DNA of 64,000 nucleotides from Candidatus Wirthbacteria bacterium (GTDB lineage Bacteria > Patescibacteriota > CG2-30-54-11), in NCBI GenBank assembly GCA_903889905.1, contig CAISZI010000046.1, positions 64,853 to 128,852 on the forward strand, given 5' to 3'. Under the pieces are notes generated by a model. It searched no databases. It worked only from the letters and a program-made list of their open reading frames with translations, and was not told where the DNA came from. Below are positions 1 through 64,000 of the stretch, in pieces. The position numbers and the translations under genes are program-made. Numbering within the stretch: position 1 is the stretch's first letter; the number at the start of each line of letters is the position of its first letter.

Positions 1-246
1 GTATTTGAAACAGCCATAAACCAGGCGATCAGCGGACAACCCAATCTCCGCTACCATCTCCATGTCGCACAGGAAAACGGATTCCTGACGGCGGCCAAAG
101 TGATGCAGCAGACGGGTCAAGTCGAACGGGACACTTTGGTGATGCTGTGTGGCCCCTTACCCATGATGGAAGCGTTCAAAAAACAATTTATGGCGCTGGG
201 ATGCAAAAGTCGACAAATTATTTATGAAGACTTCAGCCTGCTATGA
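1..246 (+). CDS. C-terminal fragment, cut by the window edge, of a ferric-reductase/NOX-like flavoprotein (NAD-binding part); paralog of the 1360..2634 product
   Basis: Frame-1 translation ...NLRYHLHVAQENGFLTAAK..LCGPLPMMEAFK..IIYEDFSLL* is about 55% identical to the C-terminus of the 1360..2634 protein. The TGA at 244-246 overlaps the ATG of the next gene. Confidence 0.7.
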   Translation, partial: VFETAINQAISGQPNLRYHLHVAQENGFLTAAKVMQQTGQVERDTLVMLCGPLPMMEAFKKQFMALGCKSRQIIYEDFSLL

Positions 247-821
247 AAAAAACTCTCCGCACCATGGTCGCACTCGCAATTTTTTCACTCTTTTTCTGCT
301 TTGCTGCGGTTCAGGCCGGCACACTTTTGCCGGTGAAAAGCAGCAATCCAGCTTCAACGGATGCCACCACCTGGTCCAATCCCACCACTGCCAGCGACCA
401 AGCGGCTTCGCCTCCAGCAACATCCACCCCAGCAGCACCGGTGACACCAACCCCGCCTCCAGCGACAGCCGTTTCCCCACCGCCCGTCACCAAAACCCAA
501 CCGACAAACACCACCAAAACCACGACGACACCCAAACCGGCGACCAAGACGCCCACTCCCACGCCAAAACCCACTCCCACTCCAACACCTGCGCCAACGC
601 CCGCTCCTGCACCAACGCCCACACCGGCACCAGCGCCGACACCACCCCCACCAGTTAGCAATCGCTGCATTGTCACCGTGAATGGTTCGCAATATGATGT
701 AACCAATTTACGCCGAACCCACTCCGGTGGTGATATATTTACGTGTGGAACGGATATGACTTCGACTTTTATGTCCATGCATGGCACCAACTGGGGCCTG
801 ATCGCCCGCTACAAAGTCTAA
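243..821 (+). CDS. Secreted Pro/Thr-rich protein with a C-terminal mini cytochrome b5-like heme-binding domain
   Basis: Signal peptide MKKTLRTMVALAIFSLFFCFAAVQA; a long (TPxP)n/PAPTP linker; C-terminus VNGSQYDVT(5)HSGG..CGTDMTSTF..MHG follows the b5 spacing YDVT-x5-HPGG...GxDxT..F..H. The start overlaps the stop of the upstream reductase fragment (ATGA). Confidence 0.6.
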   Translation: MKKTLRTMVALAIFSLFFCFAAVQAGTLLPVKSSNPASTDATTWSNPTTASDQAASPPATSTPAAPVTPTPPPATAVSPPPVTKTQPTNTTKTTTTPKPATKTPTPTPKPTPTPTPAPTPAPAPTPTPAPAPTPPPPVSNRCIVTVNGSQYDVTNLRRTHSGGDIFTCGTDMTSTFMSMHGTNWGLIARYKV

Positions 822-846
822 TTTACACTACCCTCAGGTCATCAAT

Positions 847-1338
847 ATGCCACCCACTCTCAACCTCAACCTCAACACCAAAGCCAAAACTGGACTGACC
901 GTTTTCATAGTGCTTGCTGTGCTCCTGATCGCCGCGCTGAGTATTTACGTTGACTTGCGGCATCGTGCCCGCAACCGCTCGGCTGCCACAGCCACAGCCA
1001 CAACCTCGACACCCCCCACCAGTAACAAGACATTCAAAGCCATCGACCTGCTTGCCTTTAATGGCACAGACCCGGCCAAACCCATCTACATCGGCTACGA
1101 GGGTAAAGTCTACGACGTGACTGCCGGCAAAGATTTTTATGCGACAGGCGGGGATTATCACTGGCTGGCTGGCAAAGACGCCACCGATGCTTTACACTTG
1201 TTTGGCGGCGACATTATCAAAAATAAATATCCCCCCGTGGGAACAATTATTCCAGACCCGAGCGGCCAGACCAATACAGCGCAGGTTCCGGAGTCGTTGA
1301 CGTTGCTCCTGCAGCAGCAGGGCGCACCCGCCAAATAA
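847..1338 (+). CDS. Membrane-anchored MAPR/PGRMC-like cytochrome b5-family heme-binding protein
   Basis: N-terminal anchor TGLTVFIVLAVLLIAALSIYV after a Lys-rich segment. The domain DPAKPIYIGYEGKVYDVTAGKDFYATGGDYHWLAGKDATDALH closely parallels the MAPR motif [40 protein letters not shown]. Confidence 0.65.
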   Translation: MPPTLNLNLNTKAKTGLTVFIVLAVLLIAALSIYVDLRHRARNRSAATATATTSTPPTSNKTFKAIDLLAFNGTDPAKPIYIGYEGKVYDVTAGKDFYATGGDYHWLAGKDATDALHLFGGDIIKNKYPPVGTIIPDPSGQTNTAQVPESLTLLLQQQGAPAK

Positions 1339-1359
1339 TTTTAATAAGGATAAATCAGG

Positions 1360-2634
1360 ATGGGCAATCTGGTTGTTGTTGGCATGACGGTGATCACCGG
1401 GTTTCTCTGGCTGCTGACCAAGACCGGTTATTTTGCCATTGGAGCCGATCCACTGCGTGCCTTGAGCCAGATTCTGGCGCTCGTCGGGGCCACTCTGCTC
1501 GCCATCAATTTCATCCTTGCGGCTCGACTCAAAGTCGTCGAAGACCTGTTTAAAGGGCTCGATAAAGTTTATCACGCTCATCACTGGACAGGTGCGCTGG
1601 CTACGGTATTCCTGATCAACCACCCGATCTGGCTTGTCATCAATGCCATTCCGCAGTATCAGCTGGCCAAACTTTACCTGCTGCCCAGCGATTCCAAAGC
1701 CTACACCTTGGGCATTCTGGCGCTTTACAGCATGCTGCTTTTAATCCTGATCACCCTCTATGCCAAAATCAAATACGACACCTGGCTCAAAACGCACAAA
1801 CTCATGGGTTTCCCGCTGCTGCTGGCCAGTTTGCACATGCTGCTTATTACCAGCGACATTTCCCGCTCGCCTGCGCTGCGACTCTGGCTGTTTGCCCTCA
1901 CCGGCTGTGCGCTGGCGGCCTATTTTTACAAAGCGTTCCTCTACAAATCCTATGGCCCCCAGGGCCTCTACCGCGTTGCCAATGTCCAAAGCCAGGGTCC
2001 GTATACCTTGCTTAAACTCCGGCCCGTGGGTGAACGAATGAAATTTCGTGCTGGCCAGTTTGCCTTTCTTTCCACCGGCAACCAGACCATAGGCACAGAG
2101 CCGCATCCGTACTCCTTTGCCAGCAACCCCGGCGACAATATTGTGCAGTTTGCGATCAAAAATCTGGGTGACTACACCAAAAACATGCGCAAGTCCCAGG
2201 CCGGCGACGAAATCACACTGCAAGGGCCTTATGGCCGCTTTGGGGATGCTTTTTTAAACAGTGACCGCAATGCCATCTGGATCGGGGGTGGGGTTGGCAT
2301 TACGCCGTTTTTGAGCCTGATGCACAAAATCAAACCCAAACAACAAGTGGAATGGTTCTACAGTGTCAACAAGCCTGAAGAAGCCCTGTTTGAAAAAATC
2401 ATCCAGGAAGCTCTGCAGGACAAGCCCAACCTGCGCTACCGCCTGCATGTGGCCCAGAAAGACGGTTATCTGACGGCACACAAAATCCGGGAAAAACTTG
2501 GCGGGACCATCGATGTCGCTGCTATGATCATGCTGTGCGGGCCGCCTGCCATGATGGCAGCGATGAAGGCACAACTGCTGGAAATCGGCATCGCACCATC
2601 CAATATCATTTATGAGGATTTTAGCCTGAGATGA
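1360..2634 (+). CDS. Ferric reductase/NADPH-oxidase-like transmembrane flavocytochrome (FRE heme domain plus FAD and NAD(P)H domains)
   Basis: Six predicted TM helices with His pairs (HAHHW; HKLMGFPLLLASLH). FAD motif HPYSFAS, NAD(P) motif GGGVGITP, and CGPPAM near the C-terminus. RBS AAGGAT upstream. Confidence 0.8.
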   Translation: MGNLVVVGMTVITGFLWLLTKTGYFAIGADPLRALSQILALVGATLLAINFILAARLKVVEDLFKGLDKVYHAHHWTGALATVFLINHPIWLVINAIPQYQLAKLYLLPSDSKAYTLGILALYSMLLLILITLYAKIKYDTWLKTHKLMGFPLLLASLHMLLITSDISRSPALRLWLFALTGCALAAYFYKAFLYKSYGPQGLYRVANVQSQGPYTLLKLRPVGERMKFRAGQFAFLSTGNQTIGTEPHPYSFASNPGDNIVQFAIKNLGDYTKNMRKSQAGDEITLQGPYGRFGDAFLNSDRNAIWIGGGVGITPFLSLMHKIKPKQQVEWFYSVNKPEEALFEKIIQEALQDKPNLRYRLHVAQKDGYLTAHKIREKLGGTIDVAAMIMLCGPPAMMAAMKAQLLEIGIAPSNIIYEDFSLR

Positions 2635-3011
2635 AAAAAACAACGAAACTCCTGGTTTTTCTGTCCACCTGGGCCCTGGTCATCAGCTTTGTTGTCGTTG
2701 CCATCGGGATCAACTCCAGCAATTCTGCCAATACTCCCACAGCAGTCACGTCAACCAACTCGTCTGCTGCGACGACGACAAATACTCCCAGCGCCAATAC
2801 AAATTCCAGCTCAACCTCCACGACAGCCAACACCACGCAGACCAACAGCAATCGCTGCGTTGTCACCGTCAATGGTTCCCAATACGACGTCACACAACTG
2901 CAGTATACCCACTCCGGCGGCAATGTCTTTAGCTGTGGCACGGATATGACCGCGACCTTTGAATCCATGCATGGTACGCGTTGGAGCAAAATTGCCCGTT
3001 ATAAAATCTAA
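2631..3011 (+). CDS. Secreted Ser/Thr/Asn-rich protein with a C-terminal mini cytochrome b5-like domain (paralog of 243..821)
   Basis: Its ATG overlaps the reductase stop (ATGA). Signal/anchor MKKTTKLLVFLSTWALVISFVVVAIG. C-terminal 50 aa are about 75% identical to the 243..821 C-terminus (VNGSQYDVT..HSGG..CGTDMT..F..MHG). Confidence 0.6.
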   Translation: MKKTTKLLVFLSTWALVISFVVVAIGINSSNSANTPTAVTSTNSSAATTTNTPSANTNSSSTSTTANTTQTNSNRCVVTVNGSQYDVTQLQYTHSGGNVFSCGTDMTATFESMHGTRWSKIARYKI

Positions 3012-3088
3012 CCAGCGAAAACATACAAAGGTGGAAGTTGCTTAGAGGCAGTGGGTGTTAACTTTATCACTTTATCACTAAGTTTCCG

Positions 3089-3763
3089 ATGCGCATTCTG
3101 ATTGTTGAGGACGAAGAACGTATTGCCACGAATCTCCAGAAAATGCTGCAAAAACAAGCGTTTGCCGTTGATCTGGCTGCGACGGTGGCCATTGCCAAGC
3201 AAAAAATCAACACGGATTCTTATGACCTGGCCATTATTGACTGGATGTTACCAGATGGAACCGGAATCGACGTAATTACGGCCATCCGCACACTGGCGAC
3301 ATCAACGCTGATCCTGATGGTCACAGCCCGCAGCCAGGTGGAGGACAAAGTCGAAGGACTGGAAAACGGGGCCGACGATTACCTCACCAAACCATTTGCG
3401 ATGACGGAACTGATTGCCCGGGTCAAAGCACTGCTGCGGCGACTGCCCCATGCTCCGCAAGCACCCATTCTAAAAATCGCTGACCTGGAAATCAATACCA
3501 ACACACATAGCGTCATCCGCGCCGGCAAAACCATTACCCTGTCACCGCGGGAGTACGGTTTGCTGGAATATTTGGCCAAACATGTTGGCGTCGCCCAGGA
3601 ACGCCTTGATCTCCTGACCCATGTCTGGGATGAAAATGCTGACCCCTTTTCCAACACGGTGGATGTTCACATCCGTTATTTGCGCCACAAACTTGACGAT
3701 CCCTTTCGCGTTAAACTGATCAAGACCGTCAAAGGCAAAGGATACATGATATGTCCAGACTAA
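3089..3763 (+). CDS. OmpR-family response regulator (receiver plus winged-helix)
   Basis: MRILIVEDEERIA..DLAIIDWMLPDGTGIDV..VTAR..; C-terminal winged-helix motif. A TTTATCAC x2 direct repeat sits at 3063-3078 upstream. Confidence 0.85.
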   Translation: MRILIVEDEERIATNLQKMLQKQAFAVDLAATVAIAKQKINTDSYDLAIIDWMLPDGTGIDVITAIRTLATSTLILMVTARSQVEDKVEGLENGADDYLTKPFAMTELIARVKALLRRLPHAPQAPILKIADLEINTNTHSVIRAGKTITLSPREYGLLEYLAKHVGVAQERLDLLTHVWDENADPFSNTVDVHIRYLRHKLDDPFRVKLIKTVKGKGYMICPD

Positions 3764-5232
3764 AGGCACGCCACAAACTGACCTTGCAACTGGCTGTCAC
3801 GACTTTTGTGTTGATGGCCGCGATGGGCGCCTTATTCACGCTGGTGGCGTATCTGCATGCCACCCAAGCCTATCGCGATTCACTCAAAACCGAAGCCGAT
3901 GACATTGCTGAAGATTACCTCGGCAGTGACGGCAGCCGCATTATTTATCAGGACAAATCTGGCAACCAGACCACGCTCACCAACCATCTGCGCGAGAGCA
4001 ACAGTTCCGCTCTGGTGTTTAATATTAACCATCAGCTGCTGGGCGCTTTTGGCGCTTTTGAGACGGCTATCGAGAACAACCAGCTACCCATCGAGACGGA
4101 TACCAATGCCGTTTCCCTGACCTCACTCAACACGATTTTGGAGCGGGTCATCGCCACCGGCAAATACGAATTCAACAGCCACCTTTATGCCGGCCTGCAT
4201 GAACTGGTCGTGCTCTCCTATCCCATCCAGGCAAGTGGCAAAACCATTGGTGTGCTGCAACTTGGCAAATCATCAACCTTGCTTTCGCAAACACTGGTCA
4301 CGGAGTTGCTGATTTTGCTCTCAGCCCTGCCCTTGGCGCTTTTGCTGAGTGTGCTGGTGGCAGCCTGGCTGAGCCGTTCTGCCTTTGGTCCAATTCATCA
4401 GATGCGGCAGTCGATCAACCAGATCTCCAGTCTAAAAGTTAACAAACACCTGACCCCAAGTGGGCATGAGGATGACGATCTCACACAACTGGCACTGGCC
4501 TTTAATGCCATGATGGACCGATTAAAGCAAAGCAGTGCCAGACAAAAAGACTTTGTCGGTAATGCTTCACATGAACTCAAAACGCCACTGACCAAAGCCA
4601 TCTCCACGCTTGATTTGGCACTCAGCGAAACGCATCATCCCGAGCTGGAACTCGTCAAATCAGACCTGCTGGACATGAACCACCTGATCGAAGCACTCCT
4701 GTTCCTGGCCCACGCCGACGACCTGTCCCTGCAACAACAAAACGGTCCAACCGACCTCAGCAGTGCAATCGATAAAATTCTCCAACGCCTCGCACCAGAC
4801 ATCGAACCCAAACACCTGCAAATCATCACCACGAACATACCCCAGGTCAACATGGCCATGGGCAAGGTGCATCTTGACCTGCTCCTAAGCAATCTGCTTT
4901 CCAATGCCGTCAAATACAGCCTGGCACAAACCGCCATCACTGTCACGGCGATTGTCTCCGCAAACAAACTGCAACTTTCGGTCCAGGACCACGGCATCGG
5001 CATGGACAAAACCACGCTGGATCATGTTTTTGAGCGTTTTTATCGGGCTCCCAAAGCCAAACAGCAATCGGTAGGAAGTGGCCTGGGACTTTCTATTGTC
5101 CAGGCGATTGCCACCGTTTACGGCCTGACACTTCAGGTCGAGTCCACACTTGATCTTGGCACAACCATTACCGTCATGCATATTCCGCTGGCACCAGTTA
5201 CAGCACCCCAGAAAAGCACCCGTTCCACCTGA
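3751..5232 (+). CDS. Sensor histidine kinase (2 TM, HAMP, HisKA, HATPase_c)
   Basis: H-box ASHELKTPLT; HATPase motifs NAVKYS, DHGIGM, GSGLGLSIV. Overlaps the regulator stop by 13 nt. Confidence 0.85.
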   Translation: MSRLKARHKLTLQLAVTTFVLMAAMGALFTLVAYLHATQAYRDSLKTEADDIAEDYLGSDGSRIIYQDKSGNQTTLTNHLRESNSSALVFNINHQLLGAFGAFETAIENNQLPIETDTNAVSLTSLNTILERVIATGKYEFNSHLYAGLHELVVLSYPIQASGKTIGVLQLGKSSTLLSQTLVTELLILLSALPLALLLSVLVAAWLSRSAFGPIHQMRQSINQISSLKVNKHLTPSGHEDDDLTQLALAFNAMMDRLKQSSARQKDFVGNASHELKTPLTKAISTLDLALSETHHPELELVKSDLLDMNHLIEALLFLAHADDLSLQQQNGPTDLSSAIDKILQRLAPDIEPKHLQIITTNIPQVNMAMGKVHLDLLLSNLLSNAVKYSLAQTAITVTAIVSANKLQLSVQDHGIGMDKTTLDHVFERFYRAPKAKQQSVGSGLGLSIVQAIATVYGLTLQVESTLDLGTTITVMHIPLAPVTAPQKSTRST

Positions 5233-5288
5233 TTGTCGCGCGTCACAAATACCGTTATAGTTGGCAGGATTTACTTATCCAGGAAGCC

Positions 5289-7151
5289 ATGACCAACAGA
5301 ATTCGCCTCATCATCGCCCTGCTTATCGCCGTCATTCTGGCACTGGTGCCGCTCGTGTATTCCTCGAGTGTCTATCTCGTCTTTGATTTGCCCAAGCTGG
5401 TACTCCTGCAGGCCGGGGTAGAAATTGCGCTGGGCTTGTTTGTTTTTGTGCTGCTTGCTGAGTGGCTGCAGAACAAACCCTGGCAAAAGCCATGGCGTGC
5501 GCTTATCCCGCAAAGGATCGATCTGCTGTGGGTGACGCTGGCCTTTTTTGTGCTTTCCAATGTCTTGGCCGCACTGCTCGCTGCATCGCCGCACCAGGCC
5601 TGGTGGGGAACGTATTACCGCCGGCAGGGTTTATTTTTATTGCTCCACGACGTAGCGCTCATGAGCGTGGCACTAAATTTGGCACGCGACAAAAAGTTGC
5701 TCAAAATCATGCTCGGTGGTGTACTCGCGAGCGCCCTGGGTGTGGTTTTTTATGTTATTCTGGAAATCTTGAACATCCCTGATTACAGCCACTGGAAGTC
5801 CGCCGGTGCTTACGCTGGCAGACTGGTGAGCACGTTTGGCCAACCGGATTTCATGGCGGGCTACCTCGGCATGATCGTACCGCTTATGGCCGGCATCATC
5901 TGGAAAGGCAAGAGCTGGATCAACCTGGTGATCCTGCCTGCTTTAATTTTAACGCTGTATTCCATTTTTGGCAGCCAGTCGCGCGGCGCCTGGTTTTCAC
6001 TGCTGGCCGTGATTCTGATTGCCGGCATGGGTATCGCGCTCACCCGTCGCCAACTCTGGCAAAAAACAACGCTGCTGCTGACGATTGTTGTGCTGACGCT
6101 GGGCGGACTGTTGGGTTTTTATGAAATGTCCAAACGCAACGGCACTGCTTTCCGTGTTGAGGAACTGCTCAGCCCGGCGCGCTGGCAGATGATCGAGCGC
6201 TACCAGATCTGGGACCGCGCCATCGCACTCGTTGCCAACCGTCCGTGGTGGGGCTATGGCCAGGATAATTTTGAACTGGTTTTTCCCTCTATTTTGCGAG
6301 CATCGGATCAACATTTACAAACCGTCTACGTCGACCGCGCCCACAATCTGTTGCTGGACATGCTCGTTTCCAGTGGAGCATGGGGTACGCTGGCGTGGCT
6401 GCTGGTGGTGGGCATGGTGATGGCAACAACCATCAAAACCTGGCGCCGCAAACTATTAAGTGACCAAAACAAAATGCTGGTTGTCGCACTCGGTCTTGGC
6501 ATCTTGTTCTATATCTTTCAAGGCATGGTCAACCTCAACGCCATTGGTCTGGATGCGCTGTTCTGGGTGATGCTGGCACTGCTGGTGGGCATTTGCCATG
6601 CACCAGACGCTATGTTTAATACAACACCAATCGTTGCAGCCACGCCGACCAAACACATTGGCAAAAAGTCGTCCAAGCTAGTCAGGCCTCAACCTCAAAA
6701 AACACTGCCTCCCTGGGCGTTCGCCTTGCTTGCTTTGCTGATCGCCGTGCCGGCCGGTGCTGGCCTCATTCTCAACCTGCACCTTTACCAGGCTGACGCA
6801 GCCTACAAGAACGGACTGCGGGATGAACTTTCGGACAAAGCTGCGGCCGTGGCCGATTATCAGCAAGCCATCGCCCTCCATGCAGAGCAGCCGCTTTACC
6901 GCATCAAACTCGTCGACAACGCGCTGCAGCTTGGCTACAACGCAACCACCGCTGCCGACAAACAGCTTTGGTACCAGGCCGCATACCAAAGCCTCCAGGC
7001 AGGACTCGCCGCCGGTACTGCGCAAGCGGATTTTGATTATCGTTTGGGCGAAACTTATCAGTTTGGCCAGACGCTGGTTGCGGCGGACTGGCAAGCCAAA
7101 GCCAACCAATATTTGCAACAGGCGCACCAGGAAGCACCGTTCAAGTACTGA
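5289..7151 (+). CDS. O-antigen ligase/Wzy_C-family polytopic membrane protein with a C-terminal TPR-like region
   Basis: About 12 TM helices; motif WWGYGQDNFELVF...RAHNLLLDML typical of the O-antigen ligase family; A/Q/Y-rich helical repeats at the C-terminus. Confidence 0.6.
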   Translation: MTNRIRLIIALLIAVILALVPLVYSSSVYLVFDLPKLVLLQAGVEIALGLFVFVLLAEWLQNKPWQKPWRALIPQRIDLLWVTLAFFVLSNVLAALLAASPHQAWWGTYYRRQGLFLLLHDVALMSVALNLARDKKLLKIMLGGVLASALGVVFYVILEILNIPDYSHWKSAGAYAGRLVSTFGQPDFMAGYLGMIVPLMAGIIWKGKSWINLVILPALILTLYSIFGSQSRGAWFSLLAVILIAGMGIALTRRQLWQKTTLLLTIVVLTLGGLLGFYEMSKRNGTAFRVEELLSPARWQMIERYQIWDRAIALVANRPWWGYGQDNFELVFPSILRASDQHLQTVYVDRAHNLLLDMLVSSGAWGTLAWLLVVGMVMATTIKTWRRKLLSDQNKMLVVALGLGILFYIFQGMVNLNAIGLDALFWVMLALLVGICHAPDAMFNTTPIVAATPTKHIGKKSSKLVRPQPQKTLPPWAFALLALLIAVPAGAGLILNLHLYQADAAYKNGLRDELSDKAAAVADYQQAIALHAEQPLYRIKLVDNALQLGYNATTAADKQLWYQAAYQSLQAGLAAGTAQADFDYRLGETYQFGQTLVAADWQAKANQYLQQAHQEAPFKY

Positions 7152-7171
7152 AATTGAAGTAAACCACTTGC

Positions 7172-9163
7172 TTACTGTATGTCCTTATCACCAAACAGTA
7201 TTGCCAGCAAAGGACTCGCACGTTGTTCCTTTTGCAAATACATCCGCAAACTGTCCATGTCGTAGCGGCCATAAAAAATCTTTAGATTCTCAACAATGTC
7301 AGAATGCTTCCGGAGATAGTCAAAATCAACCCCAAGACTGCTGGGGGCCCGGGATCGGTACCAATCAGACCCATAATCTCGATCATGGGATGTTGCAACG
7401 AGTGCTTCACAGTACTTCATGATCGGTCCGAGATAATCTTTTTCCGCCGTCGCAGATTTCAGTTTTGGCTTTCCCATAAAATCCCACCAGCTACCTTCTG
7501 CTTCATCCGGTTCATTGCCATGGGCGTATTTACGGGCCAGCTTGGCCATCTCCAATTTCAGTTGTAATTGTTTTTTGACTTCGCCATCCGGAAGTAAATT
7601 GACATAAGGGGCTTCGCATATACTCTCAATATGACCGATTGACATAGATTCGTTATGGATAACCGGGAACCAGGCATTGATATGTTCGACACAAACCTGT
7701 TCCCAGACCTTTTTCCGATCACTGGCTTCGCCTTCAGCCATTCCCATGTAATTTCCAGCCAAATGGGCAAACGCCGTCTGCGCAATTTCCTGGACTTGAA
7801 AAAAATCGATGCGCTGCTGGGCGTGGAACCAGTCGCGCATATCATCCAGCGCCTGTCTGGCCTGGACCAGTTCATCCTGGTTGCGACAGCCCAGTTTCAT
7901 TTTTAGCCATTTATCCTCAGCTTCCTGCAATGTCACCCAGCCATGCTCATCATTGTAATGCGCTTTTCTGACCAGGTCCCCAATCTCGGCATTAATCCGA
8001 GGTAAGGGTTTTTCCTCCTGCCGGGCAGTGCGTGAATCCAGCCACTTGATTGTATTCAACCGATCCAGTTCAACAGCAGCGGCTTTGGTTTTGCGCAGCT
8101 CATGCTTGGCATCCTTGGCAAAATGTTCTGCCATCATTTTTGCAATCTGCCGCTTGCCACTTTCTTCGGACATCTTTCTCAATTCATCACGTTTTTGCAA
8201 AACTTCCCGCATTACTTCCAGCGCAATTTGGTAATTGTAACAAACATCCTCGGCCACCGATTCCGGCCCTACAAATGCAGCGGTCATGCCAAAGGACAAA
8301 TGTGCTTGCATTTCAACAATTCCCGTCCCCAAGCGGAGGTTGTTAAGAGCAGAAACGAGAAAATCATCCAGCTGACCTGGCAGCGGAACATGAAACATCT
8401 GCTTTTCGTGCGTCAGCTCATGCATGAGCACATCAAACCCTGTCTGATCCGTAACCTGACGATCTCCTCCAATTGCGTCAGCTGCAGGAACCTGAAAAGG
8501 TTTTGGGATCTCGGCTGTGAATAATCTTTTCAACCGTTCGGTCAAGTCCGGGAATTCACCTAAAATGCGCTGCTGGTGAGCAATGTTTATTCCAATAGCG
8601 CCTTCTCTGGCGTTCAGGAGAAAATCATAAGCATCATGGATTTCTCCCTGTCGGGTATATTTCACCCCCTTGCCAAGACTTTGTTCTTTGAGATCAGGAT
8701 CCAGCGGATCAAAGCCGAATTCCGTGCGTAACTGATACCAGTCCGGACAGTGTTCGCGCACGCTGGCACGGATTTCTTCCATGACTTTGGCTTCGTCTTT
8801 GACCAGTGGTTTCTCAAAACCGTGTAAAAGACTGTGGTCCGGGACATAGCCTTCGTGATGCACGATACACTGTTTGATGTCGTCCAGCTGGTCGGTAGTA
8901 AAGCGTTTCACCTGCCTGATCACCAGTTCCCGTTCACGCATCTCAAGCACGTCCAGTTTGGCCAGATCCAGCAAGCGCTCAAAAAAAGGATTAACCTGCT
9001 TGGGATCTGGCTGCTCAGATTCGATCTTGGCTTCGGCCTTGGTTTCCGGACCAAGTTCCGGCAGGGGATGTGCATCCATCTCACCAAGCATAGGCTGAAC
9101 GATCGCTTCAACCATCACTTCATCAAGATTTGGCATGAGTTTAAATCCAAATAGATTGGGCAA
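7172..9163 (-). CDS. Hypothetical 663-aa cytoplasmic protein with an HExxH motif (possible zincin-like metallopeptidase fold)
   Basis: Long ORF with coding-like composition; the motif FDVLMHELTHEKQMFH occurs once; no signal peptide or TM helix. No family recognised. Confidence 0.5.
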   Translation of the reverse strand: MPNLFGFKLMPNLDEVMVEAIVQPMLGEMDAHPLPELGPETKAEAKIESEQPDPKQVNPFFERLLDLAKLDVLEMRERELVIRQVKRFTTDQLDDIKQCIVHHEGYVPDHSLLHGFEKPLVKDEAKVMEEIRASVREHCPDWYQLRTEFGFDPLDPDLKEQSLGKGVKYTRQGEIHDAYDFLLNAREGAIGINIAHQQRILGEFPDLTERLKRLFTAEIPKPFQVPAADAIGGDRQVTDQTGFDVLMHELTHEKQMFHVPLPGQLDDFLVSALNNLRLGTGIVEMQAHLSFGMTAAFVGPESVAEDVCYNYQIALEVMREVLQKRDELRKMSEESGKRQIAKMMAEHFAKDAKHELRKTKAAAVELDRLNTIKWLDSRTARQEEKPLPRINAEIGDLVRKAHYNDEHGWVTLQEAEDKWLKMKLGCRNQDELVQARQALDDMRDWFHAQQRIDFFQVQEIAQTAFAHLAGNYMGMAEGEASDRKKVWEQVCVEHINAWFPVIHNESMSIGHIESICEAPYVNLLPDGEVKKQLQLKLEMAKLARKYAHGNEPDEAEGSWWDFMGKPKLKSATAEKDYLGPIMKYCEALVATSHDRDYGSDWYRSRAPSSLGVDFDYLRKHSDIVENLKIFYGRYDMDSLRMYLQKEQRASPLLAILFGDKDIQ

Positions 9164-9215
9164 ATCTATTTATTATACCCTAATTTCCACCAAATCTCAT
9201 GTTTGGTATGCCACG

Positions 9216-10007
9216 CTATACCTTAAGCTCCCGCACCAGTGCCTCAATTCCCTCAAGTTTTTTCCCCTCCGGCAAAGTGTCATACCGATCCAGCATGGCA
9301 CTGCCCACAATCGCCACTTCGGCCAGGGGAGCAATCTGCTCAACCTGCGACCGTTTCTTGATGCCAAACCCAACCGCCAGTGGCAACTGCAAGGTCAACT
9401 TTGTCCGCTCCAGATACGTCACCAATTCCGGATCCAGTGTTTCGCGTGCGCCGGTCACCCCATAAGTTGCAAAACAGTACACAAACCCACGGGCAAACTT
9501 GGCAATCTGCTCCAGTCGCGCTGACGTTGTGGCTGGTGACACAAAGCAGACATTGAGCAAACCGAAACGCTCGGCCGTGGCAAACAACTTTTCCGTCTCT
9601 TCCTCCTGAATCGGCATATCGGGAATCAATAAACCGCTGACACCCGTGGCCGCGGCCTCCGCACAAAACGCTTCCACGCCATAACTGTGCACCAGGTTGA
9701 AATAGCTCATCAGCAGCAGCGGTATCGCAACCGTTTCCCGCAATCTGCGCACCAACGCAAAAGCATCCGCCACTTTGGTCCCGCCAGAGAGCGATAAATC
9801 ATTAGCACGCATCATTGTCGGGCCATCCGCCACCGGATCGGAAAACGGCAGCTGCAGCTCGACAAAATCCGCCCCCGCCCGCGCCATGGCCTGCACAACA
9901 CTGACGTTTGCCTCGAGGCTTGGATAGCCGACAACGACATGGGTCATCAAGCCGGTACATTCGTTGTGTTGCAAGTCATTAAGTTTTTCAATTATCGCAT
10001 TCATCAA
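9216..10007 (-). CDS. trpA: Tryptophan synthase alpha subunit
   Basis: VVGYPSLEANVSVVQAMARAGADFVELQLPFSDPVADGPTMMRAN and the TIM-barrel TrpA core; last gene of the trp operon. Confidence 0.9.
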   Translation of the reverse strand: MMNAIIEKLNDLQHNECTGLMTHVVVGYPSLEANVSVVQAMARAGADFVELQLPFSDPVADGPTMMRANDLSLSGGTKVADAFALVRRLRETVAIPLLLMSYFNLVHSYGVEAFCAEAAATGVSGLLIPDMPIQEEETEKLFATAERFGLLNVCFVSPATTSARLEQIAKFARGFVYCFATYGVTGARETLDPELVTYLERTKLTLQLPLAVGFGIKKRSQVEQIAPLAEVAIVGSAMLDRYDTLPEGKKLEGIEALVRELKV

Positions 10008-10024
10008 TTTCCCTTTCTTAAATC

Positions 10025-10156
10025 ATTGATTGTGCCGGTTGCTTTTGCGCCGAAACAACCGACCGGAGCCATCTCCAAAACTGTCCCTTCGACCGCCTTA
10101 CATATTACTGAACTCAAGTCATTTGTGCAGGCGTAAAAGCAACCGGCACAATCAAT
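10025..10156. repeat. 132-bp element with perfect 22-bp terminal inverted repeats (ATTGATTGTGCCGGTTGCTTTT ... AAAAGCAACCGGCACAATCAAT) in the trpB-trpA spacer
   Basis: Perfect reverse-complement match between 10025-10046 and 10135-10156, extendable to about 27 bp with one mismatch. It occupies what is normally a near-zero trpB-trpA gap. Confidence 0.6.
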
Positions 10157-10170
10157 CCCTCTTGTAATCT

Positions 10171-11415
10171 TCATAAAGCCGCCCGCTTCAAAAATGCTTT
10201 CCATTTCTCATCCCCCAGCGCCTCGGCCACGATAAAAATGTCCTTATCCCCGCGGCCCGACAGGTTGACCACAATGCTTTGTGATGACGATAGCGTAGGC
10301 GCCAGTTTAATGGCTTCGGCCACCGCGTGCGCGGATTCAAGCGCCGGGATAATGCCTTCGGTTTTGATTAAAGTTTTCAGTGCAGCCAGAACTTCGATGT
10401 CCGTGGCATAATGCATAACCAGTCGTCCACGGCTGTGCATATAGGCAAGCTGCGGGCCAACTCCAGCATAATCCAGTCCTGCCGAGACACTGTGCGTGGG
10501 TTGAATCTGTCCTTCGCTGTCCTGCAAAAACAAAGATTTATAGCCCTCGACCACGCCTGGCCGGCCGGCCCCAAAACGAACCGCGTGCTCACCGACCTTG
10601 GTGACGCCGCGGCCACCGGCTTCCACCCCAATCAAGTGGACAGCGCTGTCGTCCAGAAAAGCATTGAACAAGCCCATGGCATTGCTGCCGCCGCCGACAC
10701 AAGCGACCAGATAGTCCGGTTTGTCGACGCCATACTCCTTGAGCTGCTCCCGTACCTCGAGCCCGACGATACTTTGGAAATCACGGTTCATGGAGGGAAA
10801 CGGATGTGGCCCAAGGCATGAGCCCAGCAGATAATGCGTGTCACGCACTGTGGCAATCCAGTCTTTAATCGCGGCGTTAACGGCGTCTTTGAGTGTGCGT
10901 GATCCAAATTCCACCGACCGCACCTCAGCCCCAAGCTGCTCCATCCAGAACACGTTGGGCCGTTGCCGCGCAATATCCACCTCACCCATAAAGATTGTGC
11001 ATTCAAACCCGAATTTAGCCGCCACCGTGGCTGTCGCTAGACCGTGTTGGCCCGCACCGGTTTCGGCGATCAGACGTTTTTTGCCCATGCGTTTGGCCAA
11101 GAGTGCCTGGCCCAGTGCATGGTTGATTTTGTGCGCACCGGTATGGTTGAGGCCTTCGTTTTTGATAAAAATTCTGGCACCACCCAGCTGTCGGGTTAAA
11201 TTCTCGGCAAAGTAGAGCGGCGTGGGCCGGCCGGAAAAATGCTGAAACAAATCCAACAATTCTCGCTCAAAATTCGCATCCTGTCGTGCCACGTTGTAAG
11301 CGCCATTCAATTCCTGCAACGCGGGATAAAGCATCTCGGGCACATACTGCCCGCCAAACGGTCCAAAGTGCCCGCCTGCATCCGCATCAAATGTCGTGGG
11401 GAAAAAAAGTTTCAT
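10171..11415 (-). CDS. trpB: Tryptophan synthase beta subunit (PLP-dependent)
   Basis: HTGAHKINHALGQALLAKRMGKKRLIAETGAGQHG and GGGSNAMGLF motifs; 414 aa. Confidence 0.95.
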   Translation of the reverse strand: MKLFFPTTFDADAGGHFGPFGGQYVPEMLYPALQELNGAYNVARQDANFERELLDLFQHFSGRPTPLYFAENLTRQLGGARIFIKNEGLNHTGAHKINHALGQALLAKRMGKKRLIAETGAGQHGLATATVAAKFGFECTIFMGEVDIARQRPNVFWMEQLGAEVRSVEFGSRTLKDAVNAAIKDWIATVRDTHYLLGSCLGPHPFPSMNRDFQSIVGLEVREQLKEYGVDKPDYLVACVGGGSNAMGLFNAFLDDSAVHLIGVEAGGRGVTKVGEHAVRFGAGRPGVVEGYKSLFLQDSEGQIQPTHSVSAGLDYAGVGPQLAYMHSRGRLVMHYATDIEVLAALKTLIKTEGIIPALESAHAVAEAIKLAPTLSSSQSIVVNLSGRGDKDIFIVAEALGDEKWKAFLKRAAL

Positions 11416-11429
11416 CCGGTCTCCTCTAG

Positions 11430-11855
11430 TTAAGTCAAATCCGTACTTGCAACCGACCGATAATCCAGTTGCGCCAAAACGCCTGCCAAAGCATTACCCT
11501 TGCTTACCATGACCACGATCGCCTTGTACAAATCTTTACCACTGGGGAACACCTGCAGGGCATCGTATTGGCCACCTGCCGCTTTGATGGCCTGCAAAAG
11601 TCGGGACAACGCGCCCGGCGAATCGTCAATTTCGACAGCTTCCACCTGATCTAGATGTGCCAGGTGTTTGGCGTCCTGTAAAGCGGTAAGCGCCACGTTG
11701 GGCTGGTCGACCAAAAACCTGATCGCGTCGCCCGCCGTTTGCATTTGGACGGTCATGGCCACACCATTCACGCCCGCTCGGCCGAGAATTCCCGTCACAT
11801 CAATTATCAATTCCGGGTCAGGCGTAATATAAATCGTCACTCGCGACAATGACAT
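11430..11855 (-). CDS. Small ACT-domain-like protein embedded in the trp operon
   Basis: 141 aa with a beta-alpha-beta-beta-alpha-beta ACT-like pattern (VTIYITPDPELIIDVTGILGRAGVNGVAM...); sits between trpF and trpB on the same strand with short gaps. Confidence 0.45.
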   Translation of the reverse strand: MSLSRVTIYITPDPELIIDVTGILGRAGVNGVAMTVQMQTAGDAIRFLVDQPNVALTALQDAKHLAHLDQVEAVEIDDSPGALSRLLQAIKAAGGQYDALQVFPSGKDLYKAIVVMVSKGNALAGVLAQLDYRSVASTDLT

Positions 11856-11875
11856 TTTTTCTCCTTGATCATGTT

Positions 11876-12520
11876 TTAAACAACCGCTTTGGCTGTCCGA
11901 ATGAACTGTCGAATAAGCTCGTTATCTTTAATCCCGCGACTGCTTTCCACGCCGCTCGAAACATCGACGATGTCCGGATGAATCGTTGCGATCGCCGCTT
12001 GCACATTGCCTGGGTTCAGGCCGCCCGCAAGGATAATGGGTTTGCCATAGCGTTTGATTCCGTGCGCCAAAGTCCAAGCAAACGTTGTGCCAGTGCCGCC
12101 GGTTTTTCCGTCAATTTGTGTGTCCAGATGGATGCCGTCAACTTCGTCAACAAAAGATTTCACGCGCTGCACAAGATCTTCACTCCCCACGCCAAATGAC
12201 TTCCAGACAAGCAGACCAGCAGCACGCAGCAGCCGACAATCTTCAGGACTTTGACGACCCTGAAGTTGAACTCCATCCAGATGAGCGCTCTGAGCAATGG
12301 CCAGAACTTCGGCAGCTTTTTGCTCCACAAAAACACCCATTAACTTGATGTTACTGCGATCCTCCTCCAACGCGTTCACTAGTGGAATCAATGCACACAC
12401 TTCCACTGATCGCGGCGACGATGGCACATTTACCACAAACCCAAGGAACTCTGCCCCCGCCGCTACCGCCGTTTGTGCCGTCACCAAATCCCGGATGCCA
12501 CAAATTTTTACTAGGGTCAT
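11876..12520 (-). CDS. trpF: Phosphoribosylanthranilate isomerase
   Basis: MTLVKICGIRDLVTAQTAVAAGAEFLGFVV...; start overlaps the trpD::trpC stop by 4 nt. Confidence 0.85.
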   Translation of the reverse strand: MTLVKICGIRDLVTAQTAVAAGAEFLGFVVNVPSSPRSVEVCALIPLVNALEEDRSNIKLMGVFVEQKAAEVLAIAQSAHLDGVQLQGRQSPEDCRLLRAAGLLVWKSFGVGSEDLVQRVKSFVDEVDGIHLDTQIDGKTGGTGTTFAWTLAHGIKRYGKPIILAGGLNPGNVQAAIATIHPDIVDVSSGVESSRGIKDNELIRQFIRTAKAVV

Positions 12521-14508
12521 TTCTTTTTCCTTTTACCTGTATCTTTTCCGTCATTCTGAGCGGAGCGAAGAATCCTTACTGCGCGCGGACCAAAAGTCAG
12601 TTGGTCATTGTGGTGTAGATCGCTCGCCAAGCCTCGGGATGACAATTGAGAAGACTTCTCTATCCCCATTAACTCCGCAATCTTCTCCCCCGCATCCCGA
12701 CTTACCATCAAACTCGTCCCCACCAGCACCGCCTTGGCGCCAGCCTTTTGTAAACGCACCACATCCTCCCGGCTTTCCACCGCTGACTCCGCCACCAATA
12801 AACAGTCGCTTGGCACCAATCCGGCCAATTTCTCAACGCTGGCCAAATCCGTTTGCATGGTGCTGAGATCACGCGCATTAATCCCGATTATTTTCGCCCC
12901 AAGTTTGACCGCGCGATCAATTTCTACAGCTGTATGTGTTTCGACCAGCACCTCCATGCTAAGCTGTACGGCCACGGCCATTAATTCCTTCAATGGGTCA
13001 TCTTCCAACATCGCCACGATCAACAAAATAGCATCCGCACCATACAGCCTGGCTTCATAAATCTGATAGGCATCAACCATGAAATCTTTTTGTAAAACCG
13101 GAAGTTGAACCGCCGCCCGCACTGCTTCAAGGTCTGCCAGGCTTCCCCCAAAGTAACGCCCATCCGTCAGAACAGAAATGGCCTCGGCACCGGCTTTGGC
13201 ATAGGTCTGTGCCAGCGCCGTCACGTCAAAAGTCTCCTGCAAGACGCCGCGCGATGGCGACTGCCGCTTGATCTCGGCAATCAGTGCCATCGCACTAGAC
13301 TGGCTCTGCAAGGCAGACAACAGGCTTCGTTTTACCAGCGGCAAATCTTTGACCTTTTCTTTGATCTGCGCCAAAGATACTTGCTGTTTACGAACCTCAA
13401 CTTCGACACGTTTATGAGCAAAAATTTCATTTAACAGATTTTCTCTTACCCCCTTTATAAAGGGGGCAGGGGGATTTTTCAGTTTTCCCGTCTTTATTCT
13501 TTGACTCTTCTCCCTCAACTCTTCCACTTTCTCCATCGCCTTACCACTTCCTATCATCTCCTCAGCCATTTTTACTCCTTCTACCAAACTGCTCACCTTA
13601 CCAGCCACCAACAGCCCCGCCGCTGCATTGGCGAGCACAAAGTCGCGTTTGGGGCCCGTTTCCGTACCATTCAAAATAGACCGCAAGATCGTGGCGTTCA
13701 TTTGTGCGTCACCACCAACAAGTGCATCAAGCGGTGCTTGAACCAGACCAAAATCAGCTGGTGAAACAGAATATGTCGTTACTTTTCCATCCTGCAATGC
13801 ACTCACCTGCGTTACACCATGCACCGCGACCTCATCAAGTCCACTCCCATGCACCACCATCGCTCGTTTGGTGCCAAGCTCCATAAGCACACGCGCTAAC
13901 GGCTCCGTCAGTTCAGGAGAATAGACACCGATCAACTGATATTCCGCCCCAGCCGGGTTGCTTAAGGGCCCCAGCACATTAAAAATCGTGCGCATGCCCA
14001 ATGCTTTCCGTGCTGGCATGACATGTTTGACGCCTGGGTGAAAGGCCGGTGCAAACATAAACCCAATCCCAACCTCCCGCAAACAGTCTTCGACTGCATC
14101 TGGTTTGAGGTCTACGGCAATACCCAACGCTTCCAGCACGTCAGCACTGCCCGAGCGGCTCGAAAGCGCCCGGTTCCCATGCTTGGCAACTTTCACGCCA
14201 GCGGCAGCCAGGATGAAGGCGGCGGTGGTCGAAACATTGAACGTTTGAGCTCCATCGCCACCCGTGCCACAGCAATCCAACACCGGAAAATCAACGTTAA
14301 CTTTTGCCGCATGTTCCCGCATCACCCGCGCCAAGGCAGCAATTTCTGCAATAGTTTCGCCCTTTTGTCTCAGTCCCATCAGCAGCGCCCCGATCTGGGC
14401 ATCGCTGCCTTCACCGTTCATCAGGCTGTGCATCATACCCTCGGCTTCTGCGCGCGACAAATCCTGACCAGCTCCAAGTTTGTGTAAAACCGATGTTATA
14501 TTATCCAT
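12517..14508 (-). CDS. trpD-trpC: Fused anthranilate phosphoribosyltransferase and indole-3-glycerol-phosphate synthase (TrpD::TrpC), with a linker and a 45-aa basic C-terminal tail encoded by hairpin repeats
   Basis: N-terminal half is TrpD (GTGGDG, KHGNRALSSRSGSADVLEALG). C-terminal half is TrpC (ENLLNEIFAHKRVEV..., IAEIKRQSPSRG). The linker KLKNPPAPFIKGV is encoded by the perfect palindrome CCCCCTTTATAAAGGGGG at 13449-13466. The tail ...RSAQNDGKDTGKRKKK is encoded by 12520-12660, including GTCATTCTGAGCGGAGCGAAGAATCC. Confidence 0.85.
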   Translation of the reverse strand: MDNITSVLHKLGAGQDLSRAEAEGMMHSLMNGEGSDAQIGALLMGLRQKGETIAEIAALARVMREHAAKVNVDFPVLDCCGTGGDGAQTFNVSTTAAFILAAAGVKVAKHGNRALSSRSGSADVLEALGIAVDLKPDAVEDCLREVGIGFMFAPAFHPGVKHVMPARKALGMRTIFNVLGPLSNPAGAEYQLIGVYSPELTEPLARVLMELGTKRAMVVHGSGLDEVAVHGVTQVSALQDGKVTTYSVSPADFGLVQAPLDALVGGDAQMNATILRSILNGTETGPKRDFVLANAAAGLLVAGKVSSLVEGVKMAEEMIGSGKAMEKVEELREKSQRIKTGKLKNPPAPFIKGVRENLLNEIFAHKRVEVEVRKQQVSLAQIKEKVKDLPLVKRSLLSALQSQSSAMALIAEIKRQSPSRGVLQETFDVTALAQTYAKAGAEAISVLTDGRYFGGSLADLEAVRAAVQLPVLQKDFMVDAYQIYEARLYGADAILLIVAMLEDDPLKELMAVAVQLSMEVLVETHTAVEIDRAVKLGAKIIGINARDLSTMQTDLASVEKLAGLVPSDCLLVAESAVESREDVVRLQKAGAKAVLVGTSLMVSRDAGEKIAELMGIEKSSQLSSRGLASDLHHNDQLTFGPRAVRILRSAQNDGKDTGKRKKK

Positions 14509-14509
14509 C

Positions 14510-15094
14510 TCATTTCCCCTTGCACTGCAAAAAATTCGTCACCATCTGTTTGCCCACTTCCGTGCCAATCGATTCGGGATGAAACTGGATGCCTTCGATC
14601 GGGAACTGCCGATGCCGCAGTCCCATGATCAATCCGTCCTCGGTTTCTGCCGAAACCTCCAGTACCCCCGGCAACGACGACCGCTCCACCAGGAGCGAAT
14701 GGTAGCGCATGCCCAAAAAAGGATTTTCAATGCCGGCAAAAATACCCTGGCCGTCGTGACGGATCAAACTCTGTTTGCCGTGCAGAGCAATTGGCGCGCG
14801 CACCACATTGCCCCCAAAAATCGCCCCAATCCCCTGATGCCCGAGGCAAACGCCCAGCAGTGGTATCGTTTTACCCATTGCCAAAATCACTTCGCGGCAC
14901 ACCCCAAAGTAATGCGCATCCCGCGGATCTCCGGGCCCTGGTGAAATCACAATATGCGAAGGCATCAATAGCTGCGCTTCCTCCAGGCTGATCTGGTCGT
15001 TACGAAAAACCACCGGATTCCCACCCAGCTCACCAATGATCTGATAGAGGTTGTAGGTAAACGAATCGTAGTTGTCGATGATAAGCGTTTTCAT
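14510..15094 (-). CDS. trpG: Anthranilate synthase component II (glutamine amidotransferase)
   Basis: MKTLIIDNYDSFTYNLYQ..; catalytic GVCLGHQ; start overlaps the trpE stop (ATGA). Confidence 0.9.
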   Translation of the reverse strand: MKTLIIDNYDSFTYNLYQIIGELGGNPVVFRNDQISLEEAQLLMPSHIVISPGPGDPRDAHYFGVCREVILAMGKTIPLLGVCLGHQGIGAIFGGNVVRAPIALHGKQSLIRHDGQGIFAGIENPFLGMRYHSLLVERSSLPGVLEVSAETEDGLIMGLRHRQFPIEGIQFHPESIGTEVGKQMVTNFLQCKGK

Positions 15095-16665
15095 GGTTTG
15101 TCCTTTCTGTCATCGCGAGAAAGAGAACTCACCCTACCCTCTCTTTGGTAAAGAGAGGGTAAATGCATTACCCCCTTCCCTTTACTATAGGCCTTAGTCC
15201 CGTAAGGGGGAAGGGCTGGGGATGAGTTCATCTTTGCCAACTTCAGCGCCGCCTCCATTCCCCTCGCCTTGCGTTCAATTTCCTCCGCTTCCTGCTCTGG
15301 CGTCGAATCCTGCACCACGCCACTACCGACCTGGCTATAGGCTTTATCTCCCACGATAAACAAACTGCGCAGGCCGACCGAAAAAATACATTCCCCATTT
15401 AAACCAAACCCGCCAATTTCCCCGGCATACGGTCCACGCGGTGCTTTTTCCAAAGCGTGGATAATTTTCATGGCTTCAATTTTGGGCGCTCCCGATACCG
15501 TTCCCATGGGCGAAGCTGCACTAACGCAGTCAAACTGATTGAGTTCACTCCGCAACGTTCCCTTGAGTTTGCTTTCCATGTGCTGGACATGTGAAAAACG
15601 TTTGGGCACCATCAGTTCATCCACTTTGACCGACCCGAATTCACACACGCGCCCGAGGTCATTGCGGCCCAGATCGACGAGCATCATATGTTCGGCGCGT
15701 TCCTTGGCATTGGCGCGCATCGCGTCAAACAGAACTTCGTCCTCAGATGGTATCTGCCCACGCAAGGTGGTGCCGGCGAGGGGGAAATTCTCTACCACAA
15801 ACTGCTTCTGCGCATTGCGTCGCACCCTTGAAACCAAGTCCACGCTCGAGGTGATGATTTCTCGCTGGCCGAATTTGATATAAGACAAATAGGGCGATGG
15901 ATTGACCTGCCGCAAGGCATCATAAATGCGGCGTTTGTCACCCTGCAGTTCATAACCATACTGCACGGCCAGCACTACCTGAAAGATATCGCCCGCCGCA
16001 ATATGCTCTTTGGCTGTGTGGATCATTTGCAGGTATTCGTCCTGGGTTGTATTGCTGCCCAGTGCAGTAAAACCAAAAGTTCCAAACGTGGCAGGTGGGC
16101 CTGCGATCAGCGCGTCAACCCGTTTTCGGCGGTCGGCGCCAACCGTGAAGTAGCTGAGTTCGTGAAGCTGTTTGTCATAGACAATTCCATCCAAAAACAG
16201 TCCCAACTCAAACGCCGGGAAGTCTGGATGCTCACCAAACTCAACCGCTGGCTCAAAGTACTCAGTTGCTTCATAACCCAGATAGCCATACAACCCACCG
16301 GCGTAACCACTCCTGGGCAAAAGATGTGTCTGGATTTCCCGCAACGCATCATAAGGGTTGGCGCACTCCATCGATTTACCATCAACGATCAGCTGCCTGC
16401 CGCGCGCACTGACCATCTGCTCAGGCTCAAACATCAGCACCGAATAGCGCGAAAAGTCACTGTACTCGCCCAGGGACTCCAGAAATATCACGTGCTCAAA
16501 CTGGGCATAAGCACGCAAGAAGAGTTCGTAGATATCAATCTCAGACGGAATAACCTGTGCATGAAACTTGAGTGGAGGAATGTGAAAATAAGACATGGCG
16601 TGCCTGGCTAATGAATAAATTGCTGCATTAGCGTCGCCAATAGTGCCTTTTGTTTGTTTTGACAA
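15091..16665 (-). CDS. trpE: Anthranilate synthase component I with a non-canonical 45-aa C-terminal extension
   Basis: Chorismate-binding core (FLESLG..., GAPK, SGVVQDS). TTG start at 16665 preceded by GGGGAG; alternative ATG at 16596. The last 45 aa (...KGKGVMHLPSLYQREGRVSSLSRDDRKDKP) are encoded by hairpin-rich DNA at 15100-15240. Confidence 0.9.
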   Translation of the reverse strand: MSKQTKGTIGDANAAIYSLARHAMSYFHIPPLKFHAQVIPSEIDIYELFLRAYAQFEHVIFLESLGEYSDFSRYSVLMFEPEQMVSARGRQLIVDGKSMECANPYDALREIQTHLLPRSGYAGGLYGYLGYEATEYFEPAVEFGEHPDFPAFELGLFLDGIVYDKQLHELSYFTVGADRRKRVDALIAGPPATFGTFGFTALGSNTTQDEYLQMIHTAKEHIAAGDIFQVVLAVQYGYELQGDKRRIYDALRQVNPSPYLSYIKFGQREIITSSVDLVSRVRRNAQKQFVVENFPLAGTTLRGQIPSEDEVLFDAMRANAKERAEHMMLVDLGRNDLGRVCEFGSVKVDELMVPKRFSHVQHMESKLKGTLRSELNQFDCVSAASPMGTVSGAPKIEAMKIIHALEKAPRGPYAGEIGGFGLNGECIFSVGLRSLFIVGDKAYSQVGSGVVQDSTPEQEAEEIERKARGMEAALKLAKMNSSPALPPYGTKAYSKGKGVMHLPSLYQREGRVSSLSRDDRKDKP

Positions 16666-16995
16666 AAATCATCGCTGCTCCCCAAAAATTTAGACAACAA
16701 AAAACCTCTCGCCCTGGGTCCACGCAAAATCGTGAATCCAAAGGACGAGAGGTTTCTCTCATGGTGCCACCTTGCTTTACTGCTTTGCTCGCAAAACAGT
16801 TACTCTTCTCGACAGCGCTCCGCCGATTCGGCGGATGAACTGTCTAGCCTGTGATAACGGAGGCGGCCGTTTCGGCATTTTGCCGAGGTTATCCTTGGTC
16901 CATTCATTTGCGGATTGTGATGAAGCTTTCAGTCCGGGGCTTCACTTCCTGTTTCTAACCCGATGCAAATTACTCTACCAAGGAAAAGAACAATT
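16666..16995 (-). promoter_or_regulatory. T-box riboswitch leader of the trp operon (Trp specifier UGG; T-box AGGUGGCACC; long terminator hairpin)
   Basis: Minus-strand RNA reads ...AAUGAAUGGACC (UGG at 16900-16902) ... AAGCAAGGUGGCACCAUGAGAGAAACCUCUCGUCC ... GGGCGAGAGGUUUUUUGUUGU. The T-box element is at 16763-16772 with UGGC complementary to a GCCA acceptor end. A 12+9 bp interrupted hairpin followed by a U-run lies at 16701-16760, just upstream of the trpE RBS. Confidence 0.55.
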
Positions 16996-16997
16996 CA

Positions 16998-17026
16998 ATT
17001 ATAGATTAGGAATGAGAATCGGTCAA
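16998..17026 (-). promoter_or_regulatory. Sigma70-type promoter of the trp operon (TTGACC, 17-nt spacer, TATAAT)
   Basis: Minus-strand TTGACC at 17026-17021 and TATAAT at 17003-16998 with an exact 17-nt spacer. Confidence 0.5.
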
Positions 17027-17030
17027 TCCA

Positions 17031-17897
17031 TTACATCACCACCAGCACCACGCCTACAATCATCCCCGCAATCCCTACCAACTTCCTCACGCTGAGCTGA
17101 TCCCCATACAAAACCGCCGATCCTATCGCAATCGCCCCGATCGACGCCGCATTCAGGGCGTTGATGTAACCAATATTGGGCGCCAGGTTATAACCCACCT
17201 GCATGAAGTAATTAAACGCTGCCGAGAGCACGCCAATACTGAGTAACACCAGCCACTGGCGTAGTTCAAACTGCTTCCAATCAGTGTTACGTTGATGGTG
17301 CATCTCCCCACCAATGATGACACTGACGATCGTCATCGAGAGCAGCAATCGTGCCAGGACATTGACCCCGATCGTAAGCAGATATTTGGAGCTGAGCGCC
17401 AGCATTCCCCAACAAATAAATGACCCAATCGCCAACCACAACCAACGTGAGTCCGACGCGTCCCTTTTGACTTTGGGTTGCTCGAGCAGCATCACCGCTG
17501 CAAACACAACAATGACGCCAATCCCGATCGCTGCCTGCAGACTCAGCCTGGAGTGAAACAGCCAAATCGCAGCGATAGAAGTCATCAGCACATAACTTTT
17601 GCCGATGATCAGGCTGTAACCCGGATTGGGTGCCAGCTCAATGCTGCGGAGCGACAAGCGGTTACCGAGGTAGCTGCAAAATATCGCCGCGATGATGATC
17701 ACTGCAGCTTGCCAGAGCGACACCTTGAGTACAGCCGGCTGTCCCAGAGCCATGAACCCAAACACCAGGACGGGCACCACAAACATGGCCAGATTGGTCC
17801 AGACCTGACCAACGCCCAGGCGACTGCTGTGACGAACCAGCAAGTACATGGCAACGGATGCAACAAACATGATAGCGGCAGGCAGAATCCAGGACAT
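17031..17897 (-). CDS. DMT-superfamily (EamA-like) membrane transporter
   Basis: 288 aa, about 10 TM helices in two halves; typical EamA hydrophobic profile. Confidence 0.7.
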   Translation of the reverse strand: MSWILPAAIMFVASVAMYLLVRHSSRLGVGQVWTNLAMFVVPVLVFGFMALGQPAVLKVSLWQAAVIIIAAIFCSYLGNRLSLRSIELAPNPGYSLIIGKSYVLMTSIAAIWLFHSRLSLQAAIGIGVIVVFAAVMLLEQPKVKRDASDSRWLWLAIGSFICWGMLALSSKYLLTIGVNVLARLLLSMTIVSVIIGGEMHHQRNTDWKQFELRQWLVLLSIGVLSAAFNYFMQVGYNLAPNIGYINALNAASIGAIAIGSAVLYGDQLSVRKLVGIAGMIVGVVLVVM

Positions 17898-17959
17898 TTT
17901 TCGCCTATGGTGTAAAAAACAGCTTAATTGTATTGCTTATTTAATAATATTGAAAAGGC

Positions 17960-18538
17960 TTACAATCCTTTGATTTTTCTTCTTACCCAACGATATAAAA
18001 CGTCAACACGACTGCGATGGGGTTGCCAGTCTTCAACTGCCACTGCCATCAAACGTTCCAGTTCACTCACCAATCTCTGCGTATCAGGGAAACTACTCAA
18101 ATCCATTTTTTGTAATTCATGGAGCATTATCTGGTTAGTTAGATCAGATAGCGAATAATGCCTTGTCAGGCACAGATCTAACAAAATACACAATTCGTGT
18201 GAGATGTTTTCCAACGTTTTGGAGCAGCCAGCATTGATTCTTTTTCTAGGCTCTTGTTCAACTAAAACATCAGGAAAAGGTAAAGGCTCATCCAGACTAA
18301 CCATTAGTACTTTCAAAGCTGCCATTAATGCCTGGACATGATTGTCGGCATCTGTGTCCAATCCTAAGCGAACCAAATTAGCGACAACTGCTTCAAACAC
18401 TGACTTGGCAAGCAGAATCAGAAAATCATGATTTTCTTCCCAAGGTCGCCTTTCTCCTCCCCAACCATTTACCCCTGCAGCAATTGGATGCTCTGATTCA
18501 GTCATATATCTCATAATTTTGGAATTAAGCCGGAACAT
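17960..18538 (-). CDS. Hypothetical protein (192 aa, helical, no confident family)
   Basis: Clean ORF with coding bias; no recognisable motifs. Confidence 0.45.
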   Translation of the reverse strand: MFRLNSKIMRYMTESEHPIAAGVNGWGGERRPWEENHDFLILLAKSVFEAVVANLVRLGLDTDADNHVQALMAALKVLMVSLDEPLPFPDVLVEQEPRKRINAGCSKTLENISHELCILLDLCLTRHYSLSDLTNQIMLHELQKMDLSSFPDTQRLVSELERLMAVAVEDWQPHRSRVDVLYRWVRRKIKGL

Positions 18539-18763
18539 AATTATAACAAATTACCCACAAAAAAGAACACTCCGATTCTTTGGAAAATCTTTGGTTAAAT
18601 TGTTTTTGAAATACGTTTTGATCACGAAGCCGATTGTTTCTGTCTTCTGCCACGAAGTTTCTGGGTCATCGGGTTAATCTTATCAAACCAGTTACCAAAA
18701 ACCGCCTGGATATGCGCCAGATTAGACGCTGCCTTAAACGGCACCATTAAATATCTTTATATT

Positions 18764-19324
18764 TTATTCAATCACCACCTCAACCGCCTTCAAGAGCGCC
18801 AGAGCTTCCGGCAACTGGAATTTTGCCTTTTTGAGCTTGTTTTTGGTCGGGTCGATGAAATAGTTACAGGCGCCGGTGAAATCGGCTTTGGACAGGTTAC
18901 AATTTTGAAAAACCGTACGGTTCAAATCTGTGCCGGCAAACGACGTTTCCAGCAAGTCGGTTTGTTCAAACACACCATCTTCAATGCGGCAGTCTTTGAA
19001 CAATGTGCCTTTGAGTTTCATGCCGGTAAAAGTGCACATGCTCAGCACGCAGCGTTCAAAGCCAAAGGAAAGGATGAGCGGATTGATCTCGTTGAAACCA
19101 ATACCGAGTAGCTTGCATTCGACAAAGCGGACATCGTGCAGACTGGCACCGCGCAGCCTGGCCATCGAAAAGTTGCAGCGCTCACACTCAATTTCTGTCA
19201 ATTTAACACTCGTCAAATTGGCCTGCGAAAAGTCACAATCGACAAATCGGGTTTGGCTAAATTCACGACTGGATAAATTTTGCCCAGCAAACGACAGACC
19301 GCTCACGACTTCATAAACTGCCAT
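18764..19324 (-). CDS. Pentapeptide-repeat protein
   Basis: Tandem A(D/N)LxX pentapeptides across 186 aa (FSQANLTSVKLTEIECERCNFSMARLRGASLHDVRFVECKL...). Confidence 0.8.
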   Translation of the reverse strand: MAVYEVVSGLSFAGQNLSSREFSQTRFVDCDFSQANLTSVKLTEIECERCNFSMARLRGASLHDVRFVECKLLGIGFNEINPLILSFGFERCVLSMCTFTGMKLKGTLFKDCRIEDGVFEQTDLLETSFAGTDLNRTVFQNCNLSKADFTGACNYFIDPTKNKLKKAKFQLPEALALLKAVEVVIE

Positions 19325-19530
19325 TTTATGCCCTTTGACTGTAATCCCGGCAAAGAACCAACTGGATTATACAACCCTTGCCATTGCTTCGCGAACAGAG
19401 ACCTACCCTTAAGCTAGCCTGTGGCTTGTTTAAATGTAATGCCAGTGTCTGATCAATACACTTAAACCCTTGACACGTTTTGCCTTTGGTTATATATTTA
19501 CTTGGTAAATTATTTACTATCTAAAGTATA

Positions 19531-20016
19531 TTGCTTAGAGGCGATCCCATGGACCAAGCTGCCATCAGTGCCCGTGCCGAAGAGTTTGAAGCCGCACTCA
19601 GCCAAATCCGGCGCACACATCTTGGTCACGATCAAACGACGGATCTGCGCCATTCCGAAATTCACTTCCTCATGCTGATTGCCAAAGTCAGCGATAAACA
19701 GGCTGTGACGCCCTCGGACATTGCCAAAAAAATGGAAATCTCCCTGAGCGCCATCACGCATCACCTCACCGCACTGGAAAACAAAGGCTACATCAGCCGT
19801 ACGCCCTCGCCAGACGATAAGCGCGTCACCCTGGTTACCCTTTCGGACAGGGGCAAACTGCTGGTGGACAAACTCCAGGCAGGATTTTGGAAAAAACTCT
19901 GTGGCCTGGTGGAATTTCTGGGTGACGATGACAGCCGCGAATTGATTCAATTGCTCACCAAAATGACGACTTATATCAACCAAATCAAAAGCGTTAATCC
20001 AAAAGAAGGAATATAA
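19531..20016 (+). CDS. MarR-family transcriptional regulator
   Basis: Winged-helix region ...SDIAKKMEISLSAITHHLTALENKGYISRTPSPDDKRVTLVTLSDRG; alternative start at 19549 (MDQ...). Confidence 0.8.
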   Translation: MLRGDPMDQAAISARAEEFEAALSQIRRTHLGHDQTTDLRHSEIHFLMLIAKVSDKQAVTPSDIAKKMEISLSAITHHLTALENKGYISRTPSPDDKRVTLVTLSDRGKLLVDKLQAGFWKKLCGLVEFLGDDDSRELIQLLTKMTTYINQIKSVNPKEGI

Positions 20017-20018
20017 GC

Positions 20019-21827
20019 ATGCTCAAACTCGCCAAGTACCTCAAACCCTACTGGCTACAGATCGTGGCCATCATCGCACTGGTGTATGTGCAGGTCCAAA
20101 CTGACCTCGCACTCCCCGACTATATGGCTCGTATCGTCAACCAGGGCATTGTGCTCAAAGACAACACCTACATCTGGAACACCGGCATTACCATGCTGCT
20201 GGTGGCGCTGCTGGGCGCGGTCTGTACCGTGATTGTCAGCTACTTTGCCTCGCGCGTGGCCGTGGGTTTTGCCAAAGACATCCGCGCCAAAACCTTTACC
20301 AAAGTCGAAAGTTTTTCACTTGTGGAATTTAATCGCTTTTCCACTGCATCCCTCATCACTCGTTCCACCAATGACATCCAGCAGATCCAAATGGTGATGG
20401 TGATGATCCTGCGCTTTGTGCTCTATGCCCCGATCCTCGGTTTTGGCGCCATTCTCAAAGCCAATCAGATGGCGCCCTCGATGACCTGGATTATGGGCCT
20501 GGCCGTTGCGACCCTGGTTAGCATTATCGTGCTGCTCTTTAGCATTGCTCTCCCCAAATTCCAGGCCTTGCAAAAACTCGTCGACAAACTCAACCTGGTG
20601 ACCCGCCAGATCCTGACCGGCATCCGCGTCATCCGGGCCTTTGATCGCGAACAAGTAGAAGCGGTGAACTTTGACAAAGCCAACCGTGACCTCACCGATG
20701 TCAATTTGTTTGTCAACCGCCTGATGGTCGTGATGCAACCTTTCATGATGCTGATTTTCAACGTCACCGCGCTAGCCGTCATCTGGGTTGGTTCGCATCT
20801 GATCAATACCGGCAACCTCCAGATCGGCGACATGGTGGCATTCTTGCAGTATTCCATGCAGGTGATCATGGCCTTCCTGATGATCTCAATCGTCTTCATC
20901 ATGGTGCCGCGCGCTTCGGTTTCGGGTGCTCGTGTCGCCGAAGTACTGGAATCAGAACCCACCATCAAAAACCCCACAAGTCCGATCAAGTCCGTTGCGG
21001 CGGGAACCGGCGTCGTCGAATTCAAAGATGTGAGTTTTGCTTATCCTGGCGCCAAAATGTCCGTACTCTGCAATGTGTCATTTGTAGCCAAACCAGGAGA
21101 AACGACAGCATTTATCGGCAGTACCGGCAGTGGCAAGTCCACCCTGATCAACCTGATCCCACGTTTTTATGACGTGACGGAGGGCCAGGTACTGATCGAT
21201 GGCGTCGATGTAAGACAGATGAACATGGAAGACCTTTATGCCAAACTCGGCTATGTTCCCCAAAAAGGCGTGCTGTTTTCTGGTACCGTCGATTCCAATA
21301 TCAAATACGGTGCCCCCCACGCCAGTGATGAACAGATTGCCAAAGCCGCCCGCATTGCCCAAGCCACAGAATTTGTCGAGCAATTAGAAGACAAATACAC
21401 TGCCCCCATTGCCCAGGGTGGAACCAATGTCTCAGGTGGCCAAAAACAGCGCCTCTCCATTGCCCGTGCGGTCGTACGCGACCCGGAAATTTTCATTTTT
21501 GATGACAGCTTCTCGGCTGTCGACTTCAAAACGGATGCAGCTCTACGCGCAGCGCTCAAAGCCGAAATCAACCACAAGACCGTCCTGATTGTGGCCCAGC
21601 GTATCAGCACGATTTTGGACGCTGACCAGATTGTCGTGCTCAACGAAGGCAATGTGGTGGGCAAGGGCCGCCACGCCGATCTGATGAAAACCTGCCCGGT
21701 CTACCAGGAAATCGCGCGCTCGCAACTGTCGGAAAAAGAATTAAGCACCTATGCCGAAAACCACACCCAGTCCCAAGCCAACACCACGCCGCTGCAATTT
21801 AAGCCCATTCTCGAAGGAGCCAAATAA
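20019..21827 (+). CDS. ABC exporter, fused 6-TM permease and ATPase half-transporter
   Basis: Walker A GSTGSGKST, signature VSGGQKQRLSIAR, Walker B IFIFDD. Confidence 0.85.
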   Translation: MLKLAKYLKPYWLQIVAIIALVYVQVQTDLALPDYMARIVNQGIVLKDNTYIWNTGITMLLVALLGAVCTVIVSYFASRVAVGFAKDIRAKTFTKVESFSLVEFNRFSTASLITRSTNDIQQIQMVMVMILRFVLYAPILGFGAILKANQMAPSMTWIMGLAVATLVSIIVLLFSIALPKFQALQKLVDKLNLVTRQILTGIRVIRAFDREQVEAVNFDKANRDLTDVNLFVNRLMVVMQPFMMLIFNVTALAVIWVGSHLINTGNLQIGDMVAFLQYSMQVIMAFLMISIVFIMVPRASVSGARVAEVLESEPTIKNPTSPIKSVAAGTGVVEFKDVSFAYPGAKMSVLCNVSFVAKPGETTAFIGSTGSGKSTLINLIPRFYDVTEGQVLIDGVDVRQMNMEDLYAKLGYVPQKGVLFSGTVDSNIKYGAPHASDEQIAKAARIAQATEFVEQLEDKYTAPIAQGGTNVSGGQKQRLSIARAVVRDPEIFIFDDSFSAVDFKTDAALRAALKAEINHKTVLIVAQRISTILDADQIVVLNEGNVVGKGRHADLMKTCPVYQEIARSQLSEKELSTYAENHTQSQANTTPLQFKPILEGAK

Positions 21828-23860
21828 TGAGTGATCAACCCAACAACGCGATTCCTCCCAAACAACCTCCTCGCCGCATGGGCGGTCCCATGGGTGGCAT
21901 GGGTGGCCCCATGGGCGGCATGATGGGCGGCGCCAAAGCCAAAAATTTCAAAGGAACTTTGGGCAAACTGGTGCAATACATGCGTCCTTTCTGGATCTCG
22001 ATTATCATCGTCATTGTTTTCGCCATCCTCAGCACTGTCTTCAGCATCATGAGCCCCAAAATCCTGGGCAACATGACCAACCAGGTCGTCAGTGACTACA
22101 TCAATATGACCGTCTATGACCAAACCATGGCCCGCCTGCCTGCAGGCACGACGCTTGCTCCCGGCACCACTGGCGCCCAGATTCTCAAAAGTGCACCCGC
22201 GGCGGCGTTGCAAAAAATCCCAGCTGATCAACTTGCCAAAATTCAATCCTTGGATTTTAGCCACCGTCCAGGCGTCAACTTTGACACCCTGGGCAAGACT
22301 GCCATGTTGCTCCTGTTCTTGTATGCCTTGAGTGCGATCTTCAGCTACATACAGGGTTGGATCATGACCAGTGTGTCGCAAAAAATCACCTACCAGTTCC
22401 GCACCGACATTGCCGCCAAAATCAACCGCCTGCCACTCAAATTCTATGATTCCAAAACCCATGGCGAAATCCTCAGTCGCGTCACCAACGACGTCGACAC
22501 CGTCAGCCAAACCCTCAACCAGAGCCTGTCGCAGATCGTCACTTCAGTGACCATGCTGGTCGGCATCCTGGTGATGATGTTCTCGATCAGTTTCTGGATG
22601 ACTCTGGTCGCGTTACTGGTGCTGCCACTTAGCATGGGTTTTATTACCACCATTGTCAAAAAGTCCCAGGGCTATTTCAAACAGCAACAGGAATCGCTGG
22701 GGAATATCAATGGCCATATCGAAGAAATGTATTCGGGCCATAATGTGATGAAAGTCTTTAACGGTGAAGCGCGCTCCATCGCCAAATTCAGCACGATCAA
22801 CGATGAACTCTTTGTCAGCGGCTGGAAATCACAGTTTCTCTCTGGCCTGATGTTCCCGATCATGAACTTCATTGGCAACCTCGGCTATATCGGGATTGCG
22901 GTACTGGGCGGTTACCTCGCTATCAACGGTAAACTGCAGATCGGCGATATCCAGGCTTTTATCCAGTACATGCGCCAGTTCAACCAGCCCATTGCCCAGA
23001 CCGCCAATATTGCCAACGTCATGCAATCCACCGCCGCTGCCGCCGAACATGTGTTTGAATTCCTGGCCGAAACCGATGAAATCCCCGAAGCTGCAAATCC
23101 TAAATCCTTGGGACAGGTTCAAGGAACCGTGGAATTCAACCACGTTGTCTTTGGCTACAATGCTGACAAGACCATCATCCACGACTTCACGGCCAAAGTC
23201 GCACCCGGCCAGCGTATCGCCATTGTCGGGCCCACCGGCGCTGGCAAAACCACCATGGTCAATCTGCTCATGCGTTTCTATGACGTCAGTAGCGGTGCAA
23301 TCAAAATTGACGGCATTGATATCCGCGACCTGAAGCGTGCCGATGTGCGCAAATGCTTTGGCATGGTGCTGCAGGACACCTGGCTGTTCAATGGCACCAT
23401 CCGCGACAACATTGCCTACGGCAAACCCGACGCCACCGAAGCCGAAATCCTGAGCGCCGCCAAGGCTGCCCAGGTCGACCACTTCGTCAACTCGCTTCCC
23501 AAAGGTTACGACCTCGAACTCAATGAAGAAGCCGATAATATCTCACAAGGTGAAAAACAGCTACTGACCATTGCTCGTGCCATGCTCGCCAAGACGCCCA
23601 TGCTTATCCTGGACGAAGCCACCAGTTCGGTCGACACCCGAACCGAAGTCCTCATCCAAAAAGCCATGGACAACCTGATGAAAGGCAAAACCTGCTTTGT
23701 CATTGCCCATCGTCTCAGCACCATCCGCGACGCCGACCTGATCCTGGTCATGGACCATGGCAACATCGTTGAACAGGGCTCACACACGCAACTCCTGGCC
23801 CAAAACGGCTTCTATGCCAATTTGTACAACAGCCAGTTCGCCGGTTCGGACGCAGCATAA
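21827..23860 (+). CDS. ABC exporter half-transporter (likely heterodimer partner) with an N-terminal (GGPMG)n Met/Gly repeat
   Basis: Walker A GPTGAGKTT, signature ISQGEKQLLTIAR, Walker B LILDEA. The N-terminus MGGPMGGMGGPMGGMMGG is encoded by a tandem DNA repeat at 21878-21933. Start overlaps the upstream stop by 1 nt. Confidence 0.85.
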   Translation: MSDQPNNAIPPKQPPRRMGGPMGGMGGPMGGMMGGAKAKNFKGTLGKLVQYMRPFWISIIIVIVFAILSTVFSIMSPKILGNMTNQVVSDYINMTVYDQTMARLPAGTTLAPGTTGAQILKSAPAAALQKIPADQLAKIQSLDFSHRPGVNFDTLGKTAMLLLFLYALSAIFSYIQGWIMTSVSQKITYQFRTDIAAKINRLPLKFYDSKTHGEILSRVTNDVDTVSQTLNQSLSQIVTSVTMLVGILVMMFSISFWMTLVALLVLPLSMGFITTIVKKSQGYFKQQQESLGNINGHIEEMYSGHNVMKVFNGEARSIAKFSTINDELFVSGWKSQFLSGLMFPIMNFIGNLGYIGIAVLGGYLAINGKLQIGDIQAFIQYMRQFNQPIAQTANIANVMQSTAAAAEHVFEFLAETDEIPEAANPKSLGQVQGTVEFNHVVFGYNADKTIIHDFTAKVAPGQRIAIVGPTGAGKTTMVNLLMRFYDVSSGAIKIDGIDIRDLKRADVRKCFGMVLQDTWLFNGTIRDNIAYGKPDATEAEILSAAKAAQVDHFVNSLPKGYDLELNEEADNISQGEKQLLTIARAMLAKTPMLILDEATSSVDTRTEVLIQKAMDNLMKGKTCFVIAHRLSTIRDADLILVMDHGNIVEQGSHTQLLAQNGFYANLYNSQFAGSDAA

Positions 23861-23885
23861 AAACAAGTCGCCAAAACCCTGACAT

Positions 23886-23922
23886 AAAATCCCGCGTTGC
23901 CTGCAACGCGGGATTTTATTGT
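23886..23922 (+). terminator. Rho-independent terminator after the ABC exporter pair
   Basis: ATCCCGCGTTGC-CTG-GCAACGCGGGAT 12-bp stem followed by TTTTATT. Confidence 0.7.
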
Positions 23923-24003
23923 GATTAATTTTCTTTAAATATTTTTTAATCATTGGGCTCTAGACTTCGCTTGCAATCAACCATTTCTTAAATCCTGAAA
24001 AAC

Positions 24004-24468
24004 ATGACCACCCGAACCGTTTCCCGCCTCCTCTCCATCACCCTGATGAGCTTGAGCTTTGGTGTCCTCACCCCATCTGCCACACAAGCTGCAACAAGGA
24101 TCTCGGGCCGCCAAAGTATAAAAATTGTTCATGAAGTTTCTCCCTGGCCCAGTGCCGACGAACGTCAACGTATCCAGAACTGGCTAAGTGAAGCACGGCA
24201 AAATTCCGACAATCTCCAAGTCAATCTGGCTCAGGACAGTCACCGGCTAACCATTACCATCAGTTCGTCCCAAGCAAATGTGAGCGCGTGGCTGCAAAAC
24301 TGGTTCAAGGAGCAGCAAACCGTGGTTATGGGAGATGCCAGTCAGACTTTTGGGGCTGACCACATTTCGTATGATATAAAAAACACAACCAGCGGCGTCC
24401 AGATCACCGTGATAAGTGACAACCTGCATTTTGTCACGGACTTGTATCAACGTTTGCTGTTAAGCTAA
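24004..24468 (+). CDS. Hypothetical secreted protein (154 aa)
   Basis: Signal peptide MTTRTVSRLLSITLMSLSFGVLTPSATQAA; no family recognised. Confidence 0.45.
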   Translation: MTTRTVSRLLSITLMSLSFGVLTPSATQAATRISGRQSIKIVHEVSPWPSADERQRIQNWLSEARQNSDNLQVNLAQDSHRLTITISSSQANVSAWLQNWFKEQQTVVMGDASQTFGADHISYDIKNTTSGVQITVISDNLHFVTDLYQRLLLS

Positions 24469-24514
24469 GTGTAAAAACACCGTTAAAGTAATCTTTTACT
24501 CTACTCCAACGGGC

Positions 24515-24678
24515 GGGTTGAAAATTTAGCAAGGAGTCACGCATGAGTCACCGCTTAGCCAGTGGCAATGAACCGCCAAGTTGAGCGAGCCAACTATCTA
24601 ACCAAGGTCGTGCCAAACGCAACTACCTTCGAGTCAAACCTCGGGATCGGATTTGACTCCTTGCTAATTTTTCAACCC
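24515..24678. repeat. 164-bp element bounded by 25-bp imperfect inverted repeats (GGGTTGAAAATTTAGCAAGGAGTCA ... TGACTCCTTGCTAATTTTTCAACCC); MITE-like or a structured RNA
   Basis: 24/25 reverse-complementary termini enclose about 112 bp with internal stems (AGTTG..CAACT). Lies between the hypothetical secreted gene and the response-regulator gene. Confidence 0.5.
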
Positions 24679-24731
24679 ACTCGTCCCAACCATTAAGTTT
24701 TTTCTAAGCATTTACGAGGTATACTCCATTC

Positions 24732-25406
24732 ATGAAAATACTCATTATCGAAGACGAACACAAGATCGCGCAAGCACTCAAGGAAGGCCTCGAGCAGGAA
24801 TCCTTCGCCGTGGACGTGCGCTTTGACGGCGAGGCCGGACTCCAGGCTGGGTTGTTTGACGACTACGACCTGATCCTGCTGGACGTGATGCTGCCCAAGC
24901 GCGATGGCATGGAAGTTTGCCGCGAGCTGCGCCAAAACAATATTCACACGCCAATTCTAATGCTCACTGCCCGCGACCAGAATCGCGACATCATCCAAGG
25001 CCTGAACCAGGGAGCCGACGATTATTTGCCCAAACCATTTTCCTTTGAAGTCCTGCTTGCCCGCATCCGGGCGCTCCTCCGCCGCCCGCACGAAGCCATC
25101 TCTACCGTACTCAAAGTGGCTGACCTCAGCCTCGATACCGTGACCAAGGAAGTGAAGCGCGCTGGCAAACCGATCAAACTGTCGGCCAAGGAATTTGCCT
25201 TGCTGGAGTACCTGATGCGTAGCCAAGGCAAAGTGCTGACCAAAAACAACATCCTCACCCACGTCTGGGATTTTGACGCCGATGTGCTGCCCAACAATCT
25301 AGAAGTGTTTATCTCTTACTTACGCGCCAAAGTGGATAAACCTTTTAAAAAATCACTCATCCACACCGTCCACGGCTTTGGTTACAAACTGGGAGAATCG
25401 GCATGA
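24732..25406 (+). CDS. OmpR-family response regulator
   Basis: MKILIIEDEHKIAQAL...DLILLDVMLPKRDGMEV...LTAR; winged-helix C-terminus. Confidence 0.85.
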   Translation: MKILIIEDEHKIAQALKEGLEQESFAVDVRFDGEAGLQAGLFDDYDLILLDVMLPKRDGMEVCRELRQNNIHTPILMLTARDQNRDIIQGLNQGADDYLPKPFSFEVLLARIRALLRRPHEAISTVLKVADLSLDTVTKEVKRAGKPIKLSAKEFALLEYLMRSQGKVLTKNNILTHVWDFDADVLPNNLEVFISYLRAKVDKPFKKSLIHTVHGFGYKLGESA

Positions 25407-26437
25407 ACTTGCCTCGTGTCATGCGTTTTTTGAAAACCGCCACGGCCAGACTCACCTTTTCCTATCTGGCCATTATCATGGCGATGAGCATTGGCTTTAG
25501 CTTTGTCCTGTTCAACACATCGGCGCACGAATTAAATCGCCAGCTCCCGCCAAGCTCGGTCTATGAAATGCAAATGGGCAACCCCAACATGCGACCGATC
25601 AAAAATCAGGTCGACCAATTTCTGCAGCAACGCATCCAGGATGGCCAAAACAATCTGGTTCTCAATTTGATTGTCCTCAATCTGCTCACTTTGTCAGCCG
25701 GCAGTTTAATCAGCTTTGCGCTCGCGCGCTACACCCTGCACCCGATCGAAGCCGCCATGGCCGCCCAGAGCCGATTTATTTCCGACGCCTCGCACGAACT
25801 TCGGACACCGCTCACTGCCATGCAAACCGCAAGTGAAGTCGCCCTACGCAAACCCAAACTGGAACTCAAGGATGCCAAAGCCTTGATCGCCTCCAATATC
25901 GAAGAAGTCGCCAAACTCAAAACCCTGTCCGATGGCTTGCTGACGCTGGCCAGACAGGAACAAACAGTTGCCGTACGACAACCGGTGGCGCTGCAGGCGG
26001 TGGTAAGTGAAGCATTGAACAAAGTCATCCCACTCGCGCAATCCAAAGCAATCACCGTCGATGACAAAGTACCCAACCTCATCGTCTTTGGCGAAGAACA
26101 GAGCTTGGTTCAACTGCTGGTGATCCTGCTCGATAACGCCATCAAATACAGTGACGCCCACACAACCATTCACCTCAGCGGACAGCACAAAAACGGGAAT
26201 GCCTGTTTGAGCATCCGCGACGAAGGGCTGGGTATCCGCGCCTCAGATCTACCCCATGTCTTTGACCGTTTCTACCGCGCCAACACGGCCCGGAGCAGGG
26301 ACGCCCACGACGGCTATGGCCTGGGTTTGTCGATTGCCAAAACCATCGTCGATGGCCTGCACGGCAAACTCTCCGTCGAAAGCAAACTCGGCGAAGGGTC
26401 AACTTTTACGATCAAACTACCCCCGGCCCAGGTTTAA
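25403..26437 (+). CDS. Sensor histidine kinase
   Basis: H-box ASHELRTPLT; HATPase DEGLGI, GYGLGLSIAK. Overlaps the regulator stop by 4 nt. Confidence 0.85.
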   Translation: MNLPRVMRFLKTATARLTFSYLAIIMAMSIGFSFVLFNTSAHELNRQLPPSSVYEMQMGNPNMRPIKNQVDQFLQQRIQDGQNNLVLNLIVLNLLTLSAGSLISFALARYTLHPIEAAMAAQSRFISDASHELRTPLTAMQTASEVALRKPKLELKDAKALIASNIEEVAKLKTLSDGLLTLARQEQTVAVRQPVALQAVVSEALNKVIPLAQSKAITVDDKVPNLIVFGEEQSLVQLLVILLDNAIKYSDAHTTIHLSGQHKNGNACLSIRDEGLGIRASDLPHVFDRFYRANTARSRDAHDGYGLGLSIAKTIVDGLHGKLSVESKLGEGSTFTIKLPPAQV

Positions 26438-26525
26438 GTTCTTTTTAAACTTTGCGACAGATAATGAATTGAGACTTTCACCAATCGAGTGAAAGGCTAA
26501 CCCCGTTATTAACATAAAGGAGCCT

Positions 26526-28259
26526 ATGTTCTACCTCAGTTATCTGCGTGCCGAATTGCTGCGCCGTTTTGGCAAGACGCTCACCATCGCGCTCGGCCTC
26601 TCAATCGCCAGCGCCATTATCATCGCCATCATCTCGGTCTCCAGCAGCCTGCAAACTTCGCAACAAACCGTGCTCGATCCCCTCTCCAGTGTTGGCACCG
26701 ACATGCTGGTGACGCGCACCGTGAGCCAGGACAATTTACAACAAATCGACCAGACCACCCGTGACGACCTGATGGCCGACAACAACGTCTTCACAGATTT
26801 GTCCAAACTGGGCAAAGCTGGCGATGCATTCAAAAGCGATACCTTTGCCGCAGGTAGTAATCTCACTTTCCCTGTGTCTTCCACGCTCGGGCTTGATACC
26901 AGTCTGGTCGCCAATTACTCCACCGGCCTGATCATGACCGTCACCCACCAGGAAGGCACGATTCCGACCATTACCGCGTCCTTTAGCTATGGTGGCGACC
27001 AGATTCAAGTCCGCCAGGATGTCCCACAACTTTCTGATGCCGACATGCAAGCTATGCAGGCAGCACAAACCAAAGCCATGGCTGATCTTAAAGCCCAGGG
27101 CATTGATCCCAATTCCCAGGAAGGCCGCCAGGCCATGCGCCAGGCACAAAGAGGTGCAATTCCCCAACGTCAAGTCACCTCCACCGTCACCACGGAAAAG
27201 AAAACCGTGACACAGAATGTCGACACACCCCAGACTAATATCAAAACCTCCAACTACACGATTGCCGGTGTTGATCTCTCCCAAAACAACATTGGTCTGA
27301 TTTTGCCCAGCCAGGTGATCCAGGGCTCCTATTTTTCCGCCATCCCCGCGGTCGCCACGACCAAGACCGACACAACGGCAACTCCAACGACGCCGAGCTC
27401 TCCGCTCGAGGCCATCGTTAGCCAAAGCTATGCCCAGAAACAAAACATCAAGGTCGGCGACAAACTAACCCTCAGCCAAAAAGACCTCACTGTCATCGGT
27501 ATCGTCGAACCCAAACTTTACACCAACACCGCCGACGTCTACGTCAGTCTGCCTTTGCTCCAACAGCTCTCAGGCAAAACCGACCGCGTCAACATCCTCC
27601 TGATCAAATCCACCAATGCCGCCAATGTCTCGGGTAGTGAAACTGCGCTCGCCGCCCTCTTTACCGGCGCTACCGTAACCAGTGCCGCCGACACCGCCAA
27701 ACAGGTGAGTGGCTCTCTCACCAGCGTCACCAGTTTGATGAACAAATTCGTTGGGGTGATCAGCCTGATCGTCCTGATCGCCGCCTTTATCATCGTTACC
27801 CTGATCACGCTGCTCTCGGTCAACAAACGGGTCAGAGAGATCGGCACACTCAAGGCCTTTGGCTGGAGCAATTACAAAATCATCCGCCAGATCCTGATGG
27901 AAAACTTTGTGCTTGGCCTGATCGGCGCCGCGCTCGGGATTGGCTTTGCCCTGATCGGGATCTACGTCCTCAATCACGCCAACATCACCCTCAACGCCGA
28001 CGTCTCCAGTCTCAACTCCTCCCTGGGTGGTATGATTGGCCGTTTCATGGGTGGACCCGGCCGAGGTGGCAACAATGCCGCGCAAACTGCTACCAGCAAT
28101 AATGTCTCAACCACTGTCGCACTCCATGTCACGCTGGCGACGTCAACATTGCTCGTGGGCACGCTCGTCTCGATTGTCGGTTCGCTCTTCGCCGGATTGG
28201 TTGCCTCGTTCAAGGCTTCCCGCATGCGCCCCCAGGTTGCGCTACGCAATTTGGAATAA
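26526..28259 (+). CDS. ABC transporter permease, FtsX/MacB-like with a large extracytoplasmic domain
   Basis: N-terminal TM helix, roughly 350-aa extracellular region, C-terminal FtsX-type 3-TM bundle. Confidence 0.75.
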   Translation: MFYLSYLRAELLRRFGKTLTIALGLSIASAIIIAIISVSSSLQTSQQTVLDPLSSVGTDMLVTRTVSQDNLQQIDQTTRDDLMADNNVFTDLSKLGKAGDAFKSDTFAAGSNLTFPVSSTLGLDTSLVANYSTGLIMTVTHQEGTIPTITASFSYGGDQIQVRQDVPQLSDADMQAMQAAQTKAMADLKAQGIDPNSQEGRQAMRQAQRGAIPQRQVTSTVTTEKKTVTQNVDTPQTNIKTSNYTIAGVDLSQNNIGLILPSQVIQGSYFSAIPAVATTKTDTTATPTTPSSPLEAIVSQSYAQKQNIKVGDKLTLSQKDLTVIGIVEPKLYTNTADVYVSLPLLQQLSGKTDRVNILLIKSTNAANVSGSETALAALFTGATVTSAADTAKQVSGSLTSVTSLMNKFVGVISLIVLIAAFIIVTLITLLSVNKRVREIGTLKAFGWSNYKIIRQILMENFVLGLIGAALGIGFALIGIYVLNHANITLNADVSSLNSSLGGMIGRFMGGPGRGGNNAAQTATSNNVSTTVALHVTLATSTLLVGTLVSIVGSLFAGLVASFKASRMRPQVALRNLE

Positions 28260-28292
28260 TGACGACTTAGTGATTCTGCGAACTTAGTCGGA

Positions 28293-28331
28293 ATTATCCC
28301 ATATGTCCGGCACCCGGACGTATGGGATAAT
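28293..28331. repeat. Intercistronic hairpin (ATTATCCCATATGTCCGG-CACC-CGGACGTATGGGATAAT) between the permease and ATPase genes
   Basis: An 11-bp perfect outer stem plus a 6/7 inner stem. Flanked upstream by a short direct repeat ACTTAGT x2 at 28265-28288. Confidence 0.5.
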
Positions 28332-28424
28332 GAAAAGAACCAACACCTTAACACAGCCCCATTTATCTTCGTCCCTGTTCCGCAAGCTCAGTCATTTGTT
28401 TTCCTCTACATAAGGATTCCTCCC

Positions 28425-29144
28425 ATGGCTCTCATTGAGATAGCTGATCTCTACAAAAAATTCAAACAAGGCTCCACCACCATCAACGCCGTGGACCATA
28501 TCAATCTCACCGTTAACGAAGGCGAATTCTGGGTCATCATCGGCCCGTCCGGCAGTGGCAAAAGCACCCTACTCCAGCTCCTCGGCGCGCTCGATCGTCC
28601 CACCACCGGCAAGATTACCATCGATGGCCACGACATGACCAAACAAAGCGACGGTTCTCTCGCCAAGTTGAGACAAACCATGCTGGGTTTCGTCTTCCAG
28701 AATTTCAATCTGATTCCAACCCTCACCGCAGCACAAAACGTCGAAGCCGCCATTGCCAAACGCTCCAGTACCGACAAGCAGAAAGTCAAAGAACTGCTCA
28801 CCCAGGTCGGTCTCGAAAGCCGCGGTAATCATCTGCCCAGTCTGCTCTCCGGTGGCGAACAACAGCGAGTCGCTCTCGTCCGCGCCTTGGTCAACCACCC
28901 CCGCATTATCCTGGCTGATGAACCTACCGGCAATCTGGATAGCAAATCCGGTGAGGAAATCATGAACCTCCTGCACAAACTAAACGAAGGCGGCCAGACC
29001 GTCATCGTCATCACCCACTCCGACTACGTCAAGCAATACGCCACACATGTGGCTGAGATCAAAGATGGAAAGCTGACCGTGATCCATGGCCACCAGCCCA
29101 CCAAACGCCAAACCCGGGAAAAGGCACACCAACCCTCCTCCTAA
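28425..29144 (+). CDS. ABC transporter ATP-binding protein (MacB/LolD-type)
   Basis: Walker [11 protein letters not shown]-loop, signature [15 protein letters not shown], Walker [12 protein letters not shown]. Confidence 0.9.
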
Positions 29145-29201
29145 CCCCCCAGCGCCCCAAAACCATCAAAAGCATGCCTCATCACCCCGTCGCGCAAAGA
29201 C

Positions 29202-29675
29202 TTAAACGGACGGGACAATATACCCCGAGGCATCCACGACAACTCCTTTGTCATCACCCAGATTGGTGTCGGTATCCTGTGCCGCGTGATCATCACCGCC
29301 CATGCGTTCTATGAAATACAGTTTCTCTCCCGTTTTGAGGGTAAAAACCTGCGTCTGGTAGCCAGGATTTTGGGCTGACAGCATGACCTGCGTCGCCCCA
29401 TCGGTCATGCTTTGGGTGGTCAAGGCAAAACCAGCCATGGCCGTCTTGGCCTGCGCCGATACAGTTCCCGGGAAAATCTGGTAAGAGAACTGGGCATCGC
29501 TGGAACTTTGGAACAGTTGTTTGGCGACTTCCGAGCCGGTGGTGGCGGCAGTGGAACTCTGAGCCGAGGGGGTATTGTTGCTCTGACTGGCACTGGTTTT
29601 GCCACTGACTGCCATATATCCCCCAATCAAGACCACAACCATTACGACTGCACCGACCAAGTACTTTGCTTTCAT
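29202..29675 (-). CDS. Hypothetical membrane-anchored or secreted protein (157 aa)
   Basis: N-terminal anchor MKAKYLVGAVVMVVVLIGGYMAV followed by a Ser/Thr-rich segment. Confidence 0.45.
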   Translation of the reverse strand: MKAKYLVGAVVMVVVLIGGYMAVSGKTSASQSNNTPSAQSSTAATTGSEVAKQLFQSSSDAQFSYQIFPGTVSAQAKTAMAGFALTTQSMTDGATQVMLSAQNPGYQTQVFTLKTGEKLYFIERMGGDDHAAQDTDTNLGDDKGVVVDASGYIVPSV

Positions 29676-30044
29676 TTTTTATCTCCAATTTGACAATAAA
29701 ACAGGGATATCGCTTTCGACGAACAGAACGCATACTAAAATTGTCTTAATAGTAACAGATTGATTTCCTTAAAATCAACTGATTAAGGCCATTTTTTTAC
29801 AACCAGATGCGCTCACAATGCCCAAAACCCGATATTGGGGATTAAAGCTGCTGACGCGAAAAAAACCAGCTCGTGGTAACCACTTTTACCTGCCTGGATC
29901 TGGCAGCGCTCCCTTGGTAATAAACCTGAACGGTCGATAATTTACAAAATTTGTCTTTCAAGGTCAACAGAAGGTTCGCCCTTTGTCTTATAGAAACATG
30001 CTTGGTATGTTTTATTCCCTTGGTTCGTGGCTGACTGGTGGCGC

Positions 30045-30242
30045 TTAACCCTTGATATCTTCCAAGCCGACAATCGAATAACCTGAGTTTGTTCTAGCCT
30101 GAATAGCCCAATCCCTTGCCTCCTCCATCGTAATCTCGCGGGCATCCGCAATGTGTTCTTTAGCAATCGCCTGTCCAAAATATATTTCAATCGGATCTGT
30201 GCTTGATCGCGGGAATATAAAATAACGCTTAATCATTGCCAC
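30045..30242 (-). CDS. Possible small protein (65 aa) just downstream of copA
   Basis: ORF only; no recognisable motif. Confidence 0.25.
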   Translation of the reverse strand: MAMIKRYFIFPRSSTDPIEIYFGQAIAKEHIADAREITMEEARDWAIQARTNSGYSIVGLEDIKG

Positions 30243-30291
30243 TTGATCGAATCTCCGAAACTATTTGTTTATCAAACCACGGGCTCGCATT

Positions 30292-32937
30292 TTACATCCC
30301 CGCACTTAAGCGCGCAAATTCCACAAACATGGCCGTAAACACCACCACCATCACCACCGGTGCAATAATCGAGAGCCAGTTGCGCTGCCGTGGACGAAAC
30401 GAACGAATCAACAAAGAATTACTGACCACCGAGATGGAACTGACGGCCATGGCGAGCCCGGCCAGTTCCGGCTTCAGCACAAGACCAAAACCAGCTAGTG
30501 CGCGCGCCGCGATCGGGATGCCAATGACGTTGTAAAACAGCGAAAAGAACATATTCTGTTTGATTTTGCCAAACGTTTCGTTCGATAGTTCCAGTGCCGT
30601 AACCACATCGCGCAAATCGTTTTTGATGATGACGATGCCGCCCGCTTCCATGGCCACATCCGTGCCGCTGCCCATGGCAATGCCCAGATCTGCCTGCGCC
30701 AGAGCGGGCGAATCATTGATCCCATCACCAACCATGGCCACGTGTTTACCCATTCCCTGCAGCCGTTTCACCTCGTTGGCTTTGTCCTGCGGCAAGACTT
30801 CCGCAATCACATTCGTAATCCCCAGCTGCTTGGCAATGGCCATAGCTGTGAGCTGGTTATCTCCGGTCAGCATAAAGACCTCGATCTTGCGCTGCTGCAA
30901 CATTTTAATAGCTTCCCGCGACGTGTCTTTGACCGTGTCCGCCACGGCAATCGCACCGAGGATTTCCTTGGAGGTAGCCAGCAACATGACAGTTTTGCCC
31001 TGGGTTTCGAAGTTTTGCAGTTTGGCATTCACTGCGGTGAGGAGAAGTCCCAACGTTTCAACAACCAGTCGCCGGTTCCCCAAAAAGTAAGTCATCTCGC
31101 CAATCTGGCCTTGCACGCCGTGCCCGGGAATCGCCTTAAACTGCTGAACTTCGCTAAGCTCAACCTTTTGGCCTTTGGCATGGTTCAAAATCGCTTCGGC
31201 TAGCGGATGCTCCGACGACAACTCCAGGCTCGCCGCCAAACGAACAACCTCTGTGACTGAAATTTGACCAAAAAATTCCACATCCGTCACTTCCGGCTTG
31301 CCGTTGGTCAATGTTCCAGTTTTGTCAAAAACAATCGTATCGATGCGAGTCGCTGCCTCCAAGGGCTCACCACCTTTGATCAGAATCCCCTGCTCGGCAC
31401 CTTTGCCGGTACCGACCATAATTGCGGTTGGCGTGGCCAGCCCCAAAGCACAGGGACAGGCAATCACAATCACAGCGGTGAAGGCCATCAAGGCAAAGGA
31501 TAGTGTCGCACCAAGGACAAAAAACCAAACCAGAAAAGTCAGCAGTGCTATACCAATCACGCCCGGCACGAACACCGCCGCGATCCGATCAGCAAAACCC
31601 TGAATCGGTGCCTTGCTCCCCTGCGCATCTTCGATCAGTCGGATGATCTGTGACAGCGTTGTTTCGCTACCCACGCGTTCAGCAGCAAATTCAAAACTCC
31701 CGTGTTTGTTGAGCGTTGCGCCGATCACTTTGTCACCCACATTTTTTTCCACCGGCAGGCTTTCACCCGTCAGCATCGACTCGTCAACGGACGAATTGCC
31801 TTTCACGATGCGGCCATCCACCGGGATTTTTTCACCTGGTCGCACCAGCACAATGTCGCCTGCAACAACCTGCTCAATCGGGATGTCCACCATTTCACTG
31901 CCACGCACCACGCGCGCTGTCTTGGCTTGCAAACCCATGAGCTTGGTAATGGCTGACGAGGTCTGCCCTTTGGCGCGCATTTCGAGCCATTTACCCAGCA
32001 GCACAAAAGTAATCAAAAACGCGGCGGTTTCAAAATACAATTCCGGCACCATCTCGCCATTCAAGCCAAGTAGCGAGTGCTGCGTCAAAGCAAAATTGAT
32101 AAAATTAACCAGGCTGTACCCAAACGCCGTACTGGTGCCAATCGCAATCAGGCTGTCCATATTGAAAGTCCGCATCCGCAAAGCTGCCCAGAACCCTTTG
32201 TAAAACCCCACCCCGATCACAAACTGCACCGGTGTTGCCAGGATCAAGGAAGCTAAGCCAAAATAGGGCATCAAACTGGCACCCGGCAAAAATTTCAACC
32301 AGTTGAGCAGCATAAAATACAGCATCGGCAAACTCAAAACAGCCGCAACCCAGAAACGGTTCCAATAGGATTTGATTTCCTTGGCTCGCTTTTTGCGATC
32401 ATGGTCAGTATCACGACTATCGACAAGCGCAGCACCATAACCGGCCATTTTGACAGCGTTTTGCAGGACATCTGTTGCAACTCCGGCGCTGACAGTAACC
32501 AGTGCTTTTTCGGCGGCAAAGTTAACATTCGCCATTTGTACTCCCGGCACTTTGCGCAGTGATTTTTCGATCAGCAGCGCGCACGAGGCGCAGTGCATGC
32601 CCGAAAGGGAAAGAGAAACACGCTCGCTGCCAGTACTTGTCGCAGCCGGAGCCACAGACGGCTTTGCTGCAGACACAACAGACGTAGTCGCATGCGGTTG
32701 TTCTGAGGTTATCTCCTTTTCGCTGACGACAACAGCCTCATAACCATCCGCTTTGATGGTCTCTAAAACGCGCGCCAGGTCAACGGTGTCATCTGCAGTT
32801 ACTGTTCCACTACCGGTTTTGAAATCAGCCAAAACCGAATGAACTCCAGTCATTTCCCCAACGTCTTCCTTGATCAGCATTTCACACGATGCACAATGCA
32901 TACCGGTGATTTTGAGATTTACGATCTTCATGCTCAT
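30292..32937 (-). CDS. copA: Copper-translocating P1B-type ATPase with two N-terminal HMA domains
   Basis: GMHCASC x2, CPC transmembrane motif, DKTGTLT phosphorylation site, [10 protein letters not shown]. Preferred start MSMKIV at 32937; an in-frame upstream ATG exists at 33048. Confidence 0.9.
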
Positions 32938-32953
32938 TTTCCGGTTGAAAAGA

Positions 32954-33156
32954 TTAAACTTCGGCGACACTGTAATGAGTGTCCACCAGGGCCTGCGATA
33001 TCTCGTCTTTGCCAATGGCGCGAGCCGCCTCAATTTGGGTCGTGCCATCCAGGTTCACTTCCACTTTGGTCACACCTTCAATTTTGCCAATCCGCTTGCT
33101 GGCCATTTTGACACAACCTTCGCAGGTGATGCCATTTAACTTGATTGTTGTGCTCA
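32954..33156 (-). CDS. copZ: Copper chaperone (HMA domain)
   Basis: [18 protein letters not shown]...; RBS AAGGAAAG; 66 aa. Confidence 0.75.
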
Positions 33157-33185
33157 TACGTCTTTCCTTGTTGATGATAATAAAA

Positions 33186-34556
33186 CTAGGATCCTGCGGC
33201 GCTCTCCACCACGACAAACTTGCCCGGGTACATACCCATCGTGCAGTTAAACCGGATTTCTCCCACCTGCTGCGGCGTAAATTCGATCACATTGTCGCCC
33301 TGGGTTAAATTCTGACGAACGCCAAGCGTGGCAGCGATGATACCACTCGAACAGGAATAGGGATCAGTGCCGGTCACGATCCACCGTACCGGAATGCCTT
33401 TTTGGACAGTGAATTTGTTGGGCGTATACCCTGACGCCGATTGCCGCATGTGCACGACCTGAACTCCGTTTTCCAGCTTGACGTTGGCGTCACCGGGAGC
33501 TGCTGCGGTGGAACTGCCGGCGTCAAAAATCGAACTCCAGCCCGTCAGATTAAACCCATTGTTGAGGTTGAACAGAGCCAGTGCCACCACCAGCACACCC
33601 GCGAACTTATAAAATCGTTTGGCCCAGATGCCTTTGAATGCCGTAGACAAACCGCCCACGCTCAGCAGACCAGGAGCCGTCCCCAACGCAAACGTTGCCA
33701 TAATCAAGCCACCGGACAAAAAGTTGCCGGTCGTCATGGCATAAAGCTGCATCGATTGCGTAAATCCGCACGGCAGAAAAAACGTGAGAGCACCAAGAAT
33801 CATGGCATTGCGGTTGCTGTACTCGCGGTCTTTTTTCTCCTGCACACCCAACTTGCGACCCAACCACGACGGCAGCGCAAATGACCAGTTGGTGAGTCGA
33901 GGGAACAGATTGGTGAGCTGCAAACCCAGCGTGAGCATCACGACCGCCGCCCCGATCGTGAGCACCCCGAGCATCATGCCCGTGAGTTGGAACGCCTTGC
34001 CCAGCATGCCAATGATGCCGCCCAGCATAAAATACGAGGCAATACGTCCGATGTTAAATAAAAGATGTGGTGTGAACTTCTTCTGCCAGGTCGCGTCCAT
34101 ATTCGCTTCCGCAAAACGCGTCGATAGTCCCAGAATCAATCCGCCCACCAGTGCCATGCAGGTCGAGATTCCGGCCGTAAGCCCAACCAGAAACACTACC
34201 GCCAGACTGGATGGATTACCGCCACTGCCAATGCTTAAATTCATCAATCCCAGGGCCCGTGCCAAAACAACAACAAGGGCCACAAGTGCGGCGGCAAGCC
34301 CAAGTTCGACAAGCTCGGTGGAATCACGATTGATCAGAGCCTGTGGATCATCACGACCCACACTGTAGCCAGCTTCCTGCACCGCCTGTTTGAGCTGTTT
34401 CATGGCAAGCGGTTTGGCAGATACGATCTCGACCAAATTTTTCTTGTTACTGGCTTTGACTTTTTTGACACCCGGCAATTCCTGCAGCTTTTCTTCGACC
34501 AACATTTCGCAGGCTTTGCAGTGCATACCTTTGATCGGGACGATTATTTTTTCCAT
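33186..34556 (-). CDS. Three-part fusion: N-terminal HMA metal-binding domain, CcdA/DsbD-like polytopic membrane domain, and C-terminal cupredoxin-like extracytoplasmic domain
   Basis: GMHCKACEM at the N-terminus; about 8 TM helices with conserved Cys (LPCGFTQS); C-terminal beta-rich about 100 aa (...NCTMGMYPGKFVVVE) resembling a cupredoxin fold. Confidence 0.6.
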   Translation of the reverse strand: MEKIIVPIKGMHCKACEMLVEEKLQELPGVKKVKASNKKNLVEIVSAKPLAMKQLKQAVQEAGYSVGRDDPQALINRDSTELVELGLAAALVALVVVLARALGLMNLSIGSGGNPSSLAVVFLVGLTAGISTCMALVGGLILGLSTRFAEANMDATWQKKFTPHLLFNIGRIASYFMLGGIIGMLGKAFQLTGMMLGVLTIGAAVVMLTLGLQLTNLFPRLTNWSFALPSWLGRKLGVQEKKDREYSNRNAMILGALTFFLPCGFTQSMQLYAMTTGNFLSGGLIMATFALGTAPGLLSVGGLSTAFKGIWAKRFYKFAGVLVVALALFNLNNGFNLTGWSSIFDAGSSTAAAPGDANVKLENGVQVVHMRQSASGYTPNKFTVQKGIPVRWIVTGTDPYSCSSGIIAATLGVRQNLTQGDNVIEFTPQQVGEIRFNCTMGMYPGKFVVVESAAGS

Positions 34557-34570
34557 GCGAGTCCTTTTGT

Positions 34571-34846
34571 TTAGGTTTTGCTCACGAGCTTGGAAACAGT
34601 CAGGATTTCCTGCACCATTTTCTGTTTGCGTTCTTCGTTGGTCGTTTTCATGGCATTACTGAAACAGCTATTCAGGTGGCCTTCCATCATCATCTGGTGT
34701 GCGGACTTCAAAAGACCTATGACTGCCAGGTTCTGTTGCATGATGTCGATGCAGTACTCGCCGTCCTCGGTCATTTTGACGATGCGGTCGAGGTGGGAGC
34801 GAGCTTTTTTTAGGTTGACGAGTGTGGCTTGGTTTTTGGCATCCAT
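34571..34846 (-). CDS. csoR: CsoR/RcnR-family metal-sensing repressor
   Basis: 91 aa helical protein with ...GEYCIDIMQQ...H...C... ligand spacing; first gene of the copper operon. Confidence 0.7.
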   Translation of the reverse strand: MDAKNQATLVNLKKARSHLDRIVKMTEDGEYCIDIMQQNLAVIGLLKSAHQMMMEGHLNSCFSNAMKTTNEERKQKMVQEILTVSKLVSKT

Positions 34847-34866
34847 CCTTTTCTCCCATTAGATTA

Positions 34867-34889
34867 TACACCCACCTGGGGTGGAGGTA
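34867..34889. promoter_or_regulatory. Candidate CsoR operator (GC-rich pseudo-palindrome TACACCCACC-TGG-GGTGGAGGTA)
   Basis: The halves are 8/10 reverse-complementary; located 21-43 bp upstream of the csoR start. Confidence 0.45.
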
Positions 34890-35116
34890 ATACGAAACAA
34901 GAATAGCACCAAAACGCCAACATAGCTGTATAAAACTTGACATTATAGCTTTAAGTAAATTTTATCCCCGTGCCGTTAAAGTAGTGTTGTCATCGGGAGT
35001 GGTCGAACGATGGCACCATCAATCAACTCTCGCGCTAAAAGATGGATTTTAACCACTTAATCAGCAGGCAGTACTCGTCAGTTCATTCCTTTAACTATTA
35101 TTCTAAGGTGAAATCA

Positions 35117-35719
35117 ATGAAAAAATCGCTCAAAACCTATCTAACCGCCGGCGCCATTGTCGCCGTTGTCGGACTCGTCGGGACAGCGGGTGCGCTCACC
35201 GTCGCCCATGCGGCCACGACGACCAATTCCACTGTCTCCAATTTCATCTCCCAGGTAGCCACCAAAATCGGCATCAGCAGCGACAAGCTGCAGGCCGCGG
35301 TGGATTCGACCCGGACTGACATTCAGACGCAAACCCTGAGCACGGCTGTCACTAGTGGCAAAATGACTCAGGCCCAGGCCGACGTCTTGCAAAAAATTGA
35401 AACCTATCGCCAGACCGAACAGTCGACTGAAACTGCCGCTGCGCGTCAGACCGAAATGACTGCCCGCAAAACCGCCATGGATGCTTTGCCGAGCACGGCC
35501 ACACCAACGGAACGCCAGGCAGCCATGCAAAAAATCGAGGATCAAAACAACCAGACCATGGCAACAGCCCTGGGCATTGATATTTCAACCATTAACGATG
35601 CGCTCACAGCAGCCAAAACGGCTGGTATCGGCGGCCCAGGCATGGGTGGTCGCGGCATGGGCGGTGGGCGTGGTGGCATGCACGAAGGCGGCATGGGCAT
35701 GAGGGGTGGTGGATTCTAA
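35117..35719 (+). CDS. Secreted protein with a Q/T/A-rich helical region and a Met/Gly-rich C-terminus (GGPGMGGRGMGGGRGGMHEGGMGMRGGGF); possible Cu(I)/metal-binding periplasmic protein
   Basis: RBS AAGGTG then ATG at 35117; signal peptide MKKSLKTYLTAGAIVAVVGLVGTAGALTVAHA; Met-rich tail next to the copper operon. Confidence 0.5.
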   Translation: MKKSLKTYLTAGAIVAVVGLVGTAGALTVAHAATTTNSTVSNFISQVATKIGISSDKLQAAVDSTRTDIQTQTLSTAVTSGKMTQAQADVLQKIETYRQTEQSTETAAARQTEMTARKTAMDALPSTATPTERQAAMQKIEDQNNQTMATALGIDISTINDALTAAKTAGIGGPGMGGRGMGGGRGGMHEGGMGMRGGGF

Positions 35720-35819
35720 ACTCAAACGAAATTAACCAGCAAAGCCATCCTGGCCCGGAGTCAGAATGGCTTTGCTGCAAGCATTGGTCACTTGACCAAA
35801 TCCCGTTAAGGCCTATAAT

Positions 35820-36085
35820 CAAAGCACAATTAAATACAGCTCGTGCCACTTTTAGTAATTGTTGCCATGTTGAAACGTTAGCGATCGGGGAAAAACCAGG
35901 TGCAAGCCCCGACAACCCAGCCACAATGAAACGCAATTGGCATACAGCGAGCGACCAATGAGCCCGCCAGATTCTGGGTCAAAATTTTGATCCCATGATC
36001 ACCACGGGGAACCAGGGTGGTACCACGAAGTGAATAACTCCTTCGTCCCGACAATTTTGTCGTGATGGCGGAGTTTTTTGTTGTC
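35820..36085 (+). promoter_or_regulatory. T-box-like riboswitch leader upstream of argCBD (specifier region AAUGAAACGCAA; T-box AGGGUGGUACC; terminator)
   Basis: Promoter TTGACC (35792-97), 16 nt, TATAAT (35814-19). Stem I base GCUCGUGCCA/UGGCAUACAGCGAGC. T-box consensus at 36014-36024. Terminator ACUCCUUCGUCCCGAC-AAUUUU-GUCGUGAUGGCGGAG followed by UUUUUU (36038-36079). Confidence 0.55.
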
Positions 36086-36109
36086 TTAATTTTCATCAGG
36101 GAGGACGTC

Positions 36110-37117
36110 ATGCTTAACATCGGTATTTACGGCGCCTGCAGCTACACCGGATTGGAACTGGTGCGCTTGCTAAATCGTCATCCCCATGTACGTATCGTCT
36201 TCATGACTTCCGATACTTTTGCCGGGAAAAAACTCTGTGACGTAGCCCCCGTGCCATTCGACCATATGCTGCACCCGCATCACCACGTCCCGTCCGCACC
36301 GATCGACCTGGCTTTTCTGGCACTGCCTTCTGACAAAGCGGCATTACTGGCTGGACCAATGCTGTCAAAAGGTACAAGAGTTATTGACCTGTCAGCTGCC
36401 TTTCGCCTGCATGATCCGAATCTTTACGAGCGCACCTACCACAGGGTGCACCCAGCACCGCAGCTGTTGTCCTCCGCGGTCTATGGGTTACCGGAACTGC
36501 ATCGCAACCCAATCCAACAAGCCCAACTGGTCGCCAATCCCGGCTGCTATCCGACCAGCGTATTACTCGCCCTTGATCCACTGGCCAGAGCACATGCAAT
36601 CGCCGGGACGGTCATCATCGACGCCAAATCCGGCGTTTCCGGCACAGGTAAAACACCAGCAGCCAACAATCACTTTGTGGCTGTTAACGAAAACGTTCTG
36701 CCTTACGCTCTGGGCAACCAGCATCGCCATGTGCCAGAAATGGAACAGGAATTGCAGGCTATTGATCCGGGCTTTGCGCTGATCTTTTCACCTCACCTGG
36801 TACCCGTAAGTCGCGGTATTTTGTCCACACTGTATGTGCCTCTGCAGAACAGTTGGGACGAAGCCATGGTGCGGTTCCTGCTGGAGGATTTTTACCGGCA
36901 CGAGCCGTTTGTCCGCATGTTGCCCGCCGGTCAAACCGCGACCATGGCCCACAGCCAGGGCAGCAATGTCTGCGTGCTGTCGCTGCATTTTATTCCCTCA
37001 CCGCGGCAACTCGTGCTCTGTTCGTCAATCGACAATCTGATCAAAGGCGCGAGTGGCCAGGCAATCCAGAACATGAACCTGATGTTTGGCCTGGACGAAA
37101 CCACGGCCCTGCTTTAA
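36110..37117 (+). CDS. argC: N-acetyl-gamma-glutamyl-phosphate reductase
   Basis: MLNIGIYGACSYTGLELVRLL...; catalytic Cys in PGCYPTS; RBS GGGAGG. Confidence 0.9.
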   Translation: MLNIGIYGACSYTGLELVRLLNRHPHVRIVFMTSDTFAGKKLCDVAPVPFDHMLHPHHHVPSAPIDLAFLALPSDKAALLAGPMLSKGTRVIDLSAAFRLHDPNLYERTYHRVHPAPQLLSSAVYGLPELHRNPIQQAQLVANPGCYPTSVLLALDPLARAHAIAGTVIIDAKSGVSGTGKTPAANNHFVAVNENVLPYALGNQHRHVPEMEQELQAIDPGFALIFSPHLVPVSRGILSTLYVPLQNSWDEAMVRFLLEDFYRHEPFVRMLPAGQTATMAHSQGSNVCVLSLHFIPSPRQLVLCSSIDNLIKGASGQAIQNMNLMFGLDETTALL

Positions 37118-37131
37118 TCCAAGGAAAAACC

Positions 37132-37905
37132 ATGCTCATTATTAAAATCGGTGGCAATGACATTGATGACCCGCCGTTTCTCGTCCGTTTTACCCAAGCC
37201 GTAGTCAAGCTGCCCGACATTCCCGTCATCGTCCACGGCGGTGGCAAGGAAATCGCCGCACTGCAGACCCTACTTGGACTCAAGCCACAGTTCATCAACG
37301 GCCTGAGGGTAACCGATGAAGAGTCTCTCCAGGTTGCCCAGATGGTACTTTGCGGCCGCATCAACCAGCGCCTCGTGGCCGCATTCGAACATGCCGGTGG
37401 CGACGCCATGGGATTAAGTGGAGCAGATCGCGGACTGCTTGCGGCACGCAAACTAAAAATTAAAAATGGCGATCTCGGTTTTGTTGGCCTGATCACCCGC
37501 GTCAAAGCGACGGTGCTGCTGGAACTTACCCAACAAACTATCATCCCGGTCGTCGCGCCCATCGCCTGGTCTCGAACCCACGCCTTCAATATCAATGCCG
37601 ATAGCTGCGCCTGTGCCATTGCCAAGGCGTTAATGGCGGACGAACTGATGTTCGTGACCAACGTCCCAGGAGTTATGCGGGACAAGCTGACAATCCCATC
37701 CCTCACGCCAAAACAAGCTCAAACGCTGATCCACAAAAACATTATCACCGGTGGCATGCTTCCCAAAGTCCGCTCTGCGATCAAAGCGGTACAAAGCGGC
37801 GTACCCAAAGTCCGCATCACCAGTCTCGACGGACTTGGCCAAAACAAAGGCACGATATTCACACCAGACAAAACCCATGTGTCCACTGACAAGGAGTTGC
37901 GATGA
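37132..37905 (+). CDS. argB: Acetylglutamate kinase
   Basis: MLIIKIGGNDI...VIVHGGG..; amino-acid kinase fold. Confidence 0.9.
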   Translation: MLIIKIGGNDIDDPPFLVRFTQAVVKLPDIPVIVHGGGKEIAALQTLLGLKPQFINGLRVTDEESLQVAQMVLCGRINQRLVAAFEHAGGDAMGLSGADRGLLAARKLKIKNGDLGFVGLITRVKATVLLELTQQTIIPVVAPIAWSRTHAFNINADSCACAIAKALMADELMFVTNVPGVMRDKLTIPSLTPKQAQTLIHKNIITGGMLPKVRSAIKAVQSGVPKVRITSLDGLGQNKGTIFTPDKTHVSTDKELR

Positions 37906-39119
37906 ACACCGCTCAAATCATCCAGGCTGAACACGATTTTCTCGCCCCGACCTATACCCGTCCGCCCTTTGTGCTCAATAGCGGCAAAGGCTGCTATCTG
38001 GAGGACACGGATGGCAAGCGCTACCTCGACACCGGTGCCGGCATAGCGGTCAACGCGCTCGGCTATGGTGACGACAGTCTTGCACGAGCCATGCAACAGA
38101 GCGCCATCGGACTGATCCACACCTCCAATTTGTACTACAACGAACCCCAAATACAGCTCGCCCAAATGCTTGTCAAGAATTCCTTCGCCGACAAAGTCTT
38201 CTTCGCCAATTCCGGCACCGAAGCCAACGAAGCCGCAATCAAATTTGCCCGCAAATTTCAGGTTGAAAATGGCAACCCTGACCGCAAAGACATCATCGCC
38301 TTTTACGGCAGCTTCCACGGCCGCACCATGGGCGCTCTGGCGCTTACGGACAGCGAAAAATACCAAGCTCCCTTTCGCCCGCTCATGCCCGGCGTCACCT
38401 TTGCCGAGTTCAACGACATGGCCTCTGTGCGACACAAAATCAGCAAGCATACCGCCGCAATAATCATCGAACCCATCCAGGGCGAGAGTGGCATTCACCT
38501 CGCCACCACCGCGTTTCTCCAAAACCTGCGCCAGCTTTGCACGGACCAAGGCATCTTGCTCATCTGCGATGAAGTCCAATGTGGCCTGGGCCGTACCGGC
38601 AAGCTCTGGGCTCACCAGCACGCCAGCATCACACCCGACCTCATGACCATTGCCAAACCGCTCGCGGCCGGACTTCCGCTTGGCGCCGTGCTCATGATCG
38701 ACCAGGTTGCGAGCGCCATGCATACAAGCGAACACGGAACGACCTTTGGCGGAGGTCCTTTTGTCTGCAGTGTCGCGTTGCATGTTCTCCAAAGATTATG
38801 CGACCCAAAATTCCTGTCCCACGTCCAAACAACTGGCGAAGATCTCATGACCAAACTCAAACAGCTCCAGTCTCCACTGCTCAAGGAAGTTCGGGGGATG
38901 GGGCTGATGATCGGCGTAGAACTTACCATCGACGTGGGCAAAGTCAAAAAATTGGCCTACGAGCAAGGCTTGATCCTGATTCAAGCCAGGGACAATGTGC
39001 TCCGACTGATCCCCCCGCTGATTTGGGGAAAAGCGGAAACCGAAGCACTCCTCAATCGATTGACCGGATTACTTATTCCAGAACTCATCGCTATCGAGCA
39101 AAATGGACGTCAGCCGTAA
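37902..39119 (+). CDS. argD: Acetylornithine aminotransferase (class III PLP aminotransferase)
   Basis: GSFHGRT...; LICDEVQCGLGRTGK PLP-lysine motif; start overlaps the argB stop. Confidence 0.9.
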   Translation: MNTAQIIQAEHDFLAPTYTRPPFVLNSGKGCYLEDTDGKRYLDTGAGIAVNALGYGDDSLARAMQQSAIGLIHTSNLYYNEPQIQLAQMLVKNSFADKVFFANSGTEANEAAIKFARKFQVENGNPDRKDIIAFYGSFHGRTMGALALTDSEKYQAPFRPLMPGVTFAEFNDMASVRHKISKHTAAIIIEPIQGESGIHLATTAFLQNLRQLCTDQGILLICDEVQCGLGRTGKLWAHQHASITPDLMTIAKPLAAGLPLGAVLMIDQVASAMHTSEHGTTFGGGPFVCSVALHVLQRLCDPKFLSHVQTTGEDLMTKLKQLQSPLLKEVRGMGLMIGVELTIDVGKVKKLAYEQGLILIQARDNVLRLIPPLIWGKAETEALLNRLTGLLIPELIAIEQNGRQP

Positions 39120-42100
39120 ACGATCCATGCCTTGCTGCAACAAACTGACAAAATACTGTTCACCGGCGCTGTCTGTACCGCGCTCCAAAATTTGCTGGTA
39201 CTGCTCCTGCACATATTTGGCATTAAATTCATATGAAATAAAAAAGTCACGGATCACCTGCTGCTTGGTTTTGACACCATCATTGATGACACTGGTCCAG
39301 TACGCCATACCATTGGGCTCACCGGCCCGATTCATGAAATTCAAGTAAAGCGCCTGCATAAAACTTGTCGTATTCTGATCTAAAAACTCCGGTGCATCGA
39401 CAAAGTTGGCGATCAGGTCTGTTTTGCTAAGCCCCTGCAACATTTGGGTGGTCCAGTAACTTAGTCCAGCTGGATCGGCATCACGCTGCATAAAAGTATG
39501 ATAAATATTCTGCACATAATTGCGGTAATCCTCTTCTGTATTGAGATAAGCACGGATGATACCCAGTTTCGTTGCCTGACCACTTAACAACCGGTTTTCC
39601 CAGTAGGACAATCCATTGGGATCCGCATTGCGGCCAAGCACCCGGGTATACATGCGTTTGACAAAACTGTACGCACGCACCTCGCCAAGCGGTTTGATAT
39701 TGCTGACAATCACGGTAATGTCATTACTATTCCCGGCCACGTCCATCATGCTAAAAGTAAAATTCCCGTTTTGCGTAAAGCTGTAGCTAAAACTACCACC
39801 GTTATTCGTCATCGTCACGGGTTCATTGGCCGTCACTGTTACCACGACCGGGCCCAATGTCGGCTCGGTGGTGGAGTACATCGTATTGAGCAGTTGCGGA
39901 CGGGTATAATCAATACCGCTGATTTCCGCTGACGGCAGATAGTCACTGTTCCCATTGCCATCCGTCGCGCGAAAACAAACGACTTTTCCATTATCCGATT
40001 CTGCGGTAAAAACGATTGCGTGCTGATCGATAAAGCCACTACCGCTGCAATCTTCCTGCTTGTTCGCCAGGACTTTAAGCATCAAAGTACCGTAGTTGAC
40101 GACGGCAGAAACCACCTTGCCATGCGCGGGAGTCAGTGTTGGGTCCGTGATCTGGATGACTGGCAAGGCAGCGGCGATTCCCGCGATCGCGACGGAAAGT
40201 TGATAATCATGATTGCCGAGACTATCGAAGGCGTAATAACAGACCCGCTTGCCATTATCGGCGACATTGCTGAAAGTCAGGCTTTGATAGGTACCAAAGG
40301 TTAATGTTGCGTCACAGACCGCACCTGTCGTCACCGCTTGCGTCAAAGTGCCTTTATTGGCACTGGCTGTGATTGTTTTGGTCGTGGCAAGGGAGCTATC
40401 CGGAGCATGAATGGTGATGACTGGTTTGGTGATGTCGATGTTAATGGGATAAGCCGACGCCAGCTCGCTCGCATTATGTGAAGCATCTTCACCATACAGG
40501 CAAAGATACTGGCCATCGTGCGTTTGATCGGTTTGATTCATGCTGTCGCTGTCGACATGATCGTAATCGCTGGCGCTGACTGAACAGGTCGTATTGATGT
40601 TATATTTCCATTTTTTTACACTGGCGTCGCCCCAGCTTGCCGCGATCGTGTCACTGAGAACTGGTCCCTGCGCCACATTGTCGGTAAAGCTCAAAGTGGG
40701 CGGGATCACGTCCATATTTTGTGCTGCCACCACCGCCTGATAGGCATTCAGCCGTTTGCCGCCAATCACTTTGCTGGACAGGCTGGCAAGCACGTCGCCA
40801 GTCTGCAGTAGAGCCGTTTTGATATTGCTGGCCGAAAGGTCCGGTCGCATACCCATCATCATGGCGACTGTGCCCGCAACATAGGGCGTGGCCATCGAGG
40901 TGCCATCTTTAAAAACATAAGACCCCACTGCAGCGGCGGTGTCATAAAGGTTGAGATTGTCGATGTAGCAGGCATCGTTGGGCTTGTCTCCGCCAGCGGC
41001 ATCGGTATGCCAGACAAAGCGGACCCGAAAAGCAGACCCGGCATAATTGCTCAAATCAAACGTGGTGGTACCAGAACCATAGCTGGGTGCAAAACCCAGG
41101 ACTCCCCAGGTTGTCCCATTGGCCGACGCTTGCATTTCAAGGTAATCGGGACTGGTATGGGTAGCGCTGATCAGGGCAATGTCACAACGGTAATCAAATT
41201 TAATATACCCGCCCCCATAACTCATGGCATTGGAAGTCAGGATTGAGTCCACTCCAGCACGGTAGTTGGGATAGCTAGCATCACTATAAAGCACCGTGTT
41301 GTTGGTAATGTTAGAGTGATACGTGGCCCATGTACCACTTCCCGTTTGGGTGAAATACGTACCCAGTCCCGGGGGTGTTACCGATTCAAAATTTTCAGTC
41401 ACTGCAATATCCGGCACTGTACTCAAAATCGTTTGACCAGGCGCAGCCAGATCCACCGTGGTGGCGCCATAATCGGAAAAGGAACTGAGTTGATCGCTGG
41501 AATTTGATGCGGCAACAACGATTACGTTACCCAAACCTGGCCCCGCCGGAGAGGTGGACTTGAAGCCAGCCGGATAGTCGACATAAGCACCGCCCAGATC
41601 ATGATTATAAGCTGAATTTCCGGCTGCTGCCACAAACAATCCCGGGAATCCCGCAATCGCGTTATACATGGCCTGGTCGATGGAGACATCACCATAGCCA
41701 CCAAAACTGGCATTGATCACCTTGGCGCCATTGACACCGGCAAAATGAATGGCCTGCACAATTTGAGCGGTAGACAGGTCGGTCTTGAGCGCCATGATTC
41801 TGGCATTGGACGCTATGCCGGCCACACCAATGCTATTGTTAATTTGCGCGGCAATAATCCCGGCCACATGTGTCCCATGATCACTGCTGGTGGGTAAAGG
41901 AATCTTGTCATTGTCTTCAAAGTCATAACCATGCTGGCAACCTCCTAATGCAGCGCCTTGATCATCCAGACAGCTACTACCATCCCACATACTGGCAAGT
42001 AAATCCGGATGATTGTAAGCAACGCCAAGGTCAATCACAGCCACAGTCACTGCCGGAATGCTATTGCCTGCCTGACTCCATGCCTGCGGCCCATCAATAT

Positions 42101-42560
42101 CAGCATCGTTCGTGCCAGCAGTGCCATTCACACTTTGGCCCGTGTTATCCAGTCCCCACAGTGAACTGGCATAGGTATCGTTGGTGCCCAACGCGGATTC
42201 ACGATATTGATAATTGGGTTGGGCATATTCAACCAGCGGATCGTTTTGCAGTTCTTTGACTTTATCAGCCACCGATTTGCCATCATCAATTTTAGCAACA
42301 CTCATCTGGGTGCTGACCTGATCAAGACGGATCAGTTTGTGCCAGTTTTCACTACTCATGGCCTGCGCGGAATCGACCGTAACACCTTGACCGGATTTGT
42401 ATTTGATCAGTACTTCGCCGTCTTTGTAGGGAGGCAGAGATTGTGTCGTTGTCGTAAAAGTCGAAAAACCCGTTTTTTGCTCACCCTGCACCGGCAAGAC
42501 AAAGAGAAAAAGACTGAGCAAACCTGCAATAAAACACGTCAAACCCTTTTTGGTACCCAT
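39069..42560 (-). CDS. Large secreted subtilisin-like (S8) serine protease with a long beta-rich middle region and C-terminal DUF4214 repeats
   Basis: Signal peptide; catalytic triad contexts VIDLGV(D), HGTHVAGII(H), GTSMATPYVAG(S); three C-terminal repeats of the ...DADPAGLSYW... type. 1163 aa. Convergently overlaps the argD 3' end by 51 nt. Confidence 0.85.
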   Translation of the reverse strand: MGTKKGLTCFIAGLLSLFLFVLPVQGEQKTGFSTFTTTTQSLPPYKDGEVLIKYKSGQGVTVDSAQAMSSENWHKLIRLDQVSTQMSVAKIDDGKSVADKVKELQNDPLVEYAQPNYQYRESALGTNDTYASSLWGLDNTGQSVNGTAGTNDADIDGPQAWSQAGNSIPAVTVAVIDLGVAYNHPDLLASMWDGSSCLDDQGAALGGCQHGYDFEDNDKIPLPTSSDHGTHVAGIIAAQINNSIGVAGIASNARIMALKTDLSTAQIVQAIHFAGVNGAKVINASFGGYGDVSIDQAMYNAIAGFPGLFVAAAGNSAYNHDLGGAYVDYPAGFKSTSPAGPGLGNVIVVAASNSSDQLSSFSDYGATTVDLAAPGQTILSTVPDIAVTENFESVTPPGLGTYFTQTGSGTWATYHSNITNNTVLYSDASYPNYRAGVDSILTSNAMSYGGGYIKFDYRCDIALISATHTSPDYLEMQASANGTTWGVLGFAPSYGSGTTTFDLSNYAGSAFRVRFVWHTDAAGGDKPNDACYIDNLNLYDTAAAVGSYVFKDGTSMATPYVAGTVAMMMGMRPDLSASNIKTALLQTGDVLASLSSKVIGGKRLNAYQAVVAAQNMDVIPPTLSFTDNVAQGPVLSDTIAASWGDASVKKWKYNINTTCSVSASDYDHVDSDSMNQTDQTHDGQYLCLYGEDASHNASELASAYPINIDITKPVITIHAPDSSLATTKTITASANKGTLTQAVTTGAVCDATLTFGTYQSLTFSNVADNGKRVCYYAFDSLGNHDYQLSVAIAGIAAALPVIQITDPTLTPAHGKVVSAVVNYGTLMLKVLANKQEDCSGSGFIDQHAIVFTAESDNGKVVCFRATDGNGNSDYLPSAEISGIDYTRPQLLNTMYSTTEPTLGPVVVTVTANEPVTMTNNGGSFSYSFTQNGNFTFSMMDVAGNSNDITVIVSNIKPLGEVRAYSFVKRMYTRVLGRNADPNGLSYWENRLLSGQATKLGIIRAYLNTEEDYRNYVQNIYHTFMQRDADPAGLSYWTTQMLQGLSKTDLIANFVDAPEFLDQNTTSFMQALYLNFMNRAGEPNGMAYWTSVINDGVKTKQQVIRDFFISYEFNAKYVQEQYQQILERGTDSAGEQYFVSLLQQGMDRLRLTSILLDSDEFWNK

Positions 42561-42779
42561 CTTTTCTCATTTTTGTTTTTAAGCCTTCATTTAATTATAC
42601 CGCAACCTCCATTATTTCTCCATCTAATCATCGCTGTCCCACACAGTGACAATGCTGAGCACAACAGCAAAATCAAGTTGTCGGTTACCACTCCAGTACC
42701 TAACCCAGTCATACTAAATAGTTTTGTTCATTTATACACAAAAACCACTCATCAAAGAAAGTTTGAGCCTTCCCCTGCT

Positions 42780-45700
42780 TTACTCGCCAGGAGTAATCAC
42801 CTTGCCTGCTTGACTCAACACCGTCCCGACGATTTGGCCATACTGCACTACCATTTCCGGAGAAAAATGCAATGCTGACAGGGTAGAATTGAGGGAATTG
42901 AGCATGCTCACTAATGATTCGATGCCTCCTTCAATCCGATTGCGATGGCTCCAGCTCAGCAAATCGGCCAGCAACCCGTCCAGCGAAACATTCTCACTGG
43001 TATATCGATCCGGTTCTTGCACCTTGAATTTTTCATCCAATAAGTTGGCCATCATCTCCACGTTCCTGCTGACCACGGCTAACATCAACCCAAAGTACAA
43101 ATCCCAGTCTTCTGCCTTGAACTCAACAATTTCGCCAAAATCAAGCAAAGATGTCTGCTCTCCATTGACCATTAAATTTCCGGGATGTAAATCGCGCGGA
43201 TAGCGGTGTCCCTGTTTCATGACTTCCACCATCTGCCCAAGTGCTTTCATGATTTGTAGGGCCAGGGTCGGATTGTTTTCAACATCCTCTCCCACCATTG
43301 ACGGTTGCTTCACTGCATCACTGCTTATCTGTGCCAACGTCTTGCCTGCTATTTTTTGCATAATCAAAACGCGTTTGTCTGGCACACTGTTCACCGCAGG
43401 GATACCGAGATCAAGGCCAAGCGCTCTTACCTGATTGGCATACCACTGCATATTAGTCGCTTCATGTCGCATATCGATCGACCCTTCCAACTCCCGGAAC
43501 AGATCCTGCAGTAAACTGTCAATATCCACTTTCACAATGCCCTGTTGGTGTAACTTGGCAAAAATGGTGGTGGCGTAATTCTTGAGTTTTCCTAGATGAC
43601 GTTTGGTTAAATGCAAACGCACAATTTTGGCAACTTTGGTCACCTTATCCTCTTGTCCGTGAGCGGATTTGGGTAGCAATTCCACAACCGTGGCCTTACT
43701 GGCACTGCCCAATACCTTGCCAAATCCATCGAACTGCCCAGTCAATCCCAACTGCCGGAATAAATCCATCAAAGCTGATTTGGATATATCAGGTAAGTCA
43801 TCATAGAACGTCTGCAACTCACCCCGCAGGCCGGCGTCCTGTATCAAACTGGCATTCTGTCCCGCGATCCGTCCCAACAAGTCGCCGGCGGAAAGCATCA
43901 TGGCAATCAATTCCGACTTCGTCGGTCGACGCTCACTTTCTGCATCGAACCGGATCACCAACTCGACAAATTGCGCCAGGAGCTCGGCCCGATCTTCGGG
44001 CGTGACACTGCCAAAGACTGTCTCCAACACCGTCTGCAGTGTTTGCTTTTCTGTTGCACTCCATGTCTCAGATGTCGCAGCTTCGCCAGAATCCGTTGGC
44101 GATGGTGTTGTGTAATAATCGACGATATCGTGCAACCATTTCAACCCCGCTGTGGCAAAGTTTTCGGCTGTCATAAAGCCATTGTTGCTGACTGCCAGTC
44201 GATAGACAATCTCGCGCACTTCACTGTGACTGGCAGTGCGAAACAATTTACCCAGGGAATTAAAACTGAGCGTTTTGATCTCACCCGAAACTCCGCTCAG
44301 GCTATCTGCCAGAAACGAAACAGTACCTGTTTCATCATCTGAGGGAATCACAAAAACCAGATTGAGAAAATCCACTGCATAAATTTCCCCATTTTTACTA
44401 CTTTTGCCGGAACCTCTTTGCAATGATGCCCCTAACTGTTTTCCAAGACGCTCATGGTGCTTAGTAAACTCTGTCAGCCGCTGTTCAAAAGTGGAAACTC
44501 TCGACCGCCTGCGTTGCAGTTCTGGTTCGTTATTGGGATGCAGAAACACGAGCAACAGTTCGATGATTTCATCCAAAGCTACGGCGATTTCTGCAGCAGT
44601 GAATTTGGGATTATTTTTGTTAATATCCCGAACCCCATCTGAAAGACGCTTCTGCAACAATCCTGCCAAATTGGATCGGACGCGCGGAGTAAAAAAATCT
44701 TTTGTAATATCCTGCGGACACAACACGTGCTCACGTCGATCCAACAAAAATGTCATCATGTCCGCATTGTTCTGAGGAGGCTGATGGTCAGCCAATCCCG
44801 AAAGCAATCCCAGCCCATACCCCCGTGCTGCCAAGGTGTCGATATTCGTTGCATAATTATAACCAATTTGCAGTTGTCGCGCCTTTTGAATTTGTTCCCA
44901 GGTGGCAGAATGGGTTCGCAATAACTGTTCAATTATATTGTCTCTCGCAGAGTTCGGCTCAGGTAAATATTTTTCGACAATCGCCATCAGCTGCATTAAA
45001 TCATTGCTGGCGTTGTGGTCCAATTCCAGCATGGTCAATTTCACACCCAGATGGGCTTTTAATTCAGGTCCATGGCTCAAATCCCAAGCTGCTTTGCATA
45101 CCGCCAAGGAATCTTCGTCCGCGGCCAACGGTTGGTTGCGATAAAGATAATCAAACAGAAGTTGTCCAATCAATAAATCCCGATACAAAGAAGACGGCAT
45201 GTATGCTTCAATCTGAGCCATTGTCTCAAACAAATCCCAACCCTGTTCGATCTGTTTGTTAAAAAAATCAGTATAAACATTTTTTCTTCTGATGCCATAG
45301 ACAAGCGATTTTCGCGCAACTTGTTTGAGGGCATCTTCCTTTGCAAGCTTTTCAACTTCGTGCTGGAAGCGGTAATGTAGTGAGTCATCATATTCAACCA
45401 ACATGCGCTCCTGCTGCAACGCTATGCGTTCGGACCAATCTGAAGAGCGCAAGGCAATATCGTATCGGAAACCGTCCAGGACAGGCATCAGCTTAATCAT
45501 ATCCGCAGAATCTCCCTCCTGCCTGTCAACCGCCGCATAATATGCCGGACTGAGTTGTCGCAACACGAAACGAGTTAGATCCAATCCCACTTCATCATCA
45601 TAACCCAAGAAATCGACCAGTTGATTGTCTTTATAGGCACAGGCTGGATAACGCTCCAATTGACGCATGCGAGTGATTGTATACACTTTCTTAGCGATTT

Positions 45701-48677
45701 TTTGTACCAGAGCAACCAGAGGTTTCCCCTCTTCCACGGTAATGATTTTTTGTCTCAATCCTGCCAATACCTTTAAGGGATCGTCCACGTCATCCAAAAT
45801 AGCGAGTATGCCGGCAACAATCTCAGGATCAAGCTCAGCAACTGGCAAAAAGCGCTCTTCAAACAGAGTACTAAGCCTATTGTATATGGCTGAAATTGCT
45901 TTCGAGTGCTCGTCACCACCTGGAACAAGGTCCAAAAATTGGCAAGCATGCGACAACATGTGTTCCCGCTGTGCAGCAGTCATCCCCTGTTTGTCCTGTA
46001 TTGTTTGTAAAATTGTCCCGGCTAAGCGCGCCGCCCATTCAGGGGTCATTTCGGCACGGGGGACATCTTTTAATTCCTTTGGCAGGCGATCTCCCCCGTC
46101 GGACCAAATCAACCCGAAATCCACCTCCTGATAACTTTCGGCATGTTTATTCCTGATGAGGTAAAGTTTGCTTTGTTTACCGTCAGATCGAGATGTACGG
46201 AACTGTTGTAATAAATCCCCTTTGTATCCCAACCAACCGCCAGCGGCGATGTAAGCATTCAGCTTTTCCAAATCGAGTTGACGGTTGTCACCATCCAGAC
46301 CAAGCGCCTGCTGCATCCAGTCATGATAGAACCGCTCGTCCAGATGCGCCCCAATCAGGGGCAAATACTGCTCGTACAATTCAATCCGACCCGCCGATTG
46401 CAAAATGGTAAATATCTGTTCCGTATCCAAACTGTGCTGACCTATCCCCAGATCAATGATTTGCCGGTAGGTGTCGACGGGCAGGGAAAGGCGATCACCC
46501 CGCTCTATGTTTTTCCCTTTGGAAGCAGGAAAAAAGCGCCGTATGAAACGATCCTGATTTGCTTTGCCCAGGGCCATACTTCCAGCTACCAGAGTGGCTA
46601 AATCCTCATTTCCCAAGTAAGCACCAGGAGCATCTGAATAGGTATCTGTCAACGTAACTGAGGTCGGATAACTGCCAGTATCCACCAGAATTCCACCCTC
46701 GCCTTCCAATTTCAGAACATTCGCCATGGGCAAAAGTTCAGATTCAAACCCCACAAATTGACTCAAATAATTTCCCAACGCTTGACCAAAACGACTAAAT
46801 CGTTTACCCGCAATCAGACGTTTGGAGTTGGCGTCCCCACGTTGAAATGCCAAAACGCGACGCTTTACAAGTTGTTGCAAATCCGCTGCTGCCAACGCAT
46901 CCATATCCGGGGAGCCCTTTAGCGCAGGCAAGTCCAGACCAGCCTCACGGCCGATTAGCTCCGTCAGATGATTGCGAATTGCCTCTGATTGCACTCCTTG
47001 ACGCTCCAGTGCAGCTATTAACGCTTGTTGAACACGCTGCCAATCCAGATCATGTTGCGACCGCAGCGTTGCATTGATCAAAGCCGTCGGCTTTCCTCTC
47101 TGGGCAGCCGCCTGCAACATATTCAAAGCGATCAAATCCTCAAATTGATCCAGCATCACCGTCAGATTGTCCCAGTTGATATCATATTTTTGATTGGCAA
47201 TCCTGGCTTGCCGTCTACCATAAGGATTCTCGTCATCTTCTTCATCGTCTGCTGACTTACTGCCCATACTTTCAGTCAAAATGTTAAAAATCTGTTCAGG
47301 TTCTCCCTGAATACCCAAAACATCCCACAATTCGCGATCGTAAGTTATTTTTTTTTGATCATAATGAAAAGTATCCCTCAGTGTACTCTGCCAGGTCCGC
47401 AGTCGGCTGAGCAAATCCTCTCTGCCAAACAGAAGCAGTTCTCCACCATCGATCGCCCGCATCCAGTCCACCAGACTACGATTCCCCAAACGGTTGCAGA
47501 CCTCTCTCGCCCGCATGAAATTATTCTCAAATCGGGTCCACCCACGCGCGTTCGGTTTTTCTTTGGACAATGGTTGAGTCATCACCTCGATACCCTGCGC
47601 ACGCATTTCCCGTAATTTGCGAAACAAATGCAAGCCATCGCGCTGCAACGGTAAATCCTCCCAATTAGCAAAATCGACATTATCTTGGTCAAACAGTTCA
47701 TCCCCTCTCTGGAGATGCTCAAACGCATGCCAACCGCTGATAAACAGCGCTCCAAAATCTGGCCGGTTGCTAAGTTCCAATGCAGCTTCCGCCTGATGCC
47801 AATCACCAATACCATAAGCCGCTTCCACTAGCTGGCTCAAACTGCCGGACTGGTCCAGCGTCGCTTCCGCATCCGGCAACGAACCAATGTGATAAACAGC
47901 TTCGTTTTGTTGGCGTTGGTGTTGTTCGACTTTGGCTAACTGCTGTAAAGCTTCTGCCGGCACTCGTATTGATCGCAAATCCCGACCATGCAGATAGAGT
48001 TGCGGATCTTGAGTAATCACCATTGCAGAATTCAAACGGTCAGATGTTCCCGGATGTGTTGGATTCAAATCCAGCTCGTCCTCACTGCCTGTTTGTTCCC
48101 GTTCTTGCTGAGATCGCTCACGCAGGAAACGGAAAGCCTTTTCCGCATCTTGGGCATTAAAAAACTGGGCACAACGCAGTAATGCTTCCACATCACAAAA
48201 CCGTTCACCAATAAACTGTCGCTCGGCACCCTCGTCACTATGAAAAAATTCATGCAGCTGCAACAATGCCAACATCCCATGGTTCAACTCAACCTTATGC
48301 GTACGTCTGACTTGTCCAAATTCACTCAGCTCCCGGATTGCTCCCGCCGACAGTACAATAAGCCGAGCCGAGGACACCGTCTCACAAACAAAAGCATCAT
48401 CCGCAACTACAACTAACTTGTAATGCTCTCCTGGCAAAACTTTTTCCATAATGCCCTGCAAAACAGCATAAATTGGTTGTTCTGCCGGAACCAGTTGCCC
48501 TTTTTCCCGATATTTTTCAAGTTCGCGCAGCGCTTGAAGCTCACTGACGGCTACGTTTCTTTTGTCATCAACAACCCGATCGAAGGCTTCCGCATCCAGG
48601 CTCAGTGGCTGTGAACGTTCCGACGTTGGCGCTAATTCTGCTATATTCTCCTGTTGGCGTGCTGGCTTACTCGGCAT
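42780..48677 (-). CDS. Giant 1965-aa cytoplasmic protein with an N-terminal HExxH (zincin/M48-like) region and a C-terminal ABC1/UbiB-type atypical kinase domain
   Basis: Uninterrupted ORF. N-terminus ...RLIVLSAGAIREL...LNHGMLALLQLHEFFHSDEG. The C-terminal 450 aa carry UbiB/ADCK motifs LGSASKATVVEL, (K)VAKIVRLH, EATNMQWY, DLHPGNLMV, LLDFGEI. No signal peptide or TM helix. Confidence 0.75.
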   Translation of the reverse strand: MPSKPARQQENIAELAPTSERSQPLSLDAEAFDRVVDDKRNVAVSELQALRELEKYREKGQLVPAEQPIYAVLQGIMEKVLPGEHYKLVVVADDAFVCETVSSARLIVLSAGAIRELSEFGQVRRTHKVELNHGMLALLQLHEFFHSDEGAERQFIGERFCDVEALLRCAQFFNAQDAEKAFRFLRERSQQEREQTGSEDELDLNPTHPGTSDRLNSAMVITQDPQLYLHGRDLRSIRVPAEALQQLAKVEQHQRQQNEAVYHIGSLPDAEATLDQSGSLSQLVEAAYGIGDWHQAEAALELSNRPDFGALFISGWHAFEHLQRGDELFDQDNVDFANWEDLPLQRDGLHLFRKLREMRAQGIEVMTQPLSKEKPNARGWTRFENNFMRAREVCNRLGNRSLVDWMRAIDGGELLLFGREDLLSRLRTWQSTLRDTFHYDQKKITYDRELWDVLGIQGEPEQIFNILTESMGSKSADDEEDDENPYGRRQARIANQKYDINWDNLTVMLDQFEDLIALNMLQAAAQRGKPTALINATLRSQHDLDWQRVQQALIAALERQGVQSEAIRNHLTELIGREAGLDLPALKGSPDMDALAAADLQQLVKRRVLAFQRGDANSKRLIAGKRFSRFGQALGNYLSQFVGFESELLPMANVLKLEGEGGILVDTGSYPTSVTLTDTYSDAPGAYLGNEDLATLVAGSMALGKANQDRFIRRFFPASKGKNIERGDRLSLPVDTYRQIIDLGIGQHSLDTEQIFTILQSAGRIELYEQYLPLIGAHLDERFYHDWMQQALGLDGDNRQLDLEKLNAYIAAGGWLGYKGDLLQQFRTSRSDGKQSKLYLIRNKHAESYQEVDFGLIWSDGGDRLPKELKDVPRAEMTPEWAARLAGTILQTIQDKQGMTAAQREHMLSHACQFLDLVPGGDEHSKAISAIYNRLSTLFEERFLPVAELDPEIVAGILAILDDVDDPLKVLAGLRQKIITVEEGKPLVALVQKIAKKVYTITRMRQLERYPACAYKDNQLVDFLGYDDEVGLDLTRFVLRQLSPAYYAAVDRQEGDSADMIKLMPVLDGFRYDIALRSSDWSERIALQQERMLVEYDDSLHYRFQHEVEKLAKEDALKQVARKSLVYGIRRKNVYTDFFNKQIEQGWDLFETMAQIEAYMPSSLYRDLLIGQLLFDYLYRNQPLAADEDSLAVCKAAWDLSHGPELKAHLGVKLTMLELDHNASNDLMQLMAIVEKYLPEPNSARDNIIEQLLRTHSATWEQIQKARQLQIGYNYATNIDTLAARGYGLGLLSGLADHQPPQNNADMMTFLLDRREHVLCPQDITKDFFTPRVRSNLAGLLQKRLSDGVRDINKNNPKFTAAEIAVALDEIIELLLVFLHPNNEPELQRRRSRVSTFEQRLTEFTKHHERLGKQLGASLQRGSGKSSKNGEIYAVDFLNLVFVIPSDDETGTVSFLADSLSGVSGEIKTLSFNSLGKLFRTASHSEVREIVYRLAVSNNGFMTAENFATAGLKWLHDIVDYYTTPSPTDSGEAATSETWSATEKQTLQTVLETVFGSVTPEDRAELLAQFVELVIRFDAESERRPTKSELIAMMLSAGDLLGRIAGQNASLIQDAGLRGELQTFYDDLPDISKSALMDLFRQLGLTGQFDGFGKVLGSASKATVVELLPKSAHGQEDKVTKVAKIVRLHLTKRHLGKLKNYATTIFAKLHQQGIVKVDIDSLLQDLFRELEGSIDMRHEATNMQWYANQVRALGLDLGIPAVNSVPDKRVLIMQKIAGKTLAQISSDAVKQPSMVGEDVENNPTLALQIMKALGQMVEVMKQGHRYPRDLHPGNLMVNGEQTSLLDFGEIVEFKAEDWDLYFGLMLAVVSRNVEMMANLLDEKFKVQEPDRYTSENVSLDGLLADLLSWSHRNRIEGGIESLVSMLNSLNSTLSALHFSPEMVVQYGQIVGTVLSQAGKVITPGE

Positions 48678-48776
48678 TCACCCTACCTGGGTACAAAATT
48701 AACTACAGAATTATATTTTACTACAACACGCTATCCCCAACAACACGCCCAAAACGAGCGCGCAGTCGTCTGGCTT

Positions 48777-49028
48777 TCAATCCCCGTCTACAGGATGGTG
48801 TGAAAAGGCTAGAATACGGGCAATGCCCACGACCAGAGATACAAAGATCAAGGCAATACCAATTTTTCGCTTAAAAAGAAAAACCACCAGCGCGATCAGC
48901 ATCGTCAGCAGCCTGTGATCCGAAAGGGAACCCATTGTCCGCGGTGAAAGGGATAAGTGGCGCCACTTGGCGGGCTGAGGTAAAAGCCAATAAACAATAC
49001 CAGCTGCCACAAGACTTACCCCAAACAA
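48777..49028 (-). CDS. Small membrane ORF ending in a PAP2-like motif-3 (ARILAFSHHPVDGD); possible gene remnant
   Basis: ORF only; the C-terminal R-x5-H-x3-D spacing resembles the PAP2 phosphatase motif, but the other motifs are missing. Confidence 0.25.
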   Translation of the reverse strand: MFGVSLVAAGIVYWLLPQPAKWRHLSLSPRTMGSLSDHRLLTMLIALVVFLFKRKIGIALIFVSLVVGIARILAFSHHPVDGD

Positions 49029-49080
49029 CCACTACGCACAAAAAAAGATACCGTCGTTGAGCAAAATTCACTCGCCAAAA

Positions 49081-50241
49081 TTAGAGGAATAGAAACACCC
49101 CGATCGCGACCAACGTGCACACTACCGCGAAACCAAATGTGGCTGCCGGCGCAAGCAGGGACCACAAAAAACCGCCGATGATCGAGGACAGCAGTGTCGC
49201 CAGACTGGTTATGGTATAAAACGTGCCATAGGCCGTGCCGGCTTTGTCCTGCGTCGTGAGCGAGCCAATCATAGCTTTGGAAATGCCGTCGGTAAAAGCG
49301 ATATAAAACCCGTAAATTCCAAACAATGCCCAAACCAGCAGTGGATTCGTATTAAACGCAAATCCGGCGTACACCAGAGCAAAGATCGCCAGGCCGATGA
49401 CCAGCACTTTGCGCGCCCCGATCCGGTCCGCCAGCCGTCCGGCCGGCGTGGAGGCCAGTGAATAAACCAGATTATAGAGAATGTAGGCCGAAATCACCGC
49501 GACCAGACTGAGCCCCAGCCCTTGGGAACGCAGGATCAAAAACGAGTCGGAACTGTTACCGAGCGCAAAAATTGTCATGCCCACCAGAAACAGTTTGAAC
49601 TCACGTGGCATTCCCCACAGTGACAGGCTGAGTTAAACTTTGCTCGAAAGAATTTTTGTGCGCGTATCCTGAATAAAAACAAAAAACAGCAAGCTGAGCA
49701 CCGCCGGAATCGTTGCCAGATAAAGCACTGTACGAAAATTATTATGCAGTAAATAAAGCAAAACCAGCGCAATCGTCGGCCCAATCACCGCGCCCAGCGA
49801 ATCCATGGAGCGGTGAAAGCCAAAGATAAAACCTTTGTTGGTGGCGTCGGTTTCTTCCAGCAGCAAGGCGTCACGCGCCCCAGTACGTGCACCTTTGCCC
49901 AGCCGGTCCACCGTCCTCGCCAGCAACACCATGGGCCAACTGCTGGCAAGCGCGATCAGTACTTTGGACAAAGCCGCAGCGCCATAACCGGAGACGACAA
50001 AAATTTTACGTTTCTGCAATTTGTCCGACCAGTAGCCAAAGATCGCCTTAAAAAAAGCCGCCATCCCTTCGGCAACACCTTCGATGATGCCCACCACAAA
50101 CACCGGAGCGCCCAACACCTGGGTTAAAAAAATAGGCATAATCGGATAGAGCATCTCCGACGCGGTGTCGTTGAACAGGCTGACCAGGCTGAGATACCAG
50201 ACGCGGCGAGGGATTTTGAGCTTGGATGCAGGCATGGGCAA
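49081..50241 (-). pseudogene. MFS transporter interrupted by a single in-frame TAA (minus-strand stop at 49635-49633); halves 49633..50241 and 49081..49611
   Basis: The two ORFs are in the same frame, separated by ...SSKV*LSLSLWGMPREFKL. Together they give a 386-aa, about 12-TM MFS-like protein. Confidence 0.6.
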
Positions 50242-50328
50242 AACCGACTAAGAACCAGTCGGGTGGAGTATACGGCCATTTAGCAATCCTGTTAACTCCC
50301 TTGCTTTTATAAAAAATAAGACTATTAT

Positions 50329-50655
50329 ATGAATATGCGTTCATATAATTGTTCCAACCCAAACCACGCCACCTTTAAACAAATCCAGAAACTCTCCGCG
50401 TTGCTGAAAATCGTCGGCGACACGAGTCGACTGCAACTGCTCTGTATCCTGAGCCAGGGAACACATTGCGTCTGTGAATTGATACAAAATGCTACTCTCT
50501 CTCAAAGCCTGATCTCTCACCATCTGCACGACCTCAAGGCTGCCGGTCTTGTCACTAGCAGCAGACAAGGGCAAAAAATCTTCTATTCCCTGACCGCCTC
50601 CGGCCAACAAATCACCGCCTCGCTTTTTTCTCTCACTACCAAGGAATATGCATGA
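50329..50655 (+). CDS. arsR: ArsR/SmtB-family metalloregulator
   Basis: HTH LLKIVGDTSRLQLLCILSQGTHCVCELIQNATLSQSLISHHLHDLKAAGLV with the CVC metal(loid)-binding motif. Confidence 0.75.
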   Translation: MNMRSYNCSNPNHATFKQIQKLSALLKIVGDTSRLQLLCILSQGTHCVCELIQNATLSQSLISHHLHDLKAAGLVTSSRQGQKIFYSLTASGQQITASLFSLTTKEYA

Positions 50656-50891
50656 AAATTGAAGTCTTCGGTTCCGGTTGCGCCAACTGCAGAAAGCTGT
50701 ACGAAATTACCAAGCAGGCTGCTGCCGAGCTTGGGCTCCAAGACGACGTAACCTACGTAACCGATGTCGGTAAAATCGTAGAAATGGGCCTGATGAGCAG
50801 TCCGGTTCTGGCCATCAATGGCAAACCGGTTTTGGTCGGGTCGCTGGCCGGAATCGACAAGATCAAAACCCTGCTGAGCGAGACCCAATAA
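50652..50891 (+). CDS. Thioredoxin-fold small redox-active disulfide protein (CxxC)
   Basis: MKIEVFGSGCANCRKLYE... 79 aa; overlaps the arsR stop (ATGA). Confidence 0.65.
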   Translation: MKIEVFGSGCANCRKLYEITKQAAAELGLQDDVTYVTDVGKIVEMGLMSSPVLAINGKPVLVGSLAGIDKIKTLLSETQ

Positions 50892-50892
50892 C

Positions 50893-51861
50893 ATGGACCC
50901 TTTTTATCCGGTACAACTGCTTGCCGATTTTCTGGCTTACCAGGTCATTCACCTGACCAAAGGCAGTGTTTTGGGCGACGCCATCAATTATTTCATCTAC
51001 GACAGCATCAAAATTTTCCTACTGCTGGCGCTCATCATTTTCGTCGTGTCCATCCTCCGTTCCTACCTGCCACCCGAAAAGACCAAAAAATTACTGACTA
51101 ATCGCTTCCAGATCGTCGGCAACTTGCTGGCTGCGTTGCTGGGCATCGTCACGCCGTTTTGTTCGTGTTCGGCTGTGCCGCTGTTCATCGGCCTGGTGGA
51201 ATCAGGCGTACCTCTCGGCGTCACCTTTTCCTACCTCATCGCCGCACCCATGATCAATGAAGTGGCGGCCGTGTTATTGTTGGGCCTGTTTGGCCCCTCG
51301 GTCGCCCTCTTGTATATTGCTTGGGGTGTGATCATTGCCGTCGTGGTTGGATTTGTGCTGGGCCGGATGAAACTGGAACACCTCGTCGAGGATTACGTCT
51401 GGAAGATCAAGGTACAAAACGCCAACATTTCCATCAAAAACACTTTCTCTGACCGGCTCCGGGAATCGTACCACTACACGGCCGCTCTGGTTCAAAAAGT
51501 TTTCCCCTATGTTCTGATTGGTGTTGCTGTTGGTGCCTTGGTCCACGGCTATGCCCCGGAGAATTTCCTGGCCCGCATTGCCGGAAAAAACAATCCATTT
51601 GCCGTACTGGCTGCTGTGGTCATCGGTGTGCCGCTCTATTCCAATGCTGCCGGCACCATCCCGATTGTGACTTCCCTGATCGGCAAAGGCCTGCCTATTG
51701 GCACGGCGCTTGCCTTCATGATGTCAGTCACGGCGCTTTCATTTCCGGAAATGATCATTCTGCGCAAAGTCCTCAAGCCAAAACTACTGATTATTTATAT
51801 CACCGTCCTGACGCTGGGGATCGTTTTTACGGGGTATCTGTTCAATCTCGTGATACGATAA
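50893..51861 (+). CDS. arsP: ArsP-like (DUF318) permease with the TPFCSCS motif
   Basis: LLGIVTPFCSCSAVPLF signature; about 8 TM helices; adjacent to arsR and the thioredoxin-like gene. Confidence 0.6.
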   Translation: MDPFYPVQLLADFLAYQVIHLTKGSVLGDAINYFIYDSIKIFLLLALIIFVVSILRSYLPPEKTKKLLTNRFQIVGNLLAALLGIVTPFCSCSAVPLFIGLVESGVPLGVTFSYLIAAPMINEVAAVLLLGLFGPSVALLYIAWGVIIAVVVGFVLGRMKLEHLVEDYVWKIKVQNANISIKNTFSDRLRESYHYTAALVQKVFPYVLIGVAVGALVHGYAPENFLARIAGKNNPFAVLAAVVIGVPLYSNAAGTIPIVTSLIGKGLPIGTALAFMMSVTALSFPEMIILRKVLKPKLLIIYITVLTLGIVFTGYLFNLVIR

Positions 51862-51963
51862 TTTTTTGCTCCGTCGCCGATGTTCTGCGCCAGTCTGGAG
51901 CGGTTAAATCGACAAATCCGCCTTCGACACCGTCGTAATCGATTCGAGGCATCGCCATGCCCA

Positions 51964-52063
51964 AGCATCCCGATCTGCGGACAAATTACTCCCTATTTAC
52001 TTTGGCATCACAACAATTGGCATCATGATCATGGGTTTTGTCTTCAACGCTATCCCAAGGTAA
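51964..52063 (+). repeat. Copy 1 of a roughly 100-bp repeat: start-less 3' remnant of an arsP-like permease gene (...LPIYFGITTIGIMIMGFVFNAIPR*)
   Basis: About 80% identical to 52958..53057. In-frame with no start codon back to a stop at 51905. The C-terminal helix pattern resembles the ArsP C-terminus ...GIVFTGYLFNLVIR*. Confidence 0.5.
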
Positions 52064-52188
52064 ACATCCAAAGTTTGGCCCATGAACATCAATGAATGGC
52101 ATTTTTCCGCCATTCTTTTTTTATACTGATGATTTAAACTGACAGGCTTAGGTAATAGAAAGAAGTATTAACTCTATGGTAAAATGAC

Positions 52189-52848
52189 ATGATAATTACT
52201 TTCACCAAGGACAAATCCATGCCCGAAATCCTGGCAGTCATCGATAAACGACTCCCCAAACAATGGCGGCAATGGAGCATTTTGGGACTACACAAAAGGA
52301 AACCCTTTAAGCATATTTGGCGTTTTCGCAACCTGATTCTGGCCGCGCTGAGCATTTATGTCGCTCTGATGGTGACCGAAATGGCATGGTTTCAATCCTT
52401 TATGAATCTGATCAAAAGCCTGAAACTATTTGGCGTATTCCTAGGCGGGATGTTTTTTGCCTCCAGTTTCACCGTTACCACAGGCATCATCATCCTGGTT
52501 GCTTTGTCCCCATCGTATCCGCTATGGGCGTTGGCGACAGTCGCTGGACTCGGGGCGTCATTTTCGGATCTGACCATTTTTGAACTGGTCAGAAGCGGCA
52601 TCTCCAACGAGATCAAAGACCTTTTTGCCATCTTCGACAAAAAACTCAAAATCAGCCGGCATTTTGATAAAAAGCTGGTAAGGCGAGCCATCCCACTACT
52701 CGGTGCCGCCATTATCGCCTCGCCGCTGCCGGATGAACTAGGTGTCGGTTTGATGGGACTTTCTACGATTCCGACCTACCTGTTTGTCATTTTATCCATG
52801 GTACTCAATACCATTGGCATTTTCACTCTGATCGCCATGATTCGTTGA
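52189..52848 (+). CDS. Hypothetical polytopic membrane protein (219 aa), possibly a half-size permease related to the DUF318 family
   Basis: 5-6 TM helices; C-terminus ...NTIGIFTLIAMIR* resembles the arsP-like C-termini nearby. Confidence 0.4.
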   Translation: MIITFTKDKSMPEILAVIDKRLPKQWRQWSILGLHKRKPFKHIWRFRNLILAALSIYVALMVTEMAWFQSFMNLIKSLKLFGVFLGGMFFASSFTVTTGIIILVALSPSYPLWALATVAGLGASFSDLTIFELVRSGISNEIKDLFAIFDKKLKISRHFDKKLVRRAIPLLGAAIIASPLPDELGVGLMGLSTIPTYLFVILSMVLNTIGIFTLIAMIR

Positions 52849-52957
52849 TTTAGCTAGGCTGTAACTCCGATCATCTGTGCCAATCGAGCCAGGTCAAAAC
52901 CGACCCAAAACCCACTTTCGCTTCCATTATAAACAATCTCAGTCACAGGTACACCCA

Positions 52958-53057
52958 AACATCCCGATCTACGAATAAACTTCTGGACACTTTCTTTGGC
53001 ATCACCACTATTGGTATCATGATCATGGGTTATGTGTTCAATGCGCTACCGCGATAG
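52958..53057 (+). repeat. Copy 2 of the arsP-like 3' remnant repeat (...FGITTIGIMIMGYVFNALPR*)
   Basis: See copy 1; stop TAG at 53055-53057. Confidence 0.5.
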
Positions 53058-53127
53058 ACGAATTATGCAAACCACATCCGTCAATCTATAATCCAACTGC
53101 TTGCTTCAAGCTTCAATAAGGGCATCC

Positions 53128-53871
53128 ATGGACATTACTCTGCTTTGTGAAAACAGCTCCAGTGACATCGGGGTTTGGGCAAAGTGAGGTTTGTCGCTAT
53201 GGATCCAAAAACAAAATACGAAAATTCTATTTGACTCCGGATTCTCTGACGTATTTACTCGCAACGCCGAGAAACTAAATATTGACCTCAATCAAACCGA
53301 TTACATCGTTCTCTCCCACCATCACGACGACCATGCGTCGGGTTTGCAAAACCATCCTTTCACGAGCTCCAAACCGCTTATTGTTCATCCTCAAATTCTT
53401 CCCAAACTCGCTCCTTCACATGCCCACAAACTGCAGACCGATTTTCACATTACCCAGTCCAAAGATCCCCTGGAATTCAGCCCTGACATATACTATCTTG
53501 GCCAGATTCCCCGCGTCACAGCATTTGAAAAAGGGGTTTACAAATCAGATGACATGCTCGACGATTCCGCCCTGGCAATCAAAACTCCTCAAGGTACGGT
53601 TGTCATCTCCGGCTGTTCCCACGCCGGCATCTGCAATATCTGCGAATACGCCAAACAAGTGACCGGCCAAAATCTTTACGCTGTGCTCGGCGGTTTTCAC
53701 TTATTTGCCACCGACAAATCAACCGTGGAAGCCACAATCCTCTATTTTCAACAACAAAAGCCAGCCTACCTCTATCCCATGCATTGCGTGGATTTTTCGA
53801 CGCTGACAAGGTTTTACAAAACCTTCGGCATCCGCAAGCTGATGAGCGGGGAAACCATCAAGATCAACTGA
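53128..53871 (+). pseudogene. MBL-fold metallo-hydrolase interrupted by an in-frame TGA at 53185-53187
   Basis: The ATG at 53128 gives MDITLLCENSSSDIGVWAK, then TGA, then the same frame continues GLSLWIQKQNTKILFDSG...SHHHDDHASGL (the HxHxDH zinc motif). The stop replaces the usual EH of the EHGLS strand motif. Confidence 0.6.
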
Positions 53872-53956
53872 TCATCTGACTAGTCTTGGTCTTTCAAACC
53901 CGCCCGCAAACTCGCTTCCGGCACTGCCACGATAAATCATCAACTCAAGGCCACCC

Positions 53957-54574
53957 ATGAAAACCGACTTCAAAAAAGACCTCAAACACCTCTACAACCC
54001 TTCGGCCAAAACAGTTTCAGAAGTGGTAGTCCCGGCCATAAACTTCCTCATGATCGACGGCCAGGGCAGCCCCGGCGAGTGCCAGGCCTACACCGACGCC
54101 ATCCAGACCATTTTCCCGGTGGCTTATGCCCTCAAGTTCGCCATCAGGAAATCCGCCGGCTTTGACTTCGGCGTCCTGCCGCTGGAGGGCCTGTGGTGGG
54201 CTGACGATATGAACGATTTCGTAAACGGCAACCGCGACAACTGGCTCTGGACGATCATGATCATGCAGCCAGACGTGGTGACCAAAGAACTCTTTATCCA
54301 AACGCTGGCAGAAGTGAAGACCAAAAAGAAACTGGCCGCCGTGGACAGAATCCGTTTCGAATCCTACAGCGAAGTCCGCTCCGCTCAGCTCATGCACCTC
54401 GGCCCCTTTGCTGCCGAAGGCCCCAACATTGCCAGAATCCACCAGTTCATCCAGGACCAAGGTGGTAAACCTAGTGGCAAGCACCACGAAATTTACCTCT
54501 CCGACATCCGTAAAGTGGCGCCGGAAAAGATGAAAACAGTCCTCAGACAGCCGTTTACTGGAAACAAAAAATAG
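53957..54574 (+). CDS. GyrI-like small-molecule-binding domain protein
   Basis: 205 aa; C-terminus ...HLGPFAAEGPNIARIHQFIQDQG...HHEIYLSDIRKVAPEKMKTVLRQPF typical of GyrI-like/effector-binding domains. Confidence 0.55.
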   Translation: MKTDFKKDLKHLYNPSAKTVSEVVVPAINFLMIDGQGSPGECQAYTDAIQTIFPVAYALKFAIRKSAGFDFGVLPLEGLWWADDMNDFVNGNRDNWLWTIMIMQPDVVTKELFIQTLAEVKTKKKLAAVDRIRFESYSEVRSAQLMHLGPFAAEGPNIARIHQFIQDQGGKPSGKHHEIYLSDIRKVAPEKMKTVLRQPFTGNKK

Positions 54575-54584
54575 AAAACAAAAG

Positions 54585-55811
54585 CTAATTTCCCCAGATC
54601 GCATCCAGAATCTTGATCTTGATCGCCCGCCAGGTGGGAATGGCCGAGGAGATCACGGCGATGGTAAACAAGACGCCAAATACCTGCACGAGGTAAGAGC
54701 CATTGACCTCTAAAAAGACGATGCCAAAAGGAAATTTGAACGGATGCAGTCGCTCCCAGGGAACCAGGACGAACAAATAAGCAACCAACCCGAACAAATT
54801 GCCGATCACGGCATAAACAATGCCACGAATAACATAATTGACCACAAGCGTTGCCGACGAGATGCCAATCGCCCGCTGGATACCAATTTGTTTGCGTTTG
54901 TTATTGAGGTCAACAAAGGTCACAATATAAATTGTGATTGAGCCCACAATCAGGGCAATCAACTGCAACAGTATGATTACCACGTCAAAAGTCTTGGTGA
55001 CGCTGCGCAGGACACCGGCCTGATTTTGCCATTTGTCGACCACCACGCCCAGATTGAGGGAATTAAAACTGGCCATCACCTGATCTTCGCTATAGCCCTT
55101 TTTCAGTTTGACGTTGATGATCGATGTTTGTGCGGCGGCAGTGGGATTGATCCGCGCATAATCCTCACGCGAGATAAACGACCGGGTATCACCCTGCGAA
55201 AAATCAGAATCAAAAATCCCCTTGACCGTAAATTCCGCCGCCTTGCCGTTGTTGAAACTCACCGTGACTTTGTCCCCCACCTGCACTGTCCTGAGCGATG
55301 TGGCATAGAAGTCCAGATTGGCATTGTTGTCGCCTGCCACCTGCACGCCAAGCACGATTTTGTTCTGGTCGTCAGCTGCCAAAAAACTGCCCTGTTTCAT
55401 GTATTTCTGGATTTCAAAAACCTGTGTATATTCCGCCGGTTCCACCACTTGTGTGCCATAGGTGGTGCTATTGCCATCGGCGCTGATCTGGACTGCGATT
55501 TTTTGCTGTGCGGTAACGCTGTCGACTCCGTCAGTTGCCCGCGCGGCGGCTTCGATCGTGTCCACATCAGCAAACACTGCCTGTGACTTGGGTGGCGCAA
55601 TCGTCACGTTGGAAGTCATCAGCGTCACGAGTTTGCCATTCACGGTATTGATCAAACCCCGCAGTAGCGCCCGTGGCAGCACGAGGTTAAGAAAAACCAG
55701 CAGCAACATACTCACGGTGAGAATCTGGATGGTTTTATTGCCCCGTCGAATGCCGCGAAAAGCCAGAAACAAACCGGTTTTCAAGGAATGGATCCAATTA
55801 GAGATACGCAT
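54585..55811 (-). CDS. ABC transporter permease, FtsX/MacB-like
   Basis: Start MRISNWIHSLKTGLFLAFRGIRR (TM1), extracytoplasmic domain, C-terminal FtsX 3-TM bundle. The start overlaps the upstream ATPase stop by 14 nt. Confidence 0.75.
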   Translation of the reverse strand: MRISNWIHSLKTGLFLAFRGIRRGNKTIQILTVSMLLLVFLNLVLPRALLRGLINTVNGKLVTLMTSNVTIAPPKSQAVFADVDTIEAAARATDGVDSVTAQQKIAVQISADGNSTTYGTQVVEPAEYTQVFEIQKYMKQGSFLAADDQNKIVLGVQVAGDNNANLDFYATSLRTVQVGDKVTVSFNNGKAAEFTVKGIFDSDFSQGDTRSFISREDYARINPTAAAQTSIINVKLKKGYSEDQVMASFNSLNLGVVVDKWQNQAGVLRSVTKTFDVVIILLQLIALIVGSITIYIVTFVDLNNKRKQIGIQRAIGISSATLVVNYVIRGIVYAVIGNLFGLVAYLFVLVPWERLHPFKFPFGIVFLEVNGSYLVQVFGVLFTIAVISSAIPTWRAIKIKILDAIWGN

Positions 55812-56472
55812 TGGTGACCTCGCCGTCTTTGAGAAAAACATGTTCGGTGGCGTACTGCTTGTCATCCGGGTCGTGCGAGACAAACAACACAGTCACACCC
55901 AGTTCACGATTCAAACGGACCAGTGTCTCCATCACCGTACGCGAAGACAACGTGTCCAAATTGGCGGTCGGTTCGTCGGCAAAGATATATTTGGGTTGAT
56001 TAATGAGCGCCCGCGCAATCGCCACCCGCTGCTGTTCACCGCCCGACAGTTCCCGCGGCAGATGCGTCTTGCGGTCACCCAGGCCGACCACCTCCAGCAA
56101 CTCCCCGGCGCGCTCACGAAAATCCGCCCCATTTTTCCCGAGCATCATGCCCGGAAGATAAACATTTTCTTCAGCCGTGAGCTCCGTGAGCAGCGCGTAT
56201 TCCTGAAAGACGTACCCCAGCAGCGACAGGCGAAAACGACCGCGTTTGGCATCGTCCAGTTTTTGCACAGGTTTCCCATCAATCAGGATTTCTCCGCTCG
56301 TCGGATAATCCAGCAACCCCAGCTGCCGCAGCAGCGTTGATTTACCGGAGCCGCTTTTGCCCATGATGCTGGTGACAGTTTTGTCACGAATCACGAGATT
56401 GATCCCCCGCAGGGCGTTGACCTTGATTTTGCCAAGATTGTAAATACGACTGAGGTTTTTAACTTCGATCAT
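55798..56472 (-). CDS. ABC transporter ATP-binding protein
   Basis: MIEVKNLSRIY...; GKSGSGKST; [15 protein letters not shown]; IFADEPTANLD; RBS AGGAT 9 nt upstream of the ATG at 56472. Confidence 0.85.
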   Translation of the reverse strand: MIEVKNLSRIYNLGKIKVNALRGINLVIRDKTVTSIMGKSGSGKSTLLRQLGLLDYPTSGEILIDGKPVQKLDDAKRGRFRLSLLGYVFQEYALLTELTAEENVYLPGMMLGKNGADFRERAGELLEVVGLGDRKTHLPRELSGGEQQRVAIARALINQPKYIFADEPTANLDTLSSRTVMETLVRLNRELGVTVLFVSHDPDDKQYATEHVFLKDGEVTNAYL

Positions 56473-56574
56473 TGGTTTTATCCTGACAAACGAATTCTGC
56501 CCCACAGAATACCCACAAACAAGCGCGATTACAATTGTTGTCTAGCCAATTTATGCATCGCGCACAGACACTAG

Positions 56575-56835
56575 TCAGACGTCGACAAATTGCGCCAACT
56601 GGTTGGCCATAGCACCAACCTGCTCATTTTTGAGTTCGTATATGATGACCTTGCCCACGCGTGTAGTGTTCACCAGCCCGACCGTTTTCAACCTGGCCAA
56701 ATGCTGGGAAACAGCCGACTGCGACAGGCTGCAATTCTCGATCAGCTGCGTCACGTTCTTGGCGCCGCGGCTGAGGCAACAGAGCAGTTTGAGGCGGATG
56801 GGATTGGCGAGAGTTGACAACAGTTGCTTGTTCAT
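56575..56835 (-). CDS. ArsR-family transcriptional regulator (likely controls the downstream ABC pair)
   Basis: LANPIRLKLLCCLSRGAKNVTQLIENCSLSQSAVSQHLARLKTVGLV. Confidence 0.75.
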   Translation of the reverse strand: MNKQLLSTLANPIRLKLLCCLSRGAKNVTQLIENCSLSQSAVSQHLARLKTVGLVNTTRVGKVIIYELKNEQVGAMANQLAQFVDV

Positions 56836-56889
56836 GTCATCATATTAGCAGTTGCTAATATATTTATCAAGTCATAACTGGAGTCAATC

Positions 56890-57078
56890 GTGAAAGCTAA
56901 TGTTGGCGGCATCGACCGCGCCATCCGTATTCTTCTCGGTATTGCACTGATCGGTGTCGGTATTTACGCCAAGCTCTTGATTTTGGACGTACTTGGCGTC
57001 GTTGCTCTCGGCACCGGACTGATGAGTCATTGCCTGCTTTATCGACTTTTTGGCTTCTCTACAGCTGGCAAGAAATAA
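56890..57078 (+). CDS. DUF2892/YgaP-like small membrane protein
   Basis: 62 aa, two TM helices, motif GGIDRAIRILLGIALI typical of the family; divergent from the ArsR gene. Confidence 0.5.
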   Translation: MKANVGGIDRAIRILLGIALIGVGIYAKLLILDVLGVVALGTGLMSHCLLYRLFGFSTAGKK

Positions 57079-57079
57079 C

Positions 57080-57266
57080 CATGGCCATCCAAGTCAACCA
57101 AGCACGTTGCCCCCAAAACCATCCCTGCCCCGCCATGCGCCATTGCCCGGTCAATGCCATTGTGCAGCAGGGCAATAAAGCGCCCACGATCAATCAGGAT
57201 CTGTGCATTAAATGCGGCAAATGTATCCAGGTCTGCCCCATGGGGGCGTTTTACCAGACAGCCTAA
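57080..57266 (+). CDS. Small ferredoxin-like protein with one canonical CxxCxxCxxxCP 4Fe-4S motif
   Basis: MAIQVNQARCPQNHPCPAMRHCP...CIKCGKCIQVCPMGA. Confidence 0.45.
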
Positions 57267-57289
57267 CAAACCGTTGCTGAAGATTGGGT

Positions 57290-57715
57290 TCAGTCCCACA
57301 ACTTCAACAACCTGCCCAGCCAACCGAGCAGAACAAAAAAGAAAACATAATAACCAACCGCCGCCACAATCGTAGCCAGCAATACTTGGTTGATGATCTC
57401 ATTGCGGTGCCGCCGCGCCTGATCCAGCGTACAAATGCCCCGGCGACGAAAGTACACGACCAGACCAACCGCCAGCAATCCAACCCCTGCCAGATCAAAC
57501 AGCCAGCGATATTGCCCGTCCAACACATTGGTAAGTGACACAGCAAAAGACACGGTCGACAAGCCAAGCGCCACCAGCACAATCGGCGCCAGACAGCACA
57601 AGGACGCGACAAAAACAGGGAGACCAGCCAGCTGGATAAGTTTTTGAATTTTATGCAATTGCATCACCTTCGCTACAAATACTCCAATCGCAACTCCCTT
57701 TTCTCTACCGGTCAT
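57290..57715 (-). CDS. Small membrane protein with a Cys-Cys pair in TM1 (MerT-like)
   Basis: VFVASLCCLAPIVLVALGLS resembles the MerT first-helix CC motif; 3-4 TM helices. Weak call. Confidence 0.3.
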   Translation of the reverse strand: MTGREKGVAIGVFVAKVMQLHKIQKLIQLAGLPVFVASLCCLAPIVLVALGLSTVSFAVSLTNVLDGQYRWLFDLAGVGLLAVGLVVYFRRRGICTLDQARRHRNEIINQVLLATIVAAVGYYVFFFVLLGWLGRLLKLWD

Positions 57716-58295
57716 TCAATCCCTTGCCCTTAAGAACCAGTGGCACATATTTTTCAATTCTTGCCACCCTGGTTTTGGCTTGTTTGGGAGCAGCGAAAAA
57801 GAGCAGATAGGCTCTTTGCCGCCCTGGTGTCAGGGCTTCAAACGCCTCTTGCAGGCCAGGTGTTTGCTCGAACTGATTGGTCAATTCTTCCGGTGTACTG
57901 AATTCTTCTGTCTTTTTGAGAGGCACTTTCAACCCGGCCTTTTCAACGGCAATGGCGTTCTCTATATATTTTTTCAAAATTAGCTCCAGCTCCACGATTT
58001 CCTGCGCACTGGTAAACCGGATCTGGCGTCCCGCCTGCACATTTTCCGTTTGCTGGATCAAGATGCCCTTCGGATCGTCCATCAGCACGCCTTTGACAAA
58101 CAACATCGCGCAATATTCCTTGAAACCATGGATGATGATGACGTTTTTACCCTCGATTGTGTAACAGGGTTGCCCCCATTTCAAGTCTTCGGTCAGTCCA
58201 GAGTCGAGGAGGATGGTTCTCAATTTAGATAATTCTTCCTGCCACTTTTTTGTTTTGCTCAAAAAGCCATCTACCTTGGGATTGGAATTATTCAT
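57705..58295 (-). CDS. DUF1801/YdeI(OmdA)-family protein
   Basis: C-terminus LTPGRQRAYLLFFAAPKQAKTRVARIEK matches the YdeI/OmpD-associated family signature. Confidence 0.5.
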   Translation of the reverse strand: MNNSNPKVDGFLSKTKKWQEELSKLRTILLDSGLTEDLKWGQPCYTIEGKNVIIIHGFKEYCAMLFVKGVLMDDPKGILIQQTENVQAGRQIRFTSAQEIVELELILKKYIENAIAVEKAGLKVPLKKTEEFSTPEELTNQFEQTPGLQEAFEALTPGRQRAYLLFFAAPKQAKTRVARIEKYVPLVLKGKGLNDR

Positions 58296-58395
58296 TGACT
58301 GAGCCTCCTAAAATAGTGAACGCAACACAGCCCGTGTCAGTATAAGTACTTGCGCAAGGATTATAGCACCCGAGCAATAAAAAATGCAGCCAGAG

Positions 58396-59592
58396 TTAGA
58401 TACTCAATCTCTCCAATACGGTCCGGACAAGGACCTCTCTGTCCTGCAAATGCAAAACGAGGTGGTCGTTACTCAATTGCACTGAGAACAAACCGGGATC
58501 GGTAAGGTACATCACCCAAACCAAATCCCATGGGCACATGTCGGCCCCACGAACCATTTTGTTTTCCTGATTCCACAACGGCAAATCCTTGCCAATAAAT
58601 TGAGTCATCGGCGTACGAATACTAGAAATTGCTGCTATTGTCCCATCACTAAGCCCGACTTTGAATACCTCTGTACCCATGGCGATTTGGTTGGCGCCCA
58701 TTTCATAGAGAGCAATGGCCGCATTATAATCCTGCAGTGCGTTAAACGAATACAAAAACCACCTGTCTTGATTGAGGTACGGACCTGACCGCACCACCAG
58801 GAAATCCCCGACTTTTTGTTTGAGCTCCGGATATTTACTGAATACTGCCGCAAAGTCAGTGACCGGTCCAAGCGCCACCAAGGTGACCCTCTGGTCACTG
58901 TTGCGAAGGGTCTTGGCAATATACTCAACCGCTTGTGAATTCTTCTGGCCAGCATATGACGCACCCTTGACCACAGGAATAGGGAGACCACTCAGGGCGA
59001 CCTGTTTCAGAGTAACCCGATAGGCTGTCTCTCCATCGATATTGCCAAACGTGGAGGTAATGCCAAGGATACTGAGTTGTCCGGCCTTTTCTGCCTGCAA
59101 CAGGACGGCCAATGCCAGACCGTCATCCTGTTCCGGCGCAATGAATGAAAATAGCCGGGCCGTTGTGGCATTGTCAGTGGAGATCAGGATCGGTTGTTTC
59201 GCAATGTTGGAGATGTCCGTGTTGATAACCGGTTGCCGAATATGAAGCCACGGATTAGAACGAGGATCTATCCATGCATTGAAAACCACAAACAAAACGA
59301 AAACAACGCATTCAATACCAATCAATCGACCAACAAAATGATTCTTTTTCTTTCGCTGCAACGCTATGATCAGCAATAAAAGGCCTGTCCCTGATATCAA
59401 CAAGGCATAATAAACTATCGCAAAGACAATACGCGCAGGCAACGAGTAAACTGCAAATATTTGACTGGTATTACCCAAGAAATTCAAAATCGTCCAAACA
59501 TGAAGAACCTGACAGACTTCCTTTAGACAGAATATGACAAAAAAGAGTAGAAAAAGACTAACAATCAACCACTTCAAAATTCTTCTTATCAT
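58396..59592 (-). CDS. Membrane-anchored nucleoside-hydrolase (IUNH)-like protein with a degenerate N-terminal Asp cluster
   Basis: 3 N-terminal TM helices; then ILISTDNATT...EQDDGLALAVLL and an IUNH-like alpha/beta core. Low certainty. Confidence 0.35.
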   Translation of the reverse strand: MIRRILKWLIVSLFLLFFVIFCLKEVCQVLHVWTILNFLGNTSQIFAVYSLPARIVFAIVYYALLISGTGLLLLIIALQRKKKNHFVGRLIGIECVVFVLFVVFNAWIDPRSNPWLHIRQPVINTDISNIAKQPILISTDNATTARLFSFIAPEQDDGLALAVLLQAEKAGQLSILGITSTFGNIDGETAYRVTLKQVALSGLPIPVVKGASYAGQKNSQAVEYIAKTLRNSDQRVTLVALGPVTDFAAVFSKYPELKQKVGDFLVVRSGPYLNQDRWFLYSFNALQDYNAAIALYEMGANQIAMGTEVFKVGLSDGTIAAISSIRTPMTQFIGKDLPLWNQENKMVRGADMCPWDLVWVMYLTDPGLFSVQLSNDHLVLHLQDREVLVRTVLERLSI

Positions 59593-59723
59593 GATGCCTT
59601 AGTTATTAAAAAGGGCGAAAGAAATGGAATCATGACGACAGACTACACAACTTTGCAATTCACAAGTGCTCTATTTGTCAGCGCCCTGACATATTTAATA
59701 CTAATTCTGTCAATCAATTCATT

Positions 59724-60863
59724 CTACTTCGCTACTGGCATCAGAAAAGTCGACAAATTATCTCTCGTCACCACAGAACTCACGCTTCCCGTATAGGTCT
59801 CCAAAAAAATCTTGGGAGTGTTATCTCTGACTTTTGAATTCCATTTACATTCGAACGCTGCCAATTTACCCTGACTTTCTTCAATCAGATCGATTTCCTG
59901 CTGGTCATACGTCCGCCAAAAGTAATAATTGGCGACCTTTTGGTGGTGATAGCCCGATTTGAGCCGTTCCGCGATGCAATAATTCTCCCAGATCGCTCCA
60001 ATATCGCCACGCACCGAGAGCGGATTGAAATTCTGGATCAGTGCGTTGCGAATTCCCAAGTCCCAAAAATAAATCTTGGTTGACTTACTGATCTCCTTGC
60101 GCAGGTTACGGCTAAAGGCGGACAGGTGGAAAATGACGAACGTCTTTTTGAGCAATTCCACATAACGTTGCACCGTGACGGTATTGAGTCCCAGTTGCTT
60201 CCCGATCTCCGCAAACGACACCTCACTCCCAACTTGCAGCGCAAGCAGCTGGAGAATTTTGAGTAGTTGTTCTGGTTTTTTGAGTTGTTCGTACTCCAGG
60301 ATGTCTTTATAAAGATAATTATTGGCGAGTTTTTGCAGATACAAGTCTTTGTCGCTGTCACTCAGATTGACAATGTCAGGATAGCTACCATACCTCAACA
60401 CTGCATCCAGCTGACTTTGCATATCAATCGGATTGCTTTGCGAGAGCAGCTCCTCATAAGAAAGAGGCAGGAGCAGATAGTCCAGAACGCGCCCCGTGAG
60501 CGGCTCATTGATCGTATTCGCCAGCTCAAAACTACTCGATCCCGTGGCGATGATCTGGGTATCCGGCAGATAAGTGTGCAATATTTTGAGCACCAAGCCG
60601 ATATCTCGAACTCTCTGCGCCTCATCCAGGATCAAGAGAGAAATATTGCCCAAAAACTGCTTCAGTTTGATCTCATCCTGCTGCTCCAGAGCTTCACGAT
60701 TGCGCAGAAGGTCGCAATCAATATAGCGAGATCCTTGTGGGTTATGATCTAGCATAGAACGCACCAGCGTCGTCTTGCCCACCTGCCGCGCACCATAAAT
60801 GACGATCACTTTCCCTTTGTGAAGTTGCTGCTCGATGATCGGTTGCAGGGTTCGTTGATACAT
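59724..60863 (-). CDS. COG1373-type AAA ATPase with a C-terminal DUF4143 (restriction-endonuclease-like) domain
   Basis: VIVIYGARQVGKTTLVRSML Walker A; Walker B LLILDEAQ; C-terminal DUF4143-like region; AT-rich codon usage. Confidence 0.75.
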   Translation of the reverse strand: MYQRTLQPIIEQQLHKGKVIVIYGARQVGKTTLVRSMLDHNPQGSRYIDCDLLRNREALEQQDEIKLKQFLGNISLLILDEAQRVRDIGLVLKILHTYLPDTQIIATGSSSFELANTINEPLTGRVLDYLLLPLSYEELLSQSNPIDMQSQLDAVLRYGSYPDIVNLSDSDKDLYLQKLANNYLYKDILEYEQLKKPEQLLKILQLLALQVGSEVSFAEIGKQLGLNTVTVQRYVELLKKTFVIFHLSAFSRNLRKEISKSTKIYFWDLGIRNALIQNFNPLSVRGDIGAIWENYCIAERLKSGYHHQKVANYYFWRTYDQQEIDLIEESQGKLAAFECKWNSKVRDNTPKIFLETYTGSVSSVVTRDNLSTFLMPVAK

Positions 60864-61018
60864 AAATCAACCTACTTAAATATTTATTTTTAGCTAAATT
60901 CATTTACTATGATAACAAAAATTAAGTACAAAACAACTGGCATCTTCCTCAAACACCCTTTCTACCGCTTTCTCGATAATGAACGGAATGAATGGTTTAA
61001 AACTCACGAATACAGAAA

Positions 61019-61042
61019 AAGATGGCGTCATGACGCCATCTT
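61019..61042. repeat. Copy A of a repeat family containing the perfect 24-bp palindrome AAGATGGCGTCATGACGCCATCTT
   Basis: Exact palindrome. About 30 bp of its upstream flank (GGTTTAAAACTCACGAATACAGAAAAA) and a downstream block GGTGGGCCATCTGTCCCAAAACTGGAACACCGTG (61118-61151) are shared with copy B. Lies about 156 bp upstream of the 60863 gene start. Confidence 0.7.
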
Positions 61043-61520
61043 GAGTTTACATTCTTATTTGGCGCAGCCATCCGTAGCTTGGCTACTTTTTTTAAAAAGG
61101 GAGCCTTCCCGAAGCGAAGGATGGTGGGCCATCTGTCCCAAAACTGGAACACCGTGGTGACCAAACTTAAATCAATTTACGACTTACAATCACTTATTTA
61201 TTACCCAAAATCCCCAATAACGGAAATCAAACTATATTTTGGATCTTTTAACTGTCATCATCGTTGCTATTATGCCTGAGAACAAGTTTGATAAGTCTTA
61301 GTAATGCCCTCATCCTTATGCCATGCTTCCAAATCAGACAGTTCTTCATTGAACTACTTCTTGTATATTTATTTGTAGTCCAATACCGCCTTGTCGTTCA
61401 GAGTAAACAATACTTTTATGCAACAAACACCAAAATTGTTTTGCTCTAATCACGAACTTAAAACTATACCTTTATTGGTCGCTGTATCTTCTTGATTGTT
61501 GAAAGAACCTCTTTAATCCC

Positions 61521-62183
61521 CTATTTACCCCCCAATTCTGAGCCCTGAATTACCTCACTCATTGGATCCACTTCCTTAGCTGCTTCTTGACTATTTTTAG
61601 CATAAGAATCAAATGCCTCAGTTATAACTTCAAAAGGCTTCTCTGTATTACAATTACTATAATCATATGTTTTCCTCATTGAACGTTTGATATCACTCGG
61701 TATATCAAGTGGAAACAATTCCTCTGTCTCTGAAGTCAATCGTCCATCAGGTCCGTATTGATATTCACATTTTGTCTCCGCTCGCACCAAGACGCCTTTA
61801 TCGATAATTCTCCAATAAGAATGTCTCTCAACTAATCTCCCGTCCTGATCGTAAACCCAAGCACGAATTGGTTCGTGATTTGGGTTACGCTTATGAAATT
61901 TTTCTTCAACACGGAGTCGCCCATCAGGATTATGACGTAATCTATACTTGAAATGATTTATCAATCCAGGATCAATATCAGGATAACATTTTTTGTTTGC
62001 TTCCCAACTAAAATGGCCAACCCATGCCCAAAACATTTCTACTTCTCTAAGGTTGACTCCAGGATAGCGAACACCGGGCTCTACATTAGTAGTTGTAATA
62101 GCATCAGAGTCGACACCAATAGCATTCATTTTTTGTCTAAAAACTTGATCAAATTTACTATCTGATAATGTAGACGCCATCAT
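61521..62183 (-). CDS. Small protein (220 aa) with three YD/RHS-like repeats (Y.YD.DGRL), in an AT-rich island
   Basis: NPDGRLRVEE, WVYDQDGRLVERHSY, EYQYGPDGRLTSE match the YD-repeat core (YDxxGRL). Followed by about 480 bp of AT-rich non-coding DNA. Confidence 0.5.
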   Translation of the reverse strand: MMASTLSDSKFDQVFRQKMNAIGVDSDAITTTNVEPGVRYPGVNLREVEMFWAWVGHFSWEANKKCYPDIDPGLINHFKYRLRHNPDGRLRVEEKFHKRNPNHEPIRAWVYDQDGRLVERHSYWRIIDKGVLVRAETKCEYQYGPDGRLTSETEELFPLDIPSDIKRSMRKTYDYSNCNTEKPFEVITEAFDSYAKNSQEAAKEVDPMSEVIQGSELGGK

Positions 62184-62356
62184 TTATTCCTATAAATAAG
62201 AAGAATATTTAGTCTTTAATTATATAATAAAATATTTATTTATCAATACCGGAAGTTAAAAAAACTAGTACAAAAAACCTCGCCCACCCTTTGATGGCTT
62301 TAATACGCCATTTCGTCTAGACTTTGGACAAGTGGCTTAAATTCTCAAAAACAAAA

Positions 62357-62380
62357 AAGATGGCGTCATGACGCCATCTT
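62357..62380. repeat. Copy B of the 24-bp palindrome repeat family
   Basis: Same exact palindrome. About 110 bp from 62300 are similar to copy C. The downstream block GGTGGACCAGCTGTCCCAAAACTGGAACACCGTG lies at 62527-62560. Lies about 174 bp upstream of the 62183 gene start. Confidence 0.7.
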
Positions 62381-62622
62381 TTGCCAATGTACTGCTTTCC
62401 CTTCCGTTCCGAGGACGGAACTTCAGGGACCCCAATGAATAAGTACTTCTAAACGCGAGGACTTGTTAAGCAGTACTTTATAAATTTCATCTAAGTTCGA
62501 AGACTCACTAAGATTCTCTTTATGGTGGACCAGCTGTCCCAAAACTGGAACACCGTGCTAACCTGTTTATCCCGATTATCCAACACAATTAGTTACTGTT
62601 TGCCTGGAATGACGGAATCGCG

Positions 62623-63798
62623 CTAAATGTATTTCCATACATTTTCTTTGGTAATGCAGTGATAACTTTCTATTCTGTCGGCATAAGCAGTCTGAAAAGC
62701 CCTGGTGAGCGGAACAGGAGTGGAATACTTCACTTCAACAGGAATCAATTTTTCTCCCTGCGTATTTGTCACCACAAAATCAACCTCAAAGGAATTCTTG
62801 CTCTGCCAATAATAGAGCATTTGATTGGTTGAATAGTACGTCATATTCGTCTGTAGTAGATTGTGGACGAAATTTTCAAATAAACCACCGCTACTCTGGC
62901 CACTTCGAGCAGTTATTGGCCGGAAATCTTTGGCCAATGTATTCAGTATGCCCAGATCTGTGAAGTACACCTTGAATGGCTTATTTAATTCTTTTCTGGG
63001 ATTCTGACTAAAGGCGGAAACGATTGAAATCAGATTGAATTTCTGCAATAAATCAATGTAACTGATAACCGTATTCCTGCTCATTTCGAGTTGTTGTGCG
63101 AGTTCATTGGGATTGACCAGACTTCCCACCTGCAACGCCAGCAGTTGGGCTAATTTTTTGATCTTCTGAGGGTTCTTGATGCCTTCGATTTCAAAAACAT
63201 CCTTGAACAGCAAAGAGTTAACGTAATCTGCCAAGATATCCATTTTGTACTGCGGAGTTTCCTGCGCCAGAACTTCCGGTAAACTACCATAAGTCAGCAA
63301 TGGCTCAACCAGATGAGTAACTTTGGCCTGTTGCAGCAGATTGTCATAAGCACCAAAAGCATAGGGTTTGTCTGTTTCGCCAACGATCTCCCTGACGCTA
63401 AGTGGATACATTTCCAGAATAACCTTTCTGCCCAAGGCGCTGTCACCAAGCTTCTGTAGCATCAGGAAACTCGCCGATCCACTGGCCAGGACACGGATAT
63501 GTGGAAAATGATCATGAACCAGTTTAAGCGTGCTGCCGATCTGATCGACATATTGGATTTCGTCCAGCAGCAGAATCTTGGGTTCTGTTCCCAGGATATT
63601 CTGCAAGTTGGCCAAAGAAGGCTGGCGAAACAATTCCTGATTGTCCGTATCTTCGAAATCAAAATACAGATGGGGCTCATCAAAGTATCGTTTCAGTTCA
63701 ACGGTTTTACCCACACGGCGCTGCCCAATCAAAATGACAACACGGAAACCATCTTGAAAATACTGCTTGATTTTATGGGTGATAAGTCGAGTGATCAT
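62623..63798 (-). CDS. COG1373-type AAA ATPase with DUF4143 C-terminal domain (paralog of 59724..60863)
   Basis: VVILIGQRRVGKTVELKRYF Walker A; LLLDEIQY Walker B; the TATAAT at 63808-63813 lies only 6 nt from the ATG (leaderless-like). Confidence 0.75.
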   Translation of the reverse strand: MITRLITHKIKQYFQDGFRVVILIGQRRVGKTVELKRYFDEPHLYFDFEDTDNQELFRQPSLANLQNILGTEPKILLLDEIQYVDQIGSTLKLVHDHFPHIRVLASGSASFLMLQKLGDSALGRKVILEMYPLSVREIVGETDKPYAFGAYDNLLQQAKVTHLVEPLLTYGSLPEVLAQETPQYKMDILADYVNSLLFKDVFEIEGIKNPQKIKKLAQLLALQVGSLVNPNELAQQLEMSRNTVISYIDLLQKFNLISIVSAFSQNPRKELNKPFKVYFTDLGILNTLAKDFRPITARSGQSSGGLFENFVHNLLQTNMTYYSTNQMLYYWQSKNSFEVDFVVTNTQGEKLIPVEVKYSTPVPLTRAFQTAYADRIESYHCITKENVWKYI

Positions 63799-63830
63799 GG
63801 TGATATTATAGCATCTGAAGTATTTATTTT

Positions 63831-63876
63831 GTCAATCAATTGACATATAAAGTACTTTATATGTCAATTGATTGAC
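63831..63876. promoter_or_regulatory. Perfect 46-bp palindrome (GTCAATCAATTGACATATAAAGTAC|GTACTTTATATGTCAATTGATTGAC) overlapping the -35 region of the DUF4143 ATPase gene
   Basis: Exact reverse-complement symmetry over 46 nt; contains TTGACA on both strands. Positioned 33-78 bp upstream of the ATG at 63798. Confidence 0.8.
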
Positions 63877-63968
63877 GGCCTCCTAAAAAACTCGAACACC
63901 ATATCATGGCTTCACAACGCCATTCTGATACAATTTCGGACAGGTGGTTAAAATCCCTCAAACACAAA

Positions 63969-63992
63969 AAGATGGCGTCATGACGCCATCTT
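63969..63992. repeat. Copy C of the 24-bp palindrome repeat family (at the window edge)
   Basis: Same palindrome plus a roughly 70 bp upstream flank similar to copy B. About 171 bp upstream of the 63798 gene start. Confidence 0.7.
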
Positions 63993-64000
63993 ATGCCAAT

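Follow-up and report, generated by a model that had tools for sequence, protein, structure and literature searches.

Terminator-like repeated spacers and a putative gene-linked double operator at the edge of a low-GC island in a Candidatus Wirthbacteria contig

In integron cassettes and CALINs, co-oriented unrelated genes are split by a repeated, partly palindromic element; this element, attC (57-141 nt), is conserved at its ends and variable in between, and extrahelical bases give it its strand choice. In phage and island DNA, intrinsic terminators consist of a GC-rich stem-loop that runs straight into a U-tract on the transcribed strand, and in 'moron'-type units each gene has its own promoter and a downstream terminator, at a GC content below that of the host chromosome. 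Short palindromic intergenic repeats able to terminate transcription (the MITE-like REP/BIME, Correia and ERIC elements) are scattered over the whole genome, with tens to hundreds of copies that often bear terminal inverted repeats. Palindromic double sites overlapping a gene's own -35 are known from autoregulated defence or selfish genes, such as those under C-protein R-M control or HTH/WYL defence-island regulators, and genes for Orc1/Cdc6, which combine AAA+ and wHTH folds, adjoin inverted ORB repeats.

In this study, we analyzed a 4.4-kb locus at the end of a 64,000-nucleotide stretch of DNA (hereafter the window, to which all coordinates refer). Every sequence feature described beforehand was found where it had been placed, at a level well beyond chance. 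Two kinds of palindrome were present, which are unrelated to each other. The joint reading that we regard as probable is the edge of an island in which terminator-bearing spacers have been copied and the third gene is linked to a double operator. The arrangement is genuine and neat, yet it is assembled from ordinary regulatory parts.

Composition and genes of the island

The GC content of the island was 36-47%, compared with 51% in the remaining window, which bears out the AT-richness described in the original prediction. The region would represent the edge of a low-GC, horizontally acquired island, whose three genes, all on the minus strand, are predicted to be transcribed as separate co-oriented units. 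PHROG matches were absent and no phage context was seen.

The gene identities were as first proposed. Gene 1 (59724-60863) encodes a 379-aa ATPase with the Pfam domains AAA_14 and DUF4143, which was assigned by PADLOC to PDC-S01 (model PDLC04789, E=7e-148). Gene 2 (61521-62180, alternative start at 62183) encodes an orphan protein of 219 aa containing YD-type repeats, which scored 21.7 bits against NCBIfam YD_repeat_2x (TIGR01643; cutoff 15.8) and stayed under the threshold of Pfam RHS_repeat; the main homologue search returned only the protein itself (P0001), and one remote relative was found (E=3e-5). A promoter-like site, TTGATA-16-TATAAT (62219-62246, minus strand; 11/12 matches in a promoter scan), precedes this gene. 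Gene 3 (62623-63798) encodes a 391-aa ATPase with AAA_14, wHTH and DUF4143 domains, identical to database protein P0002 and also assigned to PDC-S01. The two ATPases were 30% identical and belong to different clades of the same family. The defence function suggested for them was matched at the level of this PADLOC assignment, although PDC-S01 is an unvalidated class of candidate defence genes.

The repeated spacers and the 24-bp palindrome

The palindrome AAGATGGCGTCATGACGCCATCTT occurred in three exact copies without mismatches, at 61019 (copy A), 62357 (copy B) and 63969 (copy C), where none would be expected by chance, and no further copy with up to three mismatches was found in the 64 kb. 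Copy B extends to a perfect palindrome of 28 bp (62355-62382). The copies lie 156, 174 and 171 bp from the next start codons (60863, 62183 and 63798, respectively), so that both the positions and the spacing of 156-174 bp given earlier were correct.

Around the palindromes, conserved boxes alternate with unrelated DNA in the spacers; the boxes are discrete and comprise block 2, the hairpin with about 25 nt, and further flank. The conserved flanks and the second block that had been noted were recovered as follows, all on the minus strand. First, the hairpin and about 25 nt on its gene-proximal side were common to A, B and C; in module A (60993-61042), the hairpin (61019-61042), a U-tract and this conserved tail form a predicted Rho-independent terminator. 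Second, modules B and C shared 116 nt of flank at about 75-76% identity (P<0.001 vs shuffles): module B (62257-62388) comprises the hairpin (62355-62382), the U-tract TTTTTTGTTTTTG and about 100 nt of the flank common to C, and module C (63885-64000), which is cut by the window end, comprises the hairpin (63969-63992), a U-tract and the flank common to B. Third, a distal box of module A, GCCAGTTGTTTTGTACTTAATTTTTGTTA (60913-60941), was also present in module B (62257-62283; local alignment, P=0.009 vs shuffles). Finally, block 2, a 42-nt box found by repeat search and local alignment, was 38/42 identical between its copies in A (61121-61162) and B (62522-62563), and copy A folded into a small stem-loop, GUUCCA-GUUU-UGGGAC. 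Neither terminal inverted repeats nor target duplications of the modules were found.

The 24-28-bp palindrome reads as the stem-loop of an intrinsic terminator. Its GC-rich stem of 10-12 bp with a 4-nt loop folded at -15 to -18 kcal/mol (about -16.9 kcal/mol for hairpin A), and T-rich tracts follow all three hairpins on the minus strand (TTTTTCTGTATT after A, and also TTTTTTGTTTTTG and TTTTTGTGTTTG), compared with short tails of 2-4 T on the plus strand. Because a U-tract follows the hairpin on the gene strand only, Rho-independent termination of the island genes is suggested; the bidirectional terminator proposed in the original prediction was therefore supported in its anatomy and not in its bidirectionality. 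Under strict criteria, the three copies were the sole perfect-stem, T-tailed hairpins in 64 kb, and each follows one co-oriented gene and precedes the promoter of the next. A unit would thus consist of its own promoter, a gene, a long 3' UTR and a terminator, and the terminator-bearing spacer would have been copied between successive units; with one copy between each gene pair, every unit would be insulated from read-through. The distances from the preceding stops (241 nt for hairpin B and 479 nt for hairpin A) count against this reading, being long for simple terminators, as does the conservation of block 2 and of an 85-nt flank common to B and C, to which it gives no role.

The hairpin core was identical at 24/24 positions, compared with 76% in the flanks of B and C (P ~0.001 per pair) and 30% between the ATPases, which argues that the hairpin is under constraint and is not a relic of duplication. 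A recent tandem duplication, in which an ATPase gene was doubled together with its flanks and the repeats stayed behind as neutral leftovers, might be suspected because two of the three genes belong to one family, but is very improbable: the two ATPases are too dissimilar for such leftovers, gene 2 has no relationship to either, the DNA adjoining the core is partly unalignable, and the spacers contain no gene remnants.

Because the loop (CATG) is a palindrome in its own right, the DNA of the element is palindromic throughout, with zero loop, and this shape would also suit a dimeric protein, which is a further point against simple termination. The three copies, identical in their loops as well, might accordingly be a shared operator or roadblock through which such a protein (e.g. 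the gene 1 ATPase) co-regulates the three units, with or without termination. ATPases of the gene 3 clade do have long perfect palindromes upstream, and the hairpin is the nearest candidate site of gene 1, since no other palindrome or inverted repeat was found in the 150 nt upstream of that gene. However, the copies are placed 156-179 bp ahead of the start codons, farther out than the promoters rather than on them, and with 76% flank identity it is not improbable that all three should agree in a 4-nt loop. Moreover, a U-tract conserved on the gene strand is needless for an operator and expected for a terminator. We therefore consider a shared operator, which the original prediction had offered as a common operator, unlikely.

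Block 2 raised another alternative, to which we give an equally low probability, namely that each module encodes an RNA of about 140-260 nt, either a small non-coding RNA or one processed from a 3' UTR, which would start at or before block 2, its functional or seed domain, and end at the hairpin. In both copies, the block, 90% conserved and with its small stem-loop, is followed by the conserved terminator, and upstream of copy A there is a promoter-like site, ATGACA-16-TATAGT (61258-61231). On the other hand, homology upstream of block 2 was not significant (P=0.68), which indicates that no promoter is conserved there, and the middle parts were unrelated (P=0.95). In predictions, block 2 paired with the mRNAs of the island no better than shuffled sequences did (5/60 shuffles were as good), the module matched no Rfam family, and covariation was uninformative with two copies.

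The original prediction had also offered cassette boundaries. If the modules were crossover sites of site-specific recombination, in an integron-like or new cassette array with the hairpin as the recombinase target, their presence between every pair of units at regular distances before the next start would be explained, as would the exact zero-loop palindrome and the conserved boxes flanking non-homologous spacers of differing lengths. The low GC of the island and the different origins of its units also fit, as gene 3 orthologues occur elsewhere without modules and gene 2 is an orphan. In addition, a single 771-nt contig from a sister sample (L009) diverges from the window at 61488, 33 nt past gene 2, and hints at a structural variant; this junction, however, is about 320 nt away from the nearest module box, and strain comparison is nearly impossible because the host lineage is deeply divergent. 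R''/R' boxes at attC spacing were absent from all modules on both strands, the two attC 7-mers occurred at or under chance frequency, the palindrome is perfect and lacks extrahelical bases, and every unit has a promoter of its own. Neither the 10 kb of chromosome adjoining the island nor the large ORFs scanned over the rest of the window contained a recombinase, and the palindrome and modules matched nowhere outside the island (GTDB representative genomes, JGI metagenomes, viral contigs, plasmids and phages). Boundaries in the integron sense were thus not upheld, and recombination at the modules appears improbable, if slightly less so than the two preceding alternatives.

The 46-bp palindrome upstream of gene 3

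The strongest inverted repeat in the entire window was the 46-bp perfect, zero-loop palindrome at 63831-63876, in which two inverted 16-bp sites, TGTCAAT-NN-ATTGACA, surround an AT-rich centre (AGTACT) and the GTCAAT-NN-ATTGAC cores are 32 bp (three helical turns) apart. As had been stated, it overlaps the -35 of the last ATPase gene: its proximal site covers the TTGACA hexamer (63835-63830) of the predicted gene 3 promoter (63805-63835, minus strand), which is followed by an extended -10, TGcTATAAT (hexamer 63810-63805). The 19-nt spacer is suboptimal and counts against the operator reading given below, though the -10 is extended. Since only 6 nt separate the -10 from the ATG and no Shine-Dalgarno sequence is present, the mRNA is predicted to be leaderless, as noted before; the gap between the -10 and the ATG is likewise 6 nt in the three closest orthologues, including L010 and L014.

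Nucleotide homology to the orthologue loci extended through the palindrome. The layout TGACA-21-TGTCA-11-TGACA was also found upstream of the three closest orthologues, on their own -35s (half-sites at -68/-47/-36 in the window, -65/-44/-33 in L010 and -66/-45/-34 in L014), and the composite pattern also matched upstream of the orthologues in L010-L016. In each of five orthologue loci, the strongest inverted repeat of the whole locus was located no more than 150 nt upstream of the start of the ATPase gene, in the top 0.2-3.4% of sequence windows; the two more distant orthologues (L017 and L018) had different long palindromes of their own, together with Shine-Dalgarno sequences. The neighbours were wholly different between contexts (wzm/wzt, a Na/H exchanger, a rhodanese and other ATPases), and the ATPase was the sole gene in common. 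The palindrome rule is clade-specific, because gene 1, which belongs to the other clade, has no upstream palindrome; this counts against the operator reading, as do the differing palindromes and the Shine-Dalgarno sequences of L017 and L018.

By its conservation and position, the 46-bp palindrome is a putative promoter-overlapping double operator that travels with one DUF4143 (PDC-S01) clade. The same architecture on the -35s of the three closest orthologues strengthens the earlier view of a candidate protein-binding site; between the two binders then envisaged, a dimeric repressor and a recombinase, the comparative evidence favours the repressor/operator reading. The most economical binder would be the ATPase's own winged helix, given the layout on the orthologue -35s and the palindromes of the distant orthologues. 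The structure model of gene 3 (pLDDT 91.5) places this winged helix at about residues 210-280, after the AAA+ domain, and its nearest folds were 2qen and DNA-bound Orc1/Cdc6. With an Orc1/Cdc6-like winged helix in the model and the ATPase as the only common gene, negative autoregulation appears likeliest: the winged helix of the gene 3 ATPase would bind the double operator and repress its own promoter.

A second, orphan site of the gene 3 type, TGACA-N16-TGTCA-N6-TGACA (59676-59712, minus strand), was found at the island edge, 12 nt past the gene 1 stop and 84 nt upstream of a nucleoside-hydrolase start. It is one of two exact matches to the composite operator pattern in the window (0.02 expected), aligned with the gene 3 operator (P=0.002), and agreed at 15/16 positions with the operator of L010 and at 33/42 with that of L014. 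This copy may be what is left of an earlier gene of the gene 3 type, or it may serve as a second binding site.

Comparison with described systems

With integron cassettes, the island shares co-oriented unrelated genes split by a repeated palindromic element, and with attC the conserved ends and variable middle of that element. Its modules, however, are longer (about 250-310 nt) and lack R''/R' core sites, their palindrome is perfect, whereas that of attC is imperfect and has extrahelical bases, the units have promoters, and no integrase was found in the window. In contrast with REP/BIME, Correia and ERIC repeats, which are likewise short, palindromic, intergenic and able to terminate, the three copies are all in the island. 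The units resemble 'moron'-type units and their intrinsic terminators, in the GC-rich stem-loop and U-tract, in a promoter-like site and terminator for each gene, and in a GC content below that of the host chromosome; here, however, a single terminator sequence with its boxes recurs three times within 4.4 kb and is absent from the rest of the 64 kb, its copies lie 241-479 nt past the stops, and there are no PHROG matches.

The gene 3 model resembles Orc1/Cdc6 in its AAA+ and wHTH folds and in the position of the gene beside inverted sites round an AT-rich centre; this likeness is architectural only, without sequence homology, and gene 3 has a C-terminal PD-(D/E)xK-like domain. Finally, the palindromic double site on its own -35, the putative operator that travels with the gene and the HTH-type domain recall autoregulated defence or selfish genes. 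Compared with the C-protein and WYL systems, the putative regulator here would be the effector ATPase-nuclease itself, acting through an internal winged helix, and not a separate small protein.

Predicted terminator hairpins and conserved boxes in the island spacers

The original prediction described a cassette-like array in the AT-rich island at the end of the window (59593-64000; 36-47% GC, compared with 51% elsewhere in the window), and our analysis confirmed what it had observed and partly supported how it was interpreted. First, the 24-bp palindrome AAGATGGCGTCATGACGCCATCTT was present in three mismatch-free copies at 61019, 62357 and 63969, located 156, 174 and 171 bp upstream of the start codons of the three minus-strand genes. 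The spacers carrying them are referred to as modules A, B and C. No further copy was detected in the 64 kb when up to three mismatches were allowed, and none would be expected by chance. Copy B is longer and forms a 28-bp perfect palindrome. At the DNA level the palindrome is perfect and has zero loop; on the minus (gene) strand it gives a hairpin with a GC-rich stem of 10-12 bp (five G-C pairs), a 4-nt loop and a folding energy of -15 to -18 kcal/mol, directly followed on its 3' side by a T-rich (U) tract in all three copies. Both sequence features of intrinsic (Rho-independent) terminators, a stable GC-rich stem-loop and a U-rich tract, were therefore found, and under strict criteria these were the only perfect-stem, T-tailed hairpins within the 64 kb. 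The bidirectional terminator proposed before thus has the expected anatomy on the gene strand, but its plus-strand tails are short (2-4 T, the best being TTTT in copy B). The hairpin core is identical at 24/24 positions, compared with 76% identity for the flanks of B and C (P about 0.001), and the core has remained identical while the two ATPases of the island are so divergent (only 30% protein identity between genes 1 and 3), which indicates constraint on the hairpin and argues against a relic of duplication. Recent duplication as the source of the repeats was ruled out by the same divergence of the ATPases and by the contrast between core and flank identity. We conclude that the 24-bp palindrome is most likely a Rho-independent terminator on the gene strand, as predicted from its sequence. 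The terminator-bearing spacer would have been copied between the island units, and its terminator would turn each gene into an insulated transcription unit; such a repeated spacer would show how islands keep neighboring units transcriptionally separate. A function of the hairpin module as a protein site or recombination site is also conceivable. Elsewhere in the window, a 36-bp near-perfect palindrome with 17-bp arms (ATAAAATCCCGCGTTGCAGGCAACGCGGGATTTTAT, 23884-23919) lies just past an ABC-transporter gene whose end is at 23860; it represents a bidirectional terminator of the typical A-tract/T-tract type, and its sequence has no relation to that of the island hairpins.

Second, pairwise tests revealed that the module is made up of discrete conserved boxes and is not one continuous repeat. 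The hairpin and about 25 nt next to it were conserved in A, B and C, and similarity in the further flank was significant for B versus C (P<0.001) and for A versus B (P=0.009). The second conserved block reported for A and B was verified as a 42-nt box (block 2) with 38/42 positions (90%) identical between 61121-61162 in A and 62522-62563 in B. The spacers from block 2 to the hairpin (78 nt in A versus 139 nt in B) were unrelated (P=0.95), as were the sequences upstream of block 2 (P=0.68). In the latter, MAFFT aligned -35/-10 elements, yet the similarity was no better than that of shuffled sequences, and a conserved promoter at this position was rejected. An antisense or seed role of block 2 was also rejected, as its best duplex (-38.9 kcal/mol, with the 5' coding region of gene 3) was equaled by 5 of 60 shuffles; pairing of block 2 to neighboring mRNAs was not significant. 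No terminal inverted repeats or target-site duplications of the module, such as occur in REP/MITE-type dispersed repeats, were found beyond chance-level 6-11-mers, and long-range pairing within the module was not reproducible between copies, covariation being unusable with two sequences only. Translated searches of the spacers for gene remnants gave only noise-level, non-colinear matches. This island-specific spacer repeat, with its conserved block 2 and B/C flank, is a new element. In the spacer between gene 2 and module A, an AT-rich stretch (61249-61388, minus strand) contains degenerate copies of neighboring sequences, one of the -35 region of the gene 2 promoter (61365-61388, resembling 62232-62251) and one of the 5' leader of gene 1 (61357-61378, resembling 60872-60893), followed by a 33-codon ORF. 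The stretch may represent a decayed fourth unit.

Third, the original prediction treated the repeat as a unit whose copies might be traced in relatives, and searches of sequence collections (GTDB, JGI, viral, plasmid and phage) returned no copy of the palindrome or its flanks beyond the island. The palindrome and block 2 were not found in GTDB representative genomes or viral contigs, and module B was not found in plasmids or phages except for one 32-nt chance match in a Mesomycoplasma record. Four JGI metagenome matches to the 20-mer core had unrelated, high-GC flanks and were considered chance matches. The module was absent from the loci of gene 3 orthologues, and the remaining 59.6 kb of the window contained no dispersed copies, even degenerate ones. 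With regard to known RNA classes, Rfam gave no match at the gathering threshold and only generic hairpin look-alikes at E<=5, and no tRNA or tmRNA was found in the tested DNA.

A promoter-overlapping palindrome in the gene 3 clade

The 46-bp perfect palindrome at 63831-63876 surpasses every other inverted repeat of the window in strength. It consists of a pair of inverted 16-bp sites with GTCAAT-NN-ATTGAC cores, spaced 32 bp apart on either side of the AT-rich center AGTACT. As noted in the original prediction, it overlaps the -35 region of gene 3 (62623-63798, minus strand): the proximal 16-bp site TGTCAATTGATTGACA includes the -35 element TTGACA, placing a dyad-symmetric site on the core promoter, and the same holds for the orthologue loci L010 and L014. 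An extended -10 element, TGcTATAAT, ends 6 nt before the gene 3 ATG, a gap also seen in L010 and L014, and no Shine-Dalgarno sequence is present; the gene 3 promoter is accordingly predicted to be leaderless, in agreement with the earlier reading.

Homologues of gene 3 (76%, 63%, 54% and 55% protein identity) were identified in four other contexts: a three-ATPase array on groundwater contigs (L010-13), a single gene between wzm and wzt (L014-16), and genes adjoining a rhodanese gene (L017) or a Na/H exchanger gene (L018). Nucleotide similarity to L010 and L014 extends upstream through the palindrome, and the half-site layout TGACA-21-TGTCA-11-TGACA, positioned at -68/-47/-36 from the ATG in the window, at -65/-44/-33 in L010 and at -66/-45/-34 in L014, is kept exactly in the three closest orthologues. 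This composite pattern had two exact matches in the window (versus 0.02 expected) and also matched upstream of the orthologues in L010-L016. L017 and L018 have their own long perfect palindromes centered on ACTAGT (32 and 22 bp, respectively), each the sole one in its locus with arms of at least 10. In all five orthologue loci, the ATPase start is preceded, at a distance of no more than 150 nt, by the strongest inverted repeat of the locus, which ranked in the top 0.2-3.4% of windows, and two more distant relatives on viral contigs followed this pattern. The site was thus found to be co-inherited with the gene across genomes, and the neighboring genes are unrelated among the five loci. No upstream palindrome was found for gene 1, gene 2 or the two other ATPases of L010, which suggested that the palindrome is specific to one clade. 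For this clade, the double TGTCA/TGACA operator on the -35 element, together with the leaderless promoter, represents a candidate cis-element, and the putative operator offers a practical entry point for biochemistry.

Several additional features were observed around these sites. An orphan copy of the gene-3-type operator (TGACA-N16-TGTCA-N6-TGACA, 59676-59712, minus strand) lies at the island edge, 12 nt downstream of the gene 1 stop codon and 84 nt upstream of the start of a nucleoside-hydrolase gene, and is 79% identical to the L014 operator; it could be what is left of a lost or earlier gene-3-type ATPase unit, or else a second binding site. In L014 (1075-4397) and L015 (9079-11798), the 63%-identical orthologue with its double operator stands alone between an ABC2_membrane (wzm-like) gene and an ABC_tran/Wzt_C (wzt-like) gene, with 100 bp upstream and 10 bp downstream to its neighbors, and resembles a single gene inserted into an operon for polysaccharide export. 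The groundwater contig L010 (1-4581) contains three DUF4143 ATPase genes in a row, whose -10 elements all lie 3-6 nt upstream of the ATG. A decayed ATPase pseudogene at about 2966-3100 follows a 26-bp perfect palindrome of its own (2924-2949). The contig also has a promoter region duplicated in tandem (33 bp, 1412-1477) and different, locus-specific intergenic repeats of its own.

The ATPases as candidate regulators and defense genes

The original prediction regarded the 46-bp palindrome as a site for a dimeric repressor or recombinase. The operator side of this proposal is favored by the promoter-overlapping layout kept in the orthologues, and the binder is inferred as follows. The ATPase is the only gene common to the orthologue contexts, and in the structural model of gene 3 (pLDDT 91.5) an AAA+ domain is followed by a winged helix, with a C-terminus that is nuclease-like. 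Among solved structures, the archaeal ATPase 2qen and DNA-bound Orc1/Cdc6 had the closest folds, and no sequence homologue of the gene 3 ATPase was found in the PDB. Because the ATPase is the sole shared gene and its model contains a winged helix, the simplest reading is that the ATPase would bind its own operator and repress itself, for which we infer both the binder and the sign of regulation. Conservation of the operator across unrelated contexts likewise points to self-regulation via the internal winged helix.

Both gene 1 (59724-60863, minus strand) and gene 3 contain AAA_14 and DUF4143 domains (Pfam). The suspected defense role was followed with PADLOC, in which both proteins matched PDC-S01, a candidate single-gene defense class that is itself unvalidated (HMM PDLC04789; E=7e-148 for gene 1 and E=2e-97 for gene 3), in agreement with the Pfam domains. 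DUF4143 (PDC-S01) ATPases have been reported among the most common candidate prokaryotic defense genes, and the class is very common but unvalidated as defense (PMC12988326). When eight candidates including one PDC-S01 representative were tested in E. coli B, four protected against T4, T5 or T7, and PDC-S01 was not among them (bioRxiv 10.1101/2024.09.26.614923).

Gene 2 (61521-62180, minus strand) is an orphan: a search of 5.8 billion clustered proteins returned only itself, and an exhaustive HMMER pass gave one remote relative (E=3e-5). Its assignment as a YD-repeat protein was supported by NCBIfam TIGR01643 (21.7 bits, cutoff 15.8) but not by Pfam RHS_repeat (17.5, cutoff 22); three DGRL-type motifs are visible in the sequence. 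None of the three island proteins matched a PHROG family.

Outside the island, the window has the gene content of an ordinary chromosome, with trp genes, genes for metal P-type ATPases and ABC transporters, and a subtilase gene. A TrpD-TrpC fusion has closest relatives at 41-54% identity and none above about 54% among the 5.8 billion clustered proteins; by such sequence comparisons, the source organism appears deeply divergent from anything sequenced. Several island and neighboring proteins are indexed on one 129-kb contig only. On the minus strand at 49081-50241, the N-terminal half of the MFS_1 profile (positions about 1-176) is matched twice, by neighboring ORFs of 176 and 202 aa that represent either tandem half-size transporters or a disrupted gene.

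Strain variation, mobility and comparison with known systems

Searches for exact matches to the proteins of genes 1, 2 and 3 and of neighboring genes returned nothing or same-strain fragments of 0.8-2.4 kb. The strain is represented in the ENA assemblies ERZ18626762, ERZ27313102 and ERZ18625277 as well. One fragment, L009 (a 771-nt contig from the sister sample ERZ18625277), has a single SNP in gene 2 (window 62049) and departs from the window at 61488/61489, 33 nt past the gene 2 stop, into GGAGCTAGTATGAGCAAGAAGAAG... (L009:741-771). The junction is not at a module box, and the divergent stretch, only 31 nt long, reads as a Shine-Dalgarno sequence and the start of a different gene. It may be a strain-level structural variant, or perhaps a product of chimeric assembly. 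Several short contigs, derived from three assemblies of this population, have break points in common. L007, L008 and L009 all stop inside one stretch of about 40 nt in the promoter region of gene 2, which is very AT-rich (62187-62227), and L001, L002, L007 and L008 stop close to the 3' end of gene 1 and to the orphan operator (59732-59841). Either poor coverage of AT-rich DNA or differences between strains at the unit boundaries could explain this.

A more radical reading is that the array was built by an undescribed recombination route, with the palindrome and boxes serving as the site of crossover for a recombinase whose gene lies outside the window, or with mobile PDC-S01 ATPase-nuclease units homing to their own palindromic operator. 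The homing version was suggested by the orphan operator at the array edge (59676-59712), by the L014 orthologue wedged with its operator between wzm and wzt, and by the decayed L010 ATPase having its own palindrome. Even taken together, we consider the two versions very improbable. If true, the fourth most common 'defense' gene class would spread as a selfish element, instead of or besides acting in defense, and if the full genome has more copies or a recombinase, the spacer may turn out to be a recombination site.

Cassette boundaries in the integron sense, which the regular placement of the repeats had suggested, were not borne out. No R'' (RYYYAAC)/R' (GTTRRRY) pair 45-160 nt apart occurred in any module on either strand, the corresponding 7-mers were at or below chance frequency, and neither the 10 kb adjoining the island nor the large ORFs scanned in other parts of the window yielded a recombinase. 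The dif sites of Xer recombination typically have an ATAA-N6-TTAT core; copy B can be read as an 11-6-11 site but lacks this core, which makes a dif/pdif-like site unlikely. Moreover, attC sites are imperfect palindromes with extrahelical bases, whereas the island palindrome is perfect and has zero loop, and integron cassettes are mostly promoterless, whereas a promoter-like site precedes each of genes 2 and 3. Because no attC signature was found, the array is closer to 'moron'-like insulated units than to an integron. The operator architecture, extending across a clade of a widespread uncharacterized gene class, is a new element, although the component parts (terminators and operator) are of known kinds. 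The 46-bp palindrome resembles the promoter-overlapping operator of an autoregulated selfish or defense gene, with the twist that here the regulator would be the effector ATPase itself.
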